NCBI GenBank assembly: GCA_015064445.1
Contig: SVSE01000006.1
Coordinates: 2,358-66,357 of the forward strand
From: Oscillospiraceae bacterium
GTDB taxonomy: Bacteria > Bacillota > Clostridia > Oscillospirales > CAG-272
Length of the DNA: 64,000 nucleotides
Direction of reading: 5' to 3'
In this document: in pieces, positions 1 to 64,000 of the stretch
How the letters are laid out: the number at the start of each line of letters is the position of its first letter
How positions within the stretch are numbered: position 1 is the stretch's first letter
Notes under the pieces: model-generated
Told to the model about the DNA's origin: nothing
Databases searched by the model: none
The model's input: the letters and a program-made list of their open reading frames with translations, nothing else
Program-made: the position numbers and the translations under genes

Positions 1-11
1 GAGTTTGAAAA

Positions 12-1031
12 ATGAATAATTATCCTAAAGTTAATTATATAGGAAATAAGGAAAAGTTGGCTGAATGGATTATACAAAAATTGCCTATTGAAAAAGGGAC
101 GGTTTTGGACTTGTTCTGCGGAGGATGTTCAGTTTCTTATGCTTTAAAGGAGCAAGGTTTTAATGTTATTAGCAATGATGCGCTTTTTTCTAATTACGTT
201 ATAGCAAAGGCAATTATTGAAAACAACAATGAACTTTTATCTAAAGAGGATATCAATGTTGATATTTCAAAAGAAAATCAAGAATTAAAATATAAAGAGT
301 TGGAGTTTTTAATCAATAATTTATATTTTGCGGAAGAAGTAAGTGAATTAGCAAACTTAATCTCAATAAGTGAACAGTTGGATGGATATAAAAAATATTT
401 ATTCTTATCATTGTTACGTCGTTCTATGATTCGAAAAATTCCTTATTCTAGAATGAATATTAAATGGGATGAGATAAAAAAATTAAGAGATGAAGATTAC
501 AGTTATAAAAAATATGGTAGGTATAGACATTATCATAATATTTCATTTTTAGAACATATTTTGGAAAATCTTCAAGACTATAATAAAGCCGTGATAAATA
601 CGAAGGCGACATGCATTGCTACCAATTATGACGCTTTAGACTGTTTGAAAAATCTTACCCAACCAGTTGATGTTGTATATATGGACCCCCCATATCCGTC
701 AACAATGAATAAATATGACGAATTTTATGGTTCTTTTGATGTGGCAATGTCAAGGGAAGTGGAGATAAAGACTGACTTAACTAATAAGAATACTTTTTTA
801 GAAAATTTTACTGAAATTATAAAATTATGTGTGGGCAAAACGAAATATATTGCAATTAGCTTAAACAATAAAAGTTTTCCATCTGCTGAGCTTTTATTAA
901 AACACATATCTAATTTTATAGATGAGTACACCCTATCGGCTAAAGAACACGTTTATAAAGTAACGGGCAAAGAAAATAAAAAAACAAACATAGAAATTTT
1001 GTTAATTTGCAAAATGAAGGAGTTATTATGA
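12..1031 (+). CDS. N6-adenine DNA methyltransferase, Dam-like (D12 class; SAM motif first, DPPY second)
   Basis: 339-aa ORF. It has N-terminal 'YIGNKEKL', a SAM-binding 'DLFCGGCSVSYA' (FxGxG) motif and, about 190 aa later, the catalytic 'VVYMDPPYPS'. The gene is very AT-rich (a spot-counted 60-nt line had 13/60 G+C). Confidence 0.85.
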   Translation: MNNYPKVNYIGNKEKLAEWIIQKLPIEKGTVLDLFCGGCSVSYALKEQGFNVISNDALFSNYVIAKAIIENNNELLSKEDINVDISKENQELKYKELEFLINNLYFAEEVSELANLISISEQLDGYKKYLFLSLLRRSMIRKIPYSRMNIKWDEIKKLRDEDYSYKKYGRYRHYHNISFLEHILENLQDYNKAVINTKATCIATNYDALDCLKNLTQPVDVVYMDPPYPSTMNKYDEFYGSFDVAMSREVEIKTDLTNKNTFLENFTEIIKLCVGKTKYIAISLNNKSFPSAELLLKHISNFIDEYTLSAKEHVYKVTGKENKKTNIEILLICKMKELL

Positions 1032-1414
1032 GCAAAAGAGTTGTAGTAAATCAGCATTATGAAGATTATTGGGATTTAACTATGGCATGGACGGCTTATA
1101 CTGAAGATAAGTTCAATAAAGCTTTACGTATTATTGTAGAGTTTATTGATTCCGAGGTTGATAGTAGTTCTATTGGACTAACAAGTGATCTATATCAAAA
1201 ATTGCAAAGAAAATTGATTAAAGAAATGAAAATAGATGATGCATCAATACGAAAAGGAATCAATCAATTTTTCAAATTGGGATTCATTAATAACGGGGGA
1301 AAATCCTACCACCCTTTGACTAAAAAGTTTTTGTCATCTACTGATAATGAGGAAAAGCGAATTTTATACTCTAAAATCATGTATGAAAACGCAAGTTTTT
1401 CTAGGTCAGGTTAA
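1028..1414 (+). CDS. 129-aa ORF translationally coupled to the methyltransferase; possible truncated restriction-endonuclease remnant (family unassigned)
   Basis: The ATG at 1028 overlaps the methyltransferase stop (ATGA). The ORF is too short for a typical type II endonuclease. It is followed by AT-rich non-coding DNA with no continuing frame. Confidence 0.4.
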   Translation: MSKRVVVNQHYEDYWDLTMAWTAYTEDKFNKALRIIVEFIDSEVDSSSIGLTSDLYQKLQRKLIKEMKIDDASIRKGINQFFKLGFINNGGKSYHPLTKKFLSSTDNEEKRILYSKIMYENASFSRSG

Positions 1415-1582
1415 ATGTTTTTCAAGGTTAAAAATTTATCAATAGATATATAATATATTTTTATTATTAATCAGGGCGGGAATTGTAAACTTTAATAGAA
1501 AACTTTATAGGGCGGGGCTAAATGTCTTGCCCTTTGTTTTACAAAAAAGAACGTAAAAATTGTTCGTTTTACGCTCAAATTG

Positions 1583-1678
1583 GCTCACCAACAAAGCGAA
1601 AAGGACACTCACAGGAGTGTCCTTTTTGCTTTGCTGACGGTCCATACAGGACCGAATCGAACCCATTTTCAAACCTGT
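1583..1678. repeat. 96-nt direct repeat, copy 1 (contains a terminator-like hairpin GGACACTC-ACAG-GAGTGTCC)
   Basis: Aligns base-for-base with 3967-4062 at a constant offset of 2384 nt with 6 mismatches. Hairpin at 1603-1622 sits inside a longer stem, 1592-1633. A second hairpin, CGGTCC-ATACA-GGACCG, lies at 1638-1654. Confidence 0.9.
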
Positions 1679-1721
1679 TCTGAATAAATGCGCGCTTGCG
1701 AGCTTTCTCGTGATAAAATAA

Positions 1722-1750
1722 TTGATTTTTTTTGCGTTTTGTGATAGAAT
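1722..1750 (+). promoter_or_regulatory. sigma-A-type promoter for the rhamnosidase gene
   Basis: TTGATT (1722-1727), a 17-nt spacer ending in TGA, then TAGAAT (1745-1750). The RBS AAGGAG lies upstream of the ATG at 1781. Confidence 0.5.
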
Positions 1751-1780
1751 AACATTAGATATTAAACAAGGAGCGCAACT

Positions 1781-3916
1781 ATGTTAGAAAATTCATTTTG
1801 GATTTCATATCCCACCAAAGAGGACTACACCTGTCCTGTATTTAAAAAGAAATTTACTGTTTCTAAGGAAATTAAAAAAGCGACACTAAAAATCACTTCT
1901 CTTGGCTGTTATTATGCTGAGCTTAATGGCGCAAGAATCGGTGATTTTATTTTAGCACCGGGCTGGACATACTATAAGCGCGCTCAAATGCAAACGTATG
2001 ATATTACTCATATGTTAAATAATGAAAATGAAATCAAAGCAACGCTTTCCTGCGGTTGGTTTAACGGTAGAATTAATATAAGAACCAGAAAAGAGCTTCC
2101 GGACGTATATCCCGCATTGATTTGCGAAATCGAGATTATATACAAGGACAACACCAAGGAATATATTTATTCGGATAAAGACTGGGAATGCGCTCTTAGC
2201 AAAATTACATTTTCCGACATTTACGACGGTGAAAGCTATGACGCTACATATGAGGAAAAATTTGTCCCCGTAAAGGTACAGGATTATAGCGAATTTAAAA
2301 TTGTTAAGCAGCAGGGCGAGATTGTCAAGGAACAAGAAGTTATTTACCCTCAAAGCATTTTTAAAACGCCAAAGGGCGAAACTGTTATCGACTTCGGTCA
2401 AAACATGACAGGATATTTTGAAATTAACCTTGATGCAAAGAGGGGCGACAAGGTTTCCTTGTCCGTTGCCGAGGTGCTTGATAAGGACGGAAATTTCTAC
2501 ACGGAAAACTACCGTAGCGCAAAGGCAAAATTTGATTACGTCTGCGCTGACGGGCATCAGGTATACAAGCCAAAGCTATGCTTCTGGGGCTTTAGATATA
2601 TTCGTGTGGATGAATTTCCTTGCGAGGTTACAAAGGATAGCATAAAAGCGATTGTTCTTCATTCTAATATGAAGAGAACGGGCTACCTCGATTCATCAAA
2701 TCCGTTGCTTAATCAGCTCTTTTCAAATATTGTTTGGGGACAAAAGGGCAATTTTCTTGATATCCCCACCGACTGTCCTCAAAGAGATGAAAGACTTGGT
2801 TGGACAGGAGATGCACAGGTATTTATAAGAACCGCATCATATAACTATAACGTTGAAAAATTCTTTGACAAGTGGCTTGAGGACCTTCGCCTTGAGCAAA
2901 AGAGAGAAGGCTTGATTCCTTTCTGCATCCCTCAGGTACACGACAAACCGGGAAGCTCTACCGCCGTATGGAGTGATGCTTCAACCGTATGTCCCTGGCA
3001 AATTTATCTAACCTATGCAAACAAAAAAATTCTTGCAAGACAATTTAAGTCTATGTGTGATTATGTAGAAGAAATCGGCAGAATTACCAAGGAAAAGTAT
3101 CTTTGGTACGGTTGTTGGCACTTCGGAGATTGGCTTGGACTTGATGCACCCGCAGGCAGCTACAAGGGCTCAAGCAATTCTGACATTATTGCTACAATTT
3201 TCTATGCTTACTCCGTCAGTCTCATTATTAAGGCGGGCAAGGTGCTTGGAAAAAATGTGTCGAAATACGAGCGTCTACATGGCAAAATTTTAGAAAAGGG
3301 CAGAAAAACATTTACCGAGTTTAATACACAAACCGAATGCGTTATTGCTCTGTACTTCGATTTTGCATTGGATAAAAAAGCAGTTGCCGATAGGCTGGCA
3401 AACATGATTATAGAAAACGGCAAAAAACTCAAAACGGGATTTGTCGGCACTCCGTATCTGCTGCATGCGTTATCGCAAAACGGCTACACAGAGCTTGCTT
3501 ATGATTTGCTCCTCCAAGAGGAATTTCCATCTTGGTTGTATTCCGTTAAGCAAGGTGCTACTACAGTGTGGGAGCACTGGGACGGAATAAACGATAAGGG
3601 CGAATTTTGGTCTAAGGATATGAACTCCTTTAACCACTACGGATTAGGAAGTGTGGCTGACTGGGTTTACGGAGTTGCCTGTGGCATTCAAACCGTTGAG
3701 GAAAAGCCCGGTTTTGAGGAGATTGTAATTAATCCTCATCCAACTGACAAGCTTGACCATTTAAGCGCTTCTATTGATACACTAAGAGGAATAGTATCAT
3801 CCAAATGGTATCATAAGGACGGAAAAATAAGATATGAAATTACAACGCCTGTAAAAACCACAATTATAATCGACGGCAAGGCACAGGTTGTGGAGAAGGG
3901 CAGCTATATATTCTGA
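1781..3916 (+). CDS. alpha-L-rhamnosidase, glycoside hydrolase family 78
   Basis: 711-aa ORF carrying the GH78 hallmark 'DIPTDCPQRDERLGWTGDAQVF'. No signal peptide is evident. Confidence 0.9.
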   Translation: MLENSFWISYPTKEDYTCPVFKKKFTVSKEIKKATLKITSLGCYYAELNGARIGDFILAPGWTYYKRAQMQTYDITHMLNNENEIKATLSCGWFNGRINIRTRKELPDVYPALICEIEIIYKDNTKEYIYSDKDWECALSKITFSDIYDGESYDATYEEKFVPVKVQDYSEFKIVKQQGEIVKEQEVIYPQSIFKTPKGETVIDFGQNMTGYFEINLDAKRGDKVSLSVAEVLDKDGNFYTENYRSAKAKFDYVCADGHQVYKPKLCFWGFRYIRVDEFPCEVTKDSIKAIVLHSNMKRTGYLDSSNPLLNQLFSNIVWGQKGNFLDIPTDCPQRDERLGWTGDAQVFIRTASYNYNVEKFFDKWLEDLRLEQKREGLIPFCIPQVHDKPGSSTAVWSDASTVCPWQIYLTYANKKILARQFKSMCDYVEEIGRITKEKYLWYGCWHFGDWLGLDAPAGSYKGSSNSDIIATIFYAYSVSLIIKAGKVLGKNVSKYERLHGKILEKGRKTFTEFNTQTECVIALYFDFALDKKAVADRLANMIIENGKKLKTGFVGTPYLLHALSQNGYTELAYDLLLQEEFPSWLYSVKQGATTVWEHWDGINDKGEFWSKDMNSFNHYGLGSVADWVYGVACGIQTVEEKPGFEEIVINPHPTDKLDHLSASIDTLRGIVSSKWYHKDGKIRYEITTPVKTTIIIDGKAQVVEKGSYIF

Positions 3917-3966
3917 TAAAAGCATTATAGCATAATGAAAAATAAGTTCGTTTAAGCTTGCCACTC

Positions 3967-4062
3967 GCTCACCAGCAAAACGAAAAGGACACTCACAGGA
4001 GTGTCCTTTTTGCTTTGCTGACGGTCCATACAGAACCGAATCGAACCCATTCTCGCACCTGT
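3967..4062. repeat. 96-nt direct repeat, copy 2 (serves as terminator of the rhamnosidase gene)
   Basis: 90 of 96 positions match 1583-1678. The hairpin GGACACTC(3987-3994)-ACAG-GAGTGTCC(3999-4006) is followed by TTTTTGCTTTGC. Confidence 0.9.
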
Positions 4063-4170
4063 GCGAGTCGGGTTCGCATTTCTGACGAAAGCCGTTCTCT
4101 GCTTGCAAGGAAAAGGCTCGGCAGAAATATTGCCGTCAGGCATGCTTCCCGGGAAACACGGGTAACCAAA
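3967..4170. ncRNA. candidate structured non-coding element (~200 nt); strand and function unknown
   Basis: Seven consecutive helices can be drawn: 3975-3994/3999-4018, 4022-4027/4033-4038, 4042-4048/4070-4076 enclosing 4052-4058/4061-4067, 4082-4087/4134-4139 enclosing 4091-4094/4119-4122, and 4148-4151/4159-4162. The three small ORFs here overlap one another on both strands and lack an RBS. Confidence 0.3.
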
Positions 4171-4231
4171 ATGAAAAAAGTGTAAAAAAGTGTAAAAAAA
4201 TATTGACAAATCTTACAATTTGCAGTATAAT
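4171..4231 (+). promoter_or_regulatory. consensus sigma-A promoter with phased upstream A-tracts
   Basis: TTGACA (4203-4208), a 17-nt spacer, then TATAAT (4226-4231). Three A6-7 tracts at 4174-4179, 4184-4189 and 4194-4200 have 10-nt periodicity, resembling an UP element. Confidence 0.7.
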
Positions 4232-4250
4232 GGTGTTGTGAGGTGAGAAA

Positions 4251-4577
4251 ATGTTTATAACGGATATAATTTCCATTACAGAATTATCAAGATTAACAGG
4301 CAAAAGTCGACCAACAATTTATAAATACATAAATGATTATAATGCGAAAAACTATGACGATATCCCTTTTTCTATTATAGAGTTGTTTAGAATGTCTGCA
4401 GATGCTTCTAAGGCTGATATAATTGCATATTGTCACAAAACATATGGCCATTTTGATGTTGGTTGTGGCGATGTGGAGGTGCAAAAAATAATAAATTTAA
4501 TTTTAGAAAATAAAGAGCAAATAGACATTAGAAAACTTGAAACTTTTATTTTGGAGGAATTGAAAAATGACGAATGA
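4251..4577 (+). CDS. small helix-turn-helix protein (108 aa)
   Basis: N-terminal 'ITELSRLTGKSRPTIYKYI' is a typical HTH. The C-terminus is acidic and helical. The gene overlaps the next gene by 11 nt and is very AT-rich. Confidence 0.7.
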   Translation: MFITDIISITELSRLTGKSRPTIYKYINDYNAKNYDDIPFSIIELFRMSADASKADIIAYCHKTYGHFDVGCGDVEVQKIINLILENKEQIDIRKLETFILEELKNDE

Positions 4578-5580
4578 AATTAGCACCAAGCACATAAGGC
4601 TTTTCAAATCTTTGCAGTATCTAAGACTTCAATATTCTATGTATTTAGTAGATGAGGATTTGAGAAAAAATCAACCAACTATTGCAGATCAAGAAGAGGG
4701 CTTTTTCAAGAGTTTGGGGTCCGCAATAAAGAATGAGTTTAAATATAATAAGACAAACAAATTGCTTGTGGTAAAAAATAGAATTGATGCTGAAATAAAA
4801 AGATTTATAAGCAATACAAACGAAGTGTTATATAGTGGAAATCAAATTTCTTCCATTGTTAGCGAGATTTTTAAAAATGATATATATTATCTGGAAAAAA
4901 CCATTTTTTCAACAAGTATAGTTTTGGATGGCGAATATAATTACGAATACGAAAAAGAAACTTTAAATTATATATCAATGCTATTATGGAATAAAAACGA
5001 CCATCTATTAAATATGAGAAATAGCATTGAGAATATATATAAGGATTTGGCAAAGCAACCATTGAGTACAAATCAAAAATTATTGTTAGGTGGAACTACT
5101 GCATTGGTATTGTTGACGGCTACGGTGCCTGCATTAGCAATAGGTGGCTTGTCAGCATCGGGCATAACGGGTGGATTGGCTGGATTCGGCACGGCGGTCG
5201 GCCTTGGCGGAACTATGATTGAAGGTGTAGGTTTGATAGCTCTTGCAGAATTGTTATTAGATGGTGCTATTATAGGATTTACATATGCTTTGCTTGACAA
5301 TCACAATAAAAATGAAGTAAAAAAATCATTTAGAAAAATGAATTATAACGCTGTTGCCAAGATGTTAGCTATTAGGTGTTATGTTATGTATGTTGCAAAA
5401 CAAACGATGCCACCAAATGTTTTCAAGGAAAAAACGAGCGAATTGTTGCAAATGCTTCAAGATTTAAAGTCTGATACTGATTATGTTCTCTTAGTAGAAA
5501 GACAAAATATAGAAGAAAATAAAAAGAAAATTAGAGTTTTTCATAATTTGGATGATGAATTGGCAAAAATACTTTGTTAA
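4567..5580 (+). CDS. glycine-zipper multi-TM protein of unknown function (337 aa)
   Basis: A ~175-aa N/K/Y-rich N-terminal domain is followed by the hydrophobic Gly-rich core 'LLLGGTTALVLLTATVPALAIGGLSASGITGGLAGFGTAVGLGGTMIEGVGLIALAELLLDGAIIGF' (repeated GxxxG). A ~90-aa helical tail follows. I recognise no enzymatic motif. Confidence 0.65.
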   Translation: MTNEISTKHIRLFKSLQYLRLQYSMYLVDEDLRKNQPTIADQEEGFFKSLGSAIKNEFKYNKTNKLLVVKNRIDAEIKRFISNTNEVLYSGNQISSIVSEIFKNDIYYLEKTIFSTSIVLDGEYNYEYEKETLNYISMLLWNKNDHLLNMRNSIENIYKDLAKQPLSTNQKLLLGGTTALVLLTATVPALAIGGLSASGITGGLAGFGTAVGLGGTMIEGVGLIALAELLLDGAIIGFTYALLDNHNKNEVKKSFRKMNYNAVAKMLAIRCYVMYVAKQTMPPNVFKEKTSELLQMLQDLKSDTDYVLLVERQNIEENKKKIRVFHNLDDELAKILC

Positions 5581-5594
5581 TCATTGTTGTTCCC

Positions 5595-5627
5595 AAGGAC
5601 ACTCCCTGAGTGTCCTTTTAATTTTTT
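5595..5627 (+). terminator. intrinsic terminator of the HTH/glycine-zipper operon
   Basis: GGACACTC (5597-5604), loop CCT, GAGTGTCC (5608-5615), then TTTTAATTTTTT. The stem sequence matches the hairpins in the 96-nt repeats. Confidence 0.8.
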
Positions 5628-5663
5628 CGCCGATTTATTAAGAGCTTACAAGCGCCTTTATTA

Positions 5664-5692
5664 TTGACATTTTATATATTTTATGATAGTAT
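5664..5692 (+). promoter_or_regulatory. sigma-A-type promoter (extended -10)
   Basis: TTGACA (5664-5669), a 17-nt spacer ending in TGA, then TAGTAT (5687-5692). Confidence 0.55.
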
Positions 5693-5718
5693 ATCATTGT
5701 ATGAAAGAGGTGAGGTAA

Positions 5719-7017
5719 ATGGAGAAGCTATCGCTTGTATGTGAGCAGTGTGGCTCGGTTGAGGTCGAGCTAATAGATAGTGGCATTGCGAAATGCAGTC
5801 ACTGTGGCACAAAATTCCTTATTGTATCTAAAAAATCTAAAAACAAAAACGACAGCGCGTGGGATTTTGAGCCGATTCAGGGTGCATATGCAATAAAGCC
5901 TAACAAGGACATAGAGACCTTTAAAAGAAACGCAATAGTTGACCTTCTTTTATCTGATTCAGCACCTCTTGATATAAGCGAGGCAACCTTTGGCGAGCCA
6001 TATGAAAACATTACTCAAAGCCTGATTATCACAGTCTTTTACGATGGAGAGTGCATAGCAGACATAGGCTATAGACATTCTTTTGCCTCAAAATATTCCT
6101 TTGATGATAGCGATTTTATGTGGGAGCCCTTTACCAGAGCCTTTAGGACGGATGTAAAGTCGACATTGCCATTAGACAAGGGCGCGCATCCAAGCGAGTT
6201 TAGGCGTCCTAACCTAGTTGCCGAGGACACATTCCTTTCTTGTATGAAGGGGAAGCTCGACGCTGATAAGTATATATGCTCAATGGGCGACCTTGGCGTA
6301 GCTCCTGCCGAGCTTACTGAGGACATAATAAATGAAGCAATTAAAGATAACGAAGGGCATGTATCGAGCAACATTGACCTTCCAGGAGATAATCAAAAAA
6401 TAGTAAGCGTTACAGCAAGACATAAGGTTGTTTCCCTTATTAGAGTAGCCGAAAAGCAATACATACTCCCAGGCGAGTACAAGGGAGAGAAATTCGAGCT
6501 TGTCGCATCGTCAGGTGGATTAGGCGACGAAATTTCTATTTGCAAAAGATATTCATCCTCGTATTTCGACAAGGGCTGTTATAAATTCTCAGAGCTTGGA
6601 ATAAAAAGAGCCGACAACAAAGCTTGGGAAGGCGAAAGCGAGGCGGAAATGAAGCTCGAGGCCTATACTAAAGCAAGAGAAAAGGAAAATAAAAGAGTAC
6701 GAGGCTTTGCAACCTTTACAGGAATTGCTGGCGTTGTTGTGTGTGCATATTCGTTCTTTATCGGTGCACCGATTGTCGCACTTTCTATTGCTGGCTATGA
6801 GCTGTTCAAAAAGGCAAGAAATAAGCACTGGGAAAAGCGCATCGAGCCTTGCAAAAAGGAAATTGCCGATAGCAATCCATTGAAGCTTTCTAAGAAATTC
6901 CTTTATAAGCTAAAAAAGCTCGAGGAATGCTTGGCAGAAAAGGGACTTGACCCTGTTACTGATTCGGAAATAGAACGATATTCTAATCGTCGCTCATATG
7001 GAATAGGTCGTTACTAA
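5719..7017 (+). CDS. zinc-ribbon protein with C-terminal TM hairpin, unknown function (432 aa)
   Basis: N-terminal 'CEQCGSVEVELIDSGIAKCSHCG' has two CxxC pairs. A ~280-aa central domain has no motif I recognise. The segment 'FATFTGIAGVVVCAYSFFIGAPIVALSIAGYELF' is hydrophobic and is followed by a basic helical tail. The RBS is GAGGTGAGG. Confidence 0.7.
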   Translation: MEKLSLVCEQCGSVEVELIDSGIAKCSHCGTKFLIVSKKSKNKNDSAWDFEPIQGAYAIKPNKDIETFKRNAIVDLLLSDSAPLDISEATFGEPYENITQSLIITVFYDGECIADIGYRHSFASKYSFDDSDFMWEPFTRAFRTDVKSTLPLDKGAHPSEFRRPNLVAEDTFLSCMKGKLDADKYICSMGDLGVAPAELTEDIINEAIKDNEGHVSSNIDLPGDNQKIVSVTARHKVVSLIRVAEKQYILPGEYKGEKFELVASSGGLGDEISICKRYSSSYFDKGCYKFSELGIKRADNKAWEGESEAEMKLEAYTKAREKENKRVRGFATFTGIAGVVVCAYSFFIGAPIVALSIAGYELFKKARNKHWEKRIEPCKKEIADSNPLKLSKKFLYKLKKLEECLAEKGLDPVTDSEIERYSNRRSYGIGRY

Positions 7018-7030
7018 TAAAGGAGAAATT

Positions 7031-8512
7031 ATGAAATCAACTCTTAAAATAGATAAAAGCAAAAGAGTAGGCGCACTTGATAGGCGAATCTACGGCTCGT
7101 TTATTGAGCATCTTGGAAGAGCAGTTTATAATGGAATTTATGAGCCAACTCACAAAAGCGCAGATGATAAAGGCTTTCGTGGCGATGTTTTGTCGCTTAT
7201 CAACGAATTAAATGTTCCTATCGTGCGTTATCCAGGTGGAAACTTCGTTTCAGGCTACAACTGGGAGGACGGAATCGGCGATAAGAGCAAACGCCCTCGC
7301 AAGCTTGATTTGGCTTGGTTTACAATTGAAACAAACGAGGTCGGAATTGATGAGTTTCAGGAGTGGGCAAAGCGCGCAAATACCGATATTATGATGGCTG
7401 TCAACCTCGGCACAAGAGGCGCAGATAGCGCACGCGAGCTTATCGAATATTGCAATGGCGAAACCGATACATATTTTGCAAATCTCCGTCGTAAAAACGG
7501 ATTTGACAAGCCCTTTGGCATAAAGCTTTGGTGCCTTGGAAACGAAATGGACGGTTGGTGGCAGATTTGCCATAAAACTGCCGAGGAATACGCAAGAGAG
7601 GCAACTGAAACTGCCAAGGTTCTTAAATGGATTGACCCGTCAATTGAGCTCGTTGCGTGTGGAAGCTCTGACCATAATATGCCAACCTATGGCGAATGGG
7701 AAAGAACCGTTCTTGACCACACCTATGACTATATTGATTATCTTTCCTTGCATTGCTACTACGGAAATTATAACGGAACTGCCGATTTTCTTGCAAGAGC
7801 AGAGGATATGGATAGATTTATCAAGGAAATTGCCGACATCTGCGATGAGGTAAAGGCTAAAAAGAATAGCGACAAAGCGATAAATCTCTCCTTTGATGAG
7901 TGGAATGTTTGGTATAGAACAAAGGATGAGGAGAAGAGCGCTGAAAAATGGCAAATCGCCCCACACCTTCTCGAGGAAAAATACACCTTTGAGGACGCAC
8001 TCCTCGTTGGCTGTATGCTTTCAACACTCCAAAACAACTGTGACCGTGTAAAAATTGCGTGCCTTGCACAGCTTGTAAATGTAATCGCACCTATAATGAC
8101 TGAAAACGGTGGTGACGCGTGGAAGCAAACAATTTTTTATCCATATATGTATGCATCACTTTACGGAAACGGAGAGGTGCTTTCTGTAAATGCAAGCTCT
8201 GATTTCTATAAATCCAAGGAGGGCTGGGACATTCCATATCTTTGCACCTCTGTTGTTGATAATAAGGAAAAGGGCGAGCTCGTTATTTTTGCTACAAACC
8301 GTTCTCTTGACGAGGATATGGAGCTTGAAATTTCACTTGATGGCTATGAGGATTACAGCCTTGTAAAGCACATTGAGCTTTATAACGACGACCTTGATGC
8401 AACGAATGAAAGACATAGTGAGCGCGTGTTCCCAACCGAGCGAGCAATTGATGCAGGCTCATCAGTTAAGCTTAAAAAGCACTCTTGGAATATGCTAATT
8501 CTTAAAAAATAA
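7031..8512 (+). CDS. abfA: alpha-L-arabinofuranosidase, glycoside hydrolase family 51
   Basis: 493 aa with 'RRIYGSFIEHLGRAVYNGIYEP', 'VRYPGGNFVSGYNWEDGIG' and 'WCLGNEMDGWWQ', which are typical of GH51 AbfA. Confidence 0.9.
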   Translation: MKSTLKIDKSKRVGALDRRIYGSFIEHLGRAVYNGIYEPTHKSADDKGFRGDVLSLINELNVPIVRYPGGNFVSGYNWEDGIGDKSKRPRKLDLAWFTIETNEVGIDEFQEWAKRANTDIMMAVNLGTRGADSARELIEYCNGETDTYFANLRRKNGFDKPFGIKLWCLGNEMDGWWQICHKTAEEYAREATETAKVLKWIDPSIELVACGSSDHNMPTYGEWERTVLDHTYDYIDYLSLHCYYGNYNGTADFLARAEDMDRFIKEIADICDEVKAKKNSDKAINLSFDEWNVWYRTKDEEKSAEKWQIAPHLLEEKYTFEDALLVGCMLSTLQNNCDRVKIACLAQLVNVIAPIMTENGGDAWKQTIFYPYMYASLYGNGEVLSVNASSDFYKSKEGWDIPYLCTSVVDNKEKGELVIFATNRSLDEDMELEISLDGYEDYSLVKHIELYNDDLDATNERHSERVFPTERAIDAGSSVKLKKHSWNMLILKK

Positions 8513-8515
8513 AAT

Positions 8516-8549
8516 AAAAAGCGCGCATATGCGTGCTTTTTTTATTTTT
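8516..8549 (+). terminator. intrinsic terminator after abfA
   Basis: AGCGCGC-ATAT-GCGTGCT hairpin followed by TTTTTTTATTTTT. Confidence 0.75.
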
Positions 8550-8553
8550 ACTC

Positions 8554-8582
8554 TTGACAAAATGATAACTCGGTATTAAAAT
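8554..8582 (+). promoter_or_regulatory. sigma-A-type promoter for the antiporter gene
   Basis: TTGACA (8554-8559), a 17-nt spacer, then TAAAAT (8577-8582). This places the ATG at 8581 outside the transcript and favours the 8623 start. Confidence 0.55.
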
Positions 8583-8622
8583 GTATAAGGTTTTTCAAAT
8601 ATTATCATTTAGAGGATTTAAA

Positions 8623-9915
8623 ATGGAAATCTTATTTAGTTTATCAATTGCATTGTTCTCGGGACTTCTTTTATCGCGTCTTGCAAAGCTTTTGAAGCTT
8701 CCTGCAGTAACCGCATATCTTATCGCAGGAGTTCTGATAGGCCCATTTTGCCTTGGCGCATTCGGCGTTGAGGGGCTTGGCTTTATAAGCCTTGAAAATG
8801 TAGAAAGCTTCTCGATCATTTCCGATGTCGCACTCGGCTTTATCGCATTCTCAATAGGAAACGAATTTAGATTAACAGAGCTAAAGCAAATAGGCAAGCA
8901 GGCTACCGTAATCGGTATCTTGCAGGCAGTATTTACAACACTTGTTGTCGATGCTGCACTCATTGGCTTGCATTTCCTTATGCCTGATAAGCTTCCTTTG
9001 CCAGCTGCAATAATTCTTGGCGCTGTTGCTTCTGCTACTGCACCTGCTGCAACCCTTATGGTTGTAAAGCAGTATAAGGCTAAGGGACCTGTAACACAAA
9101 CACTTTTGCCAGTTGTTGCTCTTGACGACGCAGTAGGACTTATCCTATTTGCAGTTTCATTCGGAGTTGCAGAGGCGATTATTGCAGGTGAAATTAGCCT
9201 TGTTGCTATCATAGTAGAGCCACTTCTTGAGGTTCTTATCTCAATTGTTCTTGGCGCAACAATGGGACTTATCTTTACATTTATTGAGCGCTTCTTCCAT
9301 TCAAGGTCAAAGCGTCTTGCTGTGTCAGTTGCATTTGTTTTCTTAACTGTTGCAATATCAATGCTTAAGTTCAATATCGGTGGCGTGCATGTTGCATTTT
9401 CATCACTTCTTTCGTGTATGATGCTCGGAACAATATTCTGCAACATTTGCGACTTCTCAGCAGAGCTTATGGACCGTCTTGACCGTTGGACAGCACCTAT
9501 CTATGTGCTTTTCTTCGTTCTTAGTGGAGCAGAGCTAAACCTCGCAGTATTCAAGGATTACACAGTAATCATAATCGGTCTTGTATATATTATCTTCCGT
9601 TGCCTTGGAAAATACTATGGTGCAAGACTTAGTGCCGATTTGACAAAGGCAGATCCAAATGTAAGAAAATATCTTGGAATTACACTTTTCCCACAGGCAG
9701 GCGTAGCACTCGGCATGGCGATGAAGTCAATGGAGCTTGGCTCAATCGGTAGCATCGTTTCAAATATCGTTCTTTTCTCGGTGCTCATTTACGAGATTGT
9801 CGGACCATTCCTTACAAAAATTGCACTTACCAAGGCTGGCGATATCGACCCCGAAAAGAAATCGAGCAACAGAATCCGTCATCACGACAAAACAGTTCCA
9901 ACAACCAAAATATAA
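8623..9915 (+). CDS. cation:proton antiporter (CPA2/Kef-type Na+/H+ exchanger family)
   Basis: Polytopic membrane protein beginning 'MEILFSLSIALFSGLLLSRLAKLLKLPAVTAYLIAGVLIGP'. The RBS AGAGGA lies 7 nt upstream of the ATG at 8623. Confidence 0.8.
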   Translation: MEILFSLSIALFSGLLLSRLAKLLKLPAVTAYLIAGVLIGPFCLGAFGVEGLGFISLENVESFSIISDVALGFIAFSIGNEFRLTELKQIGKQATVIGILQAVFTTLVVDAALIGLHFLMPDKLPLPAAIILGAVASATAPAATLMVVKQYKAKGPVTQTLLPVVALDDAVGLILFAVSFGVAEAIIAGEISLVAIIVEPLLEVLISIVLGATMGLIFTFIERFFHSRSKRLAVSVAFVFLTVAISMLKFNIGGVHVAFSSLLSCMMLGTIFCNICDFSAELMDRLDRWTAPIYVLFFVLSGAELNLAVFKDYTVIIIGLVYIIFRCLGKYYGARLSADLTKADPNVRKYLGITLFPQAGVALGMAMKSMELGSIGSIVSNIVLFSVLIYEIVGPFLTKIALTKAGDIDPEKKSSNRIRHHDKTVPTTKI

Positions 9916-9916
9916 C

Positions 9917-9946
9917 AAAAAGCAAGGCTTTGCCTTGCTTTTTTCT
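9917..9946 (+). terminator. intrinsic terminator
   Basis: AAGCAAGGC-TTT-GCCTTGCTT followed by a T-run. Confidence 0.75.
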
Positions 9947-9957
9947 TTCCAACCCCC

Positions 9958-9986
9958 TTGACCTTTGTTTTTTATAATGTTATACT
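9958..9986 (+). promoter_or_regulatory. sigma-A-type promoter
   Basis: TTGACC (9958-9963), a 17-nt spacer, then TATACT (9981-9986). Confidence 0.5.
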
Positions 9987-10017
9987 AAAAGTATAAAAAC
10001 ATAAATAAGGAAAAAAT

Positions 10018-11964
10018 ATGCAGAAAAGAAAGCTTTTTTCATATACTATCGTGTATCCTGACCTTGAGCATTTAGAGGAGATTTGTCAGGATATTAAGGC
10101 GCAGGTCGATGCAGGAGTTGCAGATTGCCCACTTTTTGAATTGACGCTTGTGCCAGAGGGCAATCCACCTGTTGATAAGGCGCGAATAATGTGTGAGAAA
10201 TACGCACCCTTCAAGGCTCGTCTTGATGAGCTTGGAATAGAAAGTGGAATTCTCATTCAGGCAACCGTTGGCCATGGCTGGATTCTTGGCGAAATGTTTC
10301 CATATCAAACCCATGTCAACTTTACCGACGGAGTGGCAACACGCGTTTGCTGTCCCTTTGATGAGGGCTTTAGAGAATACATATTCAACGCAATGAAAAC
10401 TGTCGCCTCATATGGCCCCTGTCACATAATGATTGATGACGATCTTCGTACAATTTGGTACAAGGGCGAGGGCTGTGCGTGTCCTTTGCATATGGCAGAA
10501 TTTAATAAAAATGCAGGAACGGACCTTTCTCGTGAGGAGCTTTGGAACATCGTTCATGAGCGTACAGAGCAGAGCAAAAAATATACAGATATATTTATTG
10601 AGGCGCAGAAAAAATCGCTTGTCGAGGTTGCAAGAATAATAAGACGTGGAATTGATAGCGTAAATCCTAAAATTCCAGCCTCATATTGCTGTTGTGGTAA
10701 CAATGCTGAATTCGCCTATGAGATTGCAAGTGAGCTCGCAGGAGAGGAAAATCCGGTAACCGTTAGAATAAATAACGGAAACTACACTCCGACTGGCGCA
10801 CGCAATTTTAGTCGCGTATTTCAGAGAATTGCGACACAGGTGTCTAAATTAAAGGATAAGGTGGATGTTATTTTGGCAGAAACCGACACCTGTCCTCAAA
10901 ATAGATATAGTACAGGCGCTATGTCGCTTCATACACACTATACAGGCTCTATTTTAGAGGGCGCGTGTGGCGCAAAGCACTGGATAACAAGACTTATCAC
11001 TCACGAGCCAAAAAGTGGTATTGCATATAGAAAAATACTCGCTAAAAATCGTGGATTTTACGAAAAGCTGTCAGAGCTTTATCCTAAGCTCGAATGGCTC
11101 GGCTGTCGAATTCATACGCCAAGTGAGCCTAACTTTACTTACGGTAGAGTAAAGGAGGAGTGGGATGCGTGGAGCCTTTGCGTGCTTGAAAGACTTGGCT
11201 TGCCTATGTATTTTTCAAGCAAAAATGGTGGTGTTGTCTGCCTTGAGGGCGATGTTGACACAGTCCTTTCCAACGATGATATCAAAGCAATTTTAAGTGG
11301 AAATGTCATAATGGCGTCTGACACTGCACATAACCTTATAAAGCGTGGCTTTGGGGCACAAATTGGTGTTGATGTAAGAGAATGGACGGGCAAACAGCCA
11401 GTAAGAGAAATTTTTTCAGATGGCGCGATTACAGCCCTTCAGATGAAGATAAAGGAGCTTGTTCCACTTTCAGATGAGGTGCTGTGCGATTCCTATGTGT
11501 GCAACACACTTGATAACGAGATATACGAAAGGCTATTCCCAGGCTTGACAGTATATGAAAATGACCTCGGTGGAACTGTTGCAGTCTTTGCAGGTACGCC
11601 TGCTTGCGAATTCAATATTTCACAGGCATTCTCGTTTTTAAATTATTCAAGAAAGCAACAGCTTATAAAATTGCTCGGCAGTATGGGCGCACTTCCTGCC
11701 TATTATCCAAACGATGAGGAAGTGTATTTAAAGGTAGCCAAAAACGGTGACGAGCTTTTACTCGCTGTATTCAATATCGGACTCGATCCTATTGACAAGC
11801 TTGAAATGGTGTTTGAAAAAACGCCAACATCAATTGAACGCCTTTGCCCAAACGGACAAAGAGAGGCAGTTTCATTCGAAATACAAGAGGGCAGGATAGT
11901 AATGGACATTCCGTGTAATACGCTTGACCCTGTGATTATATTTGTTAAAAACAAGGAGAACTAA
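10018..11964 (+). CDS. 648-aa protein of unknown function inside the glycan-utilisation cluster
   Basis: Long uninterrupted ORF with host-like composition and no signal peptide. I recognise no family motif. It abuts the next gene (stop 11964, next ATG 11966). Confidence 0.6.
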   Translation: MQKRKLFSYTIVYPDLEHLEEICQDIKAQVDAGVADCPLFELTLVPEGNPPVDKARIMCEKYAPFKARLDELGIESGILIQATVGHGWILGEMFPYQTHVNFTDGVATRVCCPFDEGFREYIFNAMKTVASYGPCHIMIDDDLRTIWYKGEGCACPLHMAEFNKNAGTDLSREELWNIVHERTEQSKKYTDIFIEAQKKSLVEVARIIRRGIDSVNPKIPASYCCCGNNAEFAYEIASELAGEENPVTVRINNGNYTPTGARNFSRVFQRIATQVSKLKDKVDVILAETDTCPQNRYSTGAMSLHTHYTGSILEGACGAKHWITRLITHEPKSGIAYRKILAKNRGFYEKLSELYPKLEWLGCRIHTPSEPNFTYGRVKEEWDAWSLCVLERLGLPMYFSSKNGGVVCLEGDVDTVLSNDDIKAILSGNVIMASDTAHNLIKRGFGAQIGVDVREWTGKQPVREIFSDGAITALQMKIKELVPLSDEVLCDSYVCNTLDNEIYERLFPGLTVYENDLGGTVAVFAGTPACEFNISQAFSFLNYSRKQQLIKLLGSMGALPAYYPNDEEVYLKVAKNGDELLLAVFNIGLDPIDKLEMVFEKTPTSIERLCPNGQREAVSFEIQEGRIVMDIPCNTLDPVIIFVKNKEN

Positions 11965-11965
11965 A

Positions 11966-13318
11966 ATGGAAAAACTTATTCCTAATTATGAAAAGCTTCA
12001 CTCTTGGGAGCTTTATGGTGAGGAAATGCTCACAGAATATCGCCAGTGCATCGAGGAGGGACTTGATGTCGAGAAATACAAGCCACTCTTTGAGGCTGTT
12101 GCAAAATTGCCAAAGGGCGAGAACAAGGAGCTTTTGGCAGATGTTATTTTCAAAATTGTAAGCGAAGCTCCTATGGTAGAGGGCTATAAGTATAACGAGC
12201 CATCTGACCTTGAGGGCATAAAGGCTCTTTGCGTGCCATATGAGGTTGCAAAAAGAGAGCTTGACGACGCAACACTCGAGGACAAGATGCTCGGCGCTTG
12301 GCTCGGCAGAATTTGTGGCTGTCTTCTTGGAAAGCCTATCGAGGGCTGCTGGAAGGAGCACATTTGGGATATGCTCAAGGATAACGGAAACTATCCTATG
12401 CATAGATACATTCGCTTTGATAAATTCAGCGAGGAAATGAAGAAGAATACACCTTGGCTTGCGTGGAAATGCTTTGCCGACAAGGTAAGCTATATGCCAT
12501 TTGATGACGATACCAACTATATGGTTCTCGACCAAAAGGTAATTGAGCAATATGGCAGAGACTTCACTCCATATGATATGTCTAAGGCTTGGATGGCGCT
12601 TCAACCAAAGGATTCCTATTGCACAGCCGAAAGAAGAGCATTTATCAACTTTGTAGCAGGACTTACTCCACCTGAAAGCGCAAAATATAAAAACGCATAT
12701 AGAGAATGGATAGGCGCGCAGATAAGAGGCGACTATTTCGGATACATTAACCCACAAAATCCAGCTCTCGCTGCCGATATGGCGTTCAGAGATGCGTCAA
12801 TTTCACATATCAAAAATGGTATTTATGGCGAAATGTGGGCTTCTGCTATGATTGCACTTGCTTTCTCTACCGATAATAGAGAGGACATCATCAAGGGCGC
12901 ACTTGCCGAAATCCCTGCTACCTCTCGTCTATACGAAAGAATAAACGCAGTTATCGACTGGTATAAGAGTGGTGTAAGCCAAGAGGATTGCTTTGCTAAA
13001 ATTTACGAGGAGTGGAACGACCACGATTCTCATCACTGGTGCCACACAATTTCGAATGCAATGATAGTTGCTGCATCAATTCTTTACGGAGAGGGCGACT
13101 ATTCGAGAAGTATTTGTATGTCCGTGCAGGCTGGCTTTGATACTGACTGTAATGGTGCTACCGTTGGAAGCGTTTTGGGAATTATCAATGGAGCAAAGGG
13201 AATTGATAAATGCTGGACCGACCCTATAAATGATACTCTTGAAACAACAATCTTTGGTGTTACAATGGTTAAAATTTCAGAGTGTGCTAAAAAGACTATT
13301 GCACATATTCAAAAATAA
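11966..13318 (+). CDS. ADP-ribosylglycohydrolase-family protein
   Basis: 'MLGAWLGRICGCLLGKPIEG' near the N-terminus and 'GFDTDCNGATVGSVLGIINGA' near the C-terminus match the conserved ARH/DraG-fold motifs. The RBS AAGGAG precedes the ATG at 11966. Confidence 0.75.
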   Translation: MEKLIPNYEKLHSWELYGEEMLTEYRQCIEEGLDVEKYKPLFEAVAKLPKGENKELLADVIFKIVSEAPMVEGYKYNEPSDLEGIKALCVPYEVAKRELDDATLEDKMLGAWLGRICGCLLGKPIEGCWKEHIWDMLKDNGNYPMHRYIRFDKFSEEMKKNTPWLAWKCFADKVSYMPFDDDTNYMVLDQKVIEQYGRDFTPYDMSKAWMALQPKDSYCTAERRAFINFVAGLTPPESAKYKNAYREWIGAQIRGDYFGYINPQNPALAADMAFRDASISHIKNGIYGEMWASAMIALAFSTDNREDIIKGALAEIPATSRLYERINAVIDWYKSGVSQEDCFAKIYEEWNDHDSHHWCHTISNAMIVAASILYGEGDYSRSICMSVQAGFDTDCNGATVGSVLGIINGAKGIDKCWTDPINDTLETTIFGVTMVKISECAKKTIAHIQK

Positions 13319-13320
13319 AA

Positions 13321-13349
13321 AAAAGAGTGAACCTGTGTTCACTCTTTTA
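13321..13349. terminator. bidirectional terminator between convergent genes
   Basis: AGAGTGAAC-CTGT-GTTCACTCT, flanked by an A-run and a T-run. Confidence 0.7.
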
Positions 13350-13658
13350 TTATGCTTTAATAAGCTCAAGGAGCTGTTCCTTTGAGCGATAGCCGATAGC
13401 CTTGCTCGAAATCTTACCGTCCTTGAAAACAACAATGGTAGGGATTGATTGAATTCCAAACTCAATTGCAAGGTCAGTTGCCTTATCAACATCCACCTTC
13501 GCAACAGTAATGTCAGGGTTTTCAAGTGCGATTTCCTCAATAAATGGCGCAATCATCTTGCACGGACCACACCACTCGGCATAAAAGTCGAGAACTATTG
13601 TTTTTTCGCTTGCCTTAAGCTCCTCAAATTTATTTTTATCAATGTGTAGAATAGCCAT
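13350..13658 (-). CDS. trxA: thioredoxin
   Basis: 102 aa with the 'WCGPCK' active site. The start is set at 'MAILHID', preceded by the RBS AAGGAGG. Confidence 0.9.
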   Translation of the reverse strand: MAILHIDKNKFEELKASEKTIVLDFYAEWCGPCKMIAPFIEEIALENPDITVAKVDVDKATDLAIEFGIQSIPTIVVFKDGKISSKAIGYRSKEQLLELIKA

Positions 13659-13668
13659 AATTTCCTCC

Positions 13669-13872
13669 TTAATTCTTTGATTTATAGTAGAGCATACAGT
13701 GGCAGTAGCCCTCAAAATCAGGATCTGCAATCTGTTCTCTGAATTCCTTGCATATGCATTTGTTGTCCTCAGTCCTTTCAAGACGGCACGGACAGTAGCC
13801 CCCCTTGGCTTTAAGCCCCTCTTTAATGGTTTTTACAACCTCTGCATTTTCATTAAGTCTTACATTTCCCAT
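13669..13872 (-). CDS. ferredoxin-thioredoxin-reductase catalytic-subunit-like small Cys-rich protein
   Basis: 67 aa with 'CPCR', 'CICKEF' and 'GYCHCMLY', the CPC...CxC...CHC pattern of the FTR catalytic domain. It lies immediately upstream of trxA on the same strand. Confidence 0.6.
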   Translation of the reverse strand: MGNVRLNENAEVVKTIKEGLKAKGGYCPCRLERTEDNKCICKEFREQIADPDFEGYCHCMLYYKSKN

Positions 13873-14009
13873 TAGTATCACTCCTTAATTCCTTTTCTAC
13901 TTATATTTTACCATAAAATAAAGTTACAGTCAATATATCATTTAATATTGAATTTTATGGTAGAAAATGATATACTAAGCATATAAGAATATACATATAA
14001 GGAAAAGTT

Positions 14010-14867
14010 ATGAAAAATAGTGAAATTAACATAAGAGACCCCTTTATTCTTACATATGAGGGCAAATATTATATGTACGGTACAAGAGGCGCGAACACTT
14101 GGGATTGCACCGATAAAAGCAGGCTCGGCTTTGATGTCTATGTAAGCGACGATCTTGAAAATTGGAGCGAGCCACAGCCAATTTTTGAATGTTATGACGG
14201 CTTTTGGGGCGATAGACAATACTGGGCACCCGAGGTACACTACTACAAGGGAAAATTTTATCTCTTTGCAACCTTTAAAAATGAGAATGTATGTAGGGGC
14301 ACTGCAATTCTTGTGTGTGATACTCCAGACGGTAAATTTGTAGAGCATTCAAGGGGCGCTATAACTCCAAGAGAATGGGAATGCCTCGATGGCACACTCT
14401 ATGTCGAGGACGGAGTGCCTTATATAGTTTTTTGTCACGAGTGGATACAAATAAAGGACGGAGAGGTGTGTGCGCTAAGACTAACCGACGATTTAAAGGA
14501 AAGCGTTGGAGAACCTATAATGCTTTGGCGTGCAAGCACTCCGAGCTGGCGCTATGATATAAGAGGAAATGGCTCATATGTAACCGATGGACCATTCCAT
14601 ATTAAAGAGGCAGACGGGCTTGTCTTTATGTGGTCAAGCTTCTCGAAGGGAGAATATGTAGAGGCGCTTGCTCGCTCGGATAACGGAAAGATAACAGGAA
14701 ACTTCACAATAGACGAAAGGCTCTTGTTTGAAAAGGACGGAGGCCACGGAATGACCTTTACCGACCTTGACGGGAATATGCTTTTCGTATTCCATTCGCC
14801 AAACAATACGCCAAACGAAAGACCCTGTATGCGTAAAGTAACTATTGATATGTTTAAGGAGCAATAA
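14010..14867 (+). CDS. glycoside hydrolase family 43 protein (arabinofuranosidase/xylosidase type)
   Basis: 'IRDPFILTYEGKYYMYGT' and 'YWAPEVHYYKGKFYLF' are typical GH43 beta-propeller motifs. Confidence 0.8.
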   Translation: MKNSEINIRDPFILTYEGKYYMYGTRGANTWDCTDKSRLGFDVYVSDDLENWSEPQPIFECYDGFWGDRQYWAPEVHYYKGKFYLFATFKNENVCRGTAILVCDTPDGKFVEHSRGAITPREWECLDGTLYVEDGVPYIVFCHEWIQIKDGEVCALRLTDDLKESVGEPIMLWRASTPSWRYDIRGNGSYVTDGPFHIKEADGLVFMWSSFSKGEYVEALARSDNGKITGNFTIDERLLFEKDGGHGMTFTDLDGNMLFVFHSPNNTPNERPCMRKVTIDMFKEQ

Positions 14868-14868
14868 A

Positions 14869-16335
14869 ATGAAGCAGATTTTTAATCCATTTCTTCCATT
14901 AAATGAATACATTCCAGACGGAGAGCCACATGTTTTTGGCGATAGAGTGTATGTATATGGCTCACACGATAAGGAAAGTGGCGAGTTCTTTTGTATGCTC
15001 GACTATGTTACATATTCAGCACCACTTGACAATTTAAGAGACTGGCGCTACGAGGGCGTAATCTATAAGGCATCACAGGACCCAGATTACCCAAATCATA
15101 GATATATGTACGCACCTGATGTCGTTCAAGGCAATGATGGCAGATATTATCTTTTCTATTCCTTGGCAGACAAGCATGAGTGTAGTAATATTATGAGCGT
15201 TGCTGTGTGCGATACCCCTTGTGGAGAGTTCCAATTCCTTGGCTATGTTCAAAATCCCGACGGCACACCACTCAAAGACTTCATAATCTTTGACCCAGGT
15301 GTTATAAACGATAACGGACACATTTATCTTTACTATGGCGTTTGGTATGATTTTGATGAAAATCCTGCCTACACTCGTGAGCAGAGCATAGAAAAGCAAA
15401 TGTCAATGTATAGAAAAACTCGTGAGGAAATCGAGAGCACCGAGGGAGGAGTACAGGGCCCTGTGTGCGTAGAGCTTTGCGATGATATGCTTACAATAAA
15501 GCATAAGCCAAGACACATTTTTCCAACAACCTTTAAGGGCACTCCATTTGAGGGATACGAGTTCTTTGAGGCAAGCTCAATTCGTAAAATCGGAGAAAAA
15601 TATTATTTCATTTATTCTACATTTAATCAGCACGAGCTCGCATATGCAACAAGTGACTATCCAGACAGAGATTTTGAGTTTGGTGGAGTTATAATTTCAA
15701 ACGGAGATATCGGCTATAACGGTAGAAAAGACGAGGATAGACTCAATAGAACAGGAAACAACCACGGAAGCATCGAAAAAATCGGTGATGACTGGTACAT
15801 TTTCTATCATCGTCAGACACACAAAAACGATTATTCTCGCCAAGCGTGTGCTGAGAAAATCGAGCTTCTTCCAGATGGCACAATCCCACAGGTAGAGATG
15901 ACCTCCTGTGGACTTAACTATGGTCCACTTGCTGGCAGGGGCACTTATCCTGCTGTAATTTGCTGTAACCTTACAAACGGTAAAATGCCACACACAACCG
16001 AGGTAAAGGACGCAAAAATCCCTTATATCGTTTGCAAAAATGGCGAGAGAATTATTACCGAGGTTGAAAATAACACAATGATAGGCTATAAGTATTTCAG
16101 CTTTGATAATGTTAAGACAATCGGCATAACAGTAAGAGACCTTGATAATCCAAAGGGAAAAATTCTTATAAGGCTCTCCGAAAATGGAGAGGCAATAGCT
16201 GAAATTCCACTCCAAGGTGCGAGAGAGTGGACTACCTTCTCAACAGCAGTAAGTATTGAAAATGGCACATATCCACTTTACTTTGTTTACATAGGAGAGG
16301 GCGAAATTGAGGTAAAGGATATCTGTATGCAGTAA
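14869..16335 (+). CDS. glycoside hydrolase family 43 protein with C-terminal beta-sandwich domain
   Basis: 'NPFLPLNEYIPDGEPHVFGDRVYVYGSHD' and 'YMYAPDVVQGNDGRYYLFYS'. The RBS AAGGAG precedes the ATG at 14869. Confidence 0.8.
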   Translation: MKQIFNPFLPLNEYIPDGEPHVFGDRVYVYGSHDKESGEFFCMLDYVTYSAPLDNLRDWRYEGVIYKASQDPDYPNHRYMYAPDVVQGNDGRYYLFYSLADKHECSNIMSVAVCDTPCGEFQFLGYVQNPDGTPLKDFIIFDPGVINDNGHIYLYYGVWYDFDENPAYTREQSIEKQMSMYRKTREEIESTEGGVQGPVCVELCDDMLTIKHKPRHIFPTTFKGTPFEGYEFFEASSIRKIGEKYYFIYSTFNQHELAYATSDYPDRDFEFGGVIISNGDIGYNGRKDEDRLNRTGNNHGSIEKIGDDWYIFYHRQTHKNDYSRQACAEKIELLPDGTIPQVEMTSCGLNYGPLAGRGTYPAVICCNLTNGKMPHTTEVKDAKIPYIVCKNGERIITEVENNTMIGYKYFSFDNVKTIGITVRDLDNPKGKILIRLSENGEAIAEIPLQGAREWTTFSTAVSIENGTYPLYFVYIGEGEIEVKDICMQ

Positions 16336-16359
16336 TGCATTCAAGGAAAAGGCGCTTTA

Positions 16360-17910
16360 ATGAAACCACAGCTTTTTAAATCACTAAAGGGATACAATAA
16401 AAAGGATTTGTTCAACGACCTTTTTGCAGGCCTTATGGTAGCAATAATAGCACTTCCGTTGTCAATTGCTCTTGGTATACAATCAGTTCCAAGCGAGGTG
16501 TCCTCAAACGGAATACAATTCGGTATAATAACAGCAATAGTGGCAGGCTTTTTCATTTCCGCCCTCGGTGGAAGCAAGTTCCAAATAGGTGGACCAACCG
16601 CCGCATTTGTCGTTATTCTTTATGGCTATCTTGCAAATCCTGAAATCGGAATTTTAGGACTTGCAATTGCAGGAATTATGGCAGGAGTAATTCTTATTCT
16701 TATGGGATTACTTCGTGCAGGAAATGTAATGAAGTCCTTCCCGTATCCTATAACAATAGGCTTTACAACAGGAATAGGCGTTACCTTGTTCATCGGTCAA
16801 ATCAAGGATTTCTGCGGATTTACAAATGTAACAGGCACCGAGGCAATTGAAAAGATAATTTCATATTTTGAAAATATCAAGAGCTTTGATCTTGCAACAT
16901 TTATAACAGGTGCGCTCGGTCTTGCGTGTGTCATTTTTATTCCAAAAATCAGCAAGAAAATCCCATCTGCGCTCGTGGCAATACTTTTGTGTACTGCACT
17001 TACAGTATGCCTTAATAGCTTTGCCGGCACAGACATTGAAACAATCGGCTCAAAATACGGAGAAATAAAGGCAGGCTTTTTCCCAATTGACTTTTCGTCA
17101 ATAGGAAATGTTAAGCTTTCTGCGCTTATAGTCCCATCAATTGTAATCGCATTCCTTTGCGCAATTGAGAGCTTGCTTTCAGCAACCGTTGCCTCGGGAA
17201 TGACTAACACAAGCTTTGATGCAAATCAGGAGCTTGTAGGACAGGGAGTTGCAAATATCTTTTCGTCACTTCTCGGTGGCTTGCCAGCAACAGGCGCAAT
17301 CGCTCGTACCGCTGCAGGAATAGAGAACAAGGCAAAAAGCCCTCTTGCAGGAATGTTCCACGCAGTATTCGTGTTAATCCTTTACTTTGCGCTTATGGAT
17401 GTCGTAAAGTACATTCCTCTTGCAGTATTTTCAGCAATTCTTATGTCTGTCGCTATAAATATGAGCAGATTTAAGCTTTTTGCCAAGCTCGCTACATTCG
17501 GTGTGCGTGATGTCATAATACTTATCGTTACCTGTGCGCTTACAATTATATTCGACCTGACCTATGGCGTTATCGCAGGCGTTTTGGTAACACTTGCTCT
17601 TAATGCTAAAAACATAAAAACAGGCTTGACGCTTGAAAAGGACGAAAATGCCGAAAAGACTGTTATAAAAGCCAAGGGTACACTCTTTTTCTTGAACGCA
17701 AATAAGCTTTCCGATATGCTCTCAAGGGAGTTTGAGAGCGCCGATGAGGTAACTGTCGATATGGGAGAGATTGAGAGAATAGACGAAACTGCACTTGAAA
17801 AAATCGTAGCTCTTAATCGCAAAATAAAGGCACAGGGCAAGAGCCTTGAGCTTGTAGGCTACAACGACAAGATTCGCGCTCGACTCGATAAATTCTTTAA
17901 GGTGCTTTGA
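16360..17910 (+). CDS. SulP-family anion transporter with C-terminal STAS domain
   Basis: 516 aa and polytopic, with 'DLFAGLMVAIIALPLSIALG' and a soluble C-terminal STAS-like region. Confidence 0.85.
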   Translation: MKPQLFKSLKGYNKKDLFNDLFAGLMVAIIALPLSIALGIQSVPSEVSSNGIQFGIITAIVAGFFISALGGSKFQIGGPTAAFVVILYGYLANPEIGILGLAIAGIMAGVILILMGLLRAGNVMKSFPYPITIGFTTGIGVTLFIGQIKDFCGFTNVTGTEAIEKIISYFENIKSFDLATFITGALGLACVIFIPKISKKIPSALVAILLCTALTVCLNSFAGTDIETIGSKYGEIKAGFFPIDFSSIGNVKLSALIVPSIVIAFLCAIESLLSATVASGMTNTSFDANQELVGQGVANIFSSLLGGLPATGAIARTAAGIENKAKSPLAGMFHAVFVLILYFALMDVVKYIPLAVFSAILMSVAINMSRFKLFAKLATFGVRDVIILIVTCALTIIFDLTYGVIAGVLVTLALNAKNIKTGLTLEKDENAEKTVIKAKGTLFFLNANKLSDMLSREFESADEVTVDMGEIERIDETALEKIVALNRKIKAQGKSLELVGYNDKIRARLDKFFKVL

Positions 17911-17911
17911 T

Positions 17912-18382
17912 ATGAAGGATACAACGCTTTGCTACATTGAAAGGGACGGCAAGTATTTGATGCTTTACCGTAACAAAAAGGAAAATGATGTAAACGAGGG
18001 CAAGTATGTCGGAATCGGTGGGCATTTTGAGGAAAATGAAACACCAATCGAGTGCGTAATTCGTGAGGTAAGAGAGGAAGCCTCGCTTATCTTAAACGCT
18101 CCAAAATATCGTGGAATTGTGACCTTTGTATCGGACAAGTACGAAAGCGAGAGAATGCACCTCTTTACCTGTGATGATTTCTCGGGAGAGATTAGCGAAT
18201 GTAACGAGGGCGAGCTCTCGTGGGTGGAAAAATCAAAAATAGAGGAGCTTCCTATGTGGGAGGGCGATATCTATTTTTTGAGAATGCTAAATGAAGAGCG
18301 TGACTTTTTTGAAATGAAGCTCGTTTATAAGGGCGATAAACTTATAGAATATTACCTAAACGATAAAAGACAAGCAATTTGA
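17912..18382 (+). CDS. NUDIX hydrolase (MutT-like)
   Basis: NUDIX box 'GIGGHFEENETPIECVIREVREEASL'. Confidence 0.85.
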   Translation: MKDTTLCYIERDGKYLMLYRNKKENDVNEGKYVGIGGHFEENETPIECVIREVREEASLILNAPKYRGIVTFVSDKYESERMHLFTCDDFSGEISECNEGELSWVEKSKIEELPMWEGDIYFLRMLNEERDFFEMKLVYKGDKLIEYYLNDKRQAI

Positions 18383-18424
18383 AGAAACGGTGGATTTTTC
18401 CGCCGTTTTTTGTTTCTTTAAGTA

Positions 18425-18453
18425 TTGAAAAAATATGTATTGTATGATAAAAT
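18425..18453 (+). promoter_or_regulatory. sigma-A-type promoter (extended -10)
   Basis: TTGAAA (18425-18430), a 17-nt spacer ending in TGA, then TAAAAT (18448-18453). Confidence 0.5.
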
Positions 18454-18480
18454 GTTAATATAGAATATTAGGAGAGCAAA

Positions 18481-18906
18481 ATGAAGATACTTGTTAGCGC
18501 GTGCCTGCTTGGCACACCGTGCCGATATGATGCAAAATCTAAGCCCGATGCGTGCGTTATCGCGCTTTCTAAGAAGCACGAGCTTATTCCCGTCTGTGCC
18601 GAGGTGTTAGGTGGACTTCCAACTCCTCGTATTCCCTCAGAAATTATGGGGGAGAGGGTTATAAACCGAGAGGGAGTCGATGTTACAGACGAATATCACA
18701 AGGGCGCACAGCGTGTGCTTGACATCGCTATCGAAAACGGATGTAAAATTGCAATCCTAAAATCAAAAAGCCCATCGTGTGGTAGAGATGAAATATATGA
18801 TGGAAGCTTCACAAGGACGCTCACACAAGGAAACGGAATTTGTGCAGGGCTTCTTATGAAAAATGGTATCACGATTTTAAACGAAAAGGAAATAGATAAA
18901 ATATGA
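18481..18906 (+). CDS. DUF523-family protein (TudS/YbbK-like)
   Basis: 'MKILVSACLLGTPCRYDAKSKP' and 'SPSCG' match the conserved Cys pattern of DUF523. Confidence 0.7.
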   Translation: MKILVSACLLGTPCRYDAKSKPDACVIALSKKHELIPVCAEVLGGLPTPRIPSEIMGERVINREGVDVTDEYHKGAQRVLDIAIENGCKIAILKSKSPSCGRDEIYDGSFTRTLTQGNGICAGLLMKNGITILNEKEIDKI

Positions 18907-19640
18907 AGATTATAGCAAGTGATTTTGACGGAACACTAAGCTACAATGGCGTTAGTGAGGATGATAGCAAGGCTATTGCAAAATTTCGTGCAAAGGGACA
19001 TAAATTTGGTATTGTAACAGGTCGAGATCTTGAAATGGCGCTTTGGGTGCTTTACGACCTTAAAAAGGCGAACACGGAAATCGACTTTTTGATTTGCTGT
19101 ACAGGCGCTGTAATCCTTGATGGCAACGGCAATCTGCTTATAACCAAAAGGGGAAAGGTAACTCCTGAATTTCAGACATTTATCGACAAGGCATACGAGC
19201 TTGGCTTTGGTGGCTTTAACTTCAATAATCTTCTTAAAAGATGCTACTTGGATTCAAGAGGAAATGTCCCAAGCGAGGCTATGCAAATCGGCGAGTTTAC
19301 ACAGCTTAATGTGTGGTTTCCAAGCGAGGATAACGCAAGAAAATACAACGAATTTATAAACGAAAATTATTCCCACTTAATTAGCGCATATAGAAATGGT
19401 GGAAGCATAGATATGCCACCTGCCAACACCTCAAAGGTTACAGGCATTTACGATTACGCAAGACAATTTGATAGCCCAGAAATCTACTCGGTTGGCGATA
19501 ATTTAAACGACCTTCCTATGATAAAGGAATTTTGTGGCTTTGCTGTATCAAATGCGCATGACGAGGTTAAGGCATCAGCTAAGCATCAATGCAATAGAAT
19601 TTGCGATATGATAGATTTTATTTTGGAGGAAGACAAATGA
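18903..19640 (+). CDS. HAD-superfamily hydrolase, Cof-type
   Basis: 'IIASDFDGTL' (DxDGT) and 'GDNLNDLPM'. ATGA overlap with the upstream gene. Confidence 0.8.
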   Translation: MKIIASDFDGTLSYNGVSEDDSKAIAKFRAKGHKFGIVTGRDLEMALWVLYDLKKANTEIDFLICCTGAVILDGNGNLLITKRGKVTPEFQTFIDKAYELGFGGFNFNNLLKRCYLDSRGNVPSEAMQIGEFTQLNVWFPSEDNARKYNEFINENYSHLISAYRNGGSIDMPPANTSKVTGIYDYARQFDSPEIYSVGDNLNDLPMIKEFCGFAVSNAHDEVKASAKHQCNRICDMIDFILEEDK

Positions 19641-20227
19641 ACGCAAGAGACCGTTTTATAGAAATTTTCAAATCAAAAATCAAAAGAGAGGGCGCAGACA
19701 AGCTCCTTGAATACATAATTTCCTCGGACTTTTTTGTAGCTCCTGCAAGCGCAAAGTATCATAGCGCATACGAGGGTGGACTCCTTGACCACTCCCTTAA
19801 TGTTTATGACTGCCTTTGCGATTATCTTAATCGTAATACAGTAAAGGAAAAATATAAGCTTACATATTCTGATGAAACAATCGCCATTGTTTCCTTGCTT
19901 CACGACCTTTGCAAGGTTAATGTTTATAAGGTTAGCAAGAGAAATGTTAAGAATAAGGAAACAGGAAAATGGGAGGAGGTTGACTTCTTCGAATTCGACG
20001 ATAAGCTCCCATACGGACATGGAGAAAAGAGCGTTTATATGATAACTCCGTTTATGCGCTTAACACGCGAGGAAGCATTCGCAATCAGATATCATATGGG
20101 CTTTTCAAGCGCTTATACAACAATCGAAACAAACAATGTAAGCAAGGCGTTCGAAATGTTCCCACTTGCATTCGCACTTTCGACAGCTGATATGGAAGCA
20201 ACCTATTATATTGAAACCGAAAGATAA
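19637..20227 (+). CDS. HD-domain phosphohydrolase
   Basis: 'HSLNV...' and 'LLHDLCK' give the H...HD metal-binding pattern. ATGA overlap with the HAD gene. Confidence 0.7.
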   Translation: MNARDRFIEIFKSKIKREGADKLLEYIISSDFFVAPASAKYHSAYEGGLLDHSLNVYDCLCDYLNRNTVKEKYKLTYSDETIAIVSLLHDLCKVNVYKVSKRNVKNKETGKWEEVDFFEFDDKLPYGHGEKSVYMITPFMRLTREEAFAIRYHMGFSSAYTTIETNNVSKAFEMFPLAFALSTADMEATYYIETER

Positions 20228-20241
20228 TTTTCAAAAAACTA

Positions 20242-20270
20242 TTGACAAGTAAAAAAAACAGTGATAAAAT
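20242..20270 (+). promoter_or_regulatory. sigma-A-type promoter of the T-box leader
   Basis: TTGACA (20242-20247), a 17-nt spacer ending in TGA, then TAAAAT (20265-20270). Confidence 0.65.
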
Positions 20271-20274
20271 GTTA

Positions 20275-20532
20275 CCATACTCAAACCGATGAGAAAGAGT
20301 AGTAGCATAACAGGCAATATCAAAGAGAGATGCAGATGGTGAGATTGCATTATGGCGCAGTTGTGTGAATGGACTTTCGAGGGCAGGGCTGAACCTTAGT
20401 AGGTCTTGACGGAGATGCACCGTTACAGGCATAGCATATTAAATGTATGTGAAGAGATAAAGAGAAATCTTTAATTTGGGTGGCACCACGGTTTATTCGT
20501 CCCAAGCATCTTGCGATGCTTGGGCTTTTTTT
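20275..20532 (+). promoter_or_regulatory. T-box riboswitch leader, tryptophan-specific
   Basis: The Stem I base reads 'TGAGAAAGAGTAGTA'. The 'AGAGAG...GGTGAGA' distal elements are present. The putative specifier is UGG at 20370-20372, in the context 'GAA-TGG-A'. The T-box sequence 'AATTTGGGTGGCACCACGG' lies at 20473-20491. The terminator is CCCAAGCATC-TTGC-GATGCTTGGG (20501-20524), followed directly by C and a T-run. Confidence 0.9.
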
Positions 20533-20626
20533 ATCTCTTGGAAAGGATTTTATGTTATATAGACGATGGCGAGTATGCCTTTAATTCAACTAAAACTCGA
20601 AATTTAACTTAAAAGGAGAAACGAAA

Positions 20627-21847
20627 ATGATTTACAACGGAATTGATTTTGACACTTATTTTAACAACTACCCTGACAAAAATGGATACTTTGGCAAATA
20701 CGGTGGAGTTTACATCGACGAAAAGCTTAAAAATGCGATGAAGGAAATCACCGAGGCTTACTATTCAATTTGTCAGTCAAGAAAGTTTATTGCAGAGCTT
20801 CGTAGAATAAGAAAGGAATTTCAGGGCAGACCAACACCTGTAACTCACCTTGAAAGACTCTCTGACGCACTTGGTGGCAAGGTTCAGCTTTATGCAAAGC
20901 GTGAGGACCTCAATCACTCTGGCGCACACAAGCTCAATCACTGTATGGGCGAGGCACTTCTTGCAAAGTACATGGGCAAGAAAAAGGTTATCGCTGAAAC
21001 AGGCGCAGGACAGCACGGAGTTGCACTTGCAACAGCAGCAGCTTATTTTGGCCTTAAATGCGATATCTATATGGGCTCTGTTGACATTAAAAAGCAAGCC
21101 CCTAATGTTGCAAGAATGAAGATTCTTGGTGCAAATGTTATCGAGGTAACACACGGTCTTCAAACCTTGAAGGAGGCTGTTGACGCAGCATTTGAGGCGT
21201 ATAGCAAGGAATATAACGACGCAATTTACTGTATCGGTAGCGTTCTTGGCCCACACCCATTCCCAATGATGGTTCGTGACTTCCAAAGCGTTGTTGGAAT
21301 TGAGGCAAGAGAGCAGTTTATGGAAATGACAGGAAACCTTCCATCTGCAATCGTTGCTTGCGTTGGTGGTGGCTCTAACGCAGCTGGACTTTTCGCAGGA
21401 TTCTTGAATGACCCTGTTGATATCTATGGCATTGAGCCTCTTGGTAGAGGACCAAAGCTTGGCGATCACGCAGCAAGCCTTAAATATGGTACAGAGGGAA
21501 TTATGCACGGCTTTAACAGCATAATGCTTAAGGACGAAAATGGCGACCCAGCTCCTGTTTACTCAGTTGCAAGTGGACTTGACTACCCATCCTCAGGACC
21601 TGAGCACGCATTCCTTCAGGAAATCGGCAGAGTTAAGTATGATGTAATCGATGATGAGGAAACAATCGACGCATTCTTTAAGCTCTCTCGCCTTGAGGGT
21701 ATCATTCCTGCAATCGAAAGCTCACACGCTGTTGCATATGGAATGAAGCTTGCAAAGACTATGGACCACGGCTCAATTCTTATCAACCTCTCTGGTAGAG
21801 GCGATAAGGATATGGATTATATAATCGAAAATTACGGTATTCGCTAA
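20627..21847 (+). CDS. trpB: tryptophan synthase beta-chain homologue (stand-alone)
   Basis: 406 aa with 'YFGKYGGVY', '[15 protein letters not shown]' (PLP lysine), '[10 protein letters not shown]', 'GGGSNAAG' and 'LSGRGDKD'. No trpA or other trp genes are nearby. Confidence 0.85.
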
Positions 21848-21985
21848 AACTAAAACGGCTTCGTATGAGGCCGTTTTTTTCTATGTGCGTATTTTATAAT
21901 AATAAAACTTGACATAATAAATAAAATGTGTTAAAATAACAATAAGATACTATGCAAATTGTCGAAAAGGCAAAAGGAGATAGAT

Positions 21986-23086
21986 ATGAAAAGAAGGGCA
22001 TTGTCTTTTATACTCGCTCTTGTTTTGGTGCTTACGCTTTTAGTACCTATGGCAACAGCAGAAGGCACAGCTAATGTAAAAATCGATAGCATTCAGGGTG
22101 GCGCATCTCAGCTCGTAGAGGTTAAGGTTTCTATGGCAACCACTCTCGATGTTACAGTTGCAAGACTCGCTATTAAATATGATAAAAGGCTTGAGCTTGT
22201 TTCGCTTACCAACGGAACCGTGTTTGCAAACACCTATACATCTGTAAATGGTGAGGAGAACGGAGAGGTTCTTTATGTAGGCGATATTGATATTACAAGC
22301 GAAAAGCAAAGCGTTTCTGCTTCCAGCTCAGCAGTTATCTGCACACTTAAATTTAAGATTCCTGATAATGCAATTGAGGGCGAGGTATATTCCATCTCTC
22401 TTGATGCGTTAAATAGCGAATTTGCAACAAGTCAAAGTGCAACAATCGTTAAAACTCCAGCTGTTTCAACCGCTGGCTCAATTACAACCACCGCTACAGC
22501 TCCTTGTACAGCACACACCTTTGGTGAGAGCGTTGTTGTAAGAGAGGCAGACTATTTCCAGTATGGCTTCTCATATAAGACCTGTTCGAGCTGTGGATAT
22601 GTAGAGTCTGCATCAACTCCTGCGACACAAACAAATCTTTTCACACCTATCGGAACTGCTATAAGATATGCAGGCAACCCTTCTGGAATCGGCGCACACT
22701 TCAAGGTTAATGCTGAATCCCTTCAAGCAATTGAAACAAAGGGCTATAAGGTTGAGATCGGTATTGAGCTTGTTTATGGAGCTCAAAAGAAAACCGAAAT
22801 CTTCTATGGAGATAGCGCACCTGAAAAGAACAGAGATAACTATGCTGACGGTGTTATAAGCGCTTCGATTGAGGGCATTAAAACTCAGCTTAAGGGAAAT
22901 ATTTACGCATATGCAAAAATCATTAACGAGGATGGCTCAGCTCGTGTAGAGAAGACCTTCATTACAGTTAGTGGAAGCGAGAATATTTCAATTGCCGATG
23001 TTGTAAATCTTCTTAACTTTAACAAGTACACACAGGAAAGCAAGGACTACCTCAACGCAGTTGCAAACGGCTTTGAGGGCGAATAA
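21986..23086 (+). CDS. secreted protein with N-terminal cohesin-like domain
   Basis: The signal peptide is 'MKRRALSFILALVLVLTLLVPMATAEG'. The segment 'VKIDSIQGGASQLVEVKVSMA...LAIKYDKRLELVSLTNG' resembles a cohesin beta-sandwich. The RBS AAAGGAG precedes the ATG at 21986. Confidence 0.45.
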   Translation: MKRRALSFILALVLVLTLLVPMATAEGTANVKIDSIQGGASQLVEVKVSMATTLDVTVARLAIKYDKRLELVSLTNGTVFANTYTSVNGEENGEVLYVGDIDITSEKQSVSASSSAVICTLKFKIPDNAIEGEVYSISLDALNSEFATSQSATIVKTPAVSTAGSITTTATAPCTAHTFGESVVVREADYFQYGFSYKTCSSCGYVESASTPATQTNLFTPIGTAIRYAGNPSGIGAHFKVNAESLQAIETKGYKVEIGIELVYGAQKKTEIFYGDSAPEKNRDNYADGVISASIEGIKTQLKGNIYAYAKIINEDGSARVEKTFITVSGSENISIADVVNLLNFNKYTQESKDYLNAVANGFEGE

Positions 23087-23164
23087 TTAAAATTAAAGCC
23101 ACGCATTTTGCGTGGCTTTTCTTATGCAAAAGGAAAACGGTTAGCCAAGCTAACCGTTTTTTGA

Positions 23165-24652
23165 TTATTCAGCCTTTGGATCGAACAAGCTTCCACCCTT
23201 TGTAACAGATGTGTATGTTGCAGGAATTTCCTTCATTACATACTGTGTTTGGAGATGGTCTCCAACGAGAGTGTAGATTGCCTCTTGGTAAATGTCACTT
23301 TCAGTGAGCTGTTCGTCAACAAATGAGGTTGCAAGCTCGAGTGCCTGAGCCTCTGTAATCTTTGAGCTCGATGAGAGATATTGATCCTTGTAGCTTGCGA
23401 TAAGAGCAGCTCTTGCAGTAGCAATATCAGCCTCGGTAGGCTCCATACCATGCTTTTGAGCATATGCATAGTAAGCCATTTCAGCCTTCATTGTATATTT
23501 GATATAGTCCTCACGGCTTGAGAATCCGAGATATGTCTTAAGGTAAGTGTCGAATTCCATTCCGTACTGTGTAGCAAAGTCAAGCTCCATTTCCTTGAGC
23601 TGATTTGTAATAAGCTTCTTTTCAGCCTTTGGATAATCCAAAGCGATAGTGTTTTCAAGGAAGAAGTTGAGAAGCTGTTGAGAAGCGTATGACTTCTTAA
23701 GCTCTGTCTCAAATGCCTCTATTGATTCGTACTTGTCGCCATAGGTGCTCTTGATATATTCGAGGTTGTACTTAACAGGAGTGTAGATTTCCTTAACTGT
23801 TGCCTTGAAGATAACGGTCTTTCCGTTGAGGTCGTCAACACCGTAATCGCTTGGGAATGTTGCCTTGAATTGACCTTCCTTGCCAACCTCAAAGCCGATA
23901 AGACCCTTTTCAAAGTCTTCTATAAATGTGCGTGAGCCGATATAAACATTAGATGTTCCGCTTCCACCGCTAAATGTTACTTCCTTACCGTCATCGCCAA
24001 TCTTGATATTGCCTGCATCGTCAGTATGGTAGCCTGTGTAGGTTACATTAACAATATCGCCCTCGCGAACAGGTCTTGAAATAAACTTGTAGGTGATATA
24101 GCAGTCCTTGCCAGCATATGGAGCAATCTTTGCATATTGCTCAGCTGTAAGCATGCTTTGAAGAGGTGTAAGGTCAGCTGGGAGCTTATATGTGTCTGTG
24201 TGCTCCTGACCGAGCTTCTTCTTCAAGAACTTGTTTTCAATCTCAGGATGGAACGAGCCAGCACCAAGATTGTTGATTACGATAGTTTCAACTACATCTG
24301 TTGTAGCAGAATTGTCAGTTGAGAAGAGAATGTTCTCGTTTCCGTTTGCATCCTTTGAGGAGTCAATCTTTCCGTCAGCACTCCAAAAGAGCTCCTTGAT
24401 AACAATGCTTACCTTAACATTGTCGCCTGCTTGAGCTGTATATCTGTTGGTAGAAACAGCACTTGTGCTTATAATGTCAGAGTCAATAGTCGATTGAACA
24501 TAGTCGAGCTTAACCTCGATTTCCTTACCTGCAACCTCAGGAATTGTAACATACTTTGTGAGGTCGTAGTCGTACTTTTGGTCTATAACGCAAGATGCAA
24601 GAGATAGAACCATAATTAGCATAAGAGCTAAGCAAATAATTCTTTTTTTCAT
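23165..24652 (-). CDS. lipoprotein with trigger-factor/FKBP-like peptidyl-prolyl isomerase domain
   Basis: The lipobox is 'MVLSLASC'. The central region 'GDIVNVTYTGY...FIEDFEKGLIGFEVG...VIFKATVKEIY' resembles the trigger-factor PPIase domain. Confidence 0.6.
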   Translation of the reverse strand: MKKRIICLALMLIMVLSLASCVIDQKYDYDLTKYVTIPEVAGKEIEVKLDYVQSTIDSDIISTSAVSTNRYTAQAGDNVKVSIVIKELFWSADGKIDSSKDANGNENILFSTDNSATTDVVETIVINNLGAGSFHPEIENKFLKKKLGQEHTDTYKLPADLTPLQSMLTAEQYAKIAPYAGKDCYITYKFISRPVREGDIVNVTYTGYHTDDAGNIKIGDDGKEVTFSGGSGTSNVYIGSRTFIEDFEKGLIGFEVGKEGQFKATFPSDYGVDDLNGKTVIFKATVKEIYTPVKYNLEYIKSTYGDKYESIEAFETELKKSYASQQLLNFFLENTIALDYPKAEKKLITNQLKEMELDFATQYGMEFDTYLKTYLGFSSREDYIKYTMKAEMAYYAYAQKHGMEPTEADIATARAALIASYKDQYLSSSSKITEAQALELATSFVDEQLTESDIYQEAIYTLVGDHLQTQYVMKEIPATYTSVTKGGSLFDPKAE

Positions 24653-24684
24653 AAAATGTATCCTTTTCTTAAATAATTAACTTT

Positions 24685-25431
24685 TTAAAGCTTGCTCACG
24701 GGATTGAGACGACGCTCATAGAACTGATATGTGAGCATAAGCGTAATATACTGAATAGGCAAGTAAATAACGAGATTTTCTCCAATAGAGATAAGAACAG
24801 TTACAATGTATTCGTCGAATACTGCCTTTGTCATAACCCAACCCATACCAGCGAGCTCAGGAAGAATTCCTGTAAGCACGAGCATTACGAGGTTGATAGA
24901 AACAAGACAAATACAAACGGTTATCATAGCGCGCTGAAGTCTGTTTTTCCAGCTGATATACTTTGTTGGCTTATCCTTGTTAGTCTTTACAACCTTGCAG
25001 GTAATAAACGCAACGAGAAGTGCAGGGAGAATTTGGTTGACAATTCCTTGTCCCATGGAGTAGTAAATTCCCATAAGAGCAGAGGAGAATGCCTCAGTTC
25101 CCTCTACAACCACGCCATATTGATATTTTGCATAAACATTCCAAGCAATAGATTGATAGATAAAATATGGAATGAATGCGCCAAATACGAGAAGAACTGA
25201 CATAATTCCCTCGTAGAAGTCAAATTTAAAGAACGCATAAATTATAGTTCCGAAGCCGATGAACATAGAAACCGCATTAAAGAAATCGGTGAAAAGTCCA
25301 AGAACTACCATAAGAGTTGTGGCATCATCAACATTTATCGAAACGATGAAGTAAATAACCGACACAAGAAGTGCGAAAAGTGATGAGCCAAGCACAGCGA
25401 CGGATGCGTTTACATAAAAAGATTTTTTCAT
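24685..25431 (-). CDS. polytopic membrane protein, unknown function
   Basis: 248 aa with about 6-7 hydrophobic segments. It is co-oriented with the downstream lipoprotein gene. The RBS is AGAGGTG. Confidence 0.6.
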   Translation of the reverse strand: MKKSFYVNASVAVLGSSLFALLVSVIYFIVSINVDDATTLMVVLGLFTDFFNAVSMFIGFGTIIYAFFKFDFYEGIMSVLLVFGAFIPYFIYQSIAWNVYAKYQYGVVVEGTEAFSSALMGIYYSMGQGIVNQILPALLVAFITCKVVKTNKDKPTKYISWKNRLQRAMITVCICLVSINLVMLVLTGILPELAGMGWVMTKAVFDEYIVTVLISIGENLVIYLPIQYITLMLTYQFYERRLNPVSKL

Positions 25432-25886
25432 AAAAGCACCTCTAGCAGGTAGAGACTCGGTTGAATTTGATTTAGAACAACCAAACGCCCTACATACTGC
25501 GTTAAAAAATTTTGTAAATTATTAATTGACGTGGGTTTTTATGCCTTGCCTGTAAGCCGTTTGGCTTGCTCGAAATTGCAAAGCACCTAAACCGATGTAT
25601 TTTTAGATGATTTTGGTAGAATTGCGACGTAGGTGTATAAAAATACTCCAAGAAGCAAGTCTGCCAAAAGCGCTAAAGGTAACTGTCAAACAAGTCGAAT
25701 ATACTATAAACCGCAAATACAAGATTTAGGCAAGTTTAATCGAATTTCTATCTGCTACCTTAAAATACTTCTATATTCTAACATATATTTTAAAAAAAAT
25801 AAAGACCTAATATCGAAAAATTTTGAAAATAACACAAAATTCAGAAAATCATCACATAAACTATTAAAAAAAGAGAGGATTTTACT

Positions 25887-26792
25887 ATGAAATACGAAAA
25901 AGAGCTTGATTATTCACAAATGATGACAGCCTTAAATGAGCTAACCAAGGACAAGAGCTACATAAAAATGTCCTATATCGGAAATTCGATTTTGTATCGA
26001 CCAATACCTGTTTTAACAATAGGGGAGCAGAGCGCAAAAAAGAGCGTATTGTATGTTGCAACTCATCACGCAACCGAGAGCATATGCACGCTTTTGCTTC
26101 TGAAATTTTTGAGCGAATTTATATCACTTCACGAAAAGGGACAAAAGGCGTGTGGAATAAACCTCAAATTTATGCTTGATGCAAGAAAAATTCATATTGT
26201 CCCAATGCTCAACCCCGATGGAGTAGAATATCGCCTGCACGGAATAGAGGAGCAAAACCCACTTTATTCTCGTGTTATGAAATACTCAAATGGCGATTTT
26301 TCAAAATGGAGCTCTAACGCAAGAGGTGTCGATTTGAACCACAATTACGACGCAGGCTTTTATGAATACAAAATGATAGAAAAGGAGCAAAAAATCACAC
26401 AGGGGCCAACAAAATACTCTGGAGAGTCGCCAGAAAGCGAGCCTGAGGTAAGCGCTCTTGCCTCATTTGTTCGATACAATATTGAGGAGCTTTGTGGAGT
26501 CCTTACGCTTCATTCACAGGGCGAGGAAATTTATTATAAATCTGCGGGGATGTGTCCACAAAAAAGCGAATTTGTGTCAAAGCAGATAGCTAAAATGACC
26601 TCGTATAAGCTATCAAGCACGCAGGGAACAGCCTCGTATGGTGGACTCACTGACTGGCTTGTTCAAAAATATAACCTTCCTTCGTTCACGCTCGAATGTG
26701 GACTTGGCGAAAACCCACTTAATCCATCGCTTTCGAGCGATATTTACCTGCGACTTCGTGAGCTTTTCTTTACCTTTCCAATTCTATTTTAA
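25887..26792 (+). CDS. M14-family zinc carboxypeptidase (gamma-D-glutamyl-diamino-acid peptidase-like)
   Basis: 'HHATESI' (HxxE zinc site), 'PMLNPDGVEY', 'GVDLNHNY' and 'LTLHSQGEEIYY'. Confidence 0.8.
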   Translation: MKYEKELDYSQMMTALNELTKDKSYIKMSYIGNSILYRPIPVLTIGEQSAKKSVLYVATHHATESICTLLLLKFLSEFISLHEKGQKACGINLKFMLDARKIHIVPMLNPDGVEYRLHGIEEQNPLYSRVMKYSNGDFSKWSSNARGVDLNHNYDAGFYEYKMIEKEQKITQGPTKYSGESPESEPEVSALASFVRYNIEELCGVLTLHSQGEEIYYKSAGMCPQKSEFVSKQIAKMTSYKLSSTQGTASYGGLTDWLVQKYNLPSFTLECGLGENPLNPSLSSDIYLRLRELFFTFPILF

Positions 26793-26897
26793 AATAATAT
26801 TATAATTGTTTGAAAATCCCTTGACTTTATTCTTTTAATGTGGTATAATTGTAATCACTTTAATAAACTAAAGCGATAAAGTAAAAGGAGAAAAGAC

Positions 26898-27743
26898 ATG
26901 AAAAAATTAATTTCAATTATTTTAGCGGTTTTAATGATTGCTACAGCAGTATTCCTTACATCCTGTGGTGTTAAGGATTGGGAAAAGATTCAGGAAAATG
27001 GCAAATTTGTTTGCGGCATCACAATTTATGCACCTATGAATTATTATGATGCAGATGGCGACCTAGTTGAAGATATTAGCTGAGAACTTGTAGGATTTGA
27101 TACTGAACTTGCAAAATTGGTTGCCGAAAAGCTTGGCGTAGAGGTTGAATTTAAAGAAATTGAGTGGGAAAATAAGTACATTGAGCTCAAATCCGGAAGT
27201 ATCGACTGTATTTGGAACGGATTCACATCTAACTCTAAGGATGATGATGGTATTGCAAGAGCAGATAAGGTTGACTTTACCTATGCTTATCTTGATAATG
27301 CGCAGTGTGTGGTTGTGAAAAAAGACGCACTTGCAAATTATACATCTGCTGCGTCACTCGCAGGCAAGAAGGCTACCGCTGAGGGTGGCAGCGCAGGTGA
27401 ATCCTATGCCTCGTCTGTAACAACAGTTGCAATTGAGGCGGTTGGTTCGCAGATGGATACTTTTATTCAGGTTAAGACTGGAGCTGTTGATTTCGCAGTA
27501 GTTGATGTTTTGTTGGCTGAAGAAATTGTTGGTAAAGGTACATATGCAGACCTTGCTATTGTTGAAACCATTCAAATAGATAAGGAAGTATATTCTATAG
27601 GTTGTAGAAAAAATAGCGATTTTGACGAAAAGATTAATGAAGCTTTAATAGAGCTTCTTAATGAAGGCAAAATTGAAGAGCTTGCTGTTAAGTACGATGT
27701 TACTATCACGAAGGAACTTTTGGATAGAAAAACAGCAAAATAA
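26898..27743 (+). pseudogene. amino-acid ABC transporter substrate-binding lipoprotein interrupted by an in-frame TGA (27081-27083)
   Basis: The lipobox is 'AVFLTSCG'. The reading frame continues unchanged across the TGA: '...DADGDLVEDIS*ELVGFDTELAKLVAEKLGVEVEFKEIEW...'. Both tracked ORFs (26898.. and 27117..) are in the same frame. Confidence 0.6.
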
Positions 27744-27756
27744 TTAAAGGTGAACG

Positions 27757-28404
27757 ATGATTTTTTGGCAAGTAACTCTTCAATTTTTAAAGGGCTTTGG
27801 AACGACCTGTTCTATATTTGCATTGACTTTGCTTTTCGCACTTCCTTTAGGGCTTATAATTTCATTTGGAACGATGTCCAAATTTAAGCCACTTAAAGCT
27901 GTTATGAAAACTATTGTATGGGTGGTTAGAGGCGTCCCTCTTATGCTCCAACTTTTTATAGTATACTACGGGCCGTCATTGCTGTTTCATGTTCCAATAG
28001 GTGATAAATTTGTTTCTACAATAATCGCATTTTCTATTAATTACGCTTGCTATTTTTCTGAAATATACAGAGCGGGAATTGAGGCAATACCGAGAGGACA
28101 GATAGAAGCAGGACAGGTTCTCGGCATGACCAGATTCCAAATATTTACAAGAATTACTCTTATGCAGGTAGTAAAAAGAATAGTGCCTCCTATGGGTAAC
28201 GAGATTATCACTCTTGTTAAAGATACCGCCTTGGCGCGTACTATTGTGGTTGTGGAAATCATACATCTCGCACATAAAATTTCGAACACGCTTGCGGAGA
28301 TTTGGCCTCTCTTCTACACGGCAATATTCTATCTTGCATTTGTGGGCATACTTACCCTCCTCTTTGGGTGGTTCGAAAAGAAATTAAGCTATTATAAGGT
28401 GTAA
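27757..28404 (+). CDS. amino-acid ABC transporter permease
   Basis: 215 aa and polytopic, with the EAA-type loop '[20 protein letters not shown]'. Confidence 0.85.
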
Positions 28405-28406
28405 TT

Positions 28407-29198
28407 ATGGGATTTCTAGATGTAAAGGGAGTATATAAAAACTTCGGCAACACCGAGGTTCTTCGTGGTGTTGATTTTACGCTCGATAAGGGAGAGGTGC
28501 TTTCCATAATCGGCTCATCAGGAAGCGGAAAAACAACTTTGTTAAGATGTCTTAATTTGCTTGAAAAGGCAGACGATGGAACAGTGTCTATAAACGGCGA
28601 GGTTGTAATAGATGCAAGGACTGAAGATAAGTATACAGATAAGGAAGTAAGGGAAAAAAGACTTCGCATGGGACTCGTTTTCCAACAGTTTAACCTTTTC
28701 CCACAGTACAATGTTATTGATAACCTAACACTTGCTCCAAAGCTTCGTGTAAAGGAAAGAAAAGACCTTACAAAGCAGGAAAAGCTTGACGAATTCGAGA
28801 AGATAAACGTTCGCGCGCTTGAGCTTCTTGAAACAGTTGGTCTTACCGAAAAGGCAAGCTCCTATCCTTGCGAAATTTCAGGTGGACAACAGCAAAGAGT
28901 TGCGATTGCACGCGCTCTTATGCTCAACCCCGATATTCTTTGCTTTGACGAGCCAACATCAGCCCTTGACCCTGAGCTTACAGGCGAGGTTTTGAAGGTT
29001 ATTAAAAGCCTCAAATCAGGCGATAGAACAATGGTTATCGTAACTCACGAAATGGAGTTCGCAAAGAATGTTTCCGATAAGGTAATATTTATGGCGGACG
29101 GTGTAATTGAGGAAATGGGAACGCCTGAGGAAGTTTTCGATAATCCAAAAAGTCCAAAGCTCATTGCTTTTTTGAATAAAGCAAACGAAATTATCTAA
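28407..29198 (+). CDS. amino-acid ABC transporter ATP-binding protein
   Basis: Walker A '[13 protein letters not shown]', signature '[15 protein letters not shown]' and Walker B '[12 protein letters not shown]'. Confidence 0.9.
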
Positions 29199-29277
29199 AA
29201 GGTATTGAAAAATATACCAAATATGTTAAAATAGTTAGTGGGGAAATCCCACTAACTTTTTTATTTAGGAGAACAAA

Positions 29278-29943
29278 ATGGAACTTAAGGGAAAGAAAAT
29301 TAACTTCCTCGGAGATAGCATAACCGAAGGACATGGTACAAGCGACTGGGGAACAAAGCCATATCATCAGCTATTAAAGGTAAATTGTGGACTTGCAGAG
29401 GCGAGAAATTACGGACTTGGTGGCACAAAAATCGCGCGCTTGCCAGTTGTAACCGACCATCAATTCGATCAGGACTTCAATCTTCGCGCACCATCAATGG
29501 ACTTGGATGCAGATGCAATCGTAGTGTTCGGTGGAACAAACGACTTCGGCCACGGTACAATTCCACTCGGAACAATGGACGACAGAGATGTTCATACCTT
29601 CTACGGTGGACTTCACACTCTTTGCCTTTACCTTATCAAAACATATATTTCAAAGCCAATTATCTTTATGACACCTCTACATAGACTCAATGAGGTGCTT
29701 GACCATAATAATAGAATAAATGAGGGCAACAAAAGCGCGCGCCCACTTATCGACTTTGTAAATGCGATAAGAGAGGTTTGCGAGTTCTATTCAATTCCAG
29801 TCCTCGACCTTTATAAGGAAAGTGGAATGTACGGACAGGTTTGGGCTTGGTGCGAGGGATATATGCCTGATGGACTCCATCCAAACGATGCAGGACACGA
29901 AATTATCGCACATAAGCTTCAAAAATTCTTGGAGAACCTCTAA
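29278..29943 (+). CDS. SGNH/GDSL-family hydrolase
   Basis: 'INFLGDSITEGHG' and 'DGLHPNDAGHEIIA'. Confidence 0.8.
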   Translation: MELKGKKINFLGDSITEGHGTSDWGTKPYHQLLKVNCGLAEARNYGLGGTKIARLPVVTDHQFDQDFNLRAPSMDLDADAIVVFGGTNDFGHGTIPLGTMDDRDVHTFYGGLHTLCLYLIKTYISKPIIFMTPLHRLNEVLDHNNRINEGNKSARPLIDFVNAIREVCEFYSIPVLDLYKESGMYGQVWAWCEGYMPDGLHPNDAGHEIIAHKLQKFLENL

Positions 29944-29945
29944 TT

Positions 29946-30608
29946 ATGATTTTAAAGGGAATAAAAGCAAACTTCTTAGGGGATAGCATAACCGAGGGCT
30001 GTGGAACAACCTCGCCCGAGAATGCCTTTCACGGAGTTTTGAAAAGAAATTGTGGACTTGCCGAGGTGCGTAACTATGGCAAGGGAGGAACAAGAATAGC
30101 GCGTCAAAGCGAAATTAAGGACCCTGACGGTAGAGATTACGATTTTATTCGTCGTGCCGATGAAATGGACCCTGATGCCGATTTGATTGTAGTATTCGGT
30201 GGCACAAATGATTACGGTAACGGTCAAGCCCCACTTGGCGAAATTACCGATACAAGTATGTTTACCTTCTATGGTGCAGTGCATACTCTTTGTACCAACC
30301 TTAAAAGCAAATATCCAAAAGCAAAAATTGCCTTTATTGCGCCATTGCACCGTTGGAATGAGTGTGGTGGACTTGGCACATGGAAGCCCGATGGAGTAGT
30401 ACAGCATCATCTTTGCGATTATGTAAAGGCTGTAAAGGACACCTGCGCGCTTTATTCAATCCCAGTCCTCGACCTTTTCACAAACAACGAAATGCCAATA
30501 AACGATAACGATTTTAGAAGAGATTGCGCCCCCGACGGACTCCATCCAAACGACGCAGGACATAAAATCTTGGCAGAATTTCTTCAAAAATTCCTCGAAA
30601 CGATATAA
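29946..30608 (+). CDS. SGNH/GDSL-family hydrolase (tandem paralogue)
   Basis: 'ANFLGDSITEGCG' and 'DGLHPNDAGHKILA'. It is colinear with, and clearly similar to, the preceding gene. Confidence 0.8.
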   Translation: MILKGIKANFLGDSITEGCGTTSPENAFHGVLKRNCGLAEVRNYGKGGTRIARQSEIKDPDGRDYDFIRRADEMDPDADLIVVFGGTNDYGNGQAPLGEITDTSMFTFYGAVHTLCTNLKSKYPKAKIAFIAPLHRWNECGGLGTWKPDGVVQHHLCDYVKAVKDTCALYSIPVLDLFTNNEMPINDNDFRRDCAPDGLHPNDAGHKILAEFLQKFLETI

Positions 30609-30645
30609 ATGGAAAACGCACTTGTTAAATGGCAGGTGCGTTTTT

Positions 30646-30727
30646 TGTGCAATAAGCACAAGGCGACTTCGATAAATCAAGCGCTTGCGCTTGTATGTAA
30701 TCACGCGAGGCGTGAATGTAATTTGCA
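30646..30727. repeat. short array of hairpins joined by TGTATGTAATCA-like linkers (related to the 37303-37549 array)
   Basis: TTGTGC-AATAA-GCACAA (30646-30662), CAAGCGC-TT-GCGCTTG (30678-30693), linker TGTATGTAATCA (30692-30703), TCACGC-GAG-GCGTGA (30701-30715), then ATGTAATTTGCA. It lies between two convergent terminators. Confidence 0.5.
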
Positions 30728-30760
30728 AAGGAAGACGAAGAATAAAGCTTGAAACAAAAA

Positions 30761-30790
30761 ATCGACACTCAATCGAGTGTCGATTTTTTA
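30761..30790. terminator. bidirectional terminator (coaW side)
   Basis: ATCGACACTC-AATC-GAGTGTCGAT with flanking A- and T-runs. It shares the GACACTC/GAGTGTC stem core with the hairpins at 1603, 3987 and 5597. Confidence 0.75.
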
Positions 30791-31615
30791 TTATTTGTTA
30801 AAATACGAAAGGGCGGCGCCGATAACTGTAGAGAACTGAGCATTTTCAGGAATTACCATATTCACATCAAAATGCTTATTAAACATTTCTATAACATTCT
30901 TAGCCTGCGACATTTGTGTTAGATTTCCTGTAAGCACAATGTCACGAATTCCGTACTGACGCGCTGCAAACACAGCCATCATGCCAACAGTTTCAAATAC
31001 CATATTTACAAGTCCAAGTGCAATATCGTTCTTTGATGCAATATCACTTACACGGCCAAAGTTAGATGCAGTAAGCTCTCCACTAAGACCAGCGCTTTTC
31101 TTTGAAAGGTCGCTAACCTTAAGGTCAACATTTTCAAGCAAGCCCTCGCTTGCAATATCATCAATGTGTGCGATAGTATCAAGGCCGAGCATTTTTTTGG
31201 AAAGCCCCATAAGCGTACCACCACCAACACCTGTACCACCAAGGTAAATAGGCGCGTTGCCCTTAACAGCGTGTACAAGAGCAGTACCTGTTCCCATACT
31301 AACGATTATCGCATCCTCAAAGCCTGAAAGATAAAGACCACCAAGACCGATTCCACGGAATTCAGGAGTGGATTCGCAGTCGAGATTATATATAGGCTTG
31401 GAAATAAATGACGAGCCAACACCCGTAATCATTACCTTTTCAATATCTGAAAGCTCTAAATTATTTGCCTCAGTAAACTTACCAAAAGCACCGTAAATTG
31501 AGGTTACAGGATCATTTGCAGTTACACACATAGGCGTAATAAGCCTCTTGTCAGCATCAAAGCCCACAATTTTCGTTGTGCTTCCACCAATATCAATTCC
31601 AATTACAACTCCCAT
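30791..31615 (-). CDS. coaW: type II pantothenate kinase
   Basis: 274 aa with 'IGIDIGGSTTKIV', 'VSMGTGTALV', 'GGTGVGGGTLMGL', 'DLKVSDL' and 'LTASNFG', matching my recollection of the Staphylococcus-type CoaW/ASKHA pattern. Confidence 0.75.
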   Translation of the reverse strand: MGVVIGIDIGGSTTKIVGFDADKRLITPMCVTANDPVTSIYGAFGKFTEANNLELSDIEKVMITGVGSSFISKPIYNLDCESTPEFRGIGLGGLYLSGFEDAIIVSMGTGTALVHAVKGNAPIYLGGTGVGGGTLMGLSKKMLGLDTIAHIDDIASEGLLENVDLKVSDLSKKSAGLSGELTASNFGRVSDIASKNDIALGLVNMVFETVGMMAVFAARQYGIRDIVLTGNLTQMSQAKNVIEMFNKHFDVNMVIPENAQFSTVIGAALSYFNK

Positions 31616-31716
31616 AATTTACCTCCTTGGAATATCATTTTTATCATTCTACCACAAAGTATTCCAAAAATCAATAGAAAAATAAAAGAGCCTGCATAGC
31701 AGACTCCTTTGATTTT

Positions 31717-32745
31717 TTAGTCAACAAGACTTATTTCGTGTCCAAGCTCGGCTGATTTGTAAAGCGCCTCGAGAATCTTAACCATATTAAGTCCCTGCTC
31801 AGGCGTGAAATCAGGCTCGCATCTGCCACAAATAACATCTACAAAGTGACGAATATTCGCCTCGTGATGGGGCATACAGTTGTAATCATTTATTGATGGA
31901 GCAATAGTTATATTGTTGCCATACTCCTCAGTGAAAATTTCAAGCTTGTTGTCCATAGCGCTAAAGCGAGAGCCAGCCTTTTCTCCACGAAGCTCAACAA
32001 ATATTTGATCCCCTGCAATATTAGATGCCCAAGAGAATTCAATCTGCAAGCAAGCACCATTGTCAAAGCGAATAAAGCCCATTGCAAGGTCCTCAACATC
32101 CATTTTTGAGTGCGAGGTGTGTGCAAACTTTGTATATGTAGAGCCACTTACGGTAACAGGCCTTGCGTTACCCATAAGATACATAGAGAGGTCGATTATA
32201 TGTACGCCAAGGTCGATAAGAGGTCCACCACCACTTTGCTCCTTGTCGGTAAACCAACCACCCCAGCCAGGGATTCCTCTGCGCCTAATCCAACCACAGC
32301 GACCTGCGTAAATCTCGCCCATTTTTCCGTCGGAGATAAACTGCTTCAAAAACTTAGTGGAGGGACGGAAGCGGTTATTACGAATAACCATAAGCGTTTT
32401 GCCACTTTTTTCAGTTGCATTTTTCATCCTTTCAGCCTCGGCAACGCTTACAGCGTCAGGCTTTTCACAAAGAACATGAAGTCCCTTTTCAAGGGCGTAT
32501 ACAGCGGCAATGGAGTGAATGTTGTTAGGTGTGCAAATGTCAACAGCATCAAGCTCCTCGCTATCAATCATTTCCTTAAAATCGGAATAGAGATGCGCCT
32601 CAGGATATCTTTGCTTCATTTGCTCAAGCTTCGCATCATTTATGTCGCAAATAGCAACAATCTTGCACTCGTCAAGCTTATCAAAGGCAGGGAGGTGCCC
32701 GTTTTGACACATTTTACCTGCGCCGATAATACCAACTTTAATCAT
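31717..32745 (-). CDS. Gfo/Idh/MocA-family oxidoreductase
   Basis: N-terminal Rossmann motif 'MIKVGIIGAGKM' and 'EKPDAVSVAEAERM'. Confidence 0.85.
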   Translation of the reverse strand: MIKVGIIGAGKMCQNGHLPAFDKLDECKIVAICDINDAKLEQMKQRYPEAHLYSDFKEMIDSEELDAVDICTPNNIHSIAAVYALEKGLHVLCEKPDAVSVAEAERMKNATEKSGKTLMVIRNNRFRPSTKFLKQFISDGKMGEIYAGRCGWIRRRGIPGWGGWFTDKEQSGGGPLIDLGVHIIDLSMYLMGNARPVTVSGSTYTKFAHTSHSKMDVEDLAMGFIRFDNGACLQIEFSWASNIAGDQIFVELRGEKAGSRFSAMDNKLEIFTEEYGNNITIAPSINDYNCMPHHEANIRHFVDVICGRCEPDFTPEQGLNMVKILEALYKSAELGHEISLVD

Positions 32746-33467
32746 TATTTTTCCTCAATTCTTGCAACCCAAGGGCACTCAAGTGCTGGAACTCTGTAAA
32801 CAGGCTTAGCCCATCTTACTGCGTTTGTGATAATCTTTTGAATGTTTTCGTTATAGAAGGTTGGGAATGTTTCGTGACCTGGCTGGAGATAGAATACCTT
32901 ACCGTTTTCTCTGTGCCAAATACAACCAGAACGGAATACCTCACCACCATTGTACCAGCCAACAAGAAGAAGCTTATCAGGGTCAGGAATACCAAATGGC
33001 TCGGTGTAGGTTTCCTCAGCCTCAAGCTCGAAATATCTGTCGTTTATACCCTCCATAATAGGATGGTTATGGTCGATTACCCAAAGGCGCTCCTTATCGT
33101 TGCTTTCTCTCCAACCGAGATTACAGGTTGTGCCCATAAGAAGCTTGAATGGCTTTGAGTGATGAGCAGAGTGGAGGAAAATAATTCCCATACCACGAAG
33201 AACTGCTTCCTTAACCTTTACAGCAATTTCGTCAGGAACCTCGCCGTGCTTAATGTGTCCCCACCAAAGCATAACATCGGTGTTTTCAAGAAGCTCATCG
33301 GTAATACCACAGTTCTCATCATCAAGAGTAGCAGTAGTTACCTCAATGTCCTCATTCTTGCCAAGAAAATCAGCAATAGCCTTGTGAATACCGTCAGGAT
33401 AAACCTCACGAACCTTTTCGTCAATCTTCTCGTGTGCGTATTCGTTCCATACAACAACTTTAATCAT
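32745..33467 (-). CDS. ThuA-domain protein
   Basis: 'MIKVVVWNEYAHE', 'DVMLWWGHIKHGEV' and 'GMGIIFLHSAHHSKPF'. The stop overlaps the downstream oxidoreductase start (TAATG). Confidence 0.8.
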   Translation of the reverse strand: MIKVVVWNEYAHEKIDEKVREVYPDGIHKAIADFLGKNEDIEVTTATLDDENCGITDELLENTDVMLWWGHIKHGEVPDEIAVKVKEAVLRGMGIIFLHSAHHSKPFKLLMGTTCNLGWRESNDKERLWVIDHNHPIMEGINDRYFELEAEETYTEPFGIPDPDKLLLVGWYNGGEVFRSGCIWHRENGKVFYLQPGHETFPTFYNENIQKIITNAVRWAKPVYRVPALECPWVARIEEK

Positions 33468-33602
33468 AGTAAAAATACCTTTCGTATAAAAATTCTATCA
33501 AGGAAAGTATAACATATAAATATGTTAAATGCAAGAGATTACCTCAAAAATATTGACTTTTTAGCGCGAAAATGCTAACATATATGCATAGGGGGTGGCA
33601 AA

Positions 33603-34280
33603 ATGGTTAATCTTGGCAACGACTGGGACGAAATTCTTAGTGGCGAGTTCGAAAAGGACTACTATAAAAGCATTCGCACATTCTTAAAGGGCGAATATTT
33701 TTCACGCACGATTTTCCCGCCTATGCACGATATTTTTAATGCCCTCAAATACACGCCATATAGTAATACTAAGGTTGTTATTTTGGGGCAAGACCCCTAT
33801 CACGAGATAGGACAGGCGCACGGTCTTTCATTTTCTGTAAAGAGAGGTATAAAAATTCCACCGTCGCTTGTAAATATTTATAAGGAGCTAAGCTCCGATA
33901 TCGGAATGAAAATTCCAAATCACGGAGAGCTTACCTCGTGGGCAAGACAGGGAGTTCTTCTCTTGAACGCAACTCTTACCGTGCGAGAGGGAATGGCTAA
34001 TAGCCATAAGGACATCGGTTGGGCAATCTTTACTGACGAGGTAATTAAAAAGCTCGATAAAAACGATAAGCCGATTGTATTCATATTGTGGGGCGCAAAC
34101 GCACGCAGTAAGAAGAAATACATAACAAATAAAAATCACTTGATAATAGAAAGCGCACATCCGTCGCCACTCTCGGCATATAATGGATTTTTTGGAAGCA
34201 AGCCATTTTCAAGGGCGAACGAGTTCTTAAAATCCAAGGGCGAGGGCGAGATAAACTGGAATAGCGTAAACGAGGAGTAA
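33603..34280 (+). CDS. ung: uracil-DNA glycosylase
   Basis: '[10 protein letters not shown]', 'GLSFSV', '[11 protein letters not shown]' and 'AHPSPLSA'. Confidence 0.95.
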
Positions 34281-34282
34281 CT

Positions 34283-35155
34283 ATGAAATCATCAACAGAA
34301 ATTTGGTCAAGTGCCTCGGTGGTAGGCGAGAAAAAGGCTATCGAGCTTATTGCAAAGGCAGGCTTTGACGCGTGGGACTTTTCAATGTTTGAAATGGCTC
34401 GCATTGACTGGAGCACATATAAAATAATTGACAAGCCTCATCCATTAAATCAGGCAAATTATGCGAGCTTTGCGAAGGAGCTTCGCAAAATAGGCGAGGA
34501 CAATGGAATCCATTGTAACCAATCGCACGCACCATTCCCATCGCTTGTTTCTGGAATGAAGGATTACCTTAAAAGAGCAATCGAATGTACTGCAATTGCA
34601 GGTGGTAAAATTTGCATAATTCACCCCGATAATAACCAAAGCGCAGAGCAGAACGCAGAGTTTTATTTGGAGCTTCTCCCATTTGCTAAGGAGCACGGTG
34701 TTAAAATCGCAACCGAAAATATGTGGAACTGGAAGGAAAATGCCCCAACAGCGTGCGCTGCCGCTTGCTCTCATCACGACGATTTTGTAAAGCACATAAA
34801 GACAGTAAACGACCCATATCTTGTTGCTTGCCTTGACATCGGACACGCAGAAATGGCAGGTCTTGACACAAGCGCTAAGCAGATGATTTACGCTCTTGGC
34901 GATGCGTTGCAGGCACTCCATATTCACGATAACGACAAGGTTGGCGACTCACACCAAATCCCATTCTCAATGAATATTCCTTGGGATGAGGTTGCAAAGG
35001 CACTCAAGGGCGCAAATTATCAAGGCTATTTGACTCTCGAATCTGATAGATATGTGTCAAGCACAGGAGCAAAAACCGAGGAAGAAACCTTCAAGGCCCT
35101 CTGCGACCTTAACAAAGCAGTAAAGCGCCTTGATGAAATGATACAAAACGCATAA
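34283..35155 (+). CDS. xylose-isomerase-like TIM-barrel protein (sugar phosphate isomerase/epimerase / AP-endonuclease-2 superfamily)
   Basis: Metal-ligand pattern 'QSHAPF', 'CIIHPD', 'IATENMWN', 'CLDIGHAEM', 'LHIHDNDKVGDSH' and 'LTLES'. The gene starts 3 nt after the ung stop. Confidence 0.7.
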   Translation: MKSSTEIWSSASVVGEKKAIELIAKAGFDAWDFSMFEMARIDWSTYKIIDKPHPLNQANYASFAKELRKIGEDNGIHCNQSHAPFPSLVSGMKDYLKRAIECTAIAGGKICIIHPDNNQSAEQNAEFYLELLPFAKEHGVKIATENMWNWKENAPTACAAACSHHDDFVKHIKTVNDPYLVACLDIGHAEMAGLDTSAKQMIYALGDALQALHIHDNDKVGDSHQIPFSMNIPWDEVAKALKGANYQGYLTLESDRYVSSTGAKTEEETFKALCDLNKAVKRLDEMIQNA

Positions 35156-35233
35156 AGCTTGATACCTATTGCGCGAGCAATAGGTATCTTTTTTTGCTCT
35201 TTATAGATGTCGTGTTTTTGCGACATCGTTTGA

Positions 35234-35262
35234 TTGACAACCTTTAAATTCAATGGTAGAAT
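35234..35262 (+). promoter_or_regulatory. sigma-A-type promoter (extended -10)
   Basis: TTGACA (35234-35239), a 17-nt spacer ending in TGG, then TAGAAT (35257-35262). Confidence 0.6.
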
Positions 35263-35302
35263 AAAGGTGTAAAAAGCAAGTCAATCATAAAGGAGAACTA
35301 AA

Positions 35303-35455
35303 ATGAAAACTAAACTTAAAAAGCTTAATAAAAAATATGATAATCTCGTAAAAAAGGCTATGTCGGCAGATTTAAGCGAGGTAGAATACGACAAAACAAT
35401 CGAGCAAATCCAATCCCTCGGAGTTGAAATCTATAAGCTTCAAATATCAAAATAA
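35303..35455 (+). CDS. 50-aa lysine-rich helical protein (not in the ORF track, <60 aa)
   Basis: 'MKTKLKKLNKKYDNLVKKAMSADLSEVEYDKTIEQIQSLGVEIYKLQISK'. The RBS AAAGGAG lies 7 nt upstream. It has its own promoter and a terminator, GCCCTCG-ACATTTC-CGAGGGC followed directly by A and then T5 (35511-35537). Confidence 0.5.
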   Translation: MKTKLKKLNKKYDNLVKKAMSADLSEVEYDKTIEQIQSLGVEIYKLQISK

Positions 35456-35658
35456 TATTTCCTTTTCCAAACGAAATAAATCGTGCCTTTTGTTTTTACA
35501 TTTCCTTTTTGCCCTCGACATTTCCGAGGGCATTTTTATGTCGTATTGTCGATATGGCACATTTTTGGTCGAACGATTAGTGTTGAAATGGAAAAATTTT
35601 GCATTAAAATAAAGCGTAGGACAAAACAAACGAAATGCAAAAACGAAAGGAAAGAAAA

Positions 35659-36789
35659 ATGAAAAAGTATGTATCCTGCATTATTCTAATTGTCGCTTGT
35701 ATTGCTTGCGCTACAATCTTTTATGTTAACGCAAAAACAACCGACACACCCGAAACGCCAAGTGAGAGCGAGGTCCCATCTCAAAGCGAAGCGCCAAGCG
35801 AGAGCGAGGAAACCCAAAAGAAGCTCGACCTCTCCCAAAATGGAACGCTTTATAGCGAGTATTTTTGCCCGTCAAGACTCCGTGTAGAGTGGAATGCGAT
35901 AAGCTACGAGGGCGATGGCACTCTGTACATAAACGCAGAGCTTTATCTCGATAGCCCAAATGGCATTTCTCAGGCTTGTAACGGAAGCTTTACCGTAAAC
36001 GGTAAAAAAACCGATTTTTCCGTCAAGCCCTCAAGCGAGCAAAGCACACTCTTGCAGGCGATCTCTTGCGAAATTAAGGACTATTCTGACGCAACAGCTA
36101 TTGAAATTTCAGGCATCATAGGTCTTGAATTTGTTTGCGAGGGTGGAGCAACGCTTAACTCTCTAAGTATAAGCTCAAAAATCTGCCCAACAAGCTCTAA
36201 TAGCGAATCAAAGCTAATCTCCCTTGAGCATATCTCTCAATATCCATCACTCCCAAGTGGCGACGAGATAACCTCGCTTGCAATGGTGCTTCGTTACCTT
36301 AAATATAATGTTAACGAGTGCGATTTGTGCGACCTCTATCTCGATAAAGGGCCAGTTGGCTTTACCGATATTAGCAAGGCAAACGCAGGCAACCCTCGTG
36401 ATACCTATAATTCTTATGGCTGTCTTGCGCCTGTAATAATAAATTCGGCAACAAAGTTTATAAGCGCTAACGGTGGCTCTCATAAGGCATATGACCTGAC
36501 GGGCTATAATCCACAGGAGCTTTATAGACAAGTAAGCCTTGGCAATCCGGTTATAGTATGGCTATGCGATGATTTCGGAAATACCCCCTCGATATCTCGC
36601 ATTTGGATAGTAGATGGCAAAACCGTATTCTTAAAATCAAATATGGCGTGTATGGTTCTTGTCGGCTACGATAACACAAAGGGAACGGTAACTCTTGCAA
36701 ACCCAGCAGGCAATACCTTTACACTCGATATGGAAATGTTCGAGCAGGGCTATGCCGATATGGGCTCGTATGCAGTAATCGTAAAATAG
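35659..36789 (+). CDS. membrane-anchored peptidase-C39-like-domain protein (probable catalytic residues substituted)
   Basis: N-terminal TM 'YVSCIILIVACIACATIFYV', then a P/S/E-rich linker. The C-terminal 'QYPSLPSGDEITSLAMVLRYL' and 'ACMVLVGYDNTKGTVTLANP' resemble the C39_2 family. Confidence 0.6.
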   Translation: MKKYVSCIILIVACIACATIFYVNAKTTDTPETPSESEVPSQSEAPSESEETQKKLDLSQNGTLYSEYFCPSRLRVEWNAISYEGDGTLYINAELYLDSPNGISQACNGSFTVNGKKTDFSVKPSSEQSTLLQAISCEIKDYSDATAIEISGIIGLEFVCEGGATLNSLSISSKICPTSSNSESKLISLEHISQYPSLPSGDEITSLAMVLRYLKYNVNECDLCDLYLDKGPVGFTDISKANAGNPRDTYNSYGCLAPVIINSATKFISANGGSHKAYDLTGYNPQELYRQVSLGNPVIVWLCDDFGNTPSISRIWIVDGKTVFLKSNMACMVLVGYDNTKGTVTLANPAGNTFTLDMEMFEQGYADMGSYAVIVK

Positions 36790-36889
36790 CGATTGCCCCG
36801 TTAGTCCCTGCCATAGACCGTCATTTAACCACTTTGTTAGATGACGGTCTTATTCTTTTAAATTTTTTGAAAAAATTTTAGAATTCCTA

Positions 36890-36918
36890 TTGACAAAGCA
36901 AAATAGGTGTGATAATAT
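36890..36918 (+). promoter_or_regulatory. sigma-A-type promoter of the tRNA operon
   Basis: TTGACA (36890-36895), a 17-nt spacer ending in TGA, then TAATAT (36913-36918). Confidence 0.65.
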
Positions 36919-36948
36919 AATAGGGCAAAAACAAAATAAATTCGATTT

Positions 36949-37022
<74 letters not shown>

Positions 37023-37034
37023 TTTTTTTGCTAT

Positions 37035-37111
37035 GTACCCGTAGCTCAGCCGGATAGAGCAACTGCCTTCTAAGCAGTAGGTCGGGGGTTCGAATCCCTC
37101 CGGGTACGCCA
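37035..37111 (+). tRNA. tRNA-Arg (anticodon UCU)
   Basis: Acceptor GTACCCG/CGGGTAC, anticodon loop CTTCTAA, T-arm GGGGG-TTCGAAT-CCCTC, with CCA encoded. Confidence 0.95.
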
Positions 37112-37185
37112 TCTGCAAACCACAGCAGATTGGGGCTTCGCCGTAGGAGACGAAGCTATATAACTCTCGTAAGAGAGCGTTCTTT

Positions 37186-37263
37186 GGTGGGTGTAGCTCA
37201 GCTGGTTAGAGCGTCAGATTGTGGCTCTGAAGGCCGTGGGTTCGAATCTCATCATCCACCCCA
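37186..37263 (+). tRNA. tRNA-His (anticodon GUG) with encoded G-1
   Basis: An extra 5' G (37186) opposes discriminator C. Acceptor GTGGGTG/CATCCAC, anticodon loop TTGTGGC, T-loop TTCGAAT, with CCA encoded. Confidence 0.95.
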
Positions 37264-37269
37264 AAAAGA

Positions 37270-37300
37270 AAAACCGACCATTTGGTCGGTTTTCTTTTTT
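37270..37300 (+). terminator. intrinsic terminator of the tRNA operon
   Basis: ACCGACC-ATTT-GGTCGGT followed by TTTCTTTTTT. Confidence 0.8.
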
Positions 37301-37302
37301 AT

Positions 37303-37549
37303 CCATTGCGAAAGCGATGGTATATCATCACGCTTTAGCGTGTATATCACCACCGAAGGTGTATATCATCAGCCATAGGCTGTATCTTATTTCGCAATGA
37401 TGATATGCAAAACCTTGTTTTGATGATATGCAACGACAAGTCGTTGATGATATGTAAGACCCTGTCTTGATTTTGGCTTTTTATCCAAGTCGCAGACTTG
37501 GTATATCATCAAGATCGCCGTCCTTGTATATCATCAGCCCTTTGGGCTG
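37303..37549. repeat. array of ~9 copies of a 10-12-nt motif (TGTATATCATCA / inverse TGATGATATGCAA) interleaved with unique short hairpins
   Basis: Forward copies lie at 37321-30, 37343-52, 37362-71 (with a degenerate copy at 37383-92), 37502-11 and 37527-36. Inverted copies lie at 37398-410, 37421-33 and 37445-57. Spacing is 19-25 nt. Every spacer is self-complementary. Confidence 0.85.
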
Positions 37550-37572
37550 CATTTAAATTAAAATCCTTAAAC

Positions 37573-37602
37573 AAAACGCGAAAACCTCGCGTTTTATTTT
37601 TG
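37573..37602 (+). terminator. intrinsic terminator closing the repeat-array region
   Basis: AAAACGCGA-AAACC-TCGCGTTTT followed by ATTTTT. Confidence 0.7.
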
Positions 37603-37609
37603 TATATTC

Positions 37610-37638
37610 TTGTAATTTATAAATAGATATGGTAAAAT
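37610..37638 (+). promoter_or_regulatory. sigma-A-type promoter of ligA
   Basis: TTGTAA (37610-37615), a 17-nt spacer ending in TGG, then TAAAAT (37633-37638). Confidence 0.5.
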
Positions 37639-37640
37639 AA

Positions 37641-39691
<2,051 letters not shown>

Positions 39692-39692
<1 letters not shown>

Positions 39693-41020
39693 TGTTTAAA
39701 CTAAGTGCAGGCGCAACGAGGGCAATAGAGCTACTCGAGGGCGCAGGCTATGAGGCATACGCAGTTGGTGGAGCGATACGCGATGCGATAATGGGAAATA
39801 CCGTGCAGGATTTCGACATAACCACCTCGGCAACTCCCGAGGAAATGAGATTCGTTTTTAAGGACGAGAGGACGATTGAAACAGGAATAAAGCACGGAAC
39901 GATAACTCTTGCTTATAAGGGCGAGAATGTCGAAATTACCACCTATCGCGTTGACGGAGAATACACCGATAATCGCCACCCAGAAAGCGTTCAGTTTACA
40001 AGAAAGCTAAGTGGCGACCTCGAAAGGCGCGATTTTACAATGAACGCCATAGCCTATAATCCAAACGGTAATATAGTCGATTTATTCGACGGTAGAAGCG
40101 ATATTTCAAATGGAATAATAAGAGCAATCGGAGAGCCTAAGGTGCGCTTTACCGAGGATGCACTTCGAATATTGCGTGCAATTCGCTTTTCATCCTGCCT
40201 TGGCTTCAAAATTGAGGAGAAAACAAGGAAAGCAATGCTCGAATGTGCGCCCTTGCTTTCTAACATTTCAAGGGAAAGAATAGCCACCGAGCTTAATAAA
40301 TTCCTTTGTGGAAAAAATGTAAAAAATGCAATTCTTGAAAACTATGAAATTTTAGGCTATATCTTGCCTGAAATTGCTCAAATGCACGGCTTTGACCAAA
40401 GAAATTCGTGGCACATCTACGATATTTTGGAGCATACTGCCGTGGTCGTAGATAATGTCAGACCATTGCCACATATGCGACTTATGGCATTCTTGCACGA
40501 TATAGGAAAGGTACATACCTTTACTGTCGACGAAAATGGCATAGGACACTTTTATGGGCATAATGGCGCAAGCGAGGCGCGTGCAAGAGAGTTCTTTAAT
40601 GAATACAAGTACGACAATTTCACAAAGGAAAGAGTATGTGCTATTATAAAGGTTCACGACACTCATATTGAGGCAGACAAGGCATACATAAAGAAGAGAA
40701 TGAACCGTATGGGGAAAGAGGCATTTCTTGAGCTTTTGGAGCTTCAAAGGGCAGATAATTTGGCTCAAAATCCCCAAAAGGTTAATATACCTCACTTCGA
40801 TATTGTCTTGAATATGGCAAACGAAATAATTTCCGAGGGCGAGTGCTTTTCCTTGAAGCATCTTGCAATAAACGGAGGCGACCTGATTTCAAATGGCTTT
40901 GTAGCAGGTAAGAAAATAGGAGAAATCCTTGATTTTCTGCTTGAAGAGGTCATTGAGGGCAGGGCAGAAAACGATAAAAATACATTGTTAAAAATAGCAA
41001 AAAGCAAATATGGAGAATAA
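39692..41020 (+). CDS. cca: CCA-adding tRNA nucleotidyltransferase with HD domain
   Basis: 'AYAVGGAIRDAIMG', 'DFDITT', 'RRDFTMNA' and 'FLHDIGK'. The start overlaps the ligA stop (TAATG). Confidence 0.85.
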
Positions 41021-41021
41021 T

Positions 41022-43733
41022 ATGCGTTACGAAAAAAACACTTATAAGGGCTACGAGCTTGGCTCACTTCCAAAGGACAGTATAAAGGAGCTTGAGGAGC
41101 TTTCAAGAATCTCAGCTACCGAGGGCATTGTAATGCTCGAAAATAAAAACGATGTGCTTCCACTCAAAAATGGCGACCGTGTGTCCGTTTTTGGCAGAAT
41201 TCAAAGAGAATATTATAAGAGTGGAACAGGCTCTGGTGGACTTGTTAATGTAAAATATGTTACAAATATCGTAGATAGCTTAAAGGAATGCGATGGCATC
41301 GAAATCAACGAGGAGCTTCTTTCAATATACGAGGAATGGAAGAAGGACCATCCATTTGATGTTGGTAAGGGCTGGGGACAAGAGCCTTGGTGTCAGGAGG
41401 AAATGGAAATTGACCTCTCGATAGTTGAAAATGCACGCAAATTTGGCGATAAGGCTATTATCGTAATCGGTAGAACTGCTGGCGAGGACAAGGATAACTC
41501 TGCATCTGAGGGAAGCTATCTTTTGACTAAAAAGGAAGAGGAGCTCATTGAAAAGGTTACCTCTGTGTTTGAAAAGACAATAGTTTTGCTCAATGTTGGC
41601 GCAATTATTGATATGAAATGGGTGCAAAAATATAATGTATCCAGCGTGCTTTATTTGTGGCAGGGCGGTATGTGTGGAGGTCTTGCATGCGCTGATGTCC
41701 TCACAGGCAAGGTTAACCCAAGTGGTAAGCTTGCAGATACAATTGCATACGATATTTCTGATTATCCATCAAGCTCCTGCTTTGGCGAAAGAGAAGAAAA
41801 TCGCTATAAAGAGGATATCTATGTTGGCTATCGTTATTTCGAGAGCGTTGCTAAGGATAAGGTTCTTTATCCATTCGGCTTTGGTCTCTCCTATACCACA
41901 TTCAAAACAAGCGCAAGCGCGCGTGTATGTGACGATAAAATCGTAGTTGATGCTACTATTGAGAATACAGGCAAGCTCGCAGGCAAGGAGGTAGCGCAGG
42001 TTTACTTCGGCGCTCCAAAGGGCAAGCTTGGAAAGAGCGCAAGAGAGCTTATCGCATACGCAAAGACCGATTTGCTCGCACCAGGCGAGTCTCAGACTCT
42101 CACACTCGAATTCGAAATTGACAAAATGTGCGCCTATGATGATAGTGGCGTAACAGGCAATAAGTCCTGCTATGTGCTTGAAAATGGCGATTATCAAATC
42201 TATGTTGGAAGTAGTGTTCGTGATGCTGAAAATGTATTTACATACACACAGGATGCCACAAAGGTAGTTGAAAGATGCACAGAGGCACTTTCTCCTACTA
42301 AGCCCTTTGACCGTATGCATGTGGGCGAAAATAATACACTTACATACGAGCCAACACCACTTCGTACATATTCAGTTAAGGAAAGAGTAAACGAAAATCT
42401 TCCAGTGGAAATACCATATACAGGCGATAAGGGAATTAAGCTTGAGGATGTAAGATGCGGAAAGGCAACCATTGAGCAATTTGTTGCTCAGCTTTCTGAC
42501 GAGGAGCTTTGCTGTCTTGTAAGAGGCGAGGGAATGAACAGCCCTAAGGTTACCCCTGGCACAGGCTCCTGCTTTGGTGGCGTCACCGAGGAGCTTATCT
42601 CCTATGGTATTCCTATTGTCTGCACAACTGATGGTCCTTCTGGCATTAGAATGGATAGCGGACTTCTTGCAACCTCTATGCCAAACGGAACATGCCTTGC
42701 GTGTACCTTTAACACCGACCTTGTAAGCGAGCTTTATGCGCTTGAGGGCGTTGAAATGACTGCATATGAAATTGACGTAATCCTCGGTCCTGGCATAAAT
42801 ATTCACAGAAGCCCATTAAATGGTAGAAACTTCGAGTATTTCTCCGAGGACCCATATCTTGCAGGCACAATGGCTGTTGCCATCTCCAAGGGACTCTCAA
42901 ATGCAGGCGTTTATTGCACAATTAAGCACTTTATGGCAAACAGCCAGGAGTGGTATAGACACCACACAGACTCTGTAATTTCCGAAAGAGCCCTAAGAGA
43001 AATCTATGCTCGCCCATTCGAAATTGCAGTAAAGGACGGAGCAGTAAAGGCAATAATGACAGCGTATAACTGTGTAAACGGTATTCACGCGGCATCCTGC
43101 TACGACCTTACAAAGACAATTCTTCGTGATGAGTGGAAATATGACGGCTTTGTAATGACTGACTGGTGGGCAAAGCTCACAGACCTTGACGGAGTTGAAA
43201 GCAATGATGACTTTGCATCAATGGTAAAGGCTGTAAACGATGTTTATATGGTAATGGAAAATGCAAAAACAAATAACGATAATCTTCCAAGAGCGCTTGA
43301 AAGTGGATATCTCACAAGAGCAGAACTTCAGGTGTGTGCGATAAATATTTGTAATTTTGTAATGTACACACACGCATACGAGCGCTTTAGGGCAAATGGC
43401 TTTAAATATGCGTTGACCGACCTTGACACTACAAATATGAAGGAAATATTAGCCATTGATAGCATCGAGCTCGATGAACCATCAGATGTGAAATTTGAAA
43501 AGTCAGGAAAGTATATTCTTGAAATTGAATTTACCTCTCCGCTTCCAGAGCTTGCGCAAATCAGCATTGATGCAAAAATTGACCTTGCTGGCGCATGTAC
43601 TGCTGTGGCAAAGGGAACAAATGGCAAAAGGGGAATTATCAGAACTCCAATTTCCATAATGAACTGGGCTAAAAAAATTGTATTCTCATCTAAGGCAGAT
43701 GTGAAAATAGAGAAGGCTCGCTTCTTAATGTAA
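41022..43733 (+). CDS. glycoside hydrolase family 3 enzyme with permuted domain order
   Basis: The GH3 catalytic (N-type) domain motifs 'KHFMANSQE' and 'GFVMTDW' lie in the C-terminal half. The GH3 C-type/Fn3-like region ('LPLKNGDRVSVFG', 'EVAQVYFGAPKGKLGKSARELIAYAK') lies in the N-terminal half. The start at 41022 has a GGAG RBS. Confidence 0.8.
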   Translation: MRYEKNTYKGYELGSLPKDSIKELEELSRISATEGIVMLENKNDVLPLKNGDRVSVFGRIQREYYKSGTGSGGLVNVKYVTNIVDSLKECDGIEINEELLSIYEEWKKDHPFDVGKGWGQEPWCQEEMEIDLSIVENARKFGDKAIIVIGRTAGEDKDNSASEGSYLLTKKEEELIEKVTSVFEKTIVLLNVGAIIDMKWVQKYNVSSVLYLWQGGMCGGLACADVLTGKVNPSGKLADTIAYDISDYPSSSCFGEREENRYKEDIYVGYRYFESVAKDKVLYPFGFGLSYTTFKTSASARVCDDKIVVDATIENTGKLAGKEVAQVYFGAPKGKLGKSARELIAYAKTDLLAPGESQTLTLEFEIDKMCAYDDSGVTGNKSCYVLENGDYQIYVGSSVRDAENVFTYTQDATKVVERCTEALSPTKPFDRMHVGENNTLTYEPTPLRTYSVKERVNENLPVEIPYTGDKGIKLEDVRCGKATIEQFVAQLSDEELCCLVRGEGMNSPKVTPGTGSCFGGVTEELISYGIPIVCTTDGPSGIRMDSGLLATSMPNGTCLACTFNTDLVSELYALEGVEMTAYEIDVILGPGINIHRSPLNGRNFEYFSEDPYLAGTMAVAISKGLSNAGVYCTIKHFMANSQEWYRHHTDSVISERALREIYARPFEIAVKDGAVKAIMTAYNCVNGIHAASCYDLTKTILRDEWKYDGFVMTDWWAKLTDLDGVESNDDFASMVKAVNDVYMVMENAKTNNDNLPRALESGYLTRAELQVCAINICNFVMYTHAYERFRANGFKYALTDLDTTNMKEILAIDSIELDEPSDVKFEKSGKYILEIEFTSPLPELAQISIDAKIDLAGACTAVAKGTNGKRGIIRTPISIMNWAKKIVFSSKADVKIEKARFLM

Positions 43734-43737
43734 AAAG

Positions 43738-43775
43738 AAAATCTCCAACCACTCGGTTGGAGATTTTTATTTTAT
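43738..43775. terminator. bidirectional terminator
   Basis: AATCTCCAACC-ACTC-GGTTGGAGATT with a flanking A-run and T-run. Confidence 0.8.
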
Positions 43776-45616
43776 TTTTCCTCGTAAATTTGATAGGTTG
43801 GAACTAATTCCTTAACAAGAGCCTTGATTTCCTCGCTTTCAGCATAAGCCTCATCATAAAGCTTGTCCAAAACCTCAAGAAGCTTGCTTTCATCAAAATC
43901 AATAGGCTTTCTAATGCTTATCTTGTCGTTTGCAGTATTGATAAGTCCCTCTTCTGCCATAAGACGCTCCTCATAGAGCTTTTCTCCTGGGCGAAGACCA
44001 GTTATTTCAATTTTGATGTCCTTGCCAGGCTCATAGCCGGAAAGACGAATAAGGTTTTTAGCAAGGTCGTAAATCTTAACCTGCTCACCCATATCAAGCA
44101 CGAATATCTCGCCACCCTTGGCATAAGCGCCTGCTTGAAGCACAAGGCTTACAGCCTCTGGAATGGTCATAAAGTATCTTATTATGTCCTTGTGTGTTAC
44201 GGTTACAGGTCCACCCTCCTCAATTTGCTTTCTAAAAAGAGGAATTACCGAGCCATTAGAGCCGAGAACATTACCAAATCTTACAGCGACAAACGATGTT
44301 TTTGAAATCCTTGAGAAATACTGAATAATCATTTCACAAACACGCTTTGTTGCGCCCATTATGTTGGTTGGATTAACGGCCTTGTCAGTTGAAATCTGAA
44401 CAAAGGTTTTAACACCATAATTGTGCGCACATTTCGCAAGCTTATATGTACCGATAATGTTGTTCTTCACAGCCTCAGTAGGGGAGGACTCCATAAGTGG
44501 AACATGCTTGTGCGCTGCTGCGTGGAACACAATGTCGGGCTGATATAGCTTGAAGATTGCGTCCATTCTTGAGCTATCTCTTACAGAGGCAATCAAAACA
44601 ACAAGGTCAAGCTCAGGATGCTTTCTCTTTAGCTCTAACTGAACCTCATATGTTGTGTTTTCATAAATATCAACGATGATAAGCTTCTTTGGCGAGTGGC
44701 TTGCAATTTGTCTGCAAAGCTCACTGCCGATAGAGCCACCACCACCTGTTACAAGCACGGTTTGACCCTCAATATAAGCCATAACCTCGTCAAGGTTGGT
44801 TTGCACAGGCTCTCTGCCCAAAAGGTCGTTTACCTCAACATCGCGAAGACGCTGAACAGAAACCTGACCGTTTAAAAGCTGATAAATTCCAGGAAGCACC
44901 TTAACCTCGCATTTGCAGGAAACGCAAAGAGAGGAGAGCTCCTTTATAACATCAGGCTTAGCCGATGGAATTGCAATAATTATTGTTTCGATTTTCTTTT
45001 CCTTAACAATCGCAGGAATGTCAGTCGAATAGCCGAGAACATGGTAGCCAAAGATTGAGGTATGTTGCTTTGCAGGATCATCATCTATAAATCCTACAAG
45101 AGAGTAGCTTATCTTGTTGGAGTTAAGTATTTCCTTGGCAATCGCAACACCTGCCTTGCCAGCACCAACTATAAGAGCTCTTTTGCCCTTTTCGTTCTTG
45201 CGAGTGCCAAAATATCTACGAATAGATGTGTAGAGTCTGTACGAGAACAAAAGCGTCAAGAATGTTGCGCTTCCTAAAAGGAAAATAACAAAACAGCCTT
45301 GAATTGTTATACAGGAAACGTGGCAAAGACAAATAATGATATTTGACAAAAAGATAACGATGTTAATGCCAACAACCTTTGTAAGCTCTACCATTCCAAC
45401 ATGAGAGAGGGCACAGTGATGAAGCTTAGTTAGCCATACGCCTGCAATTGTTATTGCAAGGTCGACAACCAAAAATACCCACCCATCCTTCCAAAAATGG
45501 TCTGCATCATGCTGGAAGATAAATGCGTGATTAAAAAATATTGAAAAAAGATAGCTTACACAAAATAGAAAAGACAAAATCCAGGGCTTAAGCTTATGCG
45601 TTAAAGATTTCCTCAT
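43772..45616 (-). CDS. membrane-bound polysaccharide-biosynthesis NDP-sugar dehydratase/epimerase (CapD/PglF/WbpM family)
   Basis: 614 aa with four N-terminal TM segments, 'ALIVGAGKAG' and 'VLVTGGGGSIGSEL' Rossmann motifs, and 'STDKAVNPTNIMGATK'. Confidence 0.85.
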   Translation of the reverse strand: MRKSLTHKLKPWILSFLFCVSYLFSIFFNHAFIFQHDADHFWKDGWVFLVVDLAITIAGVWLTKLHHCALSHVGMVELTKVVGINIVIFLSNIIICLCHVSCITIQGCFVIFLLGSATFLTLLFSYRLYTSIRRYFGTRKNEKGKRALIVGAGKAGVAIAKEILNSNKISYSLVGFIDDDPAKQHTSIFGYHVLGYSTDIPAIVKEKKIETIIIAIPSAKPDVIKELSSLCVSCKCEVKVLPGIYQLLNGQVSVQRLRDVEVNDLLGREPVQTNLDEVMAYIEGQTVLVTGGGGSIGSELCRQIASHSPKKLIIVDIYENTTYEVQLELKRKHPELDLVVLIASVRDSSRMDAIFKLYQPDIVFHAAAHKHVPLMESSPTEAVKNNIIGTYKLAKCAHNYGVKTFVQISTDKAVNPTNIMGATKRVCEMIIQYFSRISKTSFVAVRFGNVLGSNGSVIPLFRKQIEEGGPVTVTHKDIIRYFMTIPEAVSLVLQAGAYAKGGEIFVLDMGEQVKIYDLAKNLIRLSGYEPGKDIKIEITGLRPGEKLYEERLMAEEGLINTANDKISIRKPIDFDESKLLEVLDKLYDEAYAESEEIKALVKELVPTYQIYEEK

Positions 45617-45834
45617 AAATTCTCCTTAATAGTAAATGCCTCGTAGTGAGACGGAGCGAATAAATAGCTCTCCATTCACTATTTTACACTACAAAATGGT
45701 AACTTGTCAACGGTATTTTTAATGAATTTAAATATTTAATTATTTTTTAATTTAGCCCTTGAAAAATGATGAAAAATGTTGTATCATATAAAATGAGAAA
45801 AATGCGCGGACATTTGTCCGAATGGAGGTATAAA

Positions 45835-46947
45835 ATGGCTTTTGAGCTTGATAATGATTTTGAATCTGGTGTTGATATAAGAGTCGTTGGAGTAGGCGGT
45901 GGCGGAAACAACGCAGTAAATAGAATGATTTCCTCAAATATTAAGGGAGTGCAGTTTATCGCAGTTAATACTGACCGTCCTGCACTTTTGAAGAGCGAGG
46001 CTGCTACAAGAATTTGCATCGGTGAGCAGGTTACAAAGGGTAATGGAGCTGGTGCTAATCCTGAAATGGGACTTCGTGCTGCAGAGGAGAGCATTGATGA
46101 GATAAGAAAGGCGCTTGATGGCGCAGATATGGTATTTGTTGCTACCGGTATGGGTGGTGGAACAGGTACAGGTGCAGCTCCTGTTGTTGCAAGAGTTGCA
46201 AAGGAGCTTGGAATACTTACAGTCGGAATTGTTACAAAGCCATTCAAGTTTGAGGGTGGACGCAGAATGTCACAGGCTGACGCCGGTATTAAGGAGCTCT
46301 CAAAGCATGTAGACTCTCTCGTTGTTATTCCTAATGAAAGACTTAAAGAGGTATCAGAGGAGAAGATTACACTTATGAACGCGTTTGCTAAGGCAGACGA
46401 TGTTTTGAAGCACGGTGTTAAGAGTATATCTGACCTTATCAATGTTGTTGGATTCGTAAACCTTGACTTTGCCGATGTTTCCTCTGTTATGAGAAATGCA
46501 GGACTTGCTCATATGGGCGTGGGAGAGGCAAAGGGACCAAATAAGGCTATCGAGGCTGCAAAGTCTGCAATTAGTAGCCCACTTCTTGAAACCTCAATCA
46601 GCGGTGCACACGGTATTGTAATAAATATTACAGTTTCTCCTGATGTTGAGCTTGATGAGGTTGATATTGCATCATCAATGATTACCGAGGAGGCTGCAGT
46701 TGATGCAAATATCATTTGGGGCGCAACCTTTGACCCAACTCTTGAGGATACAGTAAAGGTTACTATCATCGCTACAGGCTTTGATAAGCTTCCTAACAAG
46801 AATGTTAAGATTGATGCAGAGGTGGTTGATGAAATCACACTTAAGCAGGCACCTGTAATTGAAGAGGATGATTGCGCTGACATAATCGATATGATTAATA
46901 AGGCAAGAAAGAATCAAGGCGAGGAATTTTCCTCTAAAAAGTATTAA
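45835..46947 (+). CDS. ftsZ: cell-division GTPase FtsZ
   Basis: 'VVGVGGGGNNAVNRM' and 'GMGGGTGTGAAPVVA'. The RBS GGAGG lies 6 nt upstream of the ATG at 45835. Confidence 0.95.
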   Translation: MAFELDNDFESGVDIRVVGVGGGGNNAVNRMISSNIKGVQFIAVNTDRPALLKSEAATRICIGEQVTKGNGAGANPEMGLRAAEESIDEIRKALDGADMVFVATGMGGGTGTGAAPVVARVAKELGILTVGIVTKPFKFEGGRRMSQADAGIKELSKHVDSLVVIPNERLKEVSEEKITLMNAFAKADDVLKHGVKSISDLINVVGFVNLDFADVSSVMRNAGLAHMGVGEAKGPNKAIEAAKSAISSPLLETSISGAHGIVINITVSPDVELDEVDIASSMITEEAAVDANIIWGATFDPTLEDTVKVTIIATGFDKLPNKNVKIDAEVVDEITLKQAPVIEEDDCADIIDMINKARKNQGEEFSSKKY

Positions 46948-47120
46948 TCTTATATAATAACTATTAACTAAATGTAGAAAAATCACAGTCGCAAGGCTGT
47001 GATTTTCTTTAAAAAATGCAAATTTTTGTGCAAATTGTCCTAAAAATAAACACAAAATCATTCATTATATTCAAATTTTTTGTGCAATATGTAGAATTTA
47101 TTTAAAAAAATCACTTTTTC

Positions 47121-47149
47121 TTGACACAAATTATTTTAAGTGATATAAT
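47121..47149 (+). promoter_or_regulatory. consensus sigma-A promoter of the str (rpsL) operon
   Basis: TTGACA (47121-47126), a 17-nt spacer ending in TGA, then TATAAT (47144-47149). Confidence 0.7.
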
Positions 47150-47276
47150 GTGTTCGGTGTATTTCCATATTAAAAAGGTATATTTGCGCCTATATATAAG
47201 AAGCACCGCAAAATTGATACCTCGTCCCGCAAGGGGCTGATGTATAAACATTTATTCTGAGAAAAGGAGGAAAAAA

Positions 47277-47693
47277 ATGCCAACCTTTAACCAATTGGTA
47301 AGACAAGGTAGATCGGATAAGACCTACAAGTCCAAGACACCAGTTCTTCAATCAACATTCAATACATTGAAGAATAAAGTAGTTGAACAAAGCGCACCTC
47401 AAAAGAGAGGCGTTTGTACAAAGGTTACAACAACCACACCAAAGAAGCCAAACTCAGCTCTTCGTAAGATTGCAAGAGTTAAGCTTACAAACGGTATGGA
47501 AGTAACATCCTACATTCCTGGTATCGGACACAACCTTCAGGAGCACTCAGTTGTTCTTATTCGTGGAGGAAGAGTTCGTGACTTGCCTGGATGCCGTTAC
47601 CACATTATCCGCGGTACGCTCGACGCACAAGGCGTAGCAAACCGTAACCAAAGCCGTTCTAAGTACGGTGCAAAGCGCGCTAAGAAGAAATAA
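47277..47693 (+). CDS. rpsL: 30S ribosomal protein S12
   Basis: '[12 protein letters not shown]' and 'KKPNSALRK'. Confidence 0.97.
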
Positions 47694-47848
47694 GCTTAGC
47701 GAGGTAATCTTAAAAGTTAAATTTACCAAGGTTCCGAACTTGTCAATCTGAATAAATGTTTATTATCAGTGACACTTGACGGACTGAACGGGAGAATTTT
47801 CTTTCGAGTACCAATGATATCATATTTTTAATGAAGGAGGGAAGTAAA

Positions 47849-48319
47849 GTGCCGAGAAGAGGTCAAATTTCCAAAAGAGATGTTTTGCCAGATCCACTTT
47901 ATAATTCAAAGCTCGTAACAAAGCTCATCAACAACATTATGCTTGATGGTAAGAAGGGCGTTGCTCAGAAGATTGTTTACGACGCATTCAAGATGGTTGA
48001 AGAGAAGACTGGTCAAAACGGACTTGAAGCATTCACTCAGGCTCTTGAGAACGTAATGCCTGTATTGGAGGTTAAGGCTCGCCGTATTGGTGGCTCTAAC
48101 TATCAGGTACCTATGGAAGTAAGAGCTGAGAGAAGACAAACACTTGGTCTTCGTTGGATCACAAACTATTCAAGAAACCGTGGCGAAAAAACCATGGCTG
48201 AAAGACTTGCAGGCGAAATCCTCGATGCTAAGAATAGCATGGGTGGAGCTTTCAAGAAGAAAGAAGAAACACACAGAATGGCAGAAGCTAACAAGGCTTT
48301 CGCTCATTACAGATATTAA
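47849..48319 (+). CDS. rpsG: 30S ribosomal protein S7 (GTG start)
   Basis: '(V)[27 protein letters not shown]'. The GTG at 47849 lies 7 nt after the RBS GAAGGAGGG. The tracked ATG at 47831 would place the RBS inside the coding sequence. Confidence 0.9.
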
Positions 48320-48350
48320 TCGCGTCCTAATCGCATGAAAGGAAAAACAG

Positions 48351-50453
48351 ATGCCAAGAGAATATTCACTTGAAAATACTCGTAATATCGGTATAATGGC
48401 TCATATCGACGCAGGTAAGACCACTACAACCGAGCGTATCTTGTTTTACACAGGTAAAACACACAAAATAGGTGAAACTCACGAAGGATCTGCTACAATG
48501 GACTGGATGGCTCAGGAGCAGGAAAGAGGTATCACAATTACCTCCGCTGCTACAACATGCTTCTGGTCAGGCTCAGCAAATCAGTTCCCAGCTACACGTA
48601 TCAACATTATTGATACCCCTGGTCACGTTGACTTCACCGTTGAGGTACAGCGTTCTCTTAAAGTGCTTGACGGATCTGTTACCGTTTTCTGTGCGAAGGG
48701 CGGCGTAGAGCCTCAGTCTGAAACCGTTTGGAGACAGGCTGATGAATACGGCGTACCGCGTATGGCATACGTTAACAAGATGGACATCATGGGTGCAGAC
48801 TTTTATAGAGTTGTAGGCATGATGAAGGAAAGACTCCATGCAAACGCAGTACCAATTCAGTTGCCAATTGGCGCTGAGGACACATTTAAAGGTATCATCG
48901 ACCTTTTTGAAATGAAGGCAGACGTTTATTACGACGACCTCGGTAAGGATATGAGAGTTGAAGATATCCCTGCTGATATGCTTTCAAAGGCAGAAGAATA
49001 TAGATCAAACTTGGTCGAGTCTATCTGCGAAACAGATGACGATCTTATGATGATGTACCTTGAGGGCGAGGAGCCTTCAATGGAAGAGCTTAAGGCTGCA
49101 CTTCGTAAGGCTGTAATTGCTAACAAGATAGTTCCTGTAACATGTGGAACATCTTATAAGAATAAGGGAGTACAAAAGCTTCTCGATGCAGTTATCGAGT
49201 ATATGCCTGCTCCTACTGATATCCCTGCTATCAAGGGTGTAAACCCTGAAACAGGTGAGGAGGATGTTCGTCACTCAAGCGACACAGAACCATTCTCCGC
49301 ACTTGCATTCAAGATTATGACTGACCCATTCGTAGGAAAGCTTTGCTTCTTCCGCGTATATTCTGGTGCAGTTCAGGCAGGAACAACAGTTTACAACTCC
49401 TCAAAGGATAAGACAGAAAGATTCGGTCGTATTCTTCAAATGCACGCTAACGATAGAGCAGATATCGATGTATGCTATGCAGGTGATATCGCAGCTGTTA
49501 TCGGTGTAAAGAATACCACAACAGGAGACACCTTCTGTGACGAAAAAGCTCCTATTATCCTTGAATCAATGGAATTCCCAGAGCCAGTTATCCGTGTTGC
49601 TGTTGAGCCAAAGACAAAGGCTGGACAGGAAAAGATGGGACTTGCTCTTGCAAAGCTTGCTGAGGAAGACCCAACATTTAGAACCTACACTGATGAAGAA
49701 ACAGGCCAAACAATCATCGCCGGAATGGGTGAGCTTCACCTTGAGATCATTGTTGACCGTCTCCTTCGTGAATTCAAGGTAGAGGCTAACGTTGGTAAGC
49801 CACAGGTTGCTTATAAGGAAACAATCAGAAGAAGCGCTGATGTTGATCACAAGTACGCTCGTCAGTCTGGTGGTAAGGGTCAATATGGTCACGTTAAGAT
49901 CATTATGGAACCAAACGAGCCAGGTAAGGGCTACGAATTCATCAACAAGGTTGTTGGTGGTGCTATTCCAAAGGAATACATCCCATGTGTTGACGCAGGT
50001 ATTCAGGCTGCATCACAGACTGGTGTACTCGCAGGCTACAACGTTGTTGACTTTAAGATAACTCTCTATGATGGATCATACCACGAGGTTGACTCATCCG
50101 AAATGGCATTTAAGATCGCTGCTTCTATGGCTTTCAAGGAAGCTATGAGAAAGGCAGACCCTGTTCTTACTGAGCCAATCATGAAGGTTGTAGTTGTAAC
50201 TCCTGATGATTACATGGGAGACGTTATCGGAACTCTTAACTCTCGTCGTGGACAGATTCAGTCTATGGACCCAGTTGCAGGTGCTCAGCAGATCACTGCT
50301 ATGGTTCCTCTTGCTGAAATGTTCGGATATGCAACAACACTCCGTTCATCCACACAGGGAAGAGCTAACTATTCAATGGAGCCAGATCACTTCGCTGAGG
50401 TTCCAAAGAGCGTACAGGATGCAATCATTGCAACCCGTGCAAAGAACAACTAA
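48351..50453 (+). CDS. fusA: elongation factor G
   Basis: '[19 protein letters not shown]' and 'DTPGHVDF'. 700 aa. Confidence 0.97.
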
Positions 50454-50514
50454 TTATTGTTCATAAAATAAAAAACAAAAAACAAATATATTTAATTTAT
50501 GGAGGAAAACTCAA

Positions 50515-51717
50515 ATGGCAAAGGCTAAATTTGAAAGAACCAAACCACACGTTAACATTGGTACCATCGGTCACGTTGACCACGGTAAGACAACCTTGAC
50601 CGCGGCTATCACAAAGACCCTCTCACTCAAGAACTCTAACATCGACTTCTTGGACTACAGCCAAATCGACAACTGTCCTGAAGAAAGAGAAAGAGGTATC
50701 ACAATCAACTCTCGTCACGTTGAGTATGAAACAGACGCTCGTCACTACGCTCACGTTGACTGCCCTGGCCACGCTGACTATGTAAAGAACATGATTACTG
50801 GTGCAGCTCAGATGGACGGTGCAATCCTCGTTGTTGCTGGTACAGACGGCCCTATGGCTCAGACTCGTGAGCACGTTCTTCTTGCTCGTCAGGTAGGCGT
50901 TCCAGCTCTCGTAATCTTCATCAACAAGTGTGATGACGTTGACGACCCAGAGCTTCTTGACCTCGTTGAGATGGAAATCAGAGAGCTCCTTAGCGAGTAT
51001 GAATTCCCAGGCGACGACATTCCAATCGTTCGTGGATCTGCAAGAAACGCTCTTATGTCTGAAAACAAGGATCCTAGCGCACCTGAGTACGCTTGCATTT
51101 GGGAGCTTATGGATGCTGTTGACTCATACATCCCAACTCCTGACAGAAAGGCTGATCTCCCATTCCTTCTCCCAGTAGAGGACGTATTCTCAATTTCTGG
51201 TCGTGGTACTGTTGCTACAGGTAGAGTAGAGCGTGGTACTGTTAAGATGGCAGACGAAGTTGAAATCGTTGGTCTTACAGAGGATAGAAGAAAGACAGTT
51301 ATTACCGGTATCGAAATGTTCCATAAGCTTATGGACTCTGCTGAGGCTGGTGACAACGTAGGTCTCCTTCTCCGTGGCGTTCAGAAGAATGAAATCGAAA
51401 GAGGACAGGTTCTCTGCAAGCCAGGTTCAATCAACCCACACAAGAAGTTCGTAGGTACTGTATATATTCTTACTGAAAAGGAAGGCGGCCGTTCAAAGCC
51501 ATTCTTCTCAAACTACAGACCTCAGTTCTATATCAGAACAACTGACGTTACTGGTATCATCACACTTAAGGACACCGATATGGCGAAGCCAGGCGACAAC
51601 TTGACAATGGAAGTTGAGCTCATCACTCCTATCGCTATCGAGAATGGTCTTAAGTTCGCTATCCGTGAGGGTGGTCGTACAGTAGGTTCAGGTAAGGTTT
51701 CTGAAATCATCGAGTAA
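50515..51717 (+). CDS. tuf: elongation factor Tu
   Basis: '[15 protein letters not shown]', 'DCPGHADY' and 'NKCD'. 400 aa. Confidence 0.97.
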
Positions 51718-51734
51718 TTTTACCGAGACTAAAT

Positions 51735-51766
51735 AAAAAATGAGCACGCAAGTGCTCATTTTTTTA
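51735..51766 (+). terminator. intrinsic terminator after tuf
   Basis: ATGAGCAC-GCAA-GTGCTCAT followed by T7. Confidence 0.85.
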
Positions 51767-51773
51767 TGGCTCT

Positions 51774-51833
51774 TTCAAAATACGAGATTAATTTTTGGTG
51801 GAAAATGGCTTTGAAATATTGCGCTTTCGTTCG
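51774..51833. repeat. ~60-nt intergenic direct repeat, copy A
   Basis: 'TTCAAAATACGAGATTAATTTTTGGTGGAAAATGGCTTTGAAATATTGCGCTTTC' matches 51947-52009 with 3 substitutions and one small indel. Confidence 0.85.
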
Positions 51834-51946
51834 GTTACAGACAGTAAACAGTATGCGCCCTCACGAGAAGACTTATCTTTCTTTGCCATTTCCTCACCAA
51901 ATCACTTTGTTAATTATCTCTTAATTTTTCTCTCGCCCCGTTTTCG

Positions 51947-52009
51947 TTCAAAATACGAGATTAATTTTTGATGGAAAACGGCTTTTAAATATTGCGCTTT
52001 CTTTCGTTC
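51947..52009. repeat. ~60-nt intergenic direct repeat, copy B
   Basis: See copy A. 'TTTCGTTCAAA(A)TAC' occurs at both the start (51942-51956) and the end (52003-52016) of this copy. Confidence 0.85.
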
Positions 52010-52053
52010 AAATACAATAAAATATAAAGAAAAGGGCTCGTTTGAGCCCTTTT

Positions 52054-52425
52054 TTAAATCAATTCATTATCATCTGCATCAACTGCAATCTTTCCCTTGA
52101 AAATTCTTATTACATCTACAATTGCCCAAATATAAGAGGCAAGTGCGGTAATACCGAAGGAGAAGAATCCAATAAGGAATAAAATTATATGAATCAAAGC
52201 CGTGCCTGTATATCCAAGATAGAATCTATGCAAGCCGATAGCGCCAAGGAAGATTCCCAAAAGTCCAGCAGTTTTCTTGCGCTTTTTGGAGGTCGATTGC
52301 TCCTTTACAGCCTCTGGCATCTTATCATATGCGTATGTTACAGGGGTGGTACTTGTCAAAGTTCCACACGATGGGCAAAATCTCGCATCATTTTTTAGCT
52401 CTGTGCCACAGCTCTTACAAAACAT
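52054..52425 (-). CDS. zinc-ribbon plus TM2-domain membrane protein
   Basis: 'MFCKSCGTELKNDARFCPSCG' followed by 'GLLGIFLGAIGLHRFYLGYTG'. The RBS GGAGGTG precedes the ATG at 52425. Confidence 0.8.
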   Translation of the reverse strand: MFCKSCGTELKNDARFCPSCGTLTSTTPVTYAYDKMPEAVKEQSTSKKRKKTAGLLGIFLGAIGLHRFYLGYTGTALIHIILFLIGFFSFGITALASYIWAIVDVIRIFKGKIAVDADDNELI

Positions 52426-52540
52426 AGTGCACCTCCAGATCAAGTATATATATATGATATCACAAAGGTGCATTTTTGTCAATATTAGCAATGAAAAAAG
52501 AGGGAAGCGTGACAAATAATCGACACTCCCCCTTGATTTT

Positions 52541-54007
52541 TTATAAAATTATGCAAATAAGACCGCCAGACCCCTCGTTTATAACTCTTGTAAGAGTATC
52601 GGAAAGCCTTGCGCGTGAATCCTCGGAAATATGCTCAAGCTTTGCGTGCAAGCCCTCGTTTACAAGCTCATAGAGCGATTTGCCAAACATATTTGATTGC
52701 CAAATCTTCTTTGGCTCATCCTCAAACTCCTCAAGCATATATTTGATAATCTCCTGCGATTGCTCCTGTGTGCCCACAATCGGATTGATTTCGGTTTCAA
52801 TTTGAGCACGAATCATATGAATTGAAGGAGCAGAGGCACGAAGCTTCACACCATAAGCGCCCGATTGCTTTACAATTTCGGGTTCCTCAAGAGTCATATC
52901 GTCAACATCTGGCAACACAATTCCATAGCCCGTTGCATTTACCTCGTCTATTGCCTCAGTAAACTTGTCAAGCTCCTTTTTTGCGTTGCTAAGTGTGGCA
53001 ATACATGTGAAAAGTGCCTCGTCATCGGAAATTTCAACACCACAAAGCTCGCTTATAATCTTGTAGTATAAATCATCTATAAGCTTAATTTCAACATCTA
53101 TCTCGCCCGTGCCAAGATTAGCGCTAAATTCGGGCAAGCCACTCACATATTCGTTCTTGGAAATGGCTGTTACACATTCGGAAATATCATCAATTTTAGA
53201 CACTCCCTCAAGCGAATCACGGATTGAGCCAACAATGCTTGACCTAAGCCAGTGGGCGCTATCAAGCGAGGAAATGTACCTTGGAAGCTTGAAGTTTATC
53301 TCCTTTATACTAAATTGACCGAGCAGAAGCTTCATAATTCCCTCGAAATCCTCCTCGGTGATTTCAAGCGCATTTACAAGTGCTACAGGTGCATCATATT
53401 TTTCTTCAAGAGCGAGCGCTAATGCGTGCGAAGCATCACTTGACGGATTTGCCGAATTCAAAATAATCACAAAAGGCTTTCCAAGCTCGTGAAGCTCATT
53501 TATAACACGCCTTTCGGCATTTATGTAATCCTCTCTTGCAAAATCGCCAAATGAACCGTCAGAGGTGACAACCATTCCCACAGTAGAGTGGTCGCAAATT
53601 ACCTTTTTAGTGCCAAGCTCCGCTGCGCGCTCAAATTCCATAGGCTTATCCGACCAAGGCGTCATAACCATTCTTGCCTCGCCATTCTCACTTGCTCCAA
53701 GCGCACCGTCAATCATATATCCCACACAGTCAATTAGGCGCACCTTCATTTTTGCCCCACCTATCTTAACCGAAACAGCCTCATCGGGAATAAACTTGGG
53801 CTCTGTTGTCATAATAGCCTTGCCCGACGCACTTTGTGGAGTCTCATCCTTGGCTCTTTGCTTGTCATAATCCAAGTCAATGCTCGGAATAATAGCACCG
53901 TCCATAAACCTCTTGATAAAAGTCGATTTTCCACTTCTCACAGGGCCAACCACACCTATATAGATTTCCCCATTAGTTCTTTTTGCGATATCCTCGTATA
54001 TGTTCAT
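52541..54007 (-). CDS. spoIVA: stage IV sporulation protein A
   Basis: 'MNIYEDIAKRTNGEIYIGVVGPVRSGKSTFIKRFM' (Walker A). 488 aa. Confidence 0.95.
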   Translation of the reverse strand: MNIYEDIAKRTNGEIYIGVVGPVRSGKSTFIKRFMDGAIIPSIDLDYDKQRAKDETPQSASGKAIMTTEPKFIPDEAVSVKIGGAKMKVRLIDCVGYMIDGALGASENGEARMVMTPWSDKPMEFERAAELGTKKVICDHSTVGMVVTSDGSFGDFAREDYINAERRVINELHELGKPFVIILNSANPSSDASHALALALEEKYDAPVALVNALEITEEDFEGIMKLLLGQFSIKEINFKLPRYISSLDSAHWLRSSIVGSIRDSLEGVSKIDDISECVTAISKNEYVSGLPEFSANLGTGEIDVEIKLIDDLYYKIISELCGVEISDDEALFTCIATLSNAKKELDKFTEAIDEVNATGYGIVLPDVDDMTLEEPEIVKQSGAYGVKLRASAPSIHMIRAQIETEINPIVGTQEQSQEIIKYMLEEFEDEPKKIWQSNMFGKSLYELVNEGLHAKLEHISEDSRARLSDTLTRVINEGSGGLICIIL

Positions 54008-54184
54008 ATAAGCACCTACCCTTTGGCATTATTTCATATTAAAGCATATTCGCACCATTTTCAACATATTACAATTTTTAGTAAGAATTTAGAGAGAACA
54101 GACATTTTTCCTTTTCCCTTGACAATATAACTATAATATGATACAATATAATGTAATAACATACTTGGAGGTATTTTTACAATT

Positions 54185-55471
54185 ATGGACGGAGACGCCG
54201 TGGGGATATTAATCTCTATGATAGTGCTTCTTGTACTATCGGCATTTTTTTCATCAACAGAAACAGCATTTTCAACATTCAATAGGATTAGAATGAAGAA
54301 TATGGCACAAAACGGAAACAAGCGCGCTGCACTTGTTATTTCGTTGGACGAAAAGTACGATAGATTGATAAATACTGTGTTGGTTGCCAACAATATCGTA
54401 AATATCGCCCTTTCCTCAATTGGAACTATTTTCTTTATAGACCTATTTGTAAGTATGAATATAAACGACGCTGAGAGCATCGGTGCAACTGTGTCAACCG
54501 CAGCTATTACTGTCGCGGTTTTAATCTTTGGAGAGATTTCACCTAAGGTTATTGCTAAGGGACACGCAGATGGTGTTGCTCTTGCTTTCGCACCAGTTAT
54601 TAGATTCATACAAATAATTTTAATCCCAATTGTTTTCATATTTAGTGCTTGGAGTAAGCTTCTTATGAAGATGTTTAAGCCTAAGGAGGAAAGCTCATAT
54701 ACTGAGGATGAGCTTATTACAATTGTTGACGAGGCAGAGGAGGATGGTTCAATCGAAACCGAGGAGGGAGACCTCATTCGTTCTGCCATTGAATTTGCAG
54801 ATGTATCTGCTGGCGATATTTTGACGCCTCGTGTTGATATTTGTGCTATTTCAAAGGACGATAGCATAGAGGATATTGCAAAAACCTTTATAGAAAATTC
54901 ATATTCGCGTCTTCCTGTATATAATGAGGATATCGATGATATAATCGGTATTCTTCACGAGAAGGATTTCTTTGTTGCTTACCATAACAACAATAAAACA
55001 ATTACAAAGCATCTTCAAAAGCCTGTGCACGTGTCAGAGCATATTAAGATTGCAGACCTTATGCAGGTGCTTAAGAGCAAAAAGTGTCATATGGCAATTG
55101 TCGTTGACGAGTTCGGCGGAACAATGGGAATTGTTACAATGGAGGATATAATTGAGGAGCTTATCGGCGATGTCTTTGACGAGCACGATGAGGTAACAGA
55201 GGATTATAAGGAGCTCCCTGATGGTAGCTTCCTCGTTAAATGCTCAGCTGACCTTGATGACTTCATTGAGAAATTTGAGCTTGTTGTTGGCGACGATGAG
55301 GATATGCCTCAAACAGTAAACGGATTTATTATGAAGGAGCTTGAAACCTTCCCAAAGGTTGGCGATTGCTTCGATTATCAAAGATTACATATCGAAATCA
55401 AGAAAATAGGTCCAAAGCGACTTGAGGAAATAAAGGTAACTATCAACAATATTACCGAAGATAATGAATAA
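54185..55471 (+). CDS. CNNM/DUF21-CBS-CorC_HlyC hemolysin-family membrane protein
   Basis: N-terminal TM domain, 'EISPKVIAKGHA', a CBS pair ('TPRVDI', 'ILHEKD') and 'MAIVVDEFGGTMGIVTMEDIIEELIG'. The start is uncertain because the RBS GGAGG lies 13 nt upstream. Confidence 0.85.
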   Translation: MDGDAVGILISMIVLLVLSAFFSSTETAFSTFNRIRMKNMAQNGNKRAALVISLDEKYDRLINTVLVANNIVNIALSSIGTIFFIDLFVSMNINDAESIGATVSTAAITVAVLIFGEISPKVIAKGHADGVALAFAPVIRFIQIILIPIVFIFSAWSKLLMKMFKPKEESSYTEDELITIVDEAEEDGSIETEEGDLIRSAIEFADVSAGDILTPRVDICAISKDDSIEDIAKTFIENSYSRLPVYNEDIDDIIGILHEKDFFVAYHNNNKTITKHLQKPVHVSEHIKIADLMQVLKSKKCHMAIVVDEFGGTMGIVTMEDIIEELIGDVFDEHDEVTEDYKELPDGSFLVKCSADLDDFIEKFELVVGDDEDMPQTVNGFIMKELETFPKVGDCFDYQRLHIEIKKIGPKRLEEIKVTINNITEDNE

Positions 55472-55510
55472 AAAATTCGGCTTCGGCCGAATTTTTTATA
55501 AGAGGATATT

Positions 55511-56089
55511 ATGAATGTATTTGACTTTGACGGAACTATATACGATGGCGATAGCTCGAAGGATTTCTTCTTCTATTGCTTGAAGCATTATCCCAAAACA
55601 AGGGGCAAGATTTTTCCTGTTATGTGGTATGGTGCGCTTTTTGGACTTCGAATAGTTAAGAAAAAGACCTTTAAGCAAAAGCTTTTCAGTATAGTTCAAA
55701 AAATTCCCGACATAGATAAGGCAGTGTCTGACTTTTGGGATGAAAATAGAAAAAATATAAAAAAATGGTATAAGGAAATGAAGGAAAGCACAGATATTAT
55801 AATCTCTGCCTCTCCTGAATTTCTCCTTGCCCCCATCTGCGCAGAGCTTGGCGTTGAATGTATGATGGCGACAAGAGTAGATAAGAAAACAGGACTTTTT
55901 GACGGAGAAAACTGTCACGGAAAGCAGAAGGTAACTCGTTTTTACGAAATGTATCCAGATGCTGAAATTGATAGCTTCTATTCCGATATGTACTGCGATA
56001 CGCCACTCGCGCTTATCTCAAAGCAGGCATTCATCGTAAAGGGCGAAAGGCTTTCCCCTTGGAAATTCAAAAAGAAGGATATTATATAA
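55511..56089 (+). CDS. HAD-superfamily hydrolase (subfamily IB-like)
   Basis: 'MNVFDFDGTIYDGDS' DxDGT motif. Confidence 0.75.
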   Translation: MNVFDFDGTIYDGDSSKDFFFYCLKHYPKTRGKIFPVMWYGALFGLRIVKKKTFKQKLFSIVQKIPDIDKAVSDFWDENRKNIKKWYKEMKESTDIIISASPEFLLAPICAELGVECMMATRVDKKTGLFDGENCHGKQKVTRFYEMYPDAEIDSFYSDMYCDTPLALISKQAFIVKGERLSPWKFKKKDII

Positions 56090-56116
56090 AGAAAAACGAG
56101 GCGATTGCCTCGTTTT

Positions 56117-56635
56117 TTATATTGTTCTTTTTTCTTCAAGTCGGTTAAGGACCTTGTAAAGTGGAATTACAAGCACTGAAATTGCAATATTTGCGCACAT
56201 ATGTATTGCATCAAACGGAATTCCTGCGATAATCCACGCGATCATTCCCTTGAAATCGAGCCCAAACATAACAGCCTGTGCTGGCGCATAGAGTATGCCG
56301 AACAAAAGACCGTGCAAGCCACAAAAAACAGCCGACAAAATTCCCTTTGTGCGAAGAGAAGCGCCCTTTGGAACAAGCATCATAAGCGCCCATACGACAG
56401 CCCATATGTAAATGTACGGATACCACCACATAGGGAATCCATAGTAAAGCCCGAGAATAAATACATAAAGATATATAGGTATCAGCGCCCTCGCCCTGTA
56501 AACGAGCGTGTATACCGCAATGAACATCGCAATAGGATGAACATTTGGCAAAAACTCAAAAATAATCTTCGATATAAAAAGTATAGTGCCAAGCATGGCA
56601 AATATCGCAAGATCGACTAATTTAGACCTTTTCAT
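56117..56635 (-). CDS. small polytopic membrane protein (ECF-transporter S-component-like; function uncertain)
   Basis: 172 aa with about 5-6 TM segments. The start overlaps the ppiB stop (ATGA). Confidence 0.5.
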   Translation of the reverse strand: MKRSKLVDLAIFAMLGTILFISKIIFEFLPNVHPIAMFIAVYTLVYRARALIPIYLYVFILGLYYGFPMWWYPYIYIWAVVWALMMLVPKGASLRTKGILSAVFCGLHGLLFGILYAPAQAVMFGLDFKGMIAWIIAGIPFDAIHMCANIAISVLVIPLYKVLNRLEEKRTI

Positions 56636-57108
56636 TCCTCAATAAGAGTAACCTTTTTCATTCTCATATCAATAACAGGTCTGTCCTGGAAGTTTGTCTT
56701 AACACCTGCAATCTCGTCAACAACCTCAATACCAGATACAACCTTGCCAAATGCTGCATAGTTTCCGTCAAGGAACTTTCCATCAGCGTGCATAATAAAG
56801 AACTGTGATGAAGCAGAGTTAGGCATTTGGCTTCTCGCCATAGAAATAACACCACGAACGTGTGAAATGTCGTTTTCAACACCGTTAGCTCTGAATTCGC
56901 CCTTGATTTTCTCGCTTGAGCCACCACAGCCTGTGCCTGTTGGATCTCCACCTTGAATCATAAAGCCTGATATAACTCTGTGGAAAATAAGACCATCATA
57001 AAAGCCCTCGCTAACAAGCTTCTTGAAGTTGGCAACAGTAATAGGCGCCTTGTCCTCATAAAGCTCAATGTCGATAATTCCACCGTTTTCCATTTCTATT
57101 CTTACCAT
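56632..57108 (-). CDS. ppiB: cyclophilin-type peptidyl-prolyl cis-trans isomerase
   Basis: 'FHRVISGFMIQGGDPTGTG' and 'SQFFIM'. Confidence 0.92.
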   Translation of the reverse strand: MVRIEMENGGIIDIELYEDKAPITVANFKKLVSEGFYDGLIFHRVISGFMIQGGDPTGTGCGGSSEKIKGEFRANGVENDISHVRGVISMARSQMPNSASSQFFIMHADGKFLDGNYAAFGKVVSGIEVVDEIAGVKTNFQDRPVIDMRMKKVTLIEE

Positions 57109-57226
57109 AATAAAATACCTCGCAAAATAATTATATATTTATTTTAGCAGAATAAGGCGTCAATGTCAAATGATTTGTTTAATAAAGGCAAAAAATGTTA
57201 AATATATTTAAAAGAGAGGTGATAAA

Positions 57227-58330
57227 ATGGAAAAATTAAAGAAAAGCGCATACATAGGCGTTAATATTGTTATATATTTTTTGATTTCCTATGTGATTTT
57301 GAAATACGCACTCGGCATAATTTTGCCATTTGCAATCTCGTTTCTTATAGTGATGCTTTTGCGTCCACTAATTGATAAAATTTCTCGCCATACAAGAGTC
57401 CCAAAGAGCATAATCAGCCTTTTTGTTATCGGTATAACGCTATGCGTTAGCATCTATCTTTTAATCCTCGCTGGGAGCGCCTTGCTTGAGCAGGTAGGAG
57501 TCTTTATAAGCAAAATAAGCGAGCATTTGAGTAAGGAGAATAACTATATCAGCCTAAGCCTCGATTTTCTAAATAATCTCCTTGATAAATTCCCATTTTT
57601 GAAAAACAATCTCTCCGATGATACAAGCGTGTATTCAATTGCGCTCGATATGGCGAAGAACACGATAAATATGCTAAGCCAAAGGCTGACGCAGGCAATC
57701 GGTAGATTTATCGCCTCAATGCCCGAAATAATCGTTACAGCAGTCGTAATTTTGCTCTCTCTCTTTTATTTTTCAAAGGATTATTCCAAAATCTCGCAAA
57801 AGCTTACAAACGCACTCCCATCATCAATGAAAAGCAAGCTTCCAAGAGTTAAAAGTGATGTCGTTTTCGTGATTTCAAGCTATGTGCGCTCGTATGCGAT
57901 AATTATGCTCATCACCTTTGCAGAGGTCTTTGCAGGGCTTCTTATTTTAGGCGTTGATGGCGCATTCGCAATAGCCCTCATCTGCGCCTTGGTTGACGCA
58001 CTTCCTATTTTGGGGGTTGGTGTGGTGCTTGTGCCTTGGTCGCTCGTTTCGTTTATGGTCGGAAATCAAAGGCTTGGAATAGGATTGCTTATAATGTTCA
58101 CAATAATTTACATTGTAAGACAAATAATAGAGCCGAGAATTGTCAGCTCGCAAATGAATGTTCATCCACTCGTTGCTATAATCGCAATGTACGCAGGACT
58201 CAAAATCGCAGGCATCGGTGGTATGATTGTCGCACCCTTCTTGGCATTTGGAGCAAAAACCATCTACGAGGGATTAAAAAAAGACGACGAAACGAAAAAA
58301 TGTGTTGAAAATGAGGAAAAACTGTGCTAA
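57227..58330 (+). CDS. ytvI: AI-2E/PerM-family membrane protein (YtvI-like sporulation integral membrane protein)
   Basis: 367 aa and polytopic, with the family-typical C-terminal 'EPRIVSSQMNVHPLV'. Confidence 0.7.
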   Translation: MEKLKKSAYIGVNIVIYFLISYVILKYALGIILPFAISFLIVMLLRPLIDKISRHTRVPKSIISLFVIGITLCVSIYLLILAGSALLEQVGVFISKISEHLSKENNYISLSLDFLNNLLDKFPFLKNNLSDDTSVYSIALDMAKNTINMLSQRLTQAIGRFIASMPEIIVTAVVILLSLFYFSKDYSKISQKLTNALPSSMKSKLPRVKSDVVFVISSYVRSYAIIMLITFAEVFAGLLILGVDGAFAIALICALVDALPILGVGVVLVPWSLVSFMVGNQRLGIGLLIMFTIIYIVRQIIEPRIVSSQMNVHPLVAIIAMYAGLKIAGIGGMIVAPFLAFGAKTIYEGLKKDDETKKCVENEEKLC

Positions 58331-58377
58331 TATATATGTATTGATAAATTATATGTATATAATTACAGGAGAAATCT

Positions 58378-59382
58378 ATGTTCAACGATAAAAAGGTCGT
58401 GTTTTCGGGCGTTCAACCGTCAGGAAACCTTACAATAGGAAACTACCTCGGTGCAATCCGTAATTTCAGCGCATTTTCCGAGGAATATCATTGCTATTAT
58501 TGCGTTGTTGATATGCACGCAATAACAGTAAGACAAAACCCAGCAGAGCTAAGACGCAGGACCTATGAAACCTTGGCACTCTATATTGCATGTGGTCTTG
58601 ACCCAGAGAAGAATACGCTTTTTGTTCAGAGCCATGTTCCACAGCATGCAGAGCTTGGATGGATTCTTGATTGCTATACTATGTTTGGAGAGCTCTCTCG
58701 TATGACACAGTTCAAGGATAAGAGCGCAAAGAACGCAGATAACATAAACGCAGGACTCTTTACCTATCCATCACTTATGGCAGCCGATATCTTGCTCTAT
58801 CAAACAGAGCTTGTGCCTGTTGGCGTTGACCAAAAGCAACACCTTGAGCTCGCAAGAGATATCGCAAATCGCTTTAATCAAATTTATGGCGAAACCTTTG
58901 TAGTGCCTGATGGCTACATAGCAAAGGATGGCGCAAAGATTATGTCCCTTCAAGAGCCAACAAAGAAAATGAGTAAGTCCGATGCTAACGAGAACGCAGT
59001 TGTTCGTATTCTTGATAGCAAGGATGATATTATAAGAAAGTTTAAGAGAGCAGTAACTGACTCTGATAACCAAATTATCTATACCCCCGAAAAGCCAGGC
59101 ATCTCAAATCTTCTCTCGATTTATTCTTGCATTACTGATAAGACAATCGAAGAGGCAGAGAGGGAATTTGCAGGCAAGGGCTATGGAGATTTCAAGCTCG
59201 CAGTAGGCGAGGCAGTTGCAGATGGCCTTTCAAGCGTTCGTGACGAATTCGCAAGACTTATGGCAGATAAGGCATATCTTGAGCAGGTTATGGCAAAGGG
59301 CGCAGAGGACGCCTATCGTAACGCAAGACGCACAATGTCTAAGGTAAGACGCAAAATCGGCTTCACCGAAATCAAGCATTAA
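58378..59382 (+). CDS. trpS: tryptophan--tRNA ligase
   Basis: 'FSGVQPSGNLTIGNYLGA' (HIGH-type motif) and 'KMSKS'. Confidence 0.95.
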   Translation: MFNDKKVVFSGVQPSGNLTIGNYLGAIRNFSAFSEEYHCYYCVVDMHAITVRQNPAELRRRTYETLALYIACGLDPEKNTLFVQSHVPQHAELGWILDCYTMFGELSRMTQFKDKSAKNADNINAGLFTYPSLMAADILLYQTELVPVGVDQKQHLELARDIANRFNQIYGETFVVPDGYIAKDGAKIMSLQEPTKKMSKSDANENAVVRILDSKDDIIRKFKRAVTDSDNQIIYTPEKPGISNLLSIYSCITDKTIEEAEREFAGKGYGDFKLAVGEAVADGLSSVRDEFARLMADKAYLEQVMAKGAEDAYRNARRTMSKVRRKIGFTEIKH

Positions 59383-59417
59383 CAACAAAAAGCTCCGACC
59401 AAGTCGGAGCTTTTCTT

Positions 59418-60512
59418 TTACACATTAAATCTAAATAGAACGATATCGCCGTCGGCAATAACGTATTCCTTGCCCTCGGAGCGGACAAGACCCTTTTCCT
59501 TTGCGTTATTCATTGAGCCACACGCCATAAGGTCATCAAAGGAAACAATCTCTGCACGAATAAATCCACGCTCAAAGTCGGAGTGAATTTTGCCAGCTGC
59601 CTGAGGAGCCTTTGTGCCCTTGATAATTGTCCAAGCACGAACCTCCTGTGGACCTGCTGTAAGATAGCTGATAAGTCCAAGCAGAGAATAGCTTGCCTTG
59701 ATAAGCCTGTCAAGACCGCTTTCCTCGATTCCAAGGTCGCTAAGGAACATTTCCTTATCCTCATCGTCAAGCTCTGCAATTTGAGCCTCTATCTCGGCGC
59801 AAACAGGAATAACCTCGCTCTTTTCGGTCTTTGCAAACTCAACAACGCTTTGGTAATACTTATTTTGTGAAAGGTCAGTGCCAACATCGCTCTCGCTTAT
59901 GTTCGCTGCGTAAATTACAGGCTTAATTGTAAGCAAAGCTACATCGCCCATCATTTCCATCTCTTCCTCGGTATAGTCAAGAGAACGGGCTGTCTTGCCC
60001 TCCTCAAGCGCTGCGTGAACTCTCTCGAAAAGCTCAACCTTTGGTGCGAGTGTCTTGTCGCCCTTCATAGCCTTCTTAACAGCATCAATTCTGCGCTCGA
60101 TTATTTCAATATCGGAGAAGATAAGCTCCAAATTTATAGTTTCAACATCACGCATAGGATCGACACCACCATCAACATGGATAATGTCGTTGTTCTCAAA
60201 GCATCTTACAACATGAACAATAGCGTCAACCTCTCTTATGTGAGACAAGAACTTGTTTCCAAGTCCCTCGCCCTTAGACGCGCCTCTTACGAGTCCTGCA
60301 ATGTCAACAAACTCAATAACAGCAGGTGTATATTTTTCAGGATTGTACATCTTTGCAAGCTCATCAAGACGAGAGTCAGGAACGCTTACAACACCCACAT
60401 TCGGCTCAATTGTGCAGAATGGATAGTTAGCGCTTTGCGCACCTGCATTAGTCAATGCATTGAAAAGAGTACTCTTGCCAACATTAGGCAATCCAACAAT
60501 ACCAAGCTTCAT
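59418..60512 (-). CDS. ychF: ribosome-binding ATPase YchF
   Basis: 'MKLGIVGLPNVGKSTLFNALT' and the C-terminal 'GKEYVIADGDIVLFRFNV'. Confidence 0.95.
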   Translation of the reverse strand: MKLGIVGLPNVGKSTLFNALTNAGAQSANYPFCTIEPNVGVVSVPDSRLDELAKMYNPEKYTPAVIEFVDIAGLVRGASKGEGLGNKFLSHIREVDAIVHVVRCFENNDIIHVDGGVDPMRDVETINLELIFSDIEIIERRIDAVKKAMKGDKTLAPKVELFERVHAALEEGKTARSLDYTEEEMEMMGDVALLTIKPVIYAANISESDVGTDLSQNKYYQSVVEFAKTEKSEVIPVCAEIEAQIAELDDEDKEMFLSDLGIEESGLDRLIKASYSLLGLISYLTAGPQEVRAWTIIKGTKAPQAAGKIHSDFERGFIRAEIVSFDDLMACGSMNNAKEKGLVRSEGKEYVIADGDIVLFRFNV

Positions 60513-60785
60513 ATTAAATACCTCTACTTGCTTATATAATAAAAGTTCAGTACAATTTTACATTATTTTTAAGAATTTATCAAGACTAAAAGACAAATTT
60601 GCGAAAAAATATCTGAAACATTTTAAAAAATATCAATTTTTAAGTATTCATTCACGGTTTGTTCACAAAGTTTTCACAAAAATCCTTTAAAATTAAATAA
60701 ATTAAAACAAAATTATGAACAAATTATTTACAAATTCATAATTTTGTGTTACAATGTAACAAGATTGAATTCGGAGGAATGTAAA

Positions 60786-61502
60786 ATGATAGGAACAAAA
60801 ATGCTCATTATCGATAGTGATAAGAATTTTTGCGAGGTAGCAAGGCTTTATTTTAAAAACGAGGGCTACGAGGTTGTCGAGGCAAACGATGGAGTAGAGG
60901 GCGTCGAGGCATTCAAGGCATACGAGCCTGATATCGTGCTTCTCGAAAATATGCTTCCTAAAAAGGAGGGCAACGAGGTTTGCAGACAAATCCGTGCTAT
61001 TTCCTCAACACCTATTATTATGATAAGTGCAAAGGGTGATGTCTTTGATAAGGTTCTCGGACTTGAGCTTGGCGCTGATGACTATCTTGTAAAGCCCTTT
61101 GATATGAAGGAGCTTCTTGCAAGAGTAAGGGCAATTCTTCGTCGCTGTGGTGTTGCTGATGCACCTGTTGATGATAAAAACATTCTTCGCTTTGATAACC
61201 TTGAAATCAACCTTGCCCACCACGAAATCAAGGTAAAGGGCGTAACCGTAACTATGCCACATAAGGAGCTTTTGCTTCTTTACTTTATGGCACAAAACTA
61301 TAATAGAGTATATACAAGAGACCAGCTTCTTAACAAGGTTTGGAGCTTCGATTATCTTGGCGACTCTCGTACAGTCGATGTTCATATCAAGCGCCTTCGT
61401 GAAAAGCTTGAGGGAGCATCTAAAAAGTGGGAGCTTAAAACAATTTGGGGCGTAGGCTACAAATTTGAGGTTTATCCAGATAATAACGAAAAGGACGACT
61501 AA
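60786..61502 (+). CDS. OmpR/PhoB-family response regulator, atypical receiver (Glu at phospho-acceptor position), orphan
   Basis: The receiver 'MLIIDSDKNF...PDIVLLENMLPKKEG...IIMISAKG...LVKPF' is followed by the winged-helix 'RTVDVHIKRLREKL...IWGVGYKF'. The RBS GGAGG precedes the ATG at 60786. Confidence 0.85.
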   Translation: MIGTKMLIIDSDKNFCEVARLYFKNEGYEVVEANDGVEGVEAFKAYEPDIVLLENMLPKKEGNEVCRQIRAISSTPIIMISAKGDVFDKVLGLELGADDYLVKPFDMKELLARVRAILRRCGVADAPVDDKNILRFDNLEINLAHHEIKVKGVTVTMPHKELLLLYFMAQNYNRVYTRDQLLNKVWSFDYLGDSRTVDVHIKRLREKLEGASKKWELKTIWGVGYKFEVYPDNNEKDD

Positions 61503-61504
61503 TA

Positions 61505-62623
61505 ATGGAATATGTTGCAACCTGCCTTTTCGGACTTGAAAGTCTACTTGGCGAGGAAATAGATGCACTCGGCTATAAAAGAATCGAAACAATGGACGGT
61601 AGAGTTACCTTTGAGGGCGATGATAGCGCCATTGCAAGATGCAATATAGGGCTTCGCTTTGCCGAAAGACTTTATATTAAGGTTGGAGAGTTCGAGGCGC
61701 TTACCTTTGATGACCTTTTTGAGGGCACAAAGGCACTTGAATGGGAAAAATGGATAGGCAAAAATGACGAATTCCCAGTAAAGGGACATAGCATAAAAAG
61801 CGCGCTTTTCTCAATCCCCGATTGCCAAAAAATAATAAAAAGAGCAGTCGTTTCAAGGCTTACAAGGGCTTATGGAATTTCTTGGTTTGAGGAAACAGGA
61901 ATAAAGTATCAAATCGATTTCTTTATTTTCAAAAATAGAGCAACGCTTATGATAGATACCTCTGGCGTGCCACTTCATAAAAGGGGCTATCGTCCAAAGA
62001 GCGTTGAAGCGCCTATAAGAGAAACACTCGCTTGTGCACTTGCTAAGCTTGCAAGGCCAAGAGAAAATGTGTTATTTTGGGACCCATTTTGTGGCTCTGG
62101 CACTATCGCAATTGAGGCGACAATGATGATGCTAAATCGCGCACCAGGTCTTGACCGTGCATTTATTTCGCAAATCTACCCTCAATTTTCAAAGCAAATT
62201 TGGACCGACGCAAGAGAAGAGGCGAGGTCTAAAATCATAACCGATTCTTCCTTTGAGGCATACGCATCTGATATCGACCCTGAATGTGTGAAAATCGCCA
62301 CGGAAAGCGCAAAGCACGCAGGAGTGTATCAAAATATGAGGATTTTTCAGCAGGATGCGCTCACAATAAAAACCGAGGGAAGACGAGGCACAGTGGTCTG
62401 CAATCCACCATATGGCGAAAGGCTTATGACTCTGCGTGAGGCAGAGGCGCTCTATCGCAAAATGGGAGAGCACTTTAAAACCCTCGATAGCTGGCAAATC
62501 TATGTTATCACAAATCACGAGCAATTCTCGCGCTTCTACGGACGCAAGCCCGATAAGGTAAGAAAGCTCTCAAACGGTAACATTCCTTGCTATTTCTATC
62601 AATTTTTCAAAAAATTAGATTAA
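61505..62623 (+). CDS. THUMP-domain class I SAM-dependent RNA methyltransferase (RlmL/YpsC-like)
   Basis: 'DPFCGSGTIAIEA' (SAM binding) and 'VVCNPPYGERL' (NPPY). Confidence 0.85.
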   Translation: MEYVATCLFGLESLLGEEIDALGYKRIETMDGRVTFEGDDSAIARCNIGLRFAERLYIKVGEFEALTFDDLFEGTKALEWEKWIGKNDEFPVKGHSIKSALFSIPDCQKIIKRAVVSRLTRAYGISWFEETGIKYQIDFFIFKNRATLMIDTSGVPLHKRGYRPKSVEAPIRETLACALAKLARPRENVLFWDPFCGSGTIAIEATMMMLNRAPGLDRAFISQIYPQFSKQIWTDAREEARSKIITDSSFEAYASDIDPECVKIATESAKHAGVYQNMRIFQQDALTIKTEGRRGTVVCNPPYGERLMTLREAEALYRKMGEHFKTLDSWQIYVITNHEQFSRFYGRKPDKVRKLSNGNIPCYFYQFFKKLD

Positions 62624-62672
62624 AAACCAAATCTCCGCAAATACTATGAAAAAAGTATTGCGGAGGTTTTTT

Positions 62673-64000
62673 ATGCGCAAATTCTCGCCCGATTTCACGA
62701 TAAATATCGACACCTTGGATAGCGAGCTTAATGTAAGAGAAAATTTTGATATAATAAAGCGCGAAATGCTAATAAACTCGCACAGAGTAGTTATGTATTA
62801 TGTCGATGGCTTTGTCAGCGCAGCCATAATGCAAAAGCTTATGATGCACCTCTCGACTGTAAAGGAGTTTGGCGCAACCGAGGCAAGAACCGTCGAGGAT
62901 TTTGTAAAGCAAAGCGTGCCAAGCGTTGAGGTTGATGCCTGCTACGATATTGATAAGGCGGAAAAATTCGTCCTTAGTGGTTGCTCGCTTATCGTTTCAG
63001 ATGTCTTTTATGATGGCGCAATTATCGTCGATGCGCGCTCGTATCCCGCGAGAGTCACCGCCGAGCCGGAAAACGACAAGGTAATGCGTGGCTCTCGTGA
63101 TGGCTTTGTTGAAACTATGCTTTTCAATACTGCTATGATAAGACGCAGAATAAGAGATACCAACCTCGTTGTCAAGTATGCAAGCGTTGGCGAAAGCTCG
63201 AAAACTGATATATCAATCGTTTATATAAAGGGCAAGGCAAATCCCAAATATGTAAAAGAAATCGAAAAGAGAATAAGCGAAATAAAAACCGACGCACTCG
63301 TTATGGGACACCAAAGTCTTATCGAATGTCTTATAAGACATAAATGGTATAATCCGTTCCCAAAGGTAAGATGCACGGAGCGCCCTGATAGCGCCTGCGC
63401 CTCAATTTTAGAGGGAAGCATAATAGTTATTTGTGACAACTCCCCAGAGGCGCTAATTCTGCCAACGGGCATTTTCGATTTCTTGCAGGAAACGGACGAT
63501 TATTATTTTCCACCATTCACAGGCTCGTATCTTAGAATAGTAAGACAACTCGTTTTTTGGAGTGCCATTGTGTTAATTCCTGTGTGGTATTTGCTAATCA
63601 CAAATCCTCATTTAATGCCACAGGGTCTCGAATTTTTGATTCCAAGAGATGCAGGAAACATTCCCATTTTGGCACAGCTTCTCATTGTTGAACTCGTAAT
63701 AGATGGCTTAAAGCTCGCCTCTCTTAACACACCGAGCGTTATGTCAAACTCCTTTGGAGTTATCGGTGGACTTTTGCTTGGAGATTTTGCAGTGCAGGTA
63801 GGCTGGCTAAGCGCAGATGTTATCTTCTATATGGCAATTGTGTCAATGGCATCATTTACGCAGTCAAATTATGAGCTTGGCTATGCCTTTAAATTCGTGC
63901 GAATGATAACACTTATTTTAATCGCCCTCTTCGATGTGTGGGGGTTCGTTGCAGGTATGCTAATAGGCATAATTTTAATAGCCACAAACCCTACAATAAA
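62673..64000 (+). CDS. GerA-family spore germination protein (SpoVAF/GerAA-like), 3'-truncated by window end
   Basis: The frame is open from the ATG at 62673 to the window end, which is why it is not in the ORF track. It carries 'EPENDKVMRGSRDGFVETMLFNTAMIRRRIRD' and a C-terminal TM region. The SD GGAGG lies in the 3' arm of the upstream terminator hairpin (62632-62668). Confidence 0.8.
   Translation, partial: MRKFSPDFTINIDTLDSELNVRENFDIIKREMLINSHRVVMYYVDGFVSAAIMQKLMMHLSTVKEFGATEARTVEDFVKQSVPSVEVDACYDIDKAEKFVLSGCSLIVSDVFYDGAIIVDARSYPARVTAEPENDKVMRGSRDGFVETMLFNTAMIRRRIRDTNLVVKYASVGESSKTDISIVYIKGKANPKYVKEIEKRISEIKTDALVMGHQSLIECLIRHKWYNPFPKVRCTERPDSACASILEGSIIVICDNSPEALILPTGIFDFLQETDDYYFPPFTGSYLRIVRQLVFWSAIVLIPVWYLLITNPHLMPQGLEFLIPRDAGNIPILAQLLIVELVIDGLKLASLNTPSVMSNSFGVIGGLLLGDFAVQVGWLSADVIFYMAIVSMASFTQSNYELGYAFKFVRMITLILIALFDVWGFVAGMLIGIILIATNPTI

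Follow-up and report, generated by a model that had tools for sequence, protein, structure and literature searches.

The region at positions 37299-37549 of the window (the whole 64-kb stretch of DNA that was analysed) is confirmed as a copy of a conserved ~170-bp repeat family, accompanied by a partial copy. The family is dispersed and cis-acting, and in these Clostridia a copy has the bidirectional terminator that ends a stable-RNA unit on one side and the next promoter on the other. We read the element as a cis-acting boundary repeat that would act on single-stranded RNA, or possibly DNA. The best explanation we can offer, tentatively and with a mechanism that we infer, is that it provides a polar two-way boundary for incoming transcripts.

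The complete element spans 37299-37472 and the partial second copy 37478-37549 (Table 1). Following the T-run of the terminator and TTATCC, the element consists of hp0, three GTATATCATCA linkers with hp1-hp3, the centre, and module B, where three inverted TGATGATATAC linkers with hp4-hp6 are followed by GATT. A full element has seven mini-hairpins, whose stems (4-9 bp) are variable, and it is the linker, 10-11 nt long, that is conserved. The sequence-only reading had described such a pairing of conserved linker with variable palindrome, the inverse of REP, and this is borne out, as are the positions and strands it gave for the motif (37321, 37343, 37362, 37502 and 37527 on the plus strand; 37398, 37421 and 37445 on the minus strand). 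One palindrome in its list needs correcting, as 'CACC-ACCGAA-GGTG' consists of a variant linker, TATATCACCA, and then CACC-GAA-GGTG. Read on the plus strand, hp0 includes a single T.G pair, and the centre overlaps the beginning of the first inverted linker. The order of a single array, however, has to be revised, as the last two forward linkers belong to the partial second copy (49 vs 179 bits). Model R1 scores segment 37298-37477 at 178.8 bits (plus strand) and 66.1 bits (minus strand); for module C, which has neither a centre nor an inverted module, the scores are just 49.2 bits on the minus strand and 30.9 bits on the plus strand. Module C is a diverged inverted paralogue of module B, with the compensatory change AAGTC/GACTT vs AAGAC/GTCTT between them.

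Table 1. Features of the element and its flanks (window coordinates)
Feature	Coordinates	Strand	Description
tRNA-Gly(TCC), tRNA-Arg(TCT), tRNA-His(GTG) operon	36949-37263	+	ARAGORN, Rfam tRNA matches
Bidirectional intrinsic terminator	37264-37300	.	A-run, CCGACC-ATTT-GGTCGG, T-run
P1 5' strand (long-range pairing)	37299-37314	+	TTAT-CC-ATTGCGAAAG: T-run end, hp0 5' arm, hp0 loop
hp0	37303-37320	+	CCATTGC-GAAA-GCGATGG; local hairpin competing with P1
Module A	37321-37389	+	Three forward linkers with hp1-hp3; degenerate linker TATCTTA at end
Module A linkers	37321, 37343, 37362	+	TATATCATCA, TATATCACCA, TATATCATCA
hp1	37329-37342	+	CACGC-TTTA-GCGTG
hp2	37351-37361	+	CACC-GAA-GGTG
hp3	37370-37382	+	CAGCC-ATA-GGCTG
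Centre (P1 3' strand)	37390-37403	+	TTTCGCAATGATGA; reverse complement of hp0 5' arm and loop
Module B	37398-37472	+	Three inverted linkers with hp4-hp6; GATT at end
Module B linkers	37398, 37421, 37445		TGATGATATG, TGATGATATG, TGATGATATGT
hp4	37408-37422	+	CAAAAC-CTT-GTTTTG
hp5	37431-37446	+	CAACGAC-AA-GTCGTTG
hp6	37456-37468	+	AAGAC-CCT-GTCTT
Module C (partial second copy)	37478-37549	+	T-run, ATCC, hp0-like hairpin CCAAGTC-GCA-GACTTGG, two forward linkers (37502, 37527), two hairpins CAAG-N9-CTTG and CAGCCC-TTT-GGGCTG
Second terminator-like hairpin	37573-37602	+	AAAACGCGA-AAACC-TCGCGTTTT, then T-run

Comparison with shuffled sequence supports both the repeat and its folding. Allowing at most one mismatch, TATATCATCA is found 18 times in the 64-kb window vs 6.15 +/- 2.24 times after shuffling (0 of 100 shuffles reach 18), and 8 of the 18 occurrences fall within 37321-37536. 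Self-complementarity of the spacers, taken as the sum of the best perfect stems over ten spacers, is 52 bp as compared with 27.4 +/- 2.5 bp for shuffled spacers (maximum 36; 0 of 5000), and folding the whole region gives z = -11.0 (plus strand) and z = -9.2 (minus strand). The flanking tRNA operon and terminators are as previously described. The operon ends in ...CCA, and the terminator directly after it takes up the entire gap between the CCA end and the element; the second hairpin sits between the partial copy and the ligA promoter. T-runs are found only at these two flanking hairpins, whereas the hairpins of the element are followed by GUAUAUCAUCA or UGAUGAUAUAC. An array of intrinsic terminators was rejected on this basis: intrinsic terminators have U-tracts, and the hairpins of the element, without them, would not terminate transcription alone.

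The sequence-only reading had raised the possibility of an extragenic repeat family, and the genome scan and covariance model find many copies in which the hairpins are kept by compensatory change. A scan pattern of three linkers matched at least 120 loci, more than 90% of which, among the matches listed, are gut Clostridia MAGs. We identified ~85 full-length copies (scoring at least 100 bits, with the right orientation giving about twice the reverse score) in ~100 loci, mostly in Acutalibacteraceae/Oscillospiraceae MAGs, and all of them have the 3+3 layout, position-specific hairpins and heavy compensatory change. Thus the hairpins do all differ within this locus, as had been noted, but across genomes each position has a conserved hairpin type. 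FFFRRR is the dominant layout (55 of 156 clusters) and RRRFFF is seen in none, again among the matches listed; five contigs carry two copies each (L009, L022, L073, L077 and L085). The proportion of cells that are paired is 92.7% vs 74.7% after shuffling and 32-42% in slid controls. Changes on both sides of a pair were found in 361 cells vs 115 in shuffled alignments (0 of 500 reach the observed value) and in 31 of the 48 pairs vs 23.7 (0 of 500 reach 31), while one-sided changes are nearly absent relative to double changes. The architecture is conserved across family-level divergence, and the many compensatory changes between copies set them apart from recent transpositions, which would be near-identical. 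Five other contigs, from near-identical strains, carry the element with 100% identity and therefore give no information on microevolution.

RNAalifold also picked a long-range helix, P1, in which hp0 pairs with the centre and which encloses the three forward linkers. P1 joins columns 3-18 with 130-144, with 99.2% of cells paired and eight pairs changing on both sides, including columns of the hp0 loop. This helix bears on the earlier proposal that forward and inverted linkers pair with each other. Where the innermost forward linker is ATCTCATC, a common variant, no inverted linker has the matching GATGAGAT, and the reverse does not occur either; since the two never co-occur in the nested partner and P1 encloses the forward linkers, linker-linker duplexes were rejected. 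A promoter within the linker was likewise rejected, as reading the sequence reveals no usable -10 hexamer on either linker strand.

The position of the family was analyzed in 48 parsed copies. In 40 of these the element begins one terminator hairpin after a ...CCA end (tRNA, tmRNA or tRNA fragment), with CCA and an A-run preceding the terminator, against a background of 3.5%. More specifically, 26 of the 48 start 32-42 nt 3' of a co-oriented tRNA or tmRNA, and a hairpin equivalent to that at 37264-37300 is found 32-42 nt before hp0 in 26 of the 48; Rfam adds one further tmRNA upstream of a copy, and the L077 copy follows an rRNA operon. Of 37 downstream genes, 33 point away, and at least 14 of 48 copies have TTGATT at the end of hp6, where it serves as a -35 box located 17 nt from TGnTATAAT. 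The same unit of terminator plus element recurs behind different tRNAs. The significance that had been attached to the tRNA-adjacent position is therefore supported, as the adjacency recurs family-wide, but the suggestion of transposon ends or an integration scar is not. At L029, L106, L077 and L011, direct repeats of the tRNA 3' end flank other insertions of 190-540 bp, and the element lies outside these repeats, indicating that it is the ancestral chromosomal flank; an integrated mobile element or att site at the tRNA was rejected for this reason. In the window the element adjoins the terminator of an intact tRNA, and the tRNA 3' end is not repeated there. Among the sampled neighbours we saw no transposase, primase or other candidate enzyme, and among the ORFs adjoining 10 array-rich loci no RAYT (Y1 HUH transposase). 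A phage origin was also rejected, as the matches of a viral scan were for the most part coding repeats of Asp-Asp-Ile in giant-virus bins, with one true array. In arrays that run in a single direction, the GATGATAT strand is sense with respect to the upstream gene in six of six cases, including infB-rbfA.

No Rfam family reaches its threshold over the element in the window, and the only near match is Gut-1 (RF01706; 29.1 bits at 37317-37392 on the minus strand, E = 7e-4, gathering threshold 50). While the gathering score for Gut-1 is reached over the element in none of 18 + 20 family loci, a positive control, L001 4740-4819, matches Gut-1 at 53.9 bits and lies 90 nt from an array of the linker described here. 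The family is thus not novel in the sense first proposed: it is a sister of Gut-1 and its mirror-image relative. Gut-1 was described as a three-hairpin RNA from human-gut metagenomes only, with no context or function given (Weinberg et al. 2010, PMC2864571). Both have variable, covarying mini-hairpins, C-G-closed triloops and a short conserved AU-rich linker with a GAUAU core, and the element shows the Gut-1 trait of at least three covarying hairpins with a conserved UGA(A/U)AU-type linker. The linker here, UGAUGAUAU, is however longer than and different from that of Gut-1 (GUGAAAU or GUGAUAU). Gut-1-type loci also have two inverted modules, with long-range pairing between the flank of the first hairpin and the centre, and they also follow terminators, some after tRNAs. 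They differ in polarity, which is RRRFFF in the Gut-1-type loci (seed members and metagenome loci) and FFFRRR here; the GUGAUAU-type module is nearest the upstream terminator on the sense strand in Gut-1-type loci but not in this element. A search of the literature for the linker sequence, hairpin arrays and follow-ups of Gut-1 found nothing relevant.

We read the genomic behaviour of the element as comparable to that of REP/BIME. Both are multi-copy and extragenic, lie after genes or terminators near the 3' ends of transcription units, and consist of hairpin units, alternating or inverted, with conserved connecting motifs, such that each strand has a unit in 'top' orientation. BIMEs can influence termination and the 3' ends of mRNAs, and gyrase, IHF or RAYT can be bound by them. 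In contrast to the conserved 20-40-nt imperfect palindrome and GTAG foot of REP, the element has variable stems and a conserved linker; association with CCA-ending RNA genes is a feature of the element and not of REP, and there is no sequence similarity to REP/REPIN of Proteobacteria. A CRISPR array was rejected, since the 'repeat' is only 8-11 nt vs 21-48 nt, the arrays are inverted 3+3, and the 'spacers' are 11-19-nt palindromes conserved by position across genomes. Like bidirectional terminators and insulators, the element is found at a transcription-unit boundary, here abutting a bidirectional terminator, and its dyad symmetry gives it the same appearance to polymerases from either side.

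The strand that folds better is the one reading 5'-GTATATCATCA-3' between hairpins, with C-G-closed GNA/GNNA loops, and at the centre this preference passes to the opposite strand. With the two modules inverted, each strand carries exactly one module in the favoured orientation, with three to four short GC-clamped hairpins and GNA/GNNA loops per favoured-strand module; for module B the favoured strand is antisense to all annotated neighbours. The linkers are invariant, G-poor and AU-rich, and are predicted to stay single-stranded on the favoured strand. G.T vs A.C counts in window orientation are 7:0 for module A and 0:7 for module B, and 17:5 in GTATATCATC orientation over 293 distinct hairpins, although these wobble statistics rest on few events. 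In the same orientation the loops of the 293 hairpins include GAA (46), GCA (27) and GCAA (17) vs TTC (3); overall there are 94 GNA and ~50 GNNA loops, the closing pair is C-G in 241 of 293, and tetraloops of the GNNA but not GNRA type are present (GTCA, GTTA, GACA). In Gut-1-type arrays, mismatches are too few for wobble to decide the strand.

In the proposed boundary, RNA would enter the element from both sides, by read-through of the tRNA operon, which is very active, and by antisense transcription from the opposite direction. The hairpins would form during transcription and present the linkers, single-stranded and at regular spacing, to a sequence-specific factor, which the conserved linker implies. 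Candidates may include a termination factor such as Rho, given two UC dinucleotides per linker, or an endoribonuclease such as RNase Y, given a G and then an AU-rich stretch upstream of a stem, and the transcript would be stopped or cut. The hp0-centre helix could close the tRNA-proximal module, and single-orientation arrays inside operons may have the orientation that lets sense transcription pass. No rho was found in the sampled DNA, which is uninformative either way. Given the opposite polarity of Gut-1-type loci, the simple idea that the functional module is the first to be met by the incoming strand does not generalise; what the element and Gut-1-type loci have in common is that each strand has one module in the favoured orientation.

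The strongest challenge to a boundary read in RNA, doubtful but a serious contender, is a DNA-level hairpin element, a strict REP/BIME analogue whose functional form would be single-stranded or supercoil-extruded DNA. In this view the GNA/GNNA hairpins of the GTATATCATCA strand would be resistant to SSB, and some DNA enzyme would read the single-stranded linkers. Such an enzyme could be a RAYT-like HUH transposase responsible for spreading the family, a primase, a restart factor, or a topoisomerase working behind genes that are very active. As in REPIN doublets, the inversion of the modules would leave one functional module on each DNA strand. DNA mini-hairpins of the type d(GCGNAGC)/d(GCGNNAGC) are extraordinarily stable and bind SSB poorly, while the RNA versions are much less stable, and they serve at the phage G4 origin, RSF1010 ssiA and N4 virion-RNAP promoters. 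With N4 promoter hairpins and ssi sites the element shares a short stem of 4-7 bp, C-G closing, a GNA/GNNA loop and use of one specific strand; those are single phage or plasmid sites with a dedicated polymerase or primase, whereas the element is a chromosomal repeat with seven hairpins and a conserved linker. The loop repertoire, in which C-G-closed GNA triloops and non-GNRA GNNA tetraloops dominate and about half of the 293 hairpins have C-G-closed GNA/GNNA loops, is the signature of these reviewed, extraordinarily stable DNA mini-hairpins rather than of RNA tetraloops. Fold stability relative to shuffles points in the same direction, with z of about -1.0 (no gain over shuffled sequence) with RNA parameters and about -4.3 with DNA parameters for module B in the window, and -2.6 to -5.3 vs -5.2 to -7.6, respectively, for the 48 copies. 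The multi-copy, extragenic family adjoining terminators, the terminator-plus-element unit repeated behind different tRNAs, and a polarity relative to upstream transcription that differs between the two sister families all fit a DNA role as well. Scarcity of G.U pairs was rejected as DNA evidence: the adjacent terminator hairpins, which act as RNA, are equally wobble-poor (5 of 406 pairs), so it is no discriminator. A purely DNA role does not predict the consistent orientation of the six single-direction arrays with respect to transcription, P1 needs at least 100 nt single-stranded at one time, and both the lack of a candidate enzyme among the sampled neighbours and the many compensatory changes separating copies also argue against it. 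A broader form, in which the element and Gut-1 make up a superfamily of chromosomal DNA-structure devices with a dedicated protein reading the linkers, strikes us as rather unlikely. If true, it would place strand-specific arrays of SSB-resistant GNA hairpins in single-stranded or supercoiled DNA just downstream of tRNA, tmRNA and rRNA genes, where transcription is heaviest, for replication restart, torsion relief or a polar polymerase block, for example. Eukaryotic rDNA and tRNA genes have fork and transcription barriers at their 3' ends, and such a device would be their bacterial counterpart.

Rfam's curation of Gut-1 as a likely RNA raises the alternative of an RNA on the GAUGAUAU strand, the orientation used there, either a small RNA ending at the shared bidirectional terminator or a structured 3'UTR or intercistronic segment that would stabilise or process sense transcripts or titrate an RNA-binding protein. 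Minus-strand module A is followed by GGAUAAAAAA plus a good terminator, and this strand is sense for the genes flanking single-direction arrays. Yet the wobble counts, overall and per module, favour the other strand, the loops would be UNC triloops without known stability, and the 15-25-nt centre has neither room for nor conservation of a promoter for two divergent RNAs. Many position-locked copies per genome are moreover atypical of a trans-acting sRNA, and we regard this RNA as unlikely; a trans-acting protein-titrating RNA in particular is disfavoured by the multi-copy, position-locked placement and the lack of a conserved promoter.

Less likely again is a selfish or neutral repeat with no host function. 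Template-switching during replication (quasi-palindrome correction) would keep its palindromes perfect, and gene conversion would carry them from one tRNA flank to another. Such a repeat would account for the near absence of one-sided changes, the wobble-poor adjacent terminators and the sharing of terminator-plus-element units behind different tRNAs, but not for strand-specific loop choice, a locked position, or an architecture, position-specific hairpins, linker and P1 covariation conserved across family-level divergence. Finally, an invariant 11-bp motif with dyad symmetry, whose last unit merges with the downstream -35 box in at least 14 of 48 copies, could be an iterated dsDNA operator, inverted 3+3 upstream of the next promoter and read by a nucleoid, partition or regulatory protein, but this is very improbable, as hp2 ranges from 11 to 33 nt (linker-to-linker distances 19 to >40 nt), so that the sites are not helically phased, and incidental palindromic spacers would lack the 361 compensatory cells, C-G loop closure and strand-specific loops. 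An iteron or centromere-like dsDNA array was rejected because spacing varies with hairpin length.

Overall, should the reading as a boundary repeat be correct, uncultured Clostridia of the gut and rumen, a large clade, would use a dedicated and highly engineered element to mark where their stable-RNA operons end, an element that no annotation pipeline recognises. Gut-1, a 16-year-old orphan motif, now has a full-length architecture of two inverted modules and a closing helix, a polarity that can be tested, and a genomic context behind terminators and in many cases behind tRNAs. Compact as it is, the element has separable parts (stems, loops, linker, P1 and orientation), which makes the question of RNA or DNA, and of the linker factor, directly testable. 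The factor that reads the linker is likely to be new Firmicutes biology, whether the element proves to be a termination or processing signal or the site of a DNA-hairpin-binding enzyme.

The hairpin-linker array that the sequence-only reading described between the tRNA operon and ligA is real: allowing one mismatch, the window has 18 matches to the linker 10-mer where 6.2 +/- 2.2 are expected, and 8 of the 18 lie in this region and coincide with the linkers of that reading. On the plus strand the terminator is followed by TTATCC and the first mini-hairpin, hp0 (CCATTGC-GAAA-GCGATGG), then by three forward linkers (F1-F3, T-ATATCATC-A) with a hairpin after each, a degenerate linker and TTTCGCAATG, and finally by three inverted linkers (R1-R3, T-GATGATAT-G), again each with a hairpin, and GATT, which ends the element. 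Further 3' come a T-run, ATCC, an hp0-like hairpin, two forward linkers with hairpins, the second terminator and ligA. The spacers hold 52 stem bp compared with 27.4 +/- 2.5 in shuffled controls (0 of 5000 shuffles reach this value), bearing out their proposed self-complementarity, and the whole hairpin-linker stretch folds with z = -11. The last two linkers are part of a truncated second copy (49 bits with the covariance model described below), which has its own T-run and a terminator separate from that of the element. This copy and module B, the R1-R3 half of the element, are diverged inverted paralogues, and their mutual pairing is possible in the minimum-free-energy fold. The gene after ligA encodes a CCA-adding enzyme or poly(A) polymerase family protein (PF01743, PF12627, PF13735); the linkage of tRNA operon, element, ligA and cca at one locus is probably coincidence.

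Coordinates of the element, its neighbours and related features in the window and in family loci (L numbers)
Sequence	Feature	Coordinates	Strand
Window	tRNA-Gly/Arg/His operon, upstream neighbour	36949-37263	plus
Window	bidirectional terminator, read from sequence	37264-37300	both
Window	element	37299-37472	
Window	truncated copy, to separate terminator	37478-37602	
Window	ligA, downstream neighbour	37671-39692	
Window	gene after ligA	39677-41020	
L001	Gut-1	4740-4819	plus
L001	GATGATAT array	4882-4984	minus
L105	single-direction array	589-761	minus
L114	single-direction array	4800-4897	
L065	single-direction array	828-1029	
L056	single-direction array	2041-2574	
L095	single-direction array	7610-7752	
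L063	single-direction array	5887-6010	
L088	array upstream of GCGATATAT array	3076-3131	
L251 (= L298, L358)	viral GATGATATGC array	8645-8740	
L029	insertion in tRNA 3' end	4740-5070	minus
L106	insertion in tRNA 3' end	500-830	
L077	insertion in tRNA 3' end	520-860	
L011	insertion in tRNA 3' end	4845-5500	
L019	PF05635 gene	6496-6867	
L073	PF05635 gene	1066-1434	
L075, L074, L071, L028, L044, L082, L052, L055, L007, L010, L085, L103	PF05635 gene		

Scanning one genome per species with the pattern GATGATAT-N-GATGATAT-N-GATGATAT returned at least 120 loci. Among the matches listed, more than 90% are from herbivore-gut or human-gut MAGs (Acutalibacteraceae, Oscillospiraceae, Eubacteriales, Christensenellaceae and 'Clostridia bacterium') and the remaining few are coding repeats; three forward then three inverted linkers (FFFRRR) is the dominant order (55 of 156 clusters, with near variants besides), and three inverted before three forward is found in none of the 156. 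We parsed 50 copies, 48 of them oriented like the window, and these have a common layout: T-run-TATCC, hp0, F1, hp1, F2, hp2, F3, hp3, TAT.., centre, R1, hp4, R2, hp5, R3, hp6, GATT. The palindromes had been described as unrelated in sequence, which holds only inside one locus, since across genomes particular hairpin types recur position by position: CCATTGC-GAAA-GCAATGG or CCAAGCC-GCA/GACA-GGCTTGG at hp0, CACGC-N4-GCGTG at hp1, CAAAAC-TTC-GTTTTG at hp4 and CAATTCC-TGC-GGAATTG at hp5. A covariance model built from the alignment detects, among 100 loci, about 85 copies that are full-length and score 100 bits or more, and the right orientation scores roughly twice the reverse (178.8 against 66.1 bits for the window element). 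The suggestion of an extragenic repeat family is thus upheld by genome scan and covariance model, with copies of one architecture in many Clostridia MAGs. The window's element is also 100% identical in five other metagenome contigs with the same LigA. In GC-rich Ruminococcus-like MAGs (L017, L095, L120, L063) the linker is still AU-rich and invariant (GATGATATAC) while the stems are nearly pure G+C (e.g. CCGCGC-TTC-GCGCGG), which shows that the linker is constrained differently from the stems.

The position next to a tRNA is meaningful, as had been suspected, because ...CCA plus an A-run directly precedes the terminator in 40 of 48 copies, compared with a 3.5% background (sequence count). In 26 of the 48, hp0 lies 32-42 nt past the end of a tRNA or tmRNA in the same orientation, and the gap holds an A-run, a hairpin, a T-run and nothing else; Rfam adds one further upstream tmRNA, and one copy (L077) stands after a 23S-tRNA-5S-tRNA operon. 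The upstream tRNAs have at least 12 identities. Where no tRNA is called, a contig end truncates some copies, and others follow a 15-20-nt tRNA 3' fragment; this fragment is the right-hand one of the direct repeats around a 190-540-bp insertion in the tRNA 3' end (four loci, see table). The element lies outside these direct repeats and is therefore ancestral flank, so that we reject its proposed integration at a tRNA hotspot. Each insertion brings its own terminator and separates the intact tRNA from the terminator and element that originally followed it; the insertions look like miniature or decayed integrative elements targeting tRNA 3' ends. Elsewhere (L057, L073, L082 and L110; L031 and the second copy of L077) two conserved sequences, ...TTGCTATTTTRAKCTGTAAACAC and ...TCAGTTTTCAGGCA..TTCGTGTCATTAAGTTCRAACTACCCA, take the place of the tRNA before the A-run and terminator; these could represent small RNAs missing from the annotation, or else conserved gene ends. 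On the other side, the closest long downstream ORF is directed away from the element in 33 of 37 cases, and at least 14 of the 48 copies have a TGnTATAAT box 17 nt from the TTGATT at the end of hp6. The interval from a terminator to the following promoter is thus taken up by the element. Of about 100 family loci, 14 have a PF05635 gene (about 115 aa; 23S rRNA-intervening-sequence protein, a four-helix bundle of the Avd family of DGRs) at the element or close by, with varying upstream tRNAs. It is the first gene after hp6 in the loci inspected, often driven by the promoter with the hp6 end as -35 box, and in L007 it lies between two element copies; the window has no PF05635 gene.

Over the element, in the window and in the family loci scanned, no Rfam family passes its threshold. 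The sole near match is the RNA motif Gut-1 (RF01706; 29.1 bits against a threshold of 50), which covers module A, the F1-F3 half, in minus orientation. The Gut-1 consensus has three hairpins with GUGAAAU between them, and its paper states only occurrence in human-gut sequences (PMC2864571). A bona fide Gut-1 (53.9 bits, L001) lies 90 nt from an array of the element's linker on a contig with more hairpins, whose linkers are of the GATTCCATAC and GATTAATAAC types, indicating several linker dialects in one genome; GATTCCATAC and GCGATATAT are further dialects, the latter in a different array downstream of that in L088. Some members of the original Gut-1 alignment have GUGAUAU linkers and a fuller layout, namely a gene or tRNA, terminator, GUUAUAUUCGCC-hairpin, three GUGAUAUU units, GGCGAAUAUAA and 3-4 AUAUCAC units, and about 30 loci of this kind turned up in a metagenome scan. 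They share with the element two inverted modules, a closing long-range pairing and the post-terminator position, but their linker polarity is mirrored (RRRFFF). The element's linker also forms single-direction arrays of 3-9 units, whose GATGATAT strand is the sense strand of the co-directional upstream gene in 6 of 6 cases (e.g. infB-rbfA). Those of 5-9 units sit between co-directional genes or after a gene's terminator, always with the GATGATAT strand as sense. One IMG/VR viral contig has a true five-unit hairpin array; the other IMG/VR matches to the linker pattern are all coding Asp-Asp-Ile repeats, many in giant-virus bins.

RNAalifold on the MAFFT alignment predicted 35 pairs, 24 with compensatory changes, and picked unprompted a long-range helix, P1, that pairs TTAT-CC, the hp0 5' arm and its loop with the centre and the start of R1. 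Counted over P1 plus hp1-hp6, 92.7% of cells are paired (74.7% in shuffles, 32-42% with partners slid) and 361 are changed on both sides (115 in shuffles; 0 of 500 reach 361). P1 itself has 99.2% of cells paired, and its covariation extends to the hp0 loop columns (GAAA/TTTC, GCA/TGC, GACA/TGTC), for which a local hp0 hairpin cannot account, so that the hp0 hairpin and P1 are alternative pairings. By these counts the hairpin structure is under selection, and the tRNA-proximal module can be closed by P1. That forward linkers pair with inverted ones, as proposed from their complementarity, is rejected: in the parsed, aligned copies the frequent F3 variant ATCTCATC never meets GATGAGAT in an inverted linker, nor vice versa.

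Internal mismatches of the hairpins are strand-specific. In window orientation module A has seven G.T and no A.C, and module B no G.T and seven A.C. Among 293 distinct hairpins between two like-oriented linkers, read with the linker as 5'-ATATCATC-3', there are 17 G.T against 5 A.C (2-3 of the five being chance or coding matches), the loops are GAA (46), GCA (27), GCAA (17), GGA (11) and GTA (10) against 3 TTC, and C-G closes 241. These counts suggest that the GTATATCATCA strand is the favoured folding strand in both modules and, as it switches at the centre, that each strand of the element has exactly one favoured module. The usual strand-biased C-to-T mutation would be expected to yield the opposite sign on sense strands. 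Scarcity of wobbles is uninformative between RNA and DNA, because the adjoining terminators, which act as RNA and have UUCG loops, also hold just 5 in 406 pairs.

The region is, in short, a hairpin-linker element that is conserved, multi-copy, locked in position and dyad-symmetric; its folding features differ by strand, and its closing helix covaries. We infer a cis action on single-stranded nucleic acid, with a factor reading the invariant linker. Our first choice, a tentative one, is a polar, two-way boundary at the RNA level: tRNA-operon read-through would produce the favoured module on one side and antisense transcription on the other, and operon-internal arrays would be oriented permissively. 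Its chief rival, which we consider somewhat less likely, is a hairpin element that works as DNA, of the REP/BIME or ssi type; the mirrored polarity of the Gut-1 relatives and the loop chemistry favour it. The loop set, which takes in non-GNRA GNNA loops, agrees with d(GCGNAGC) and d(GCGNNAGC), DNA mini-hairpins called 'extraordinarily stable'; a review describes such hairpins as resistant to SSB, as occurring at the G4 origin, ssiA and N4 promoters, and as much less stable in RNA form. Like the loops, the predicted folds lean to DNA, with z of about -1.0 as RNA and -4.3 as DNA for module B of the window, and -2.6 to -5.3 against -5.2 to -7.6 over 48 copies. RNA on the GAUGAUAU strand is unlikely, a neutral self-maintaining repeat still more so, and an array of dsDNA sites very improbable. 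Overall, the finding is real and wider than could be seen from one sequence: the element is best filed with the Gut-1 kind of hairpin-linker elements, to which it adds the architecture, the strand asymmetry and a rule of place behind RNA genes that end in CCA.
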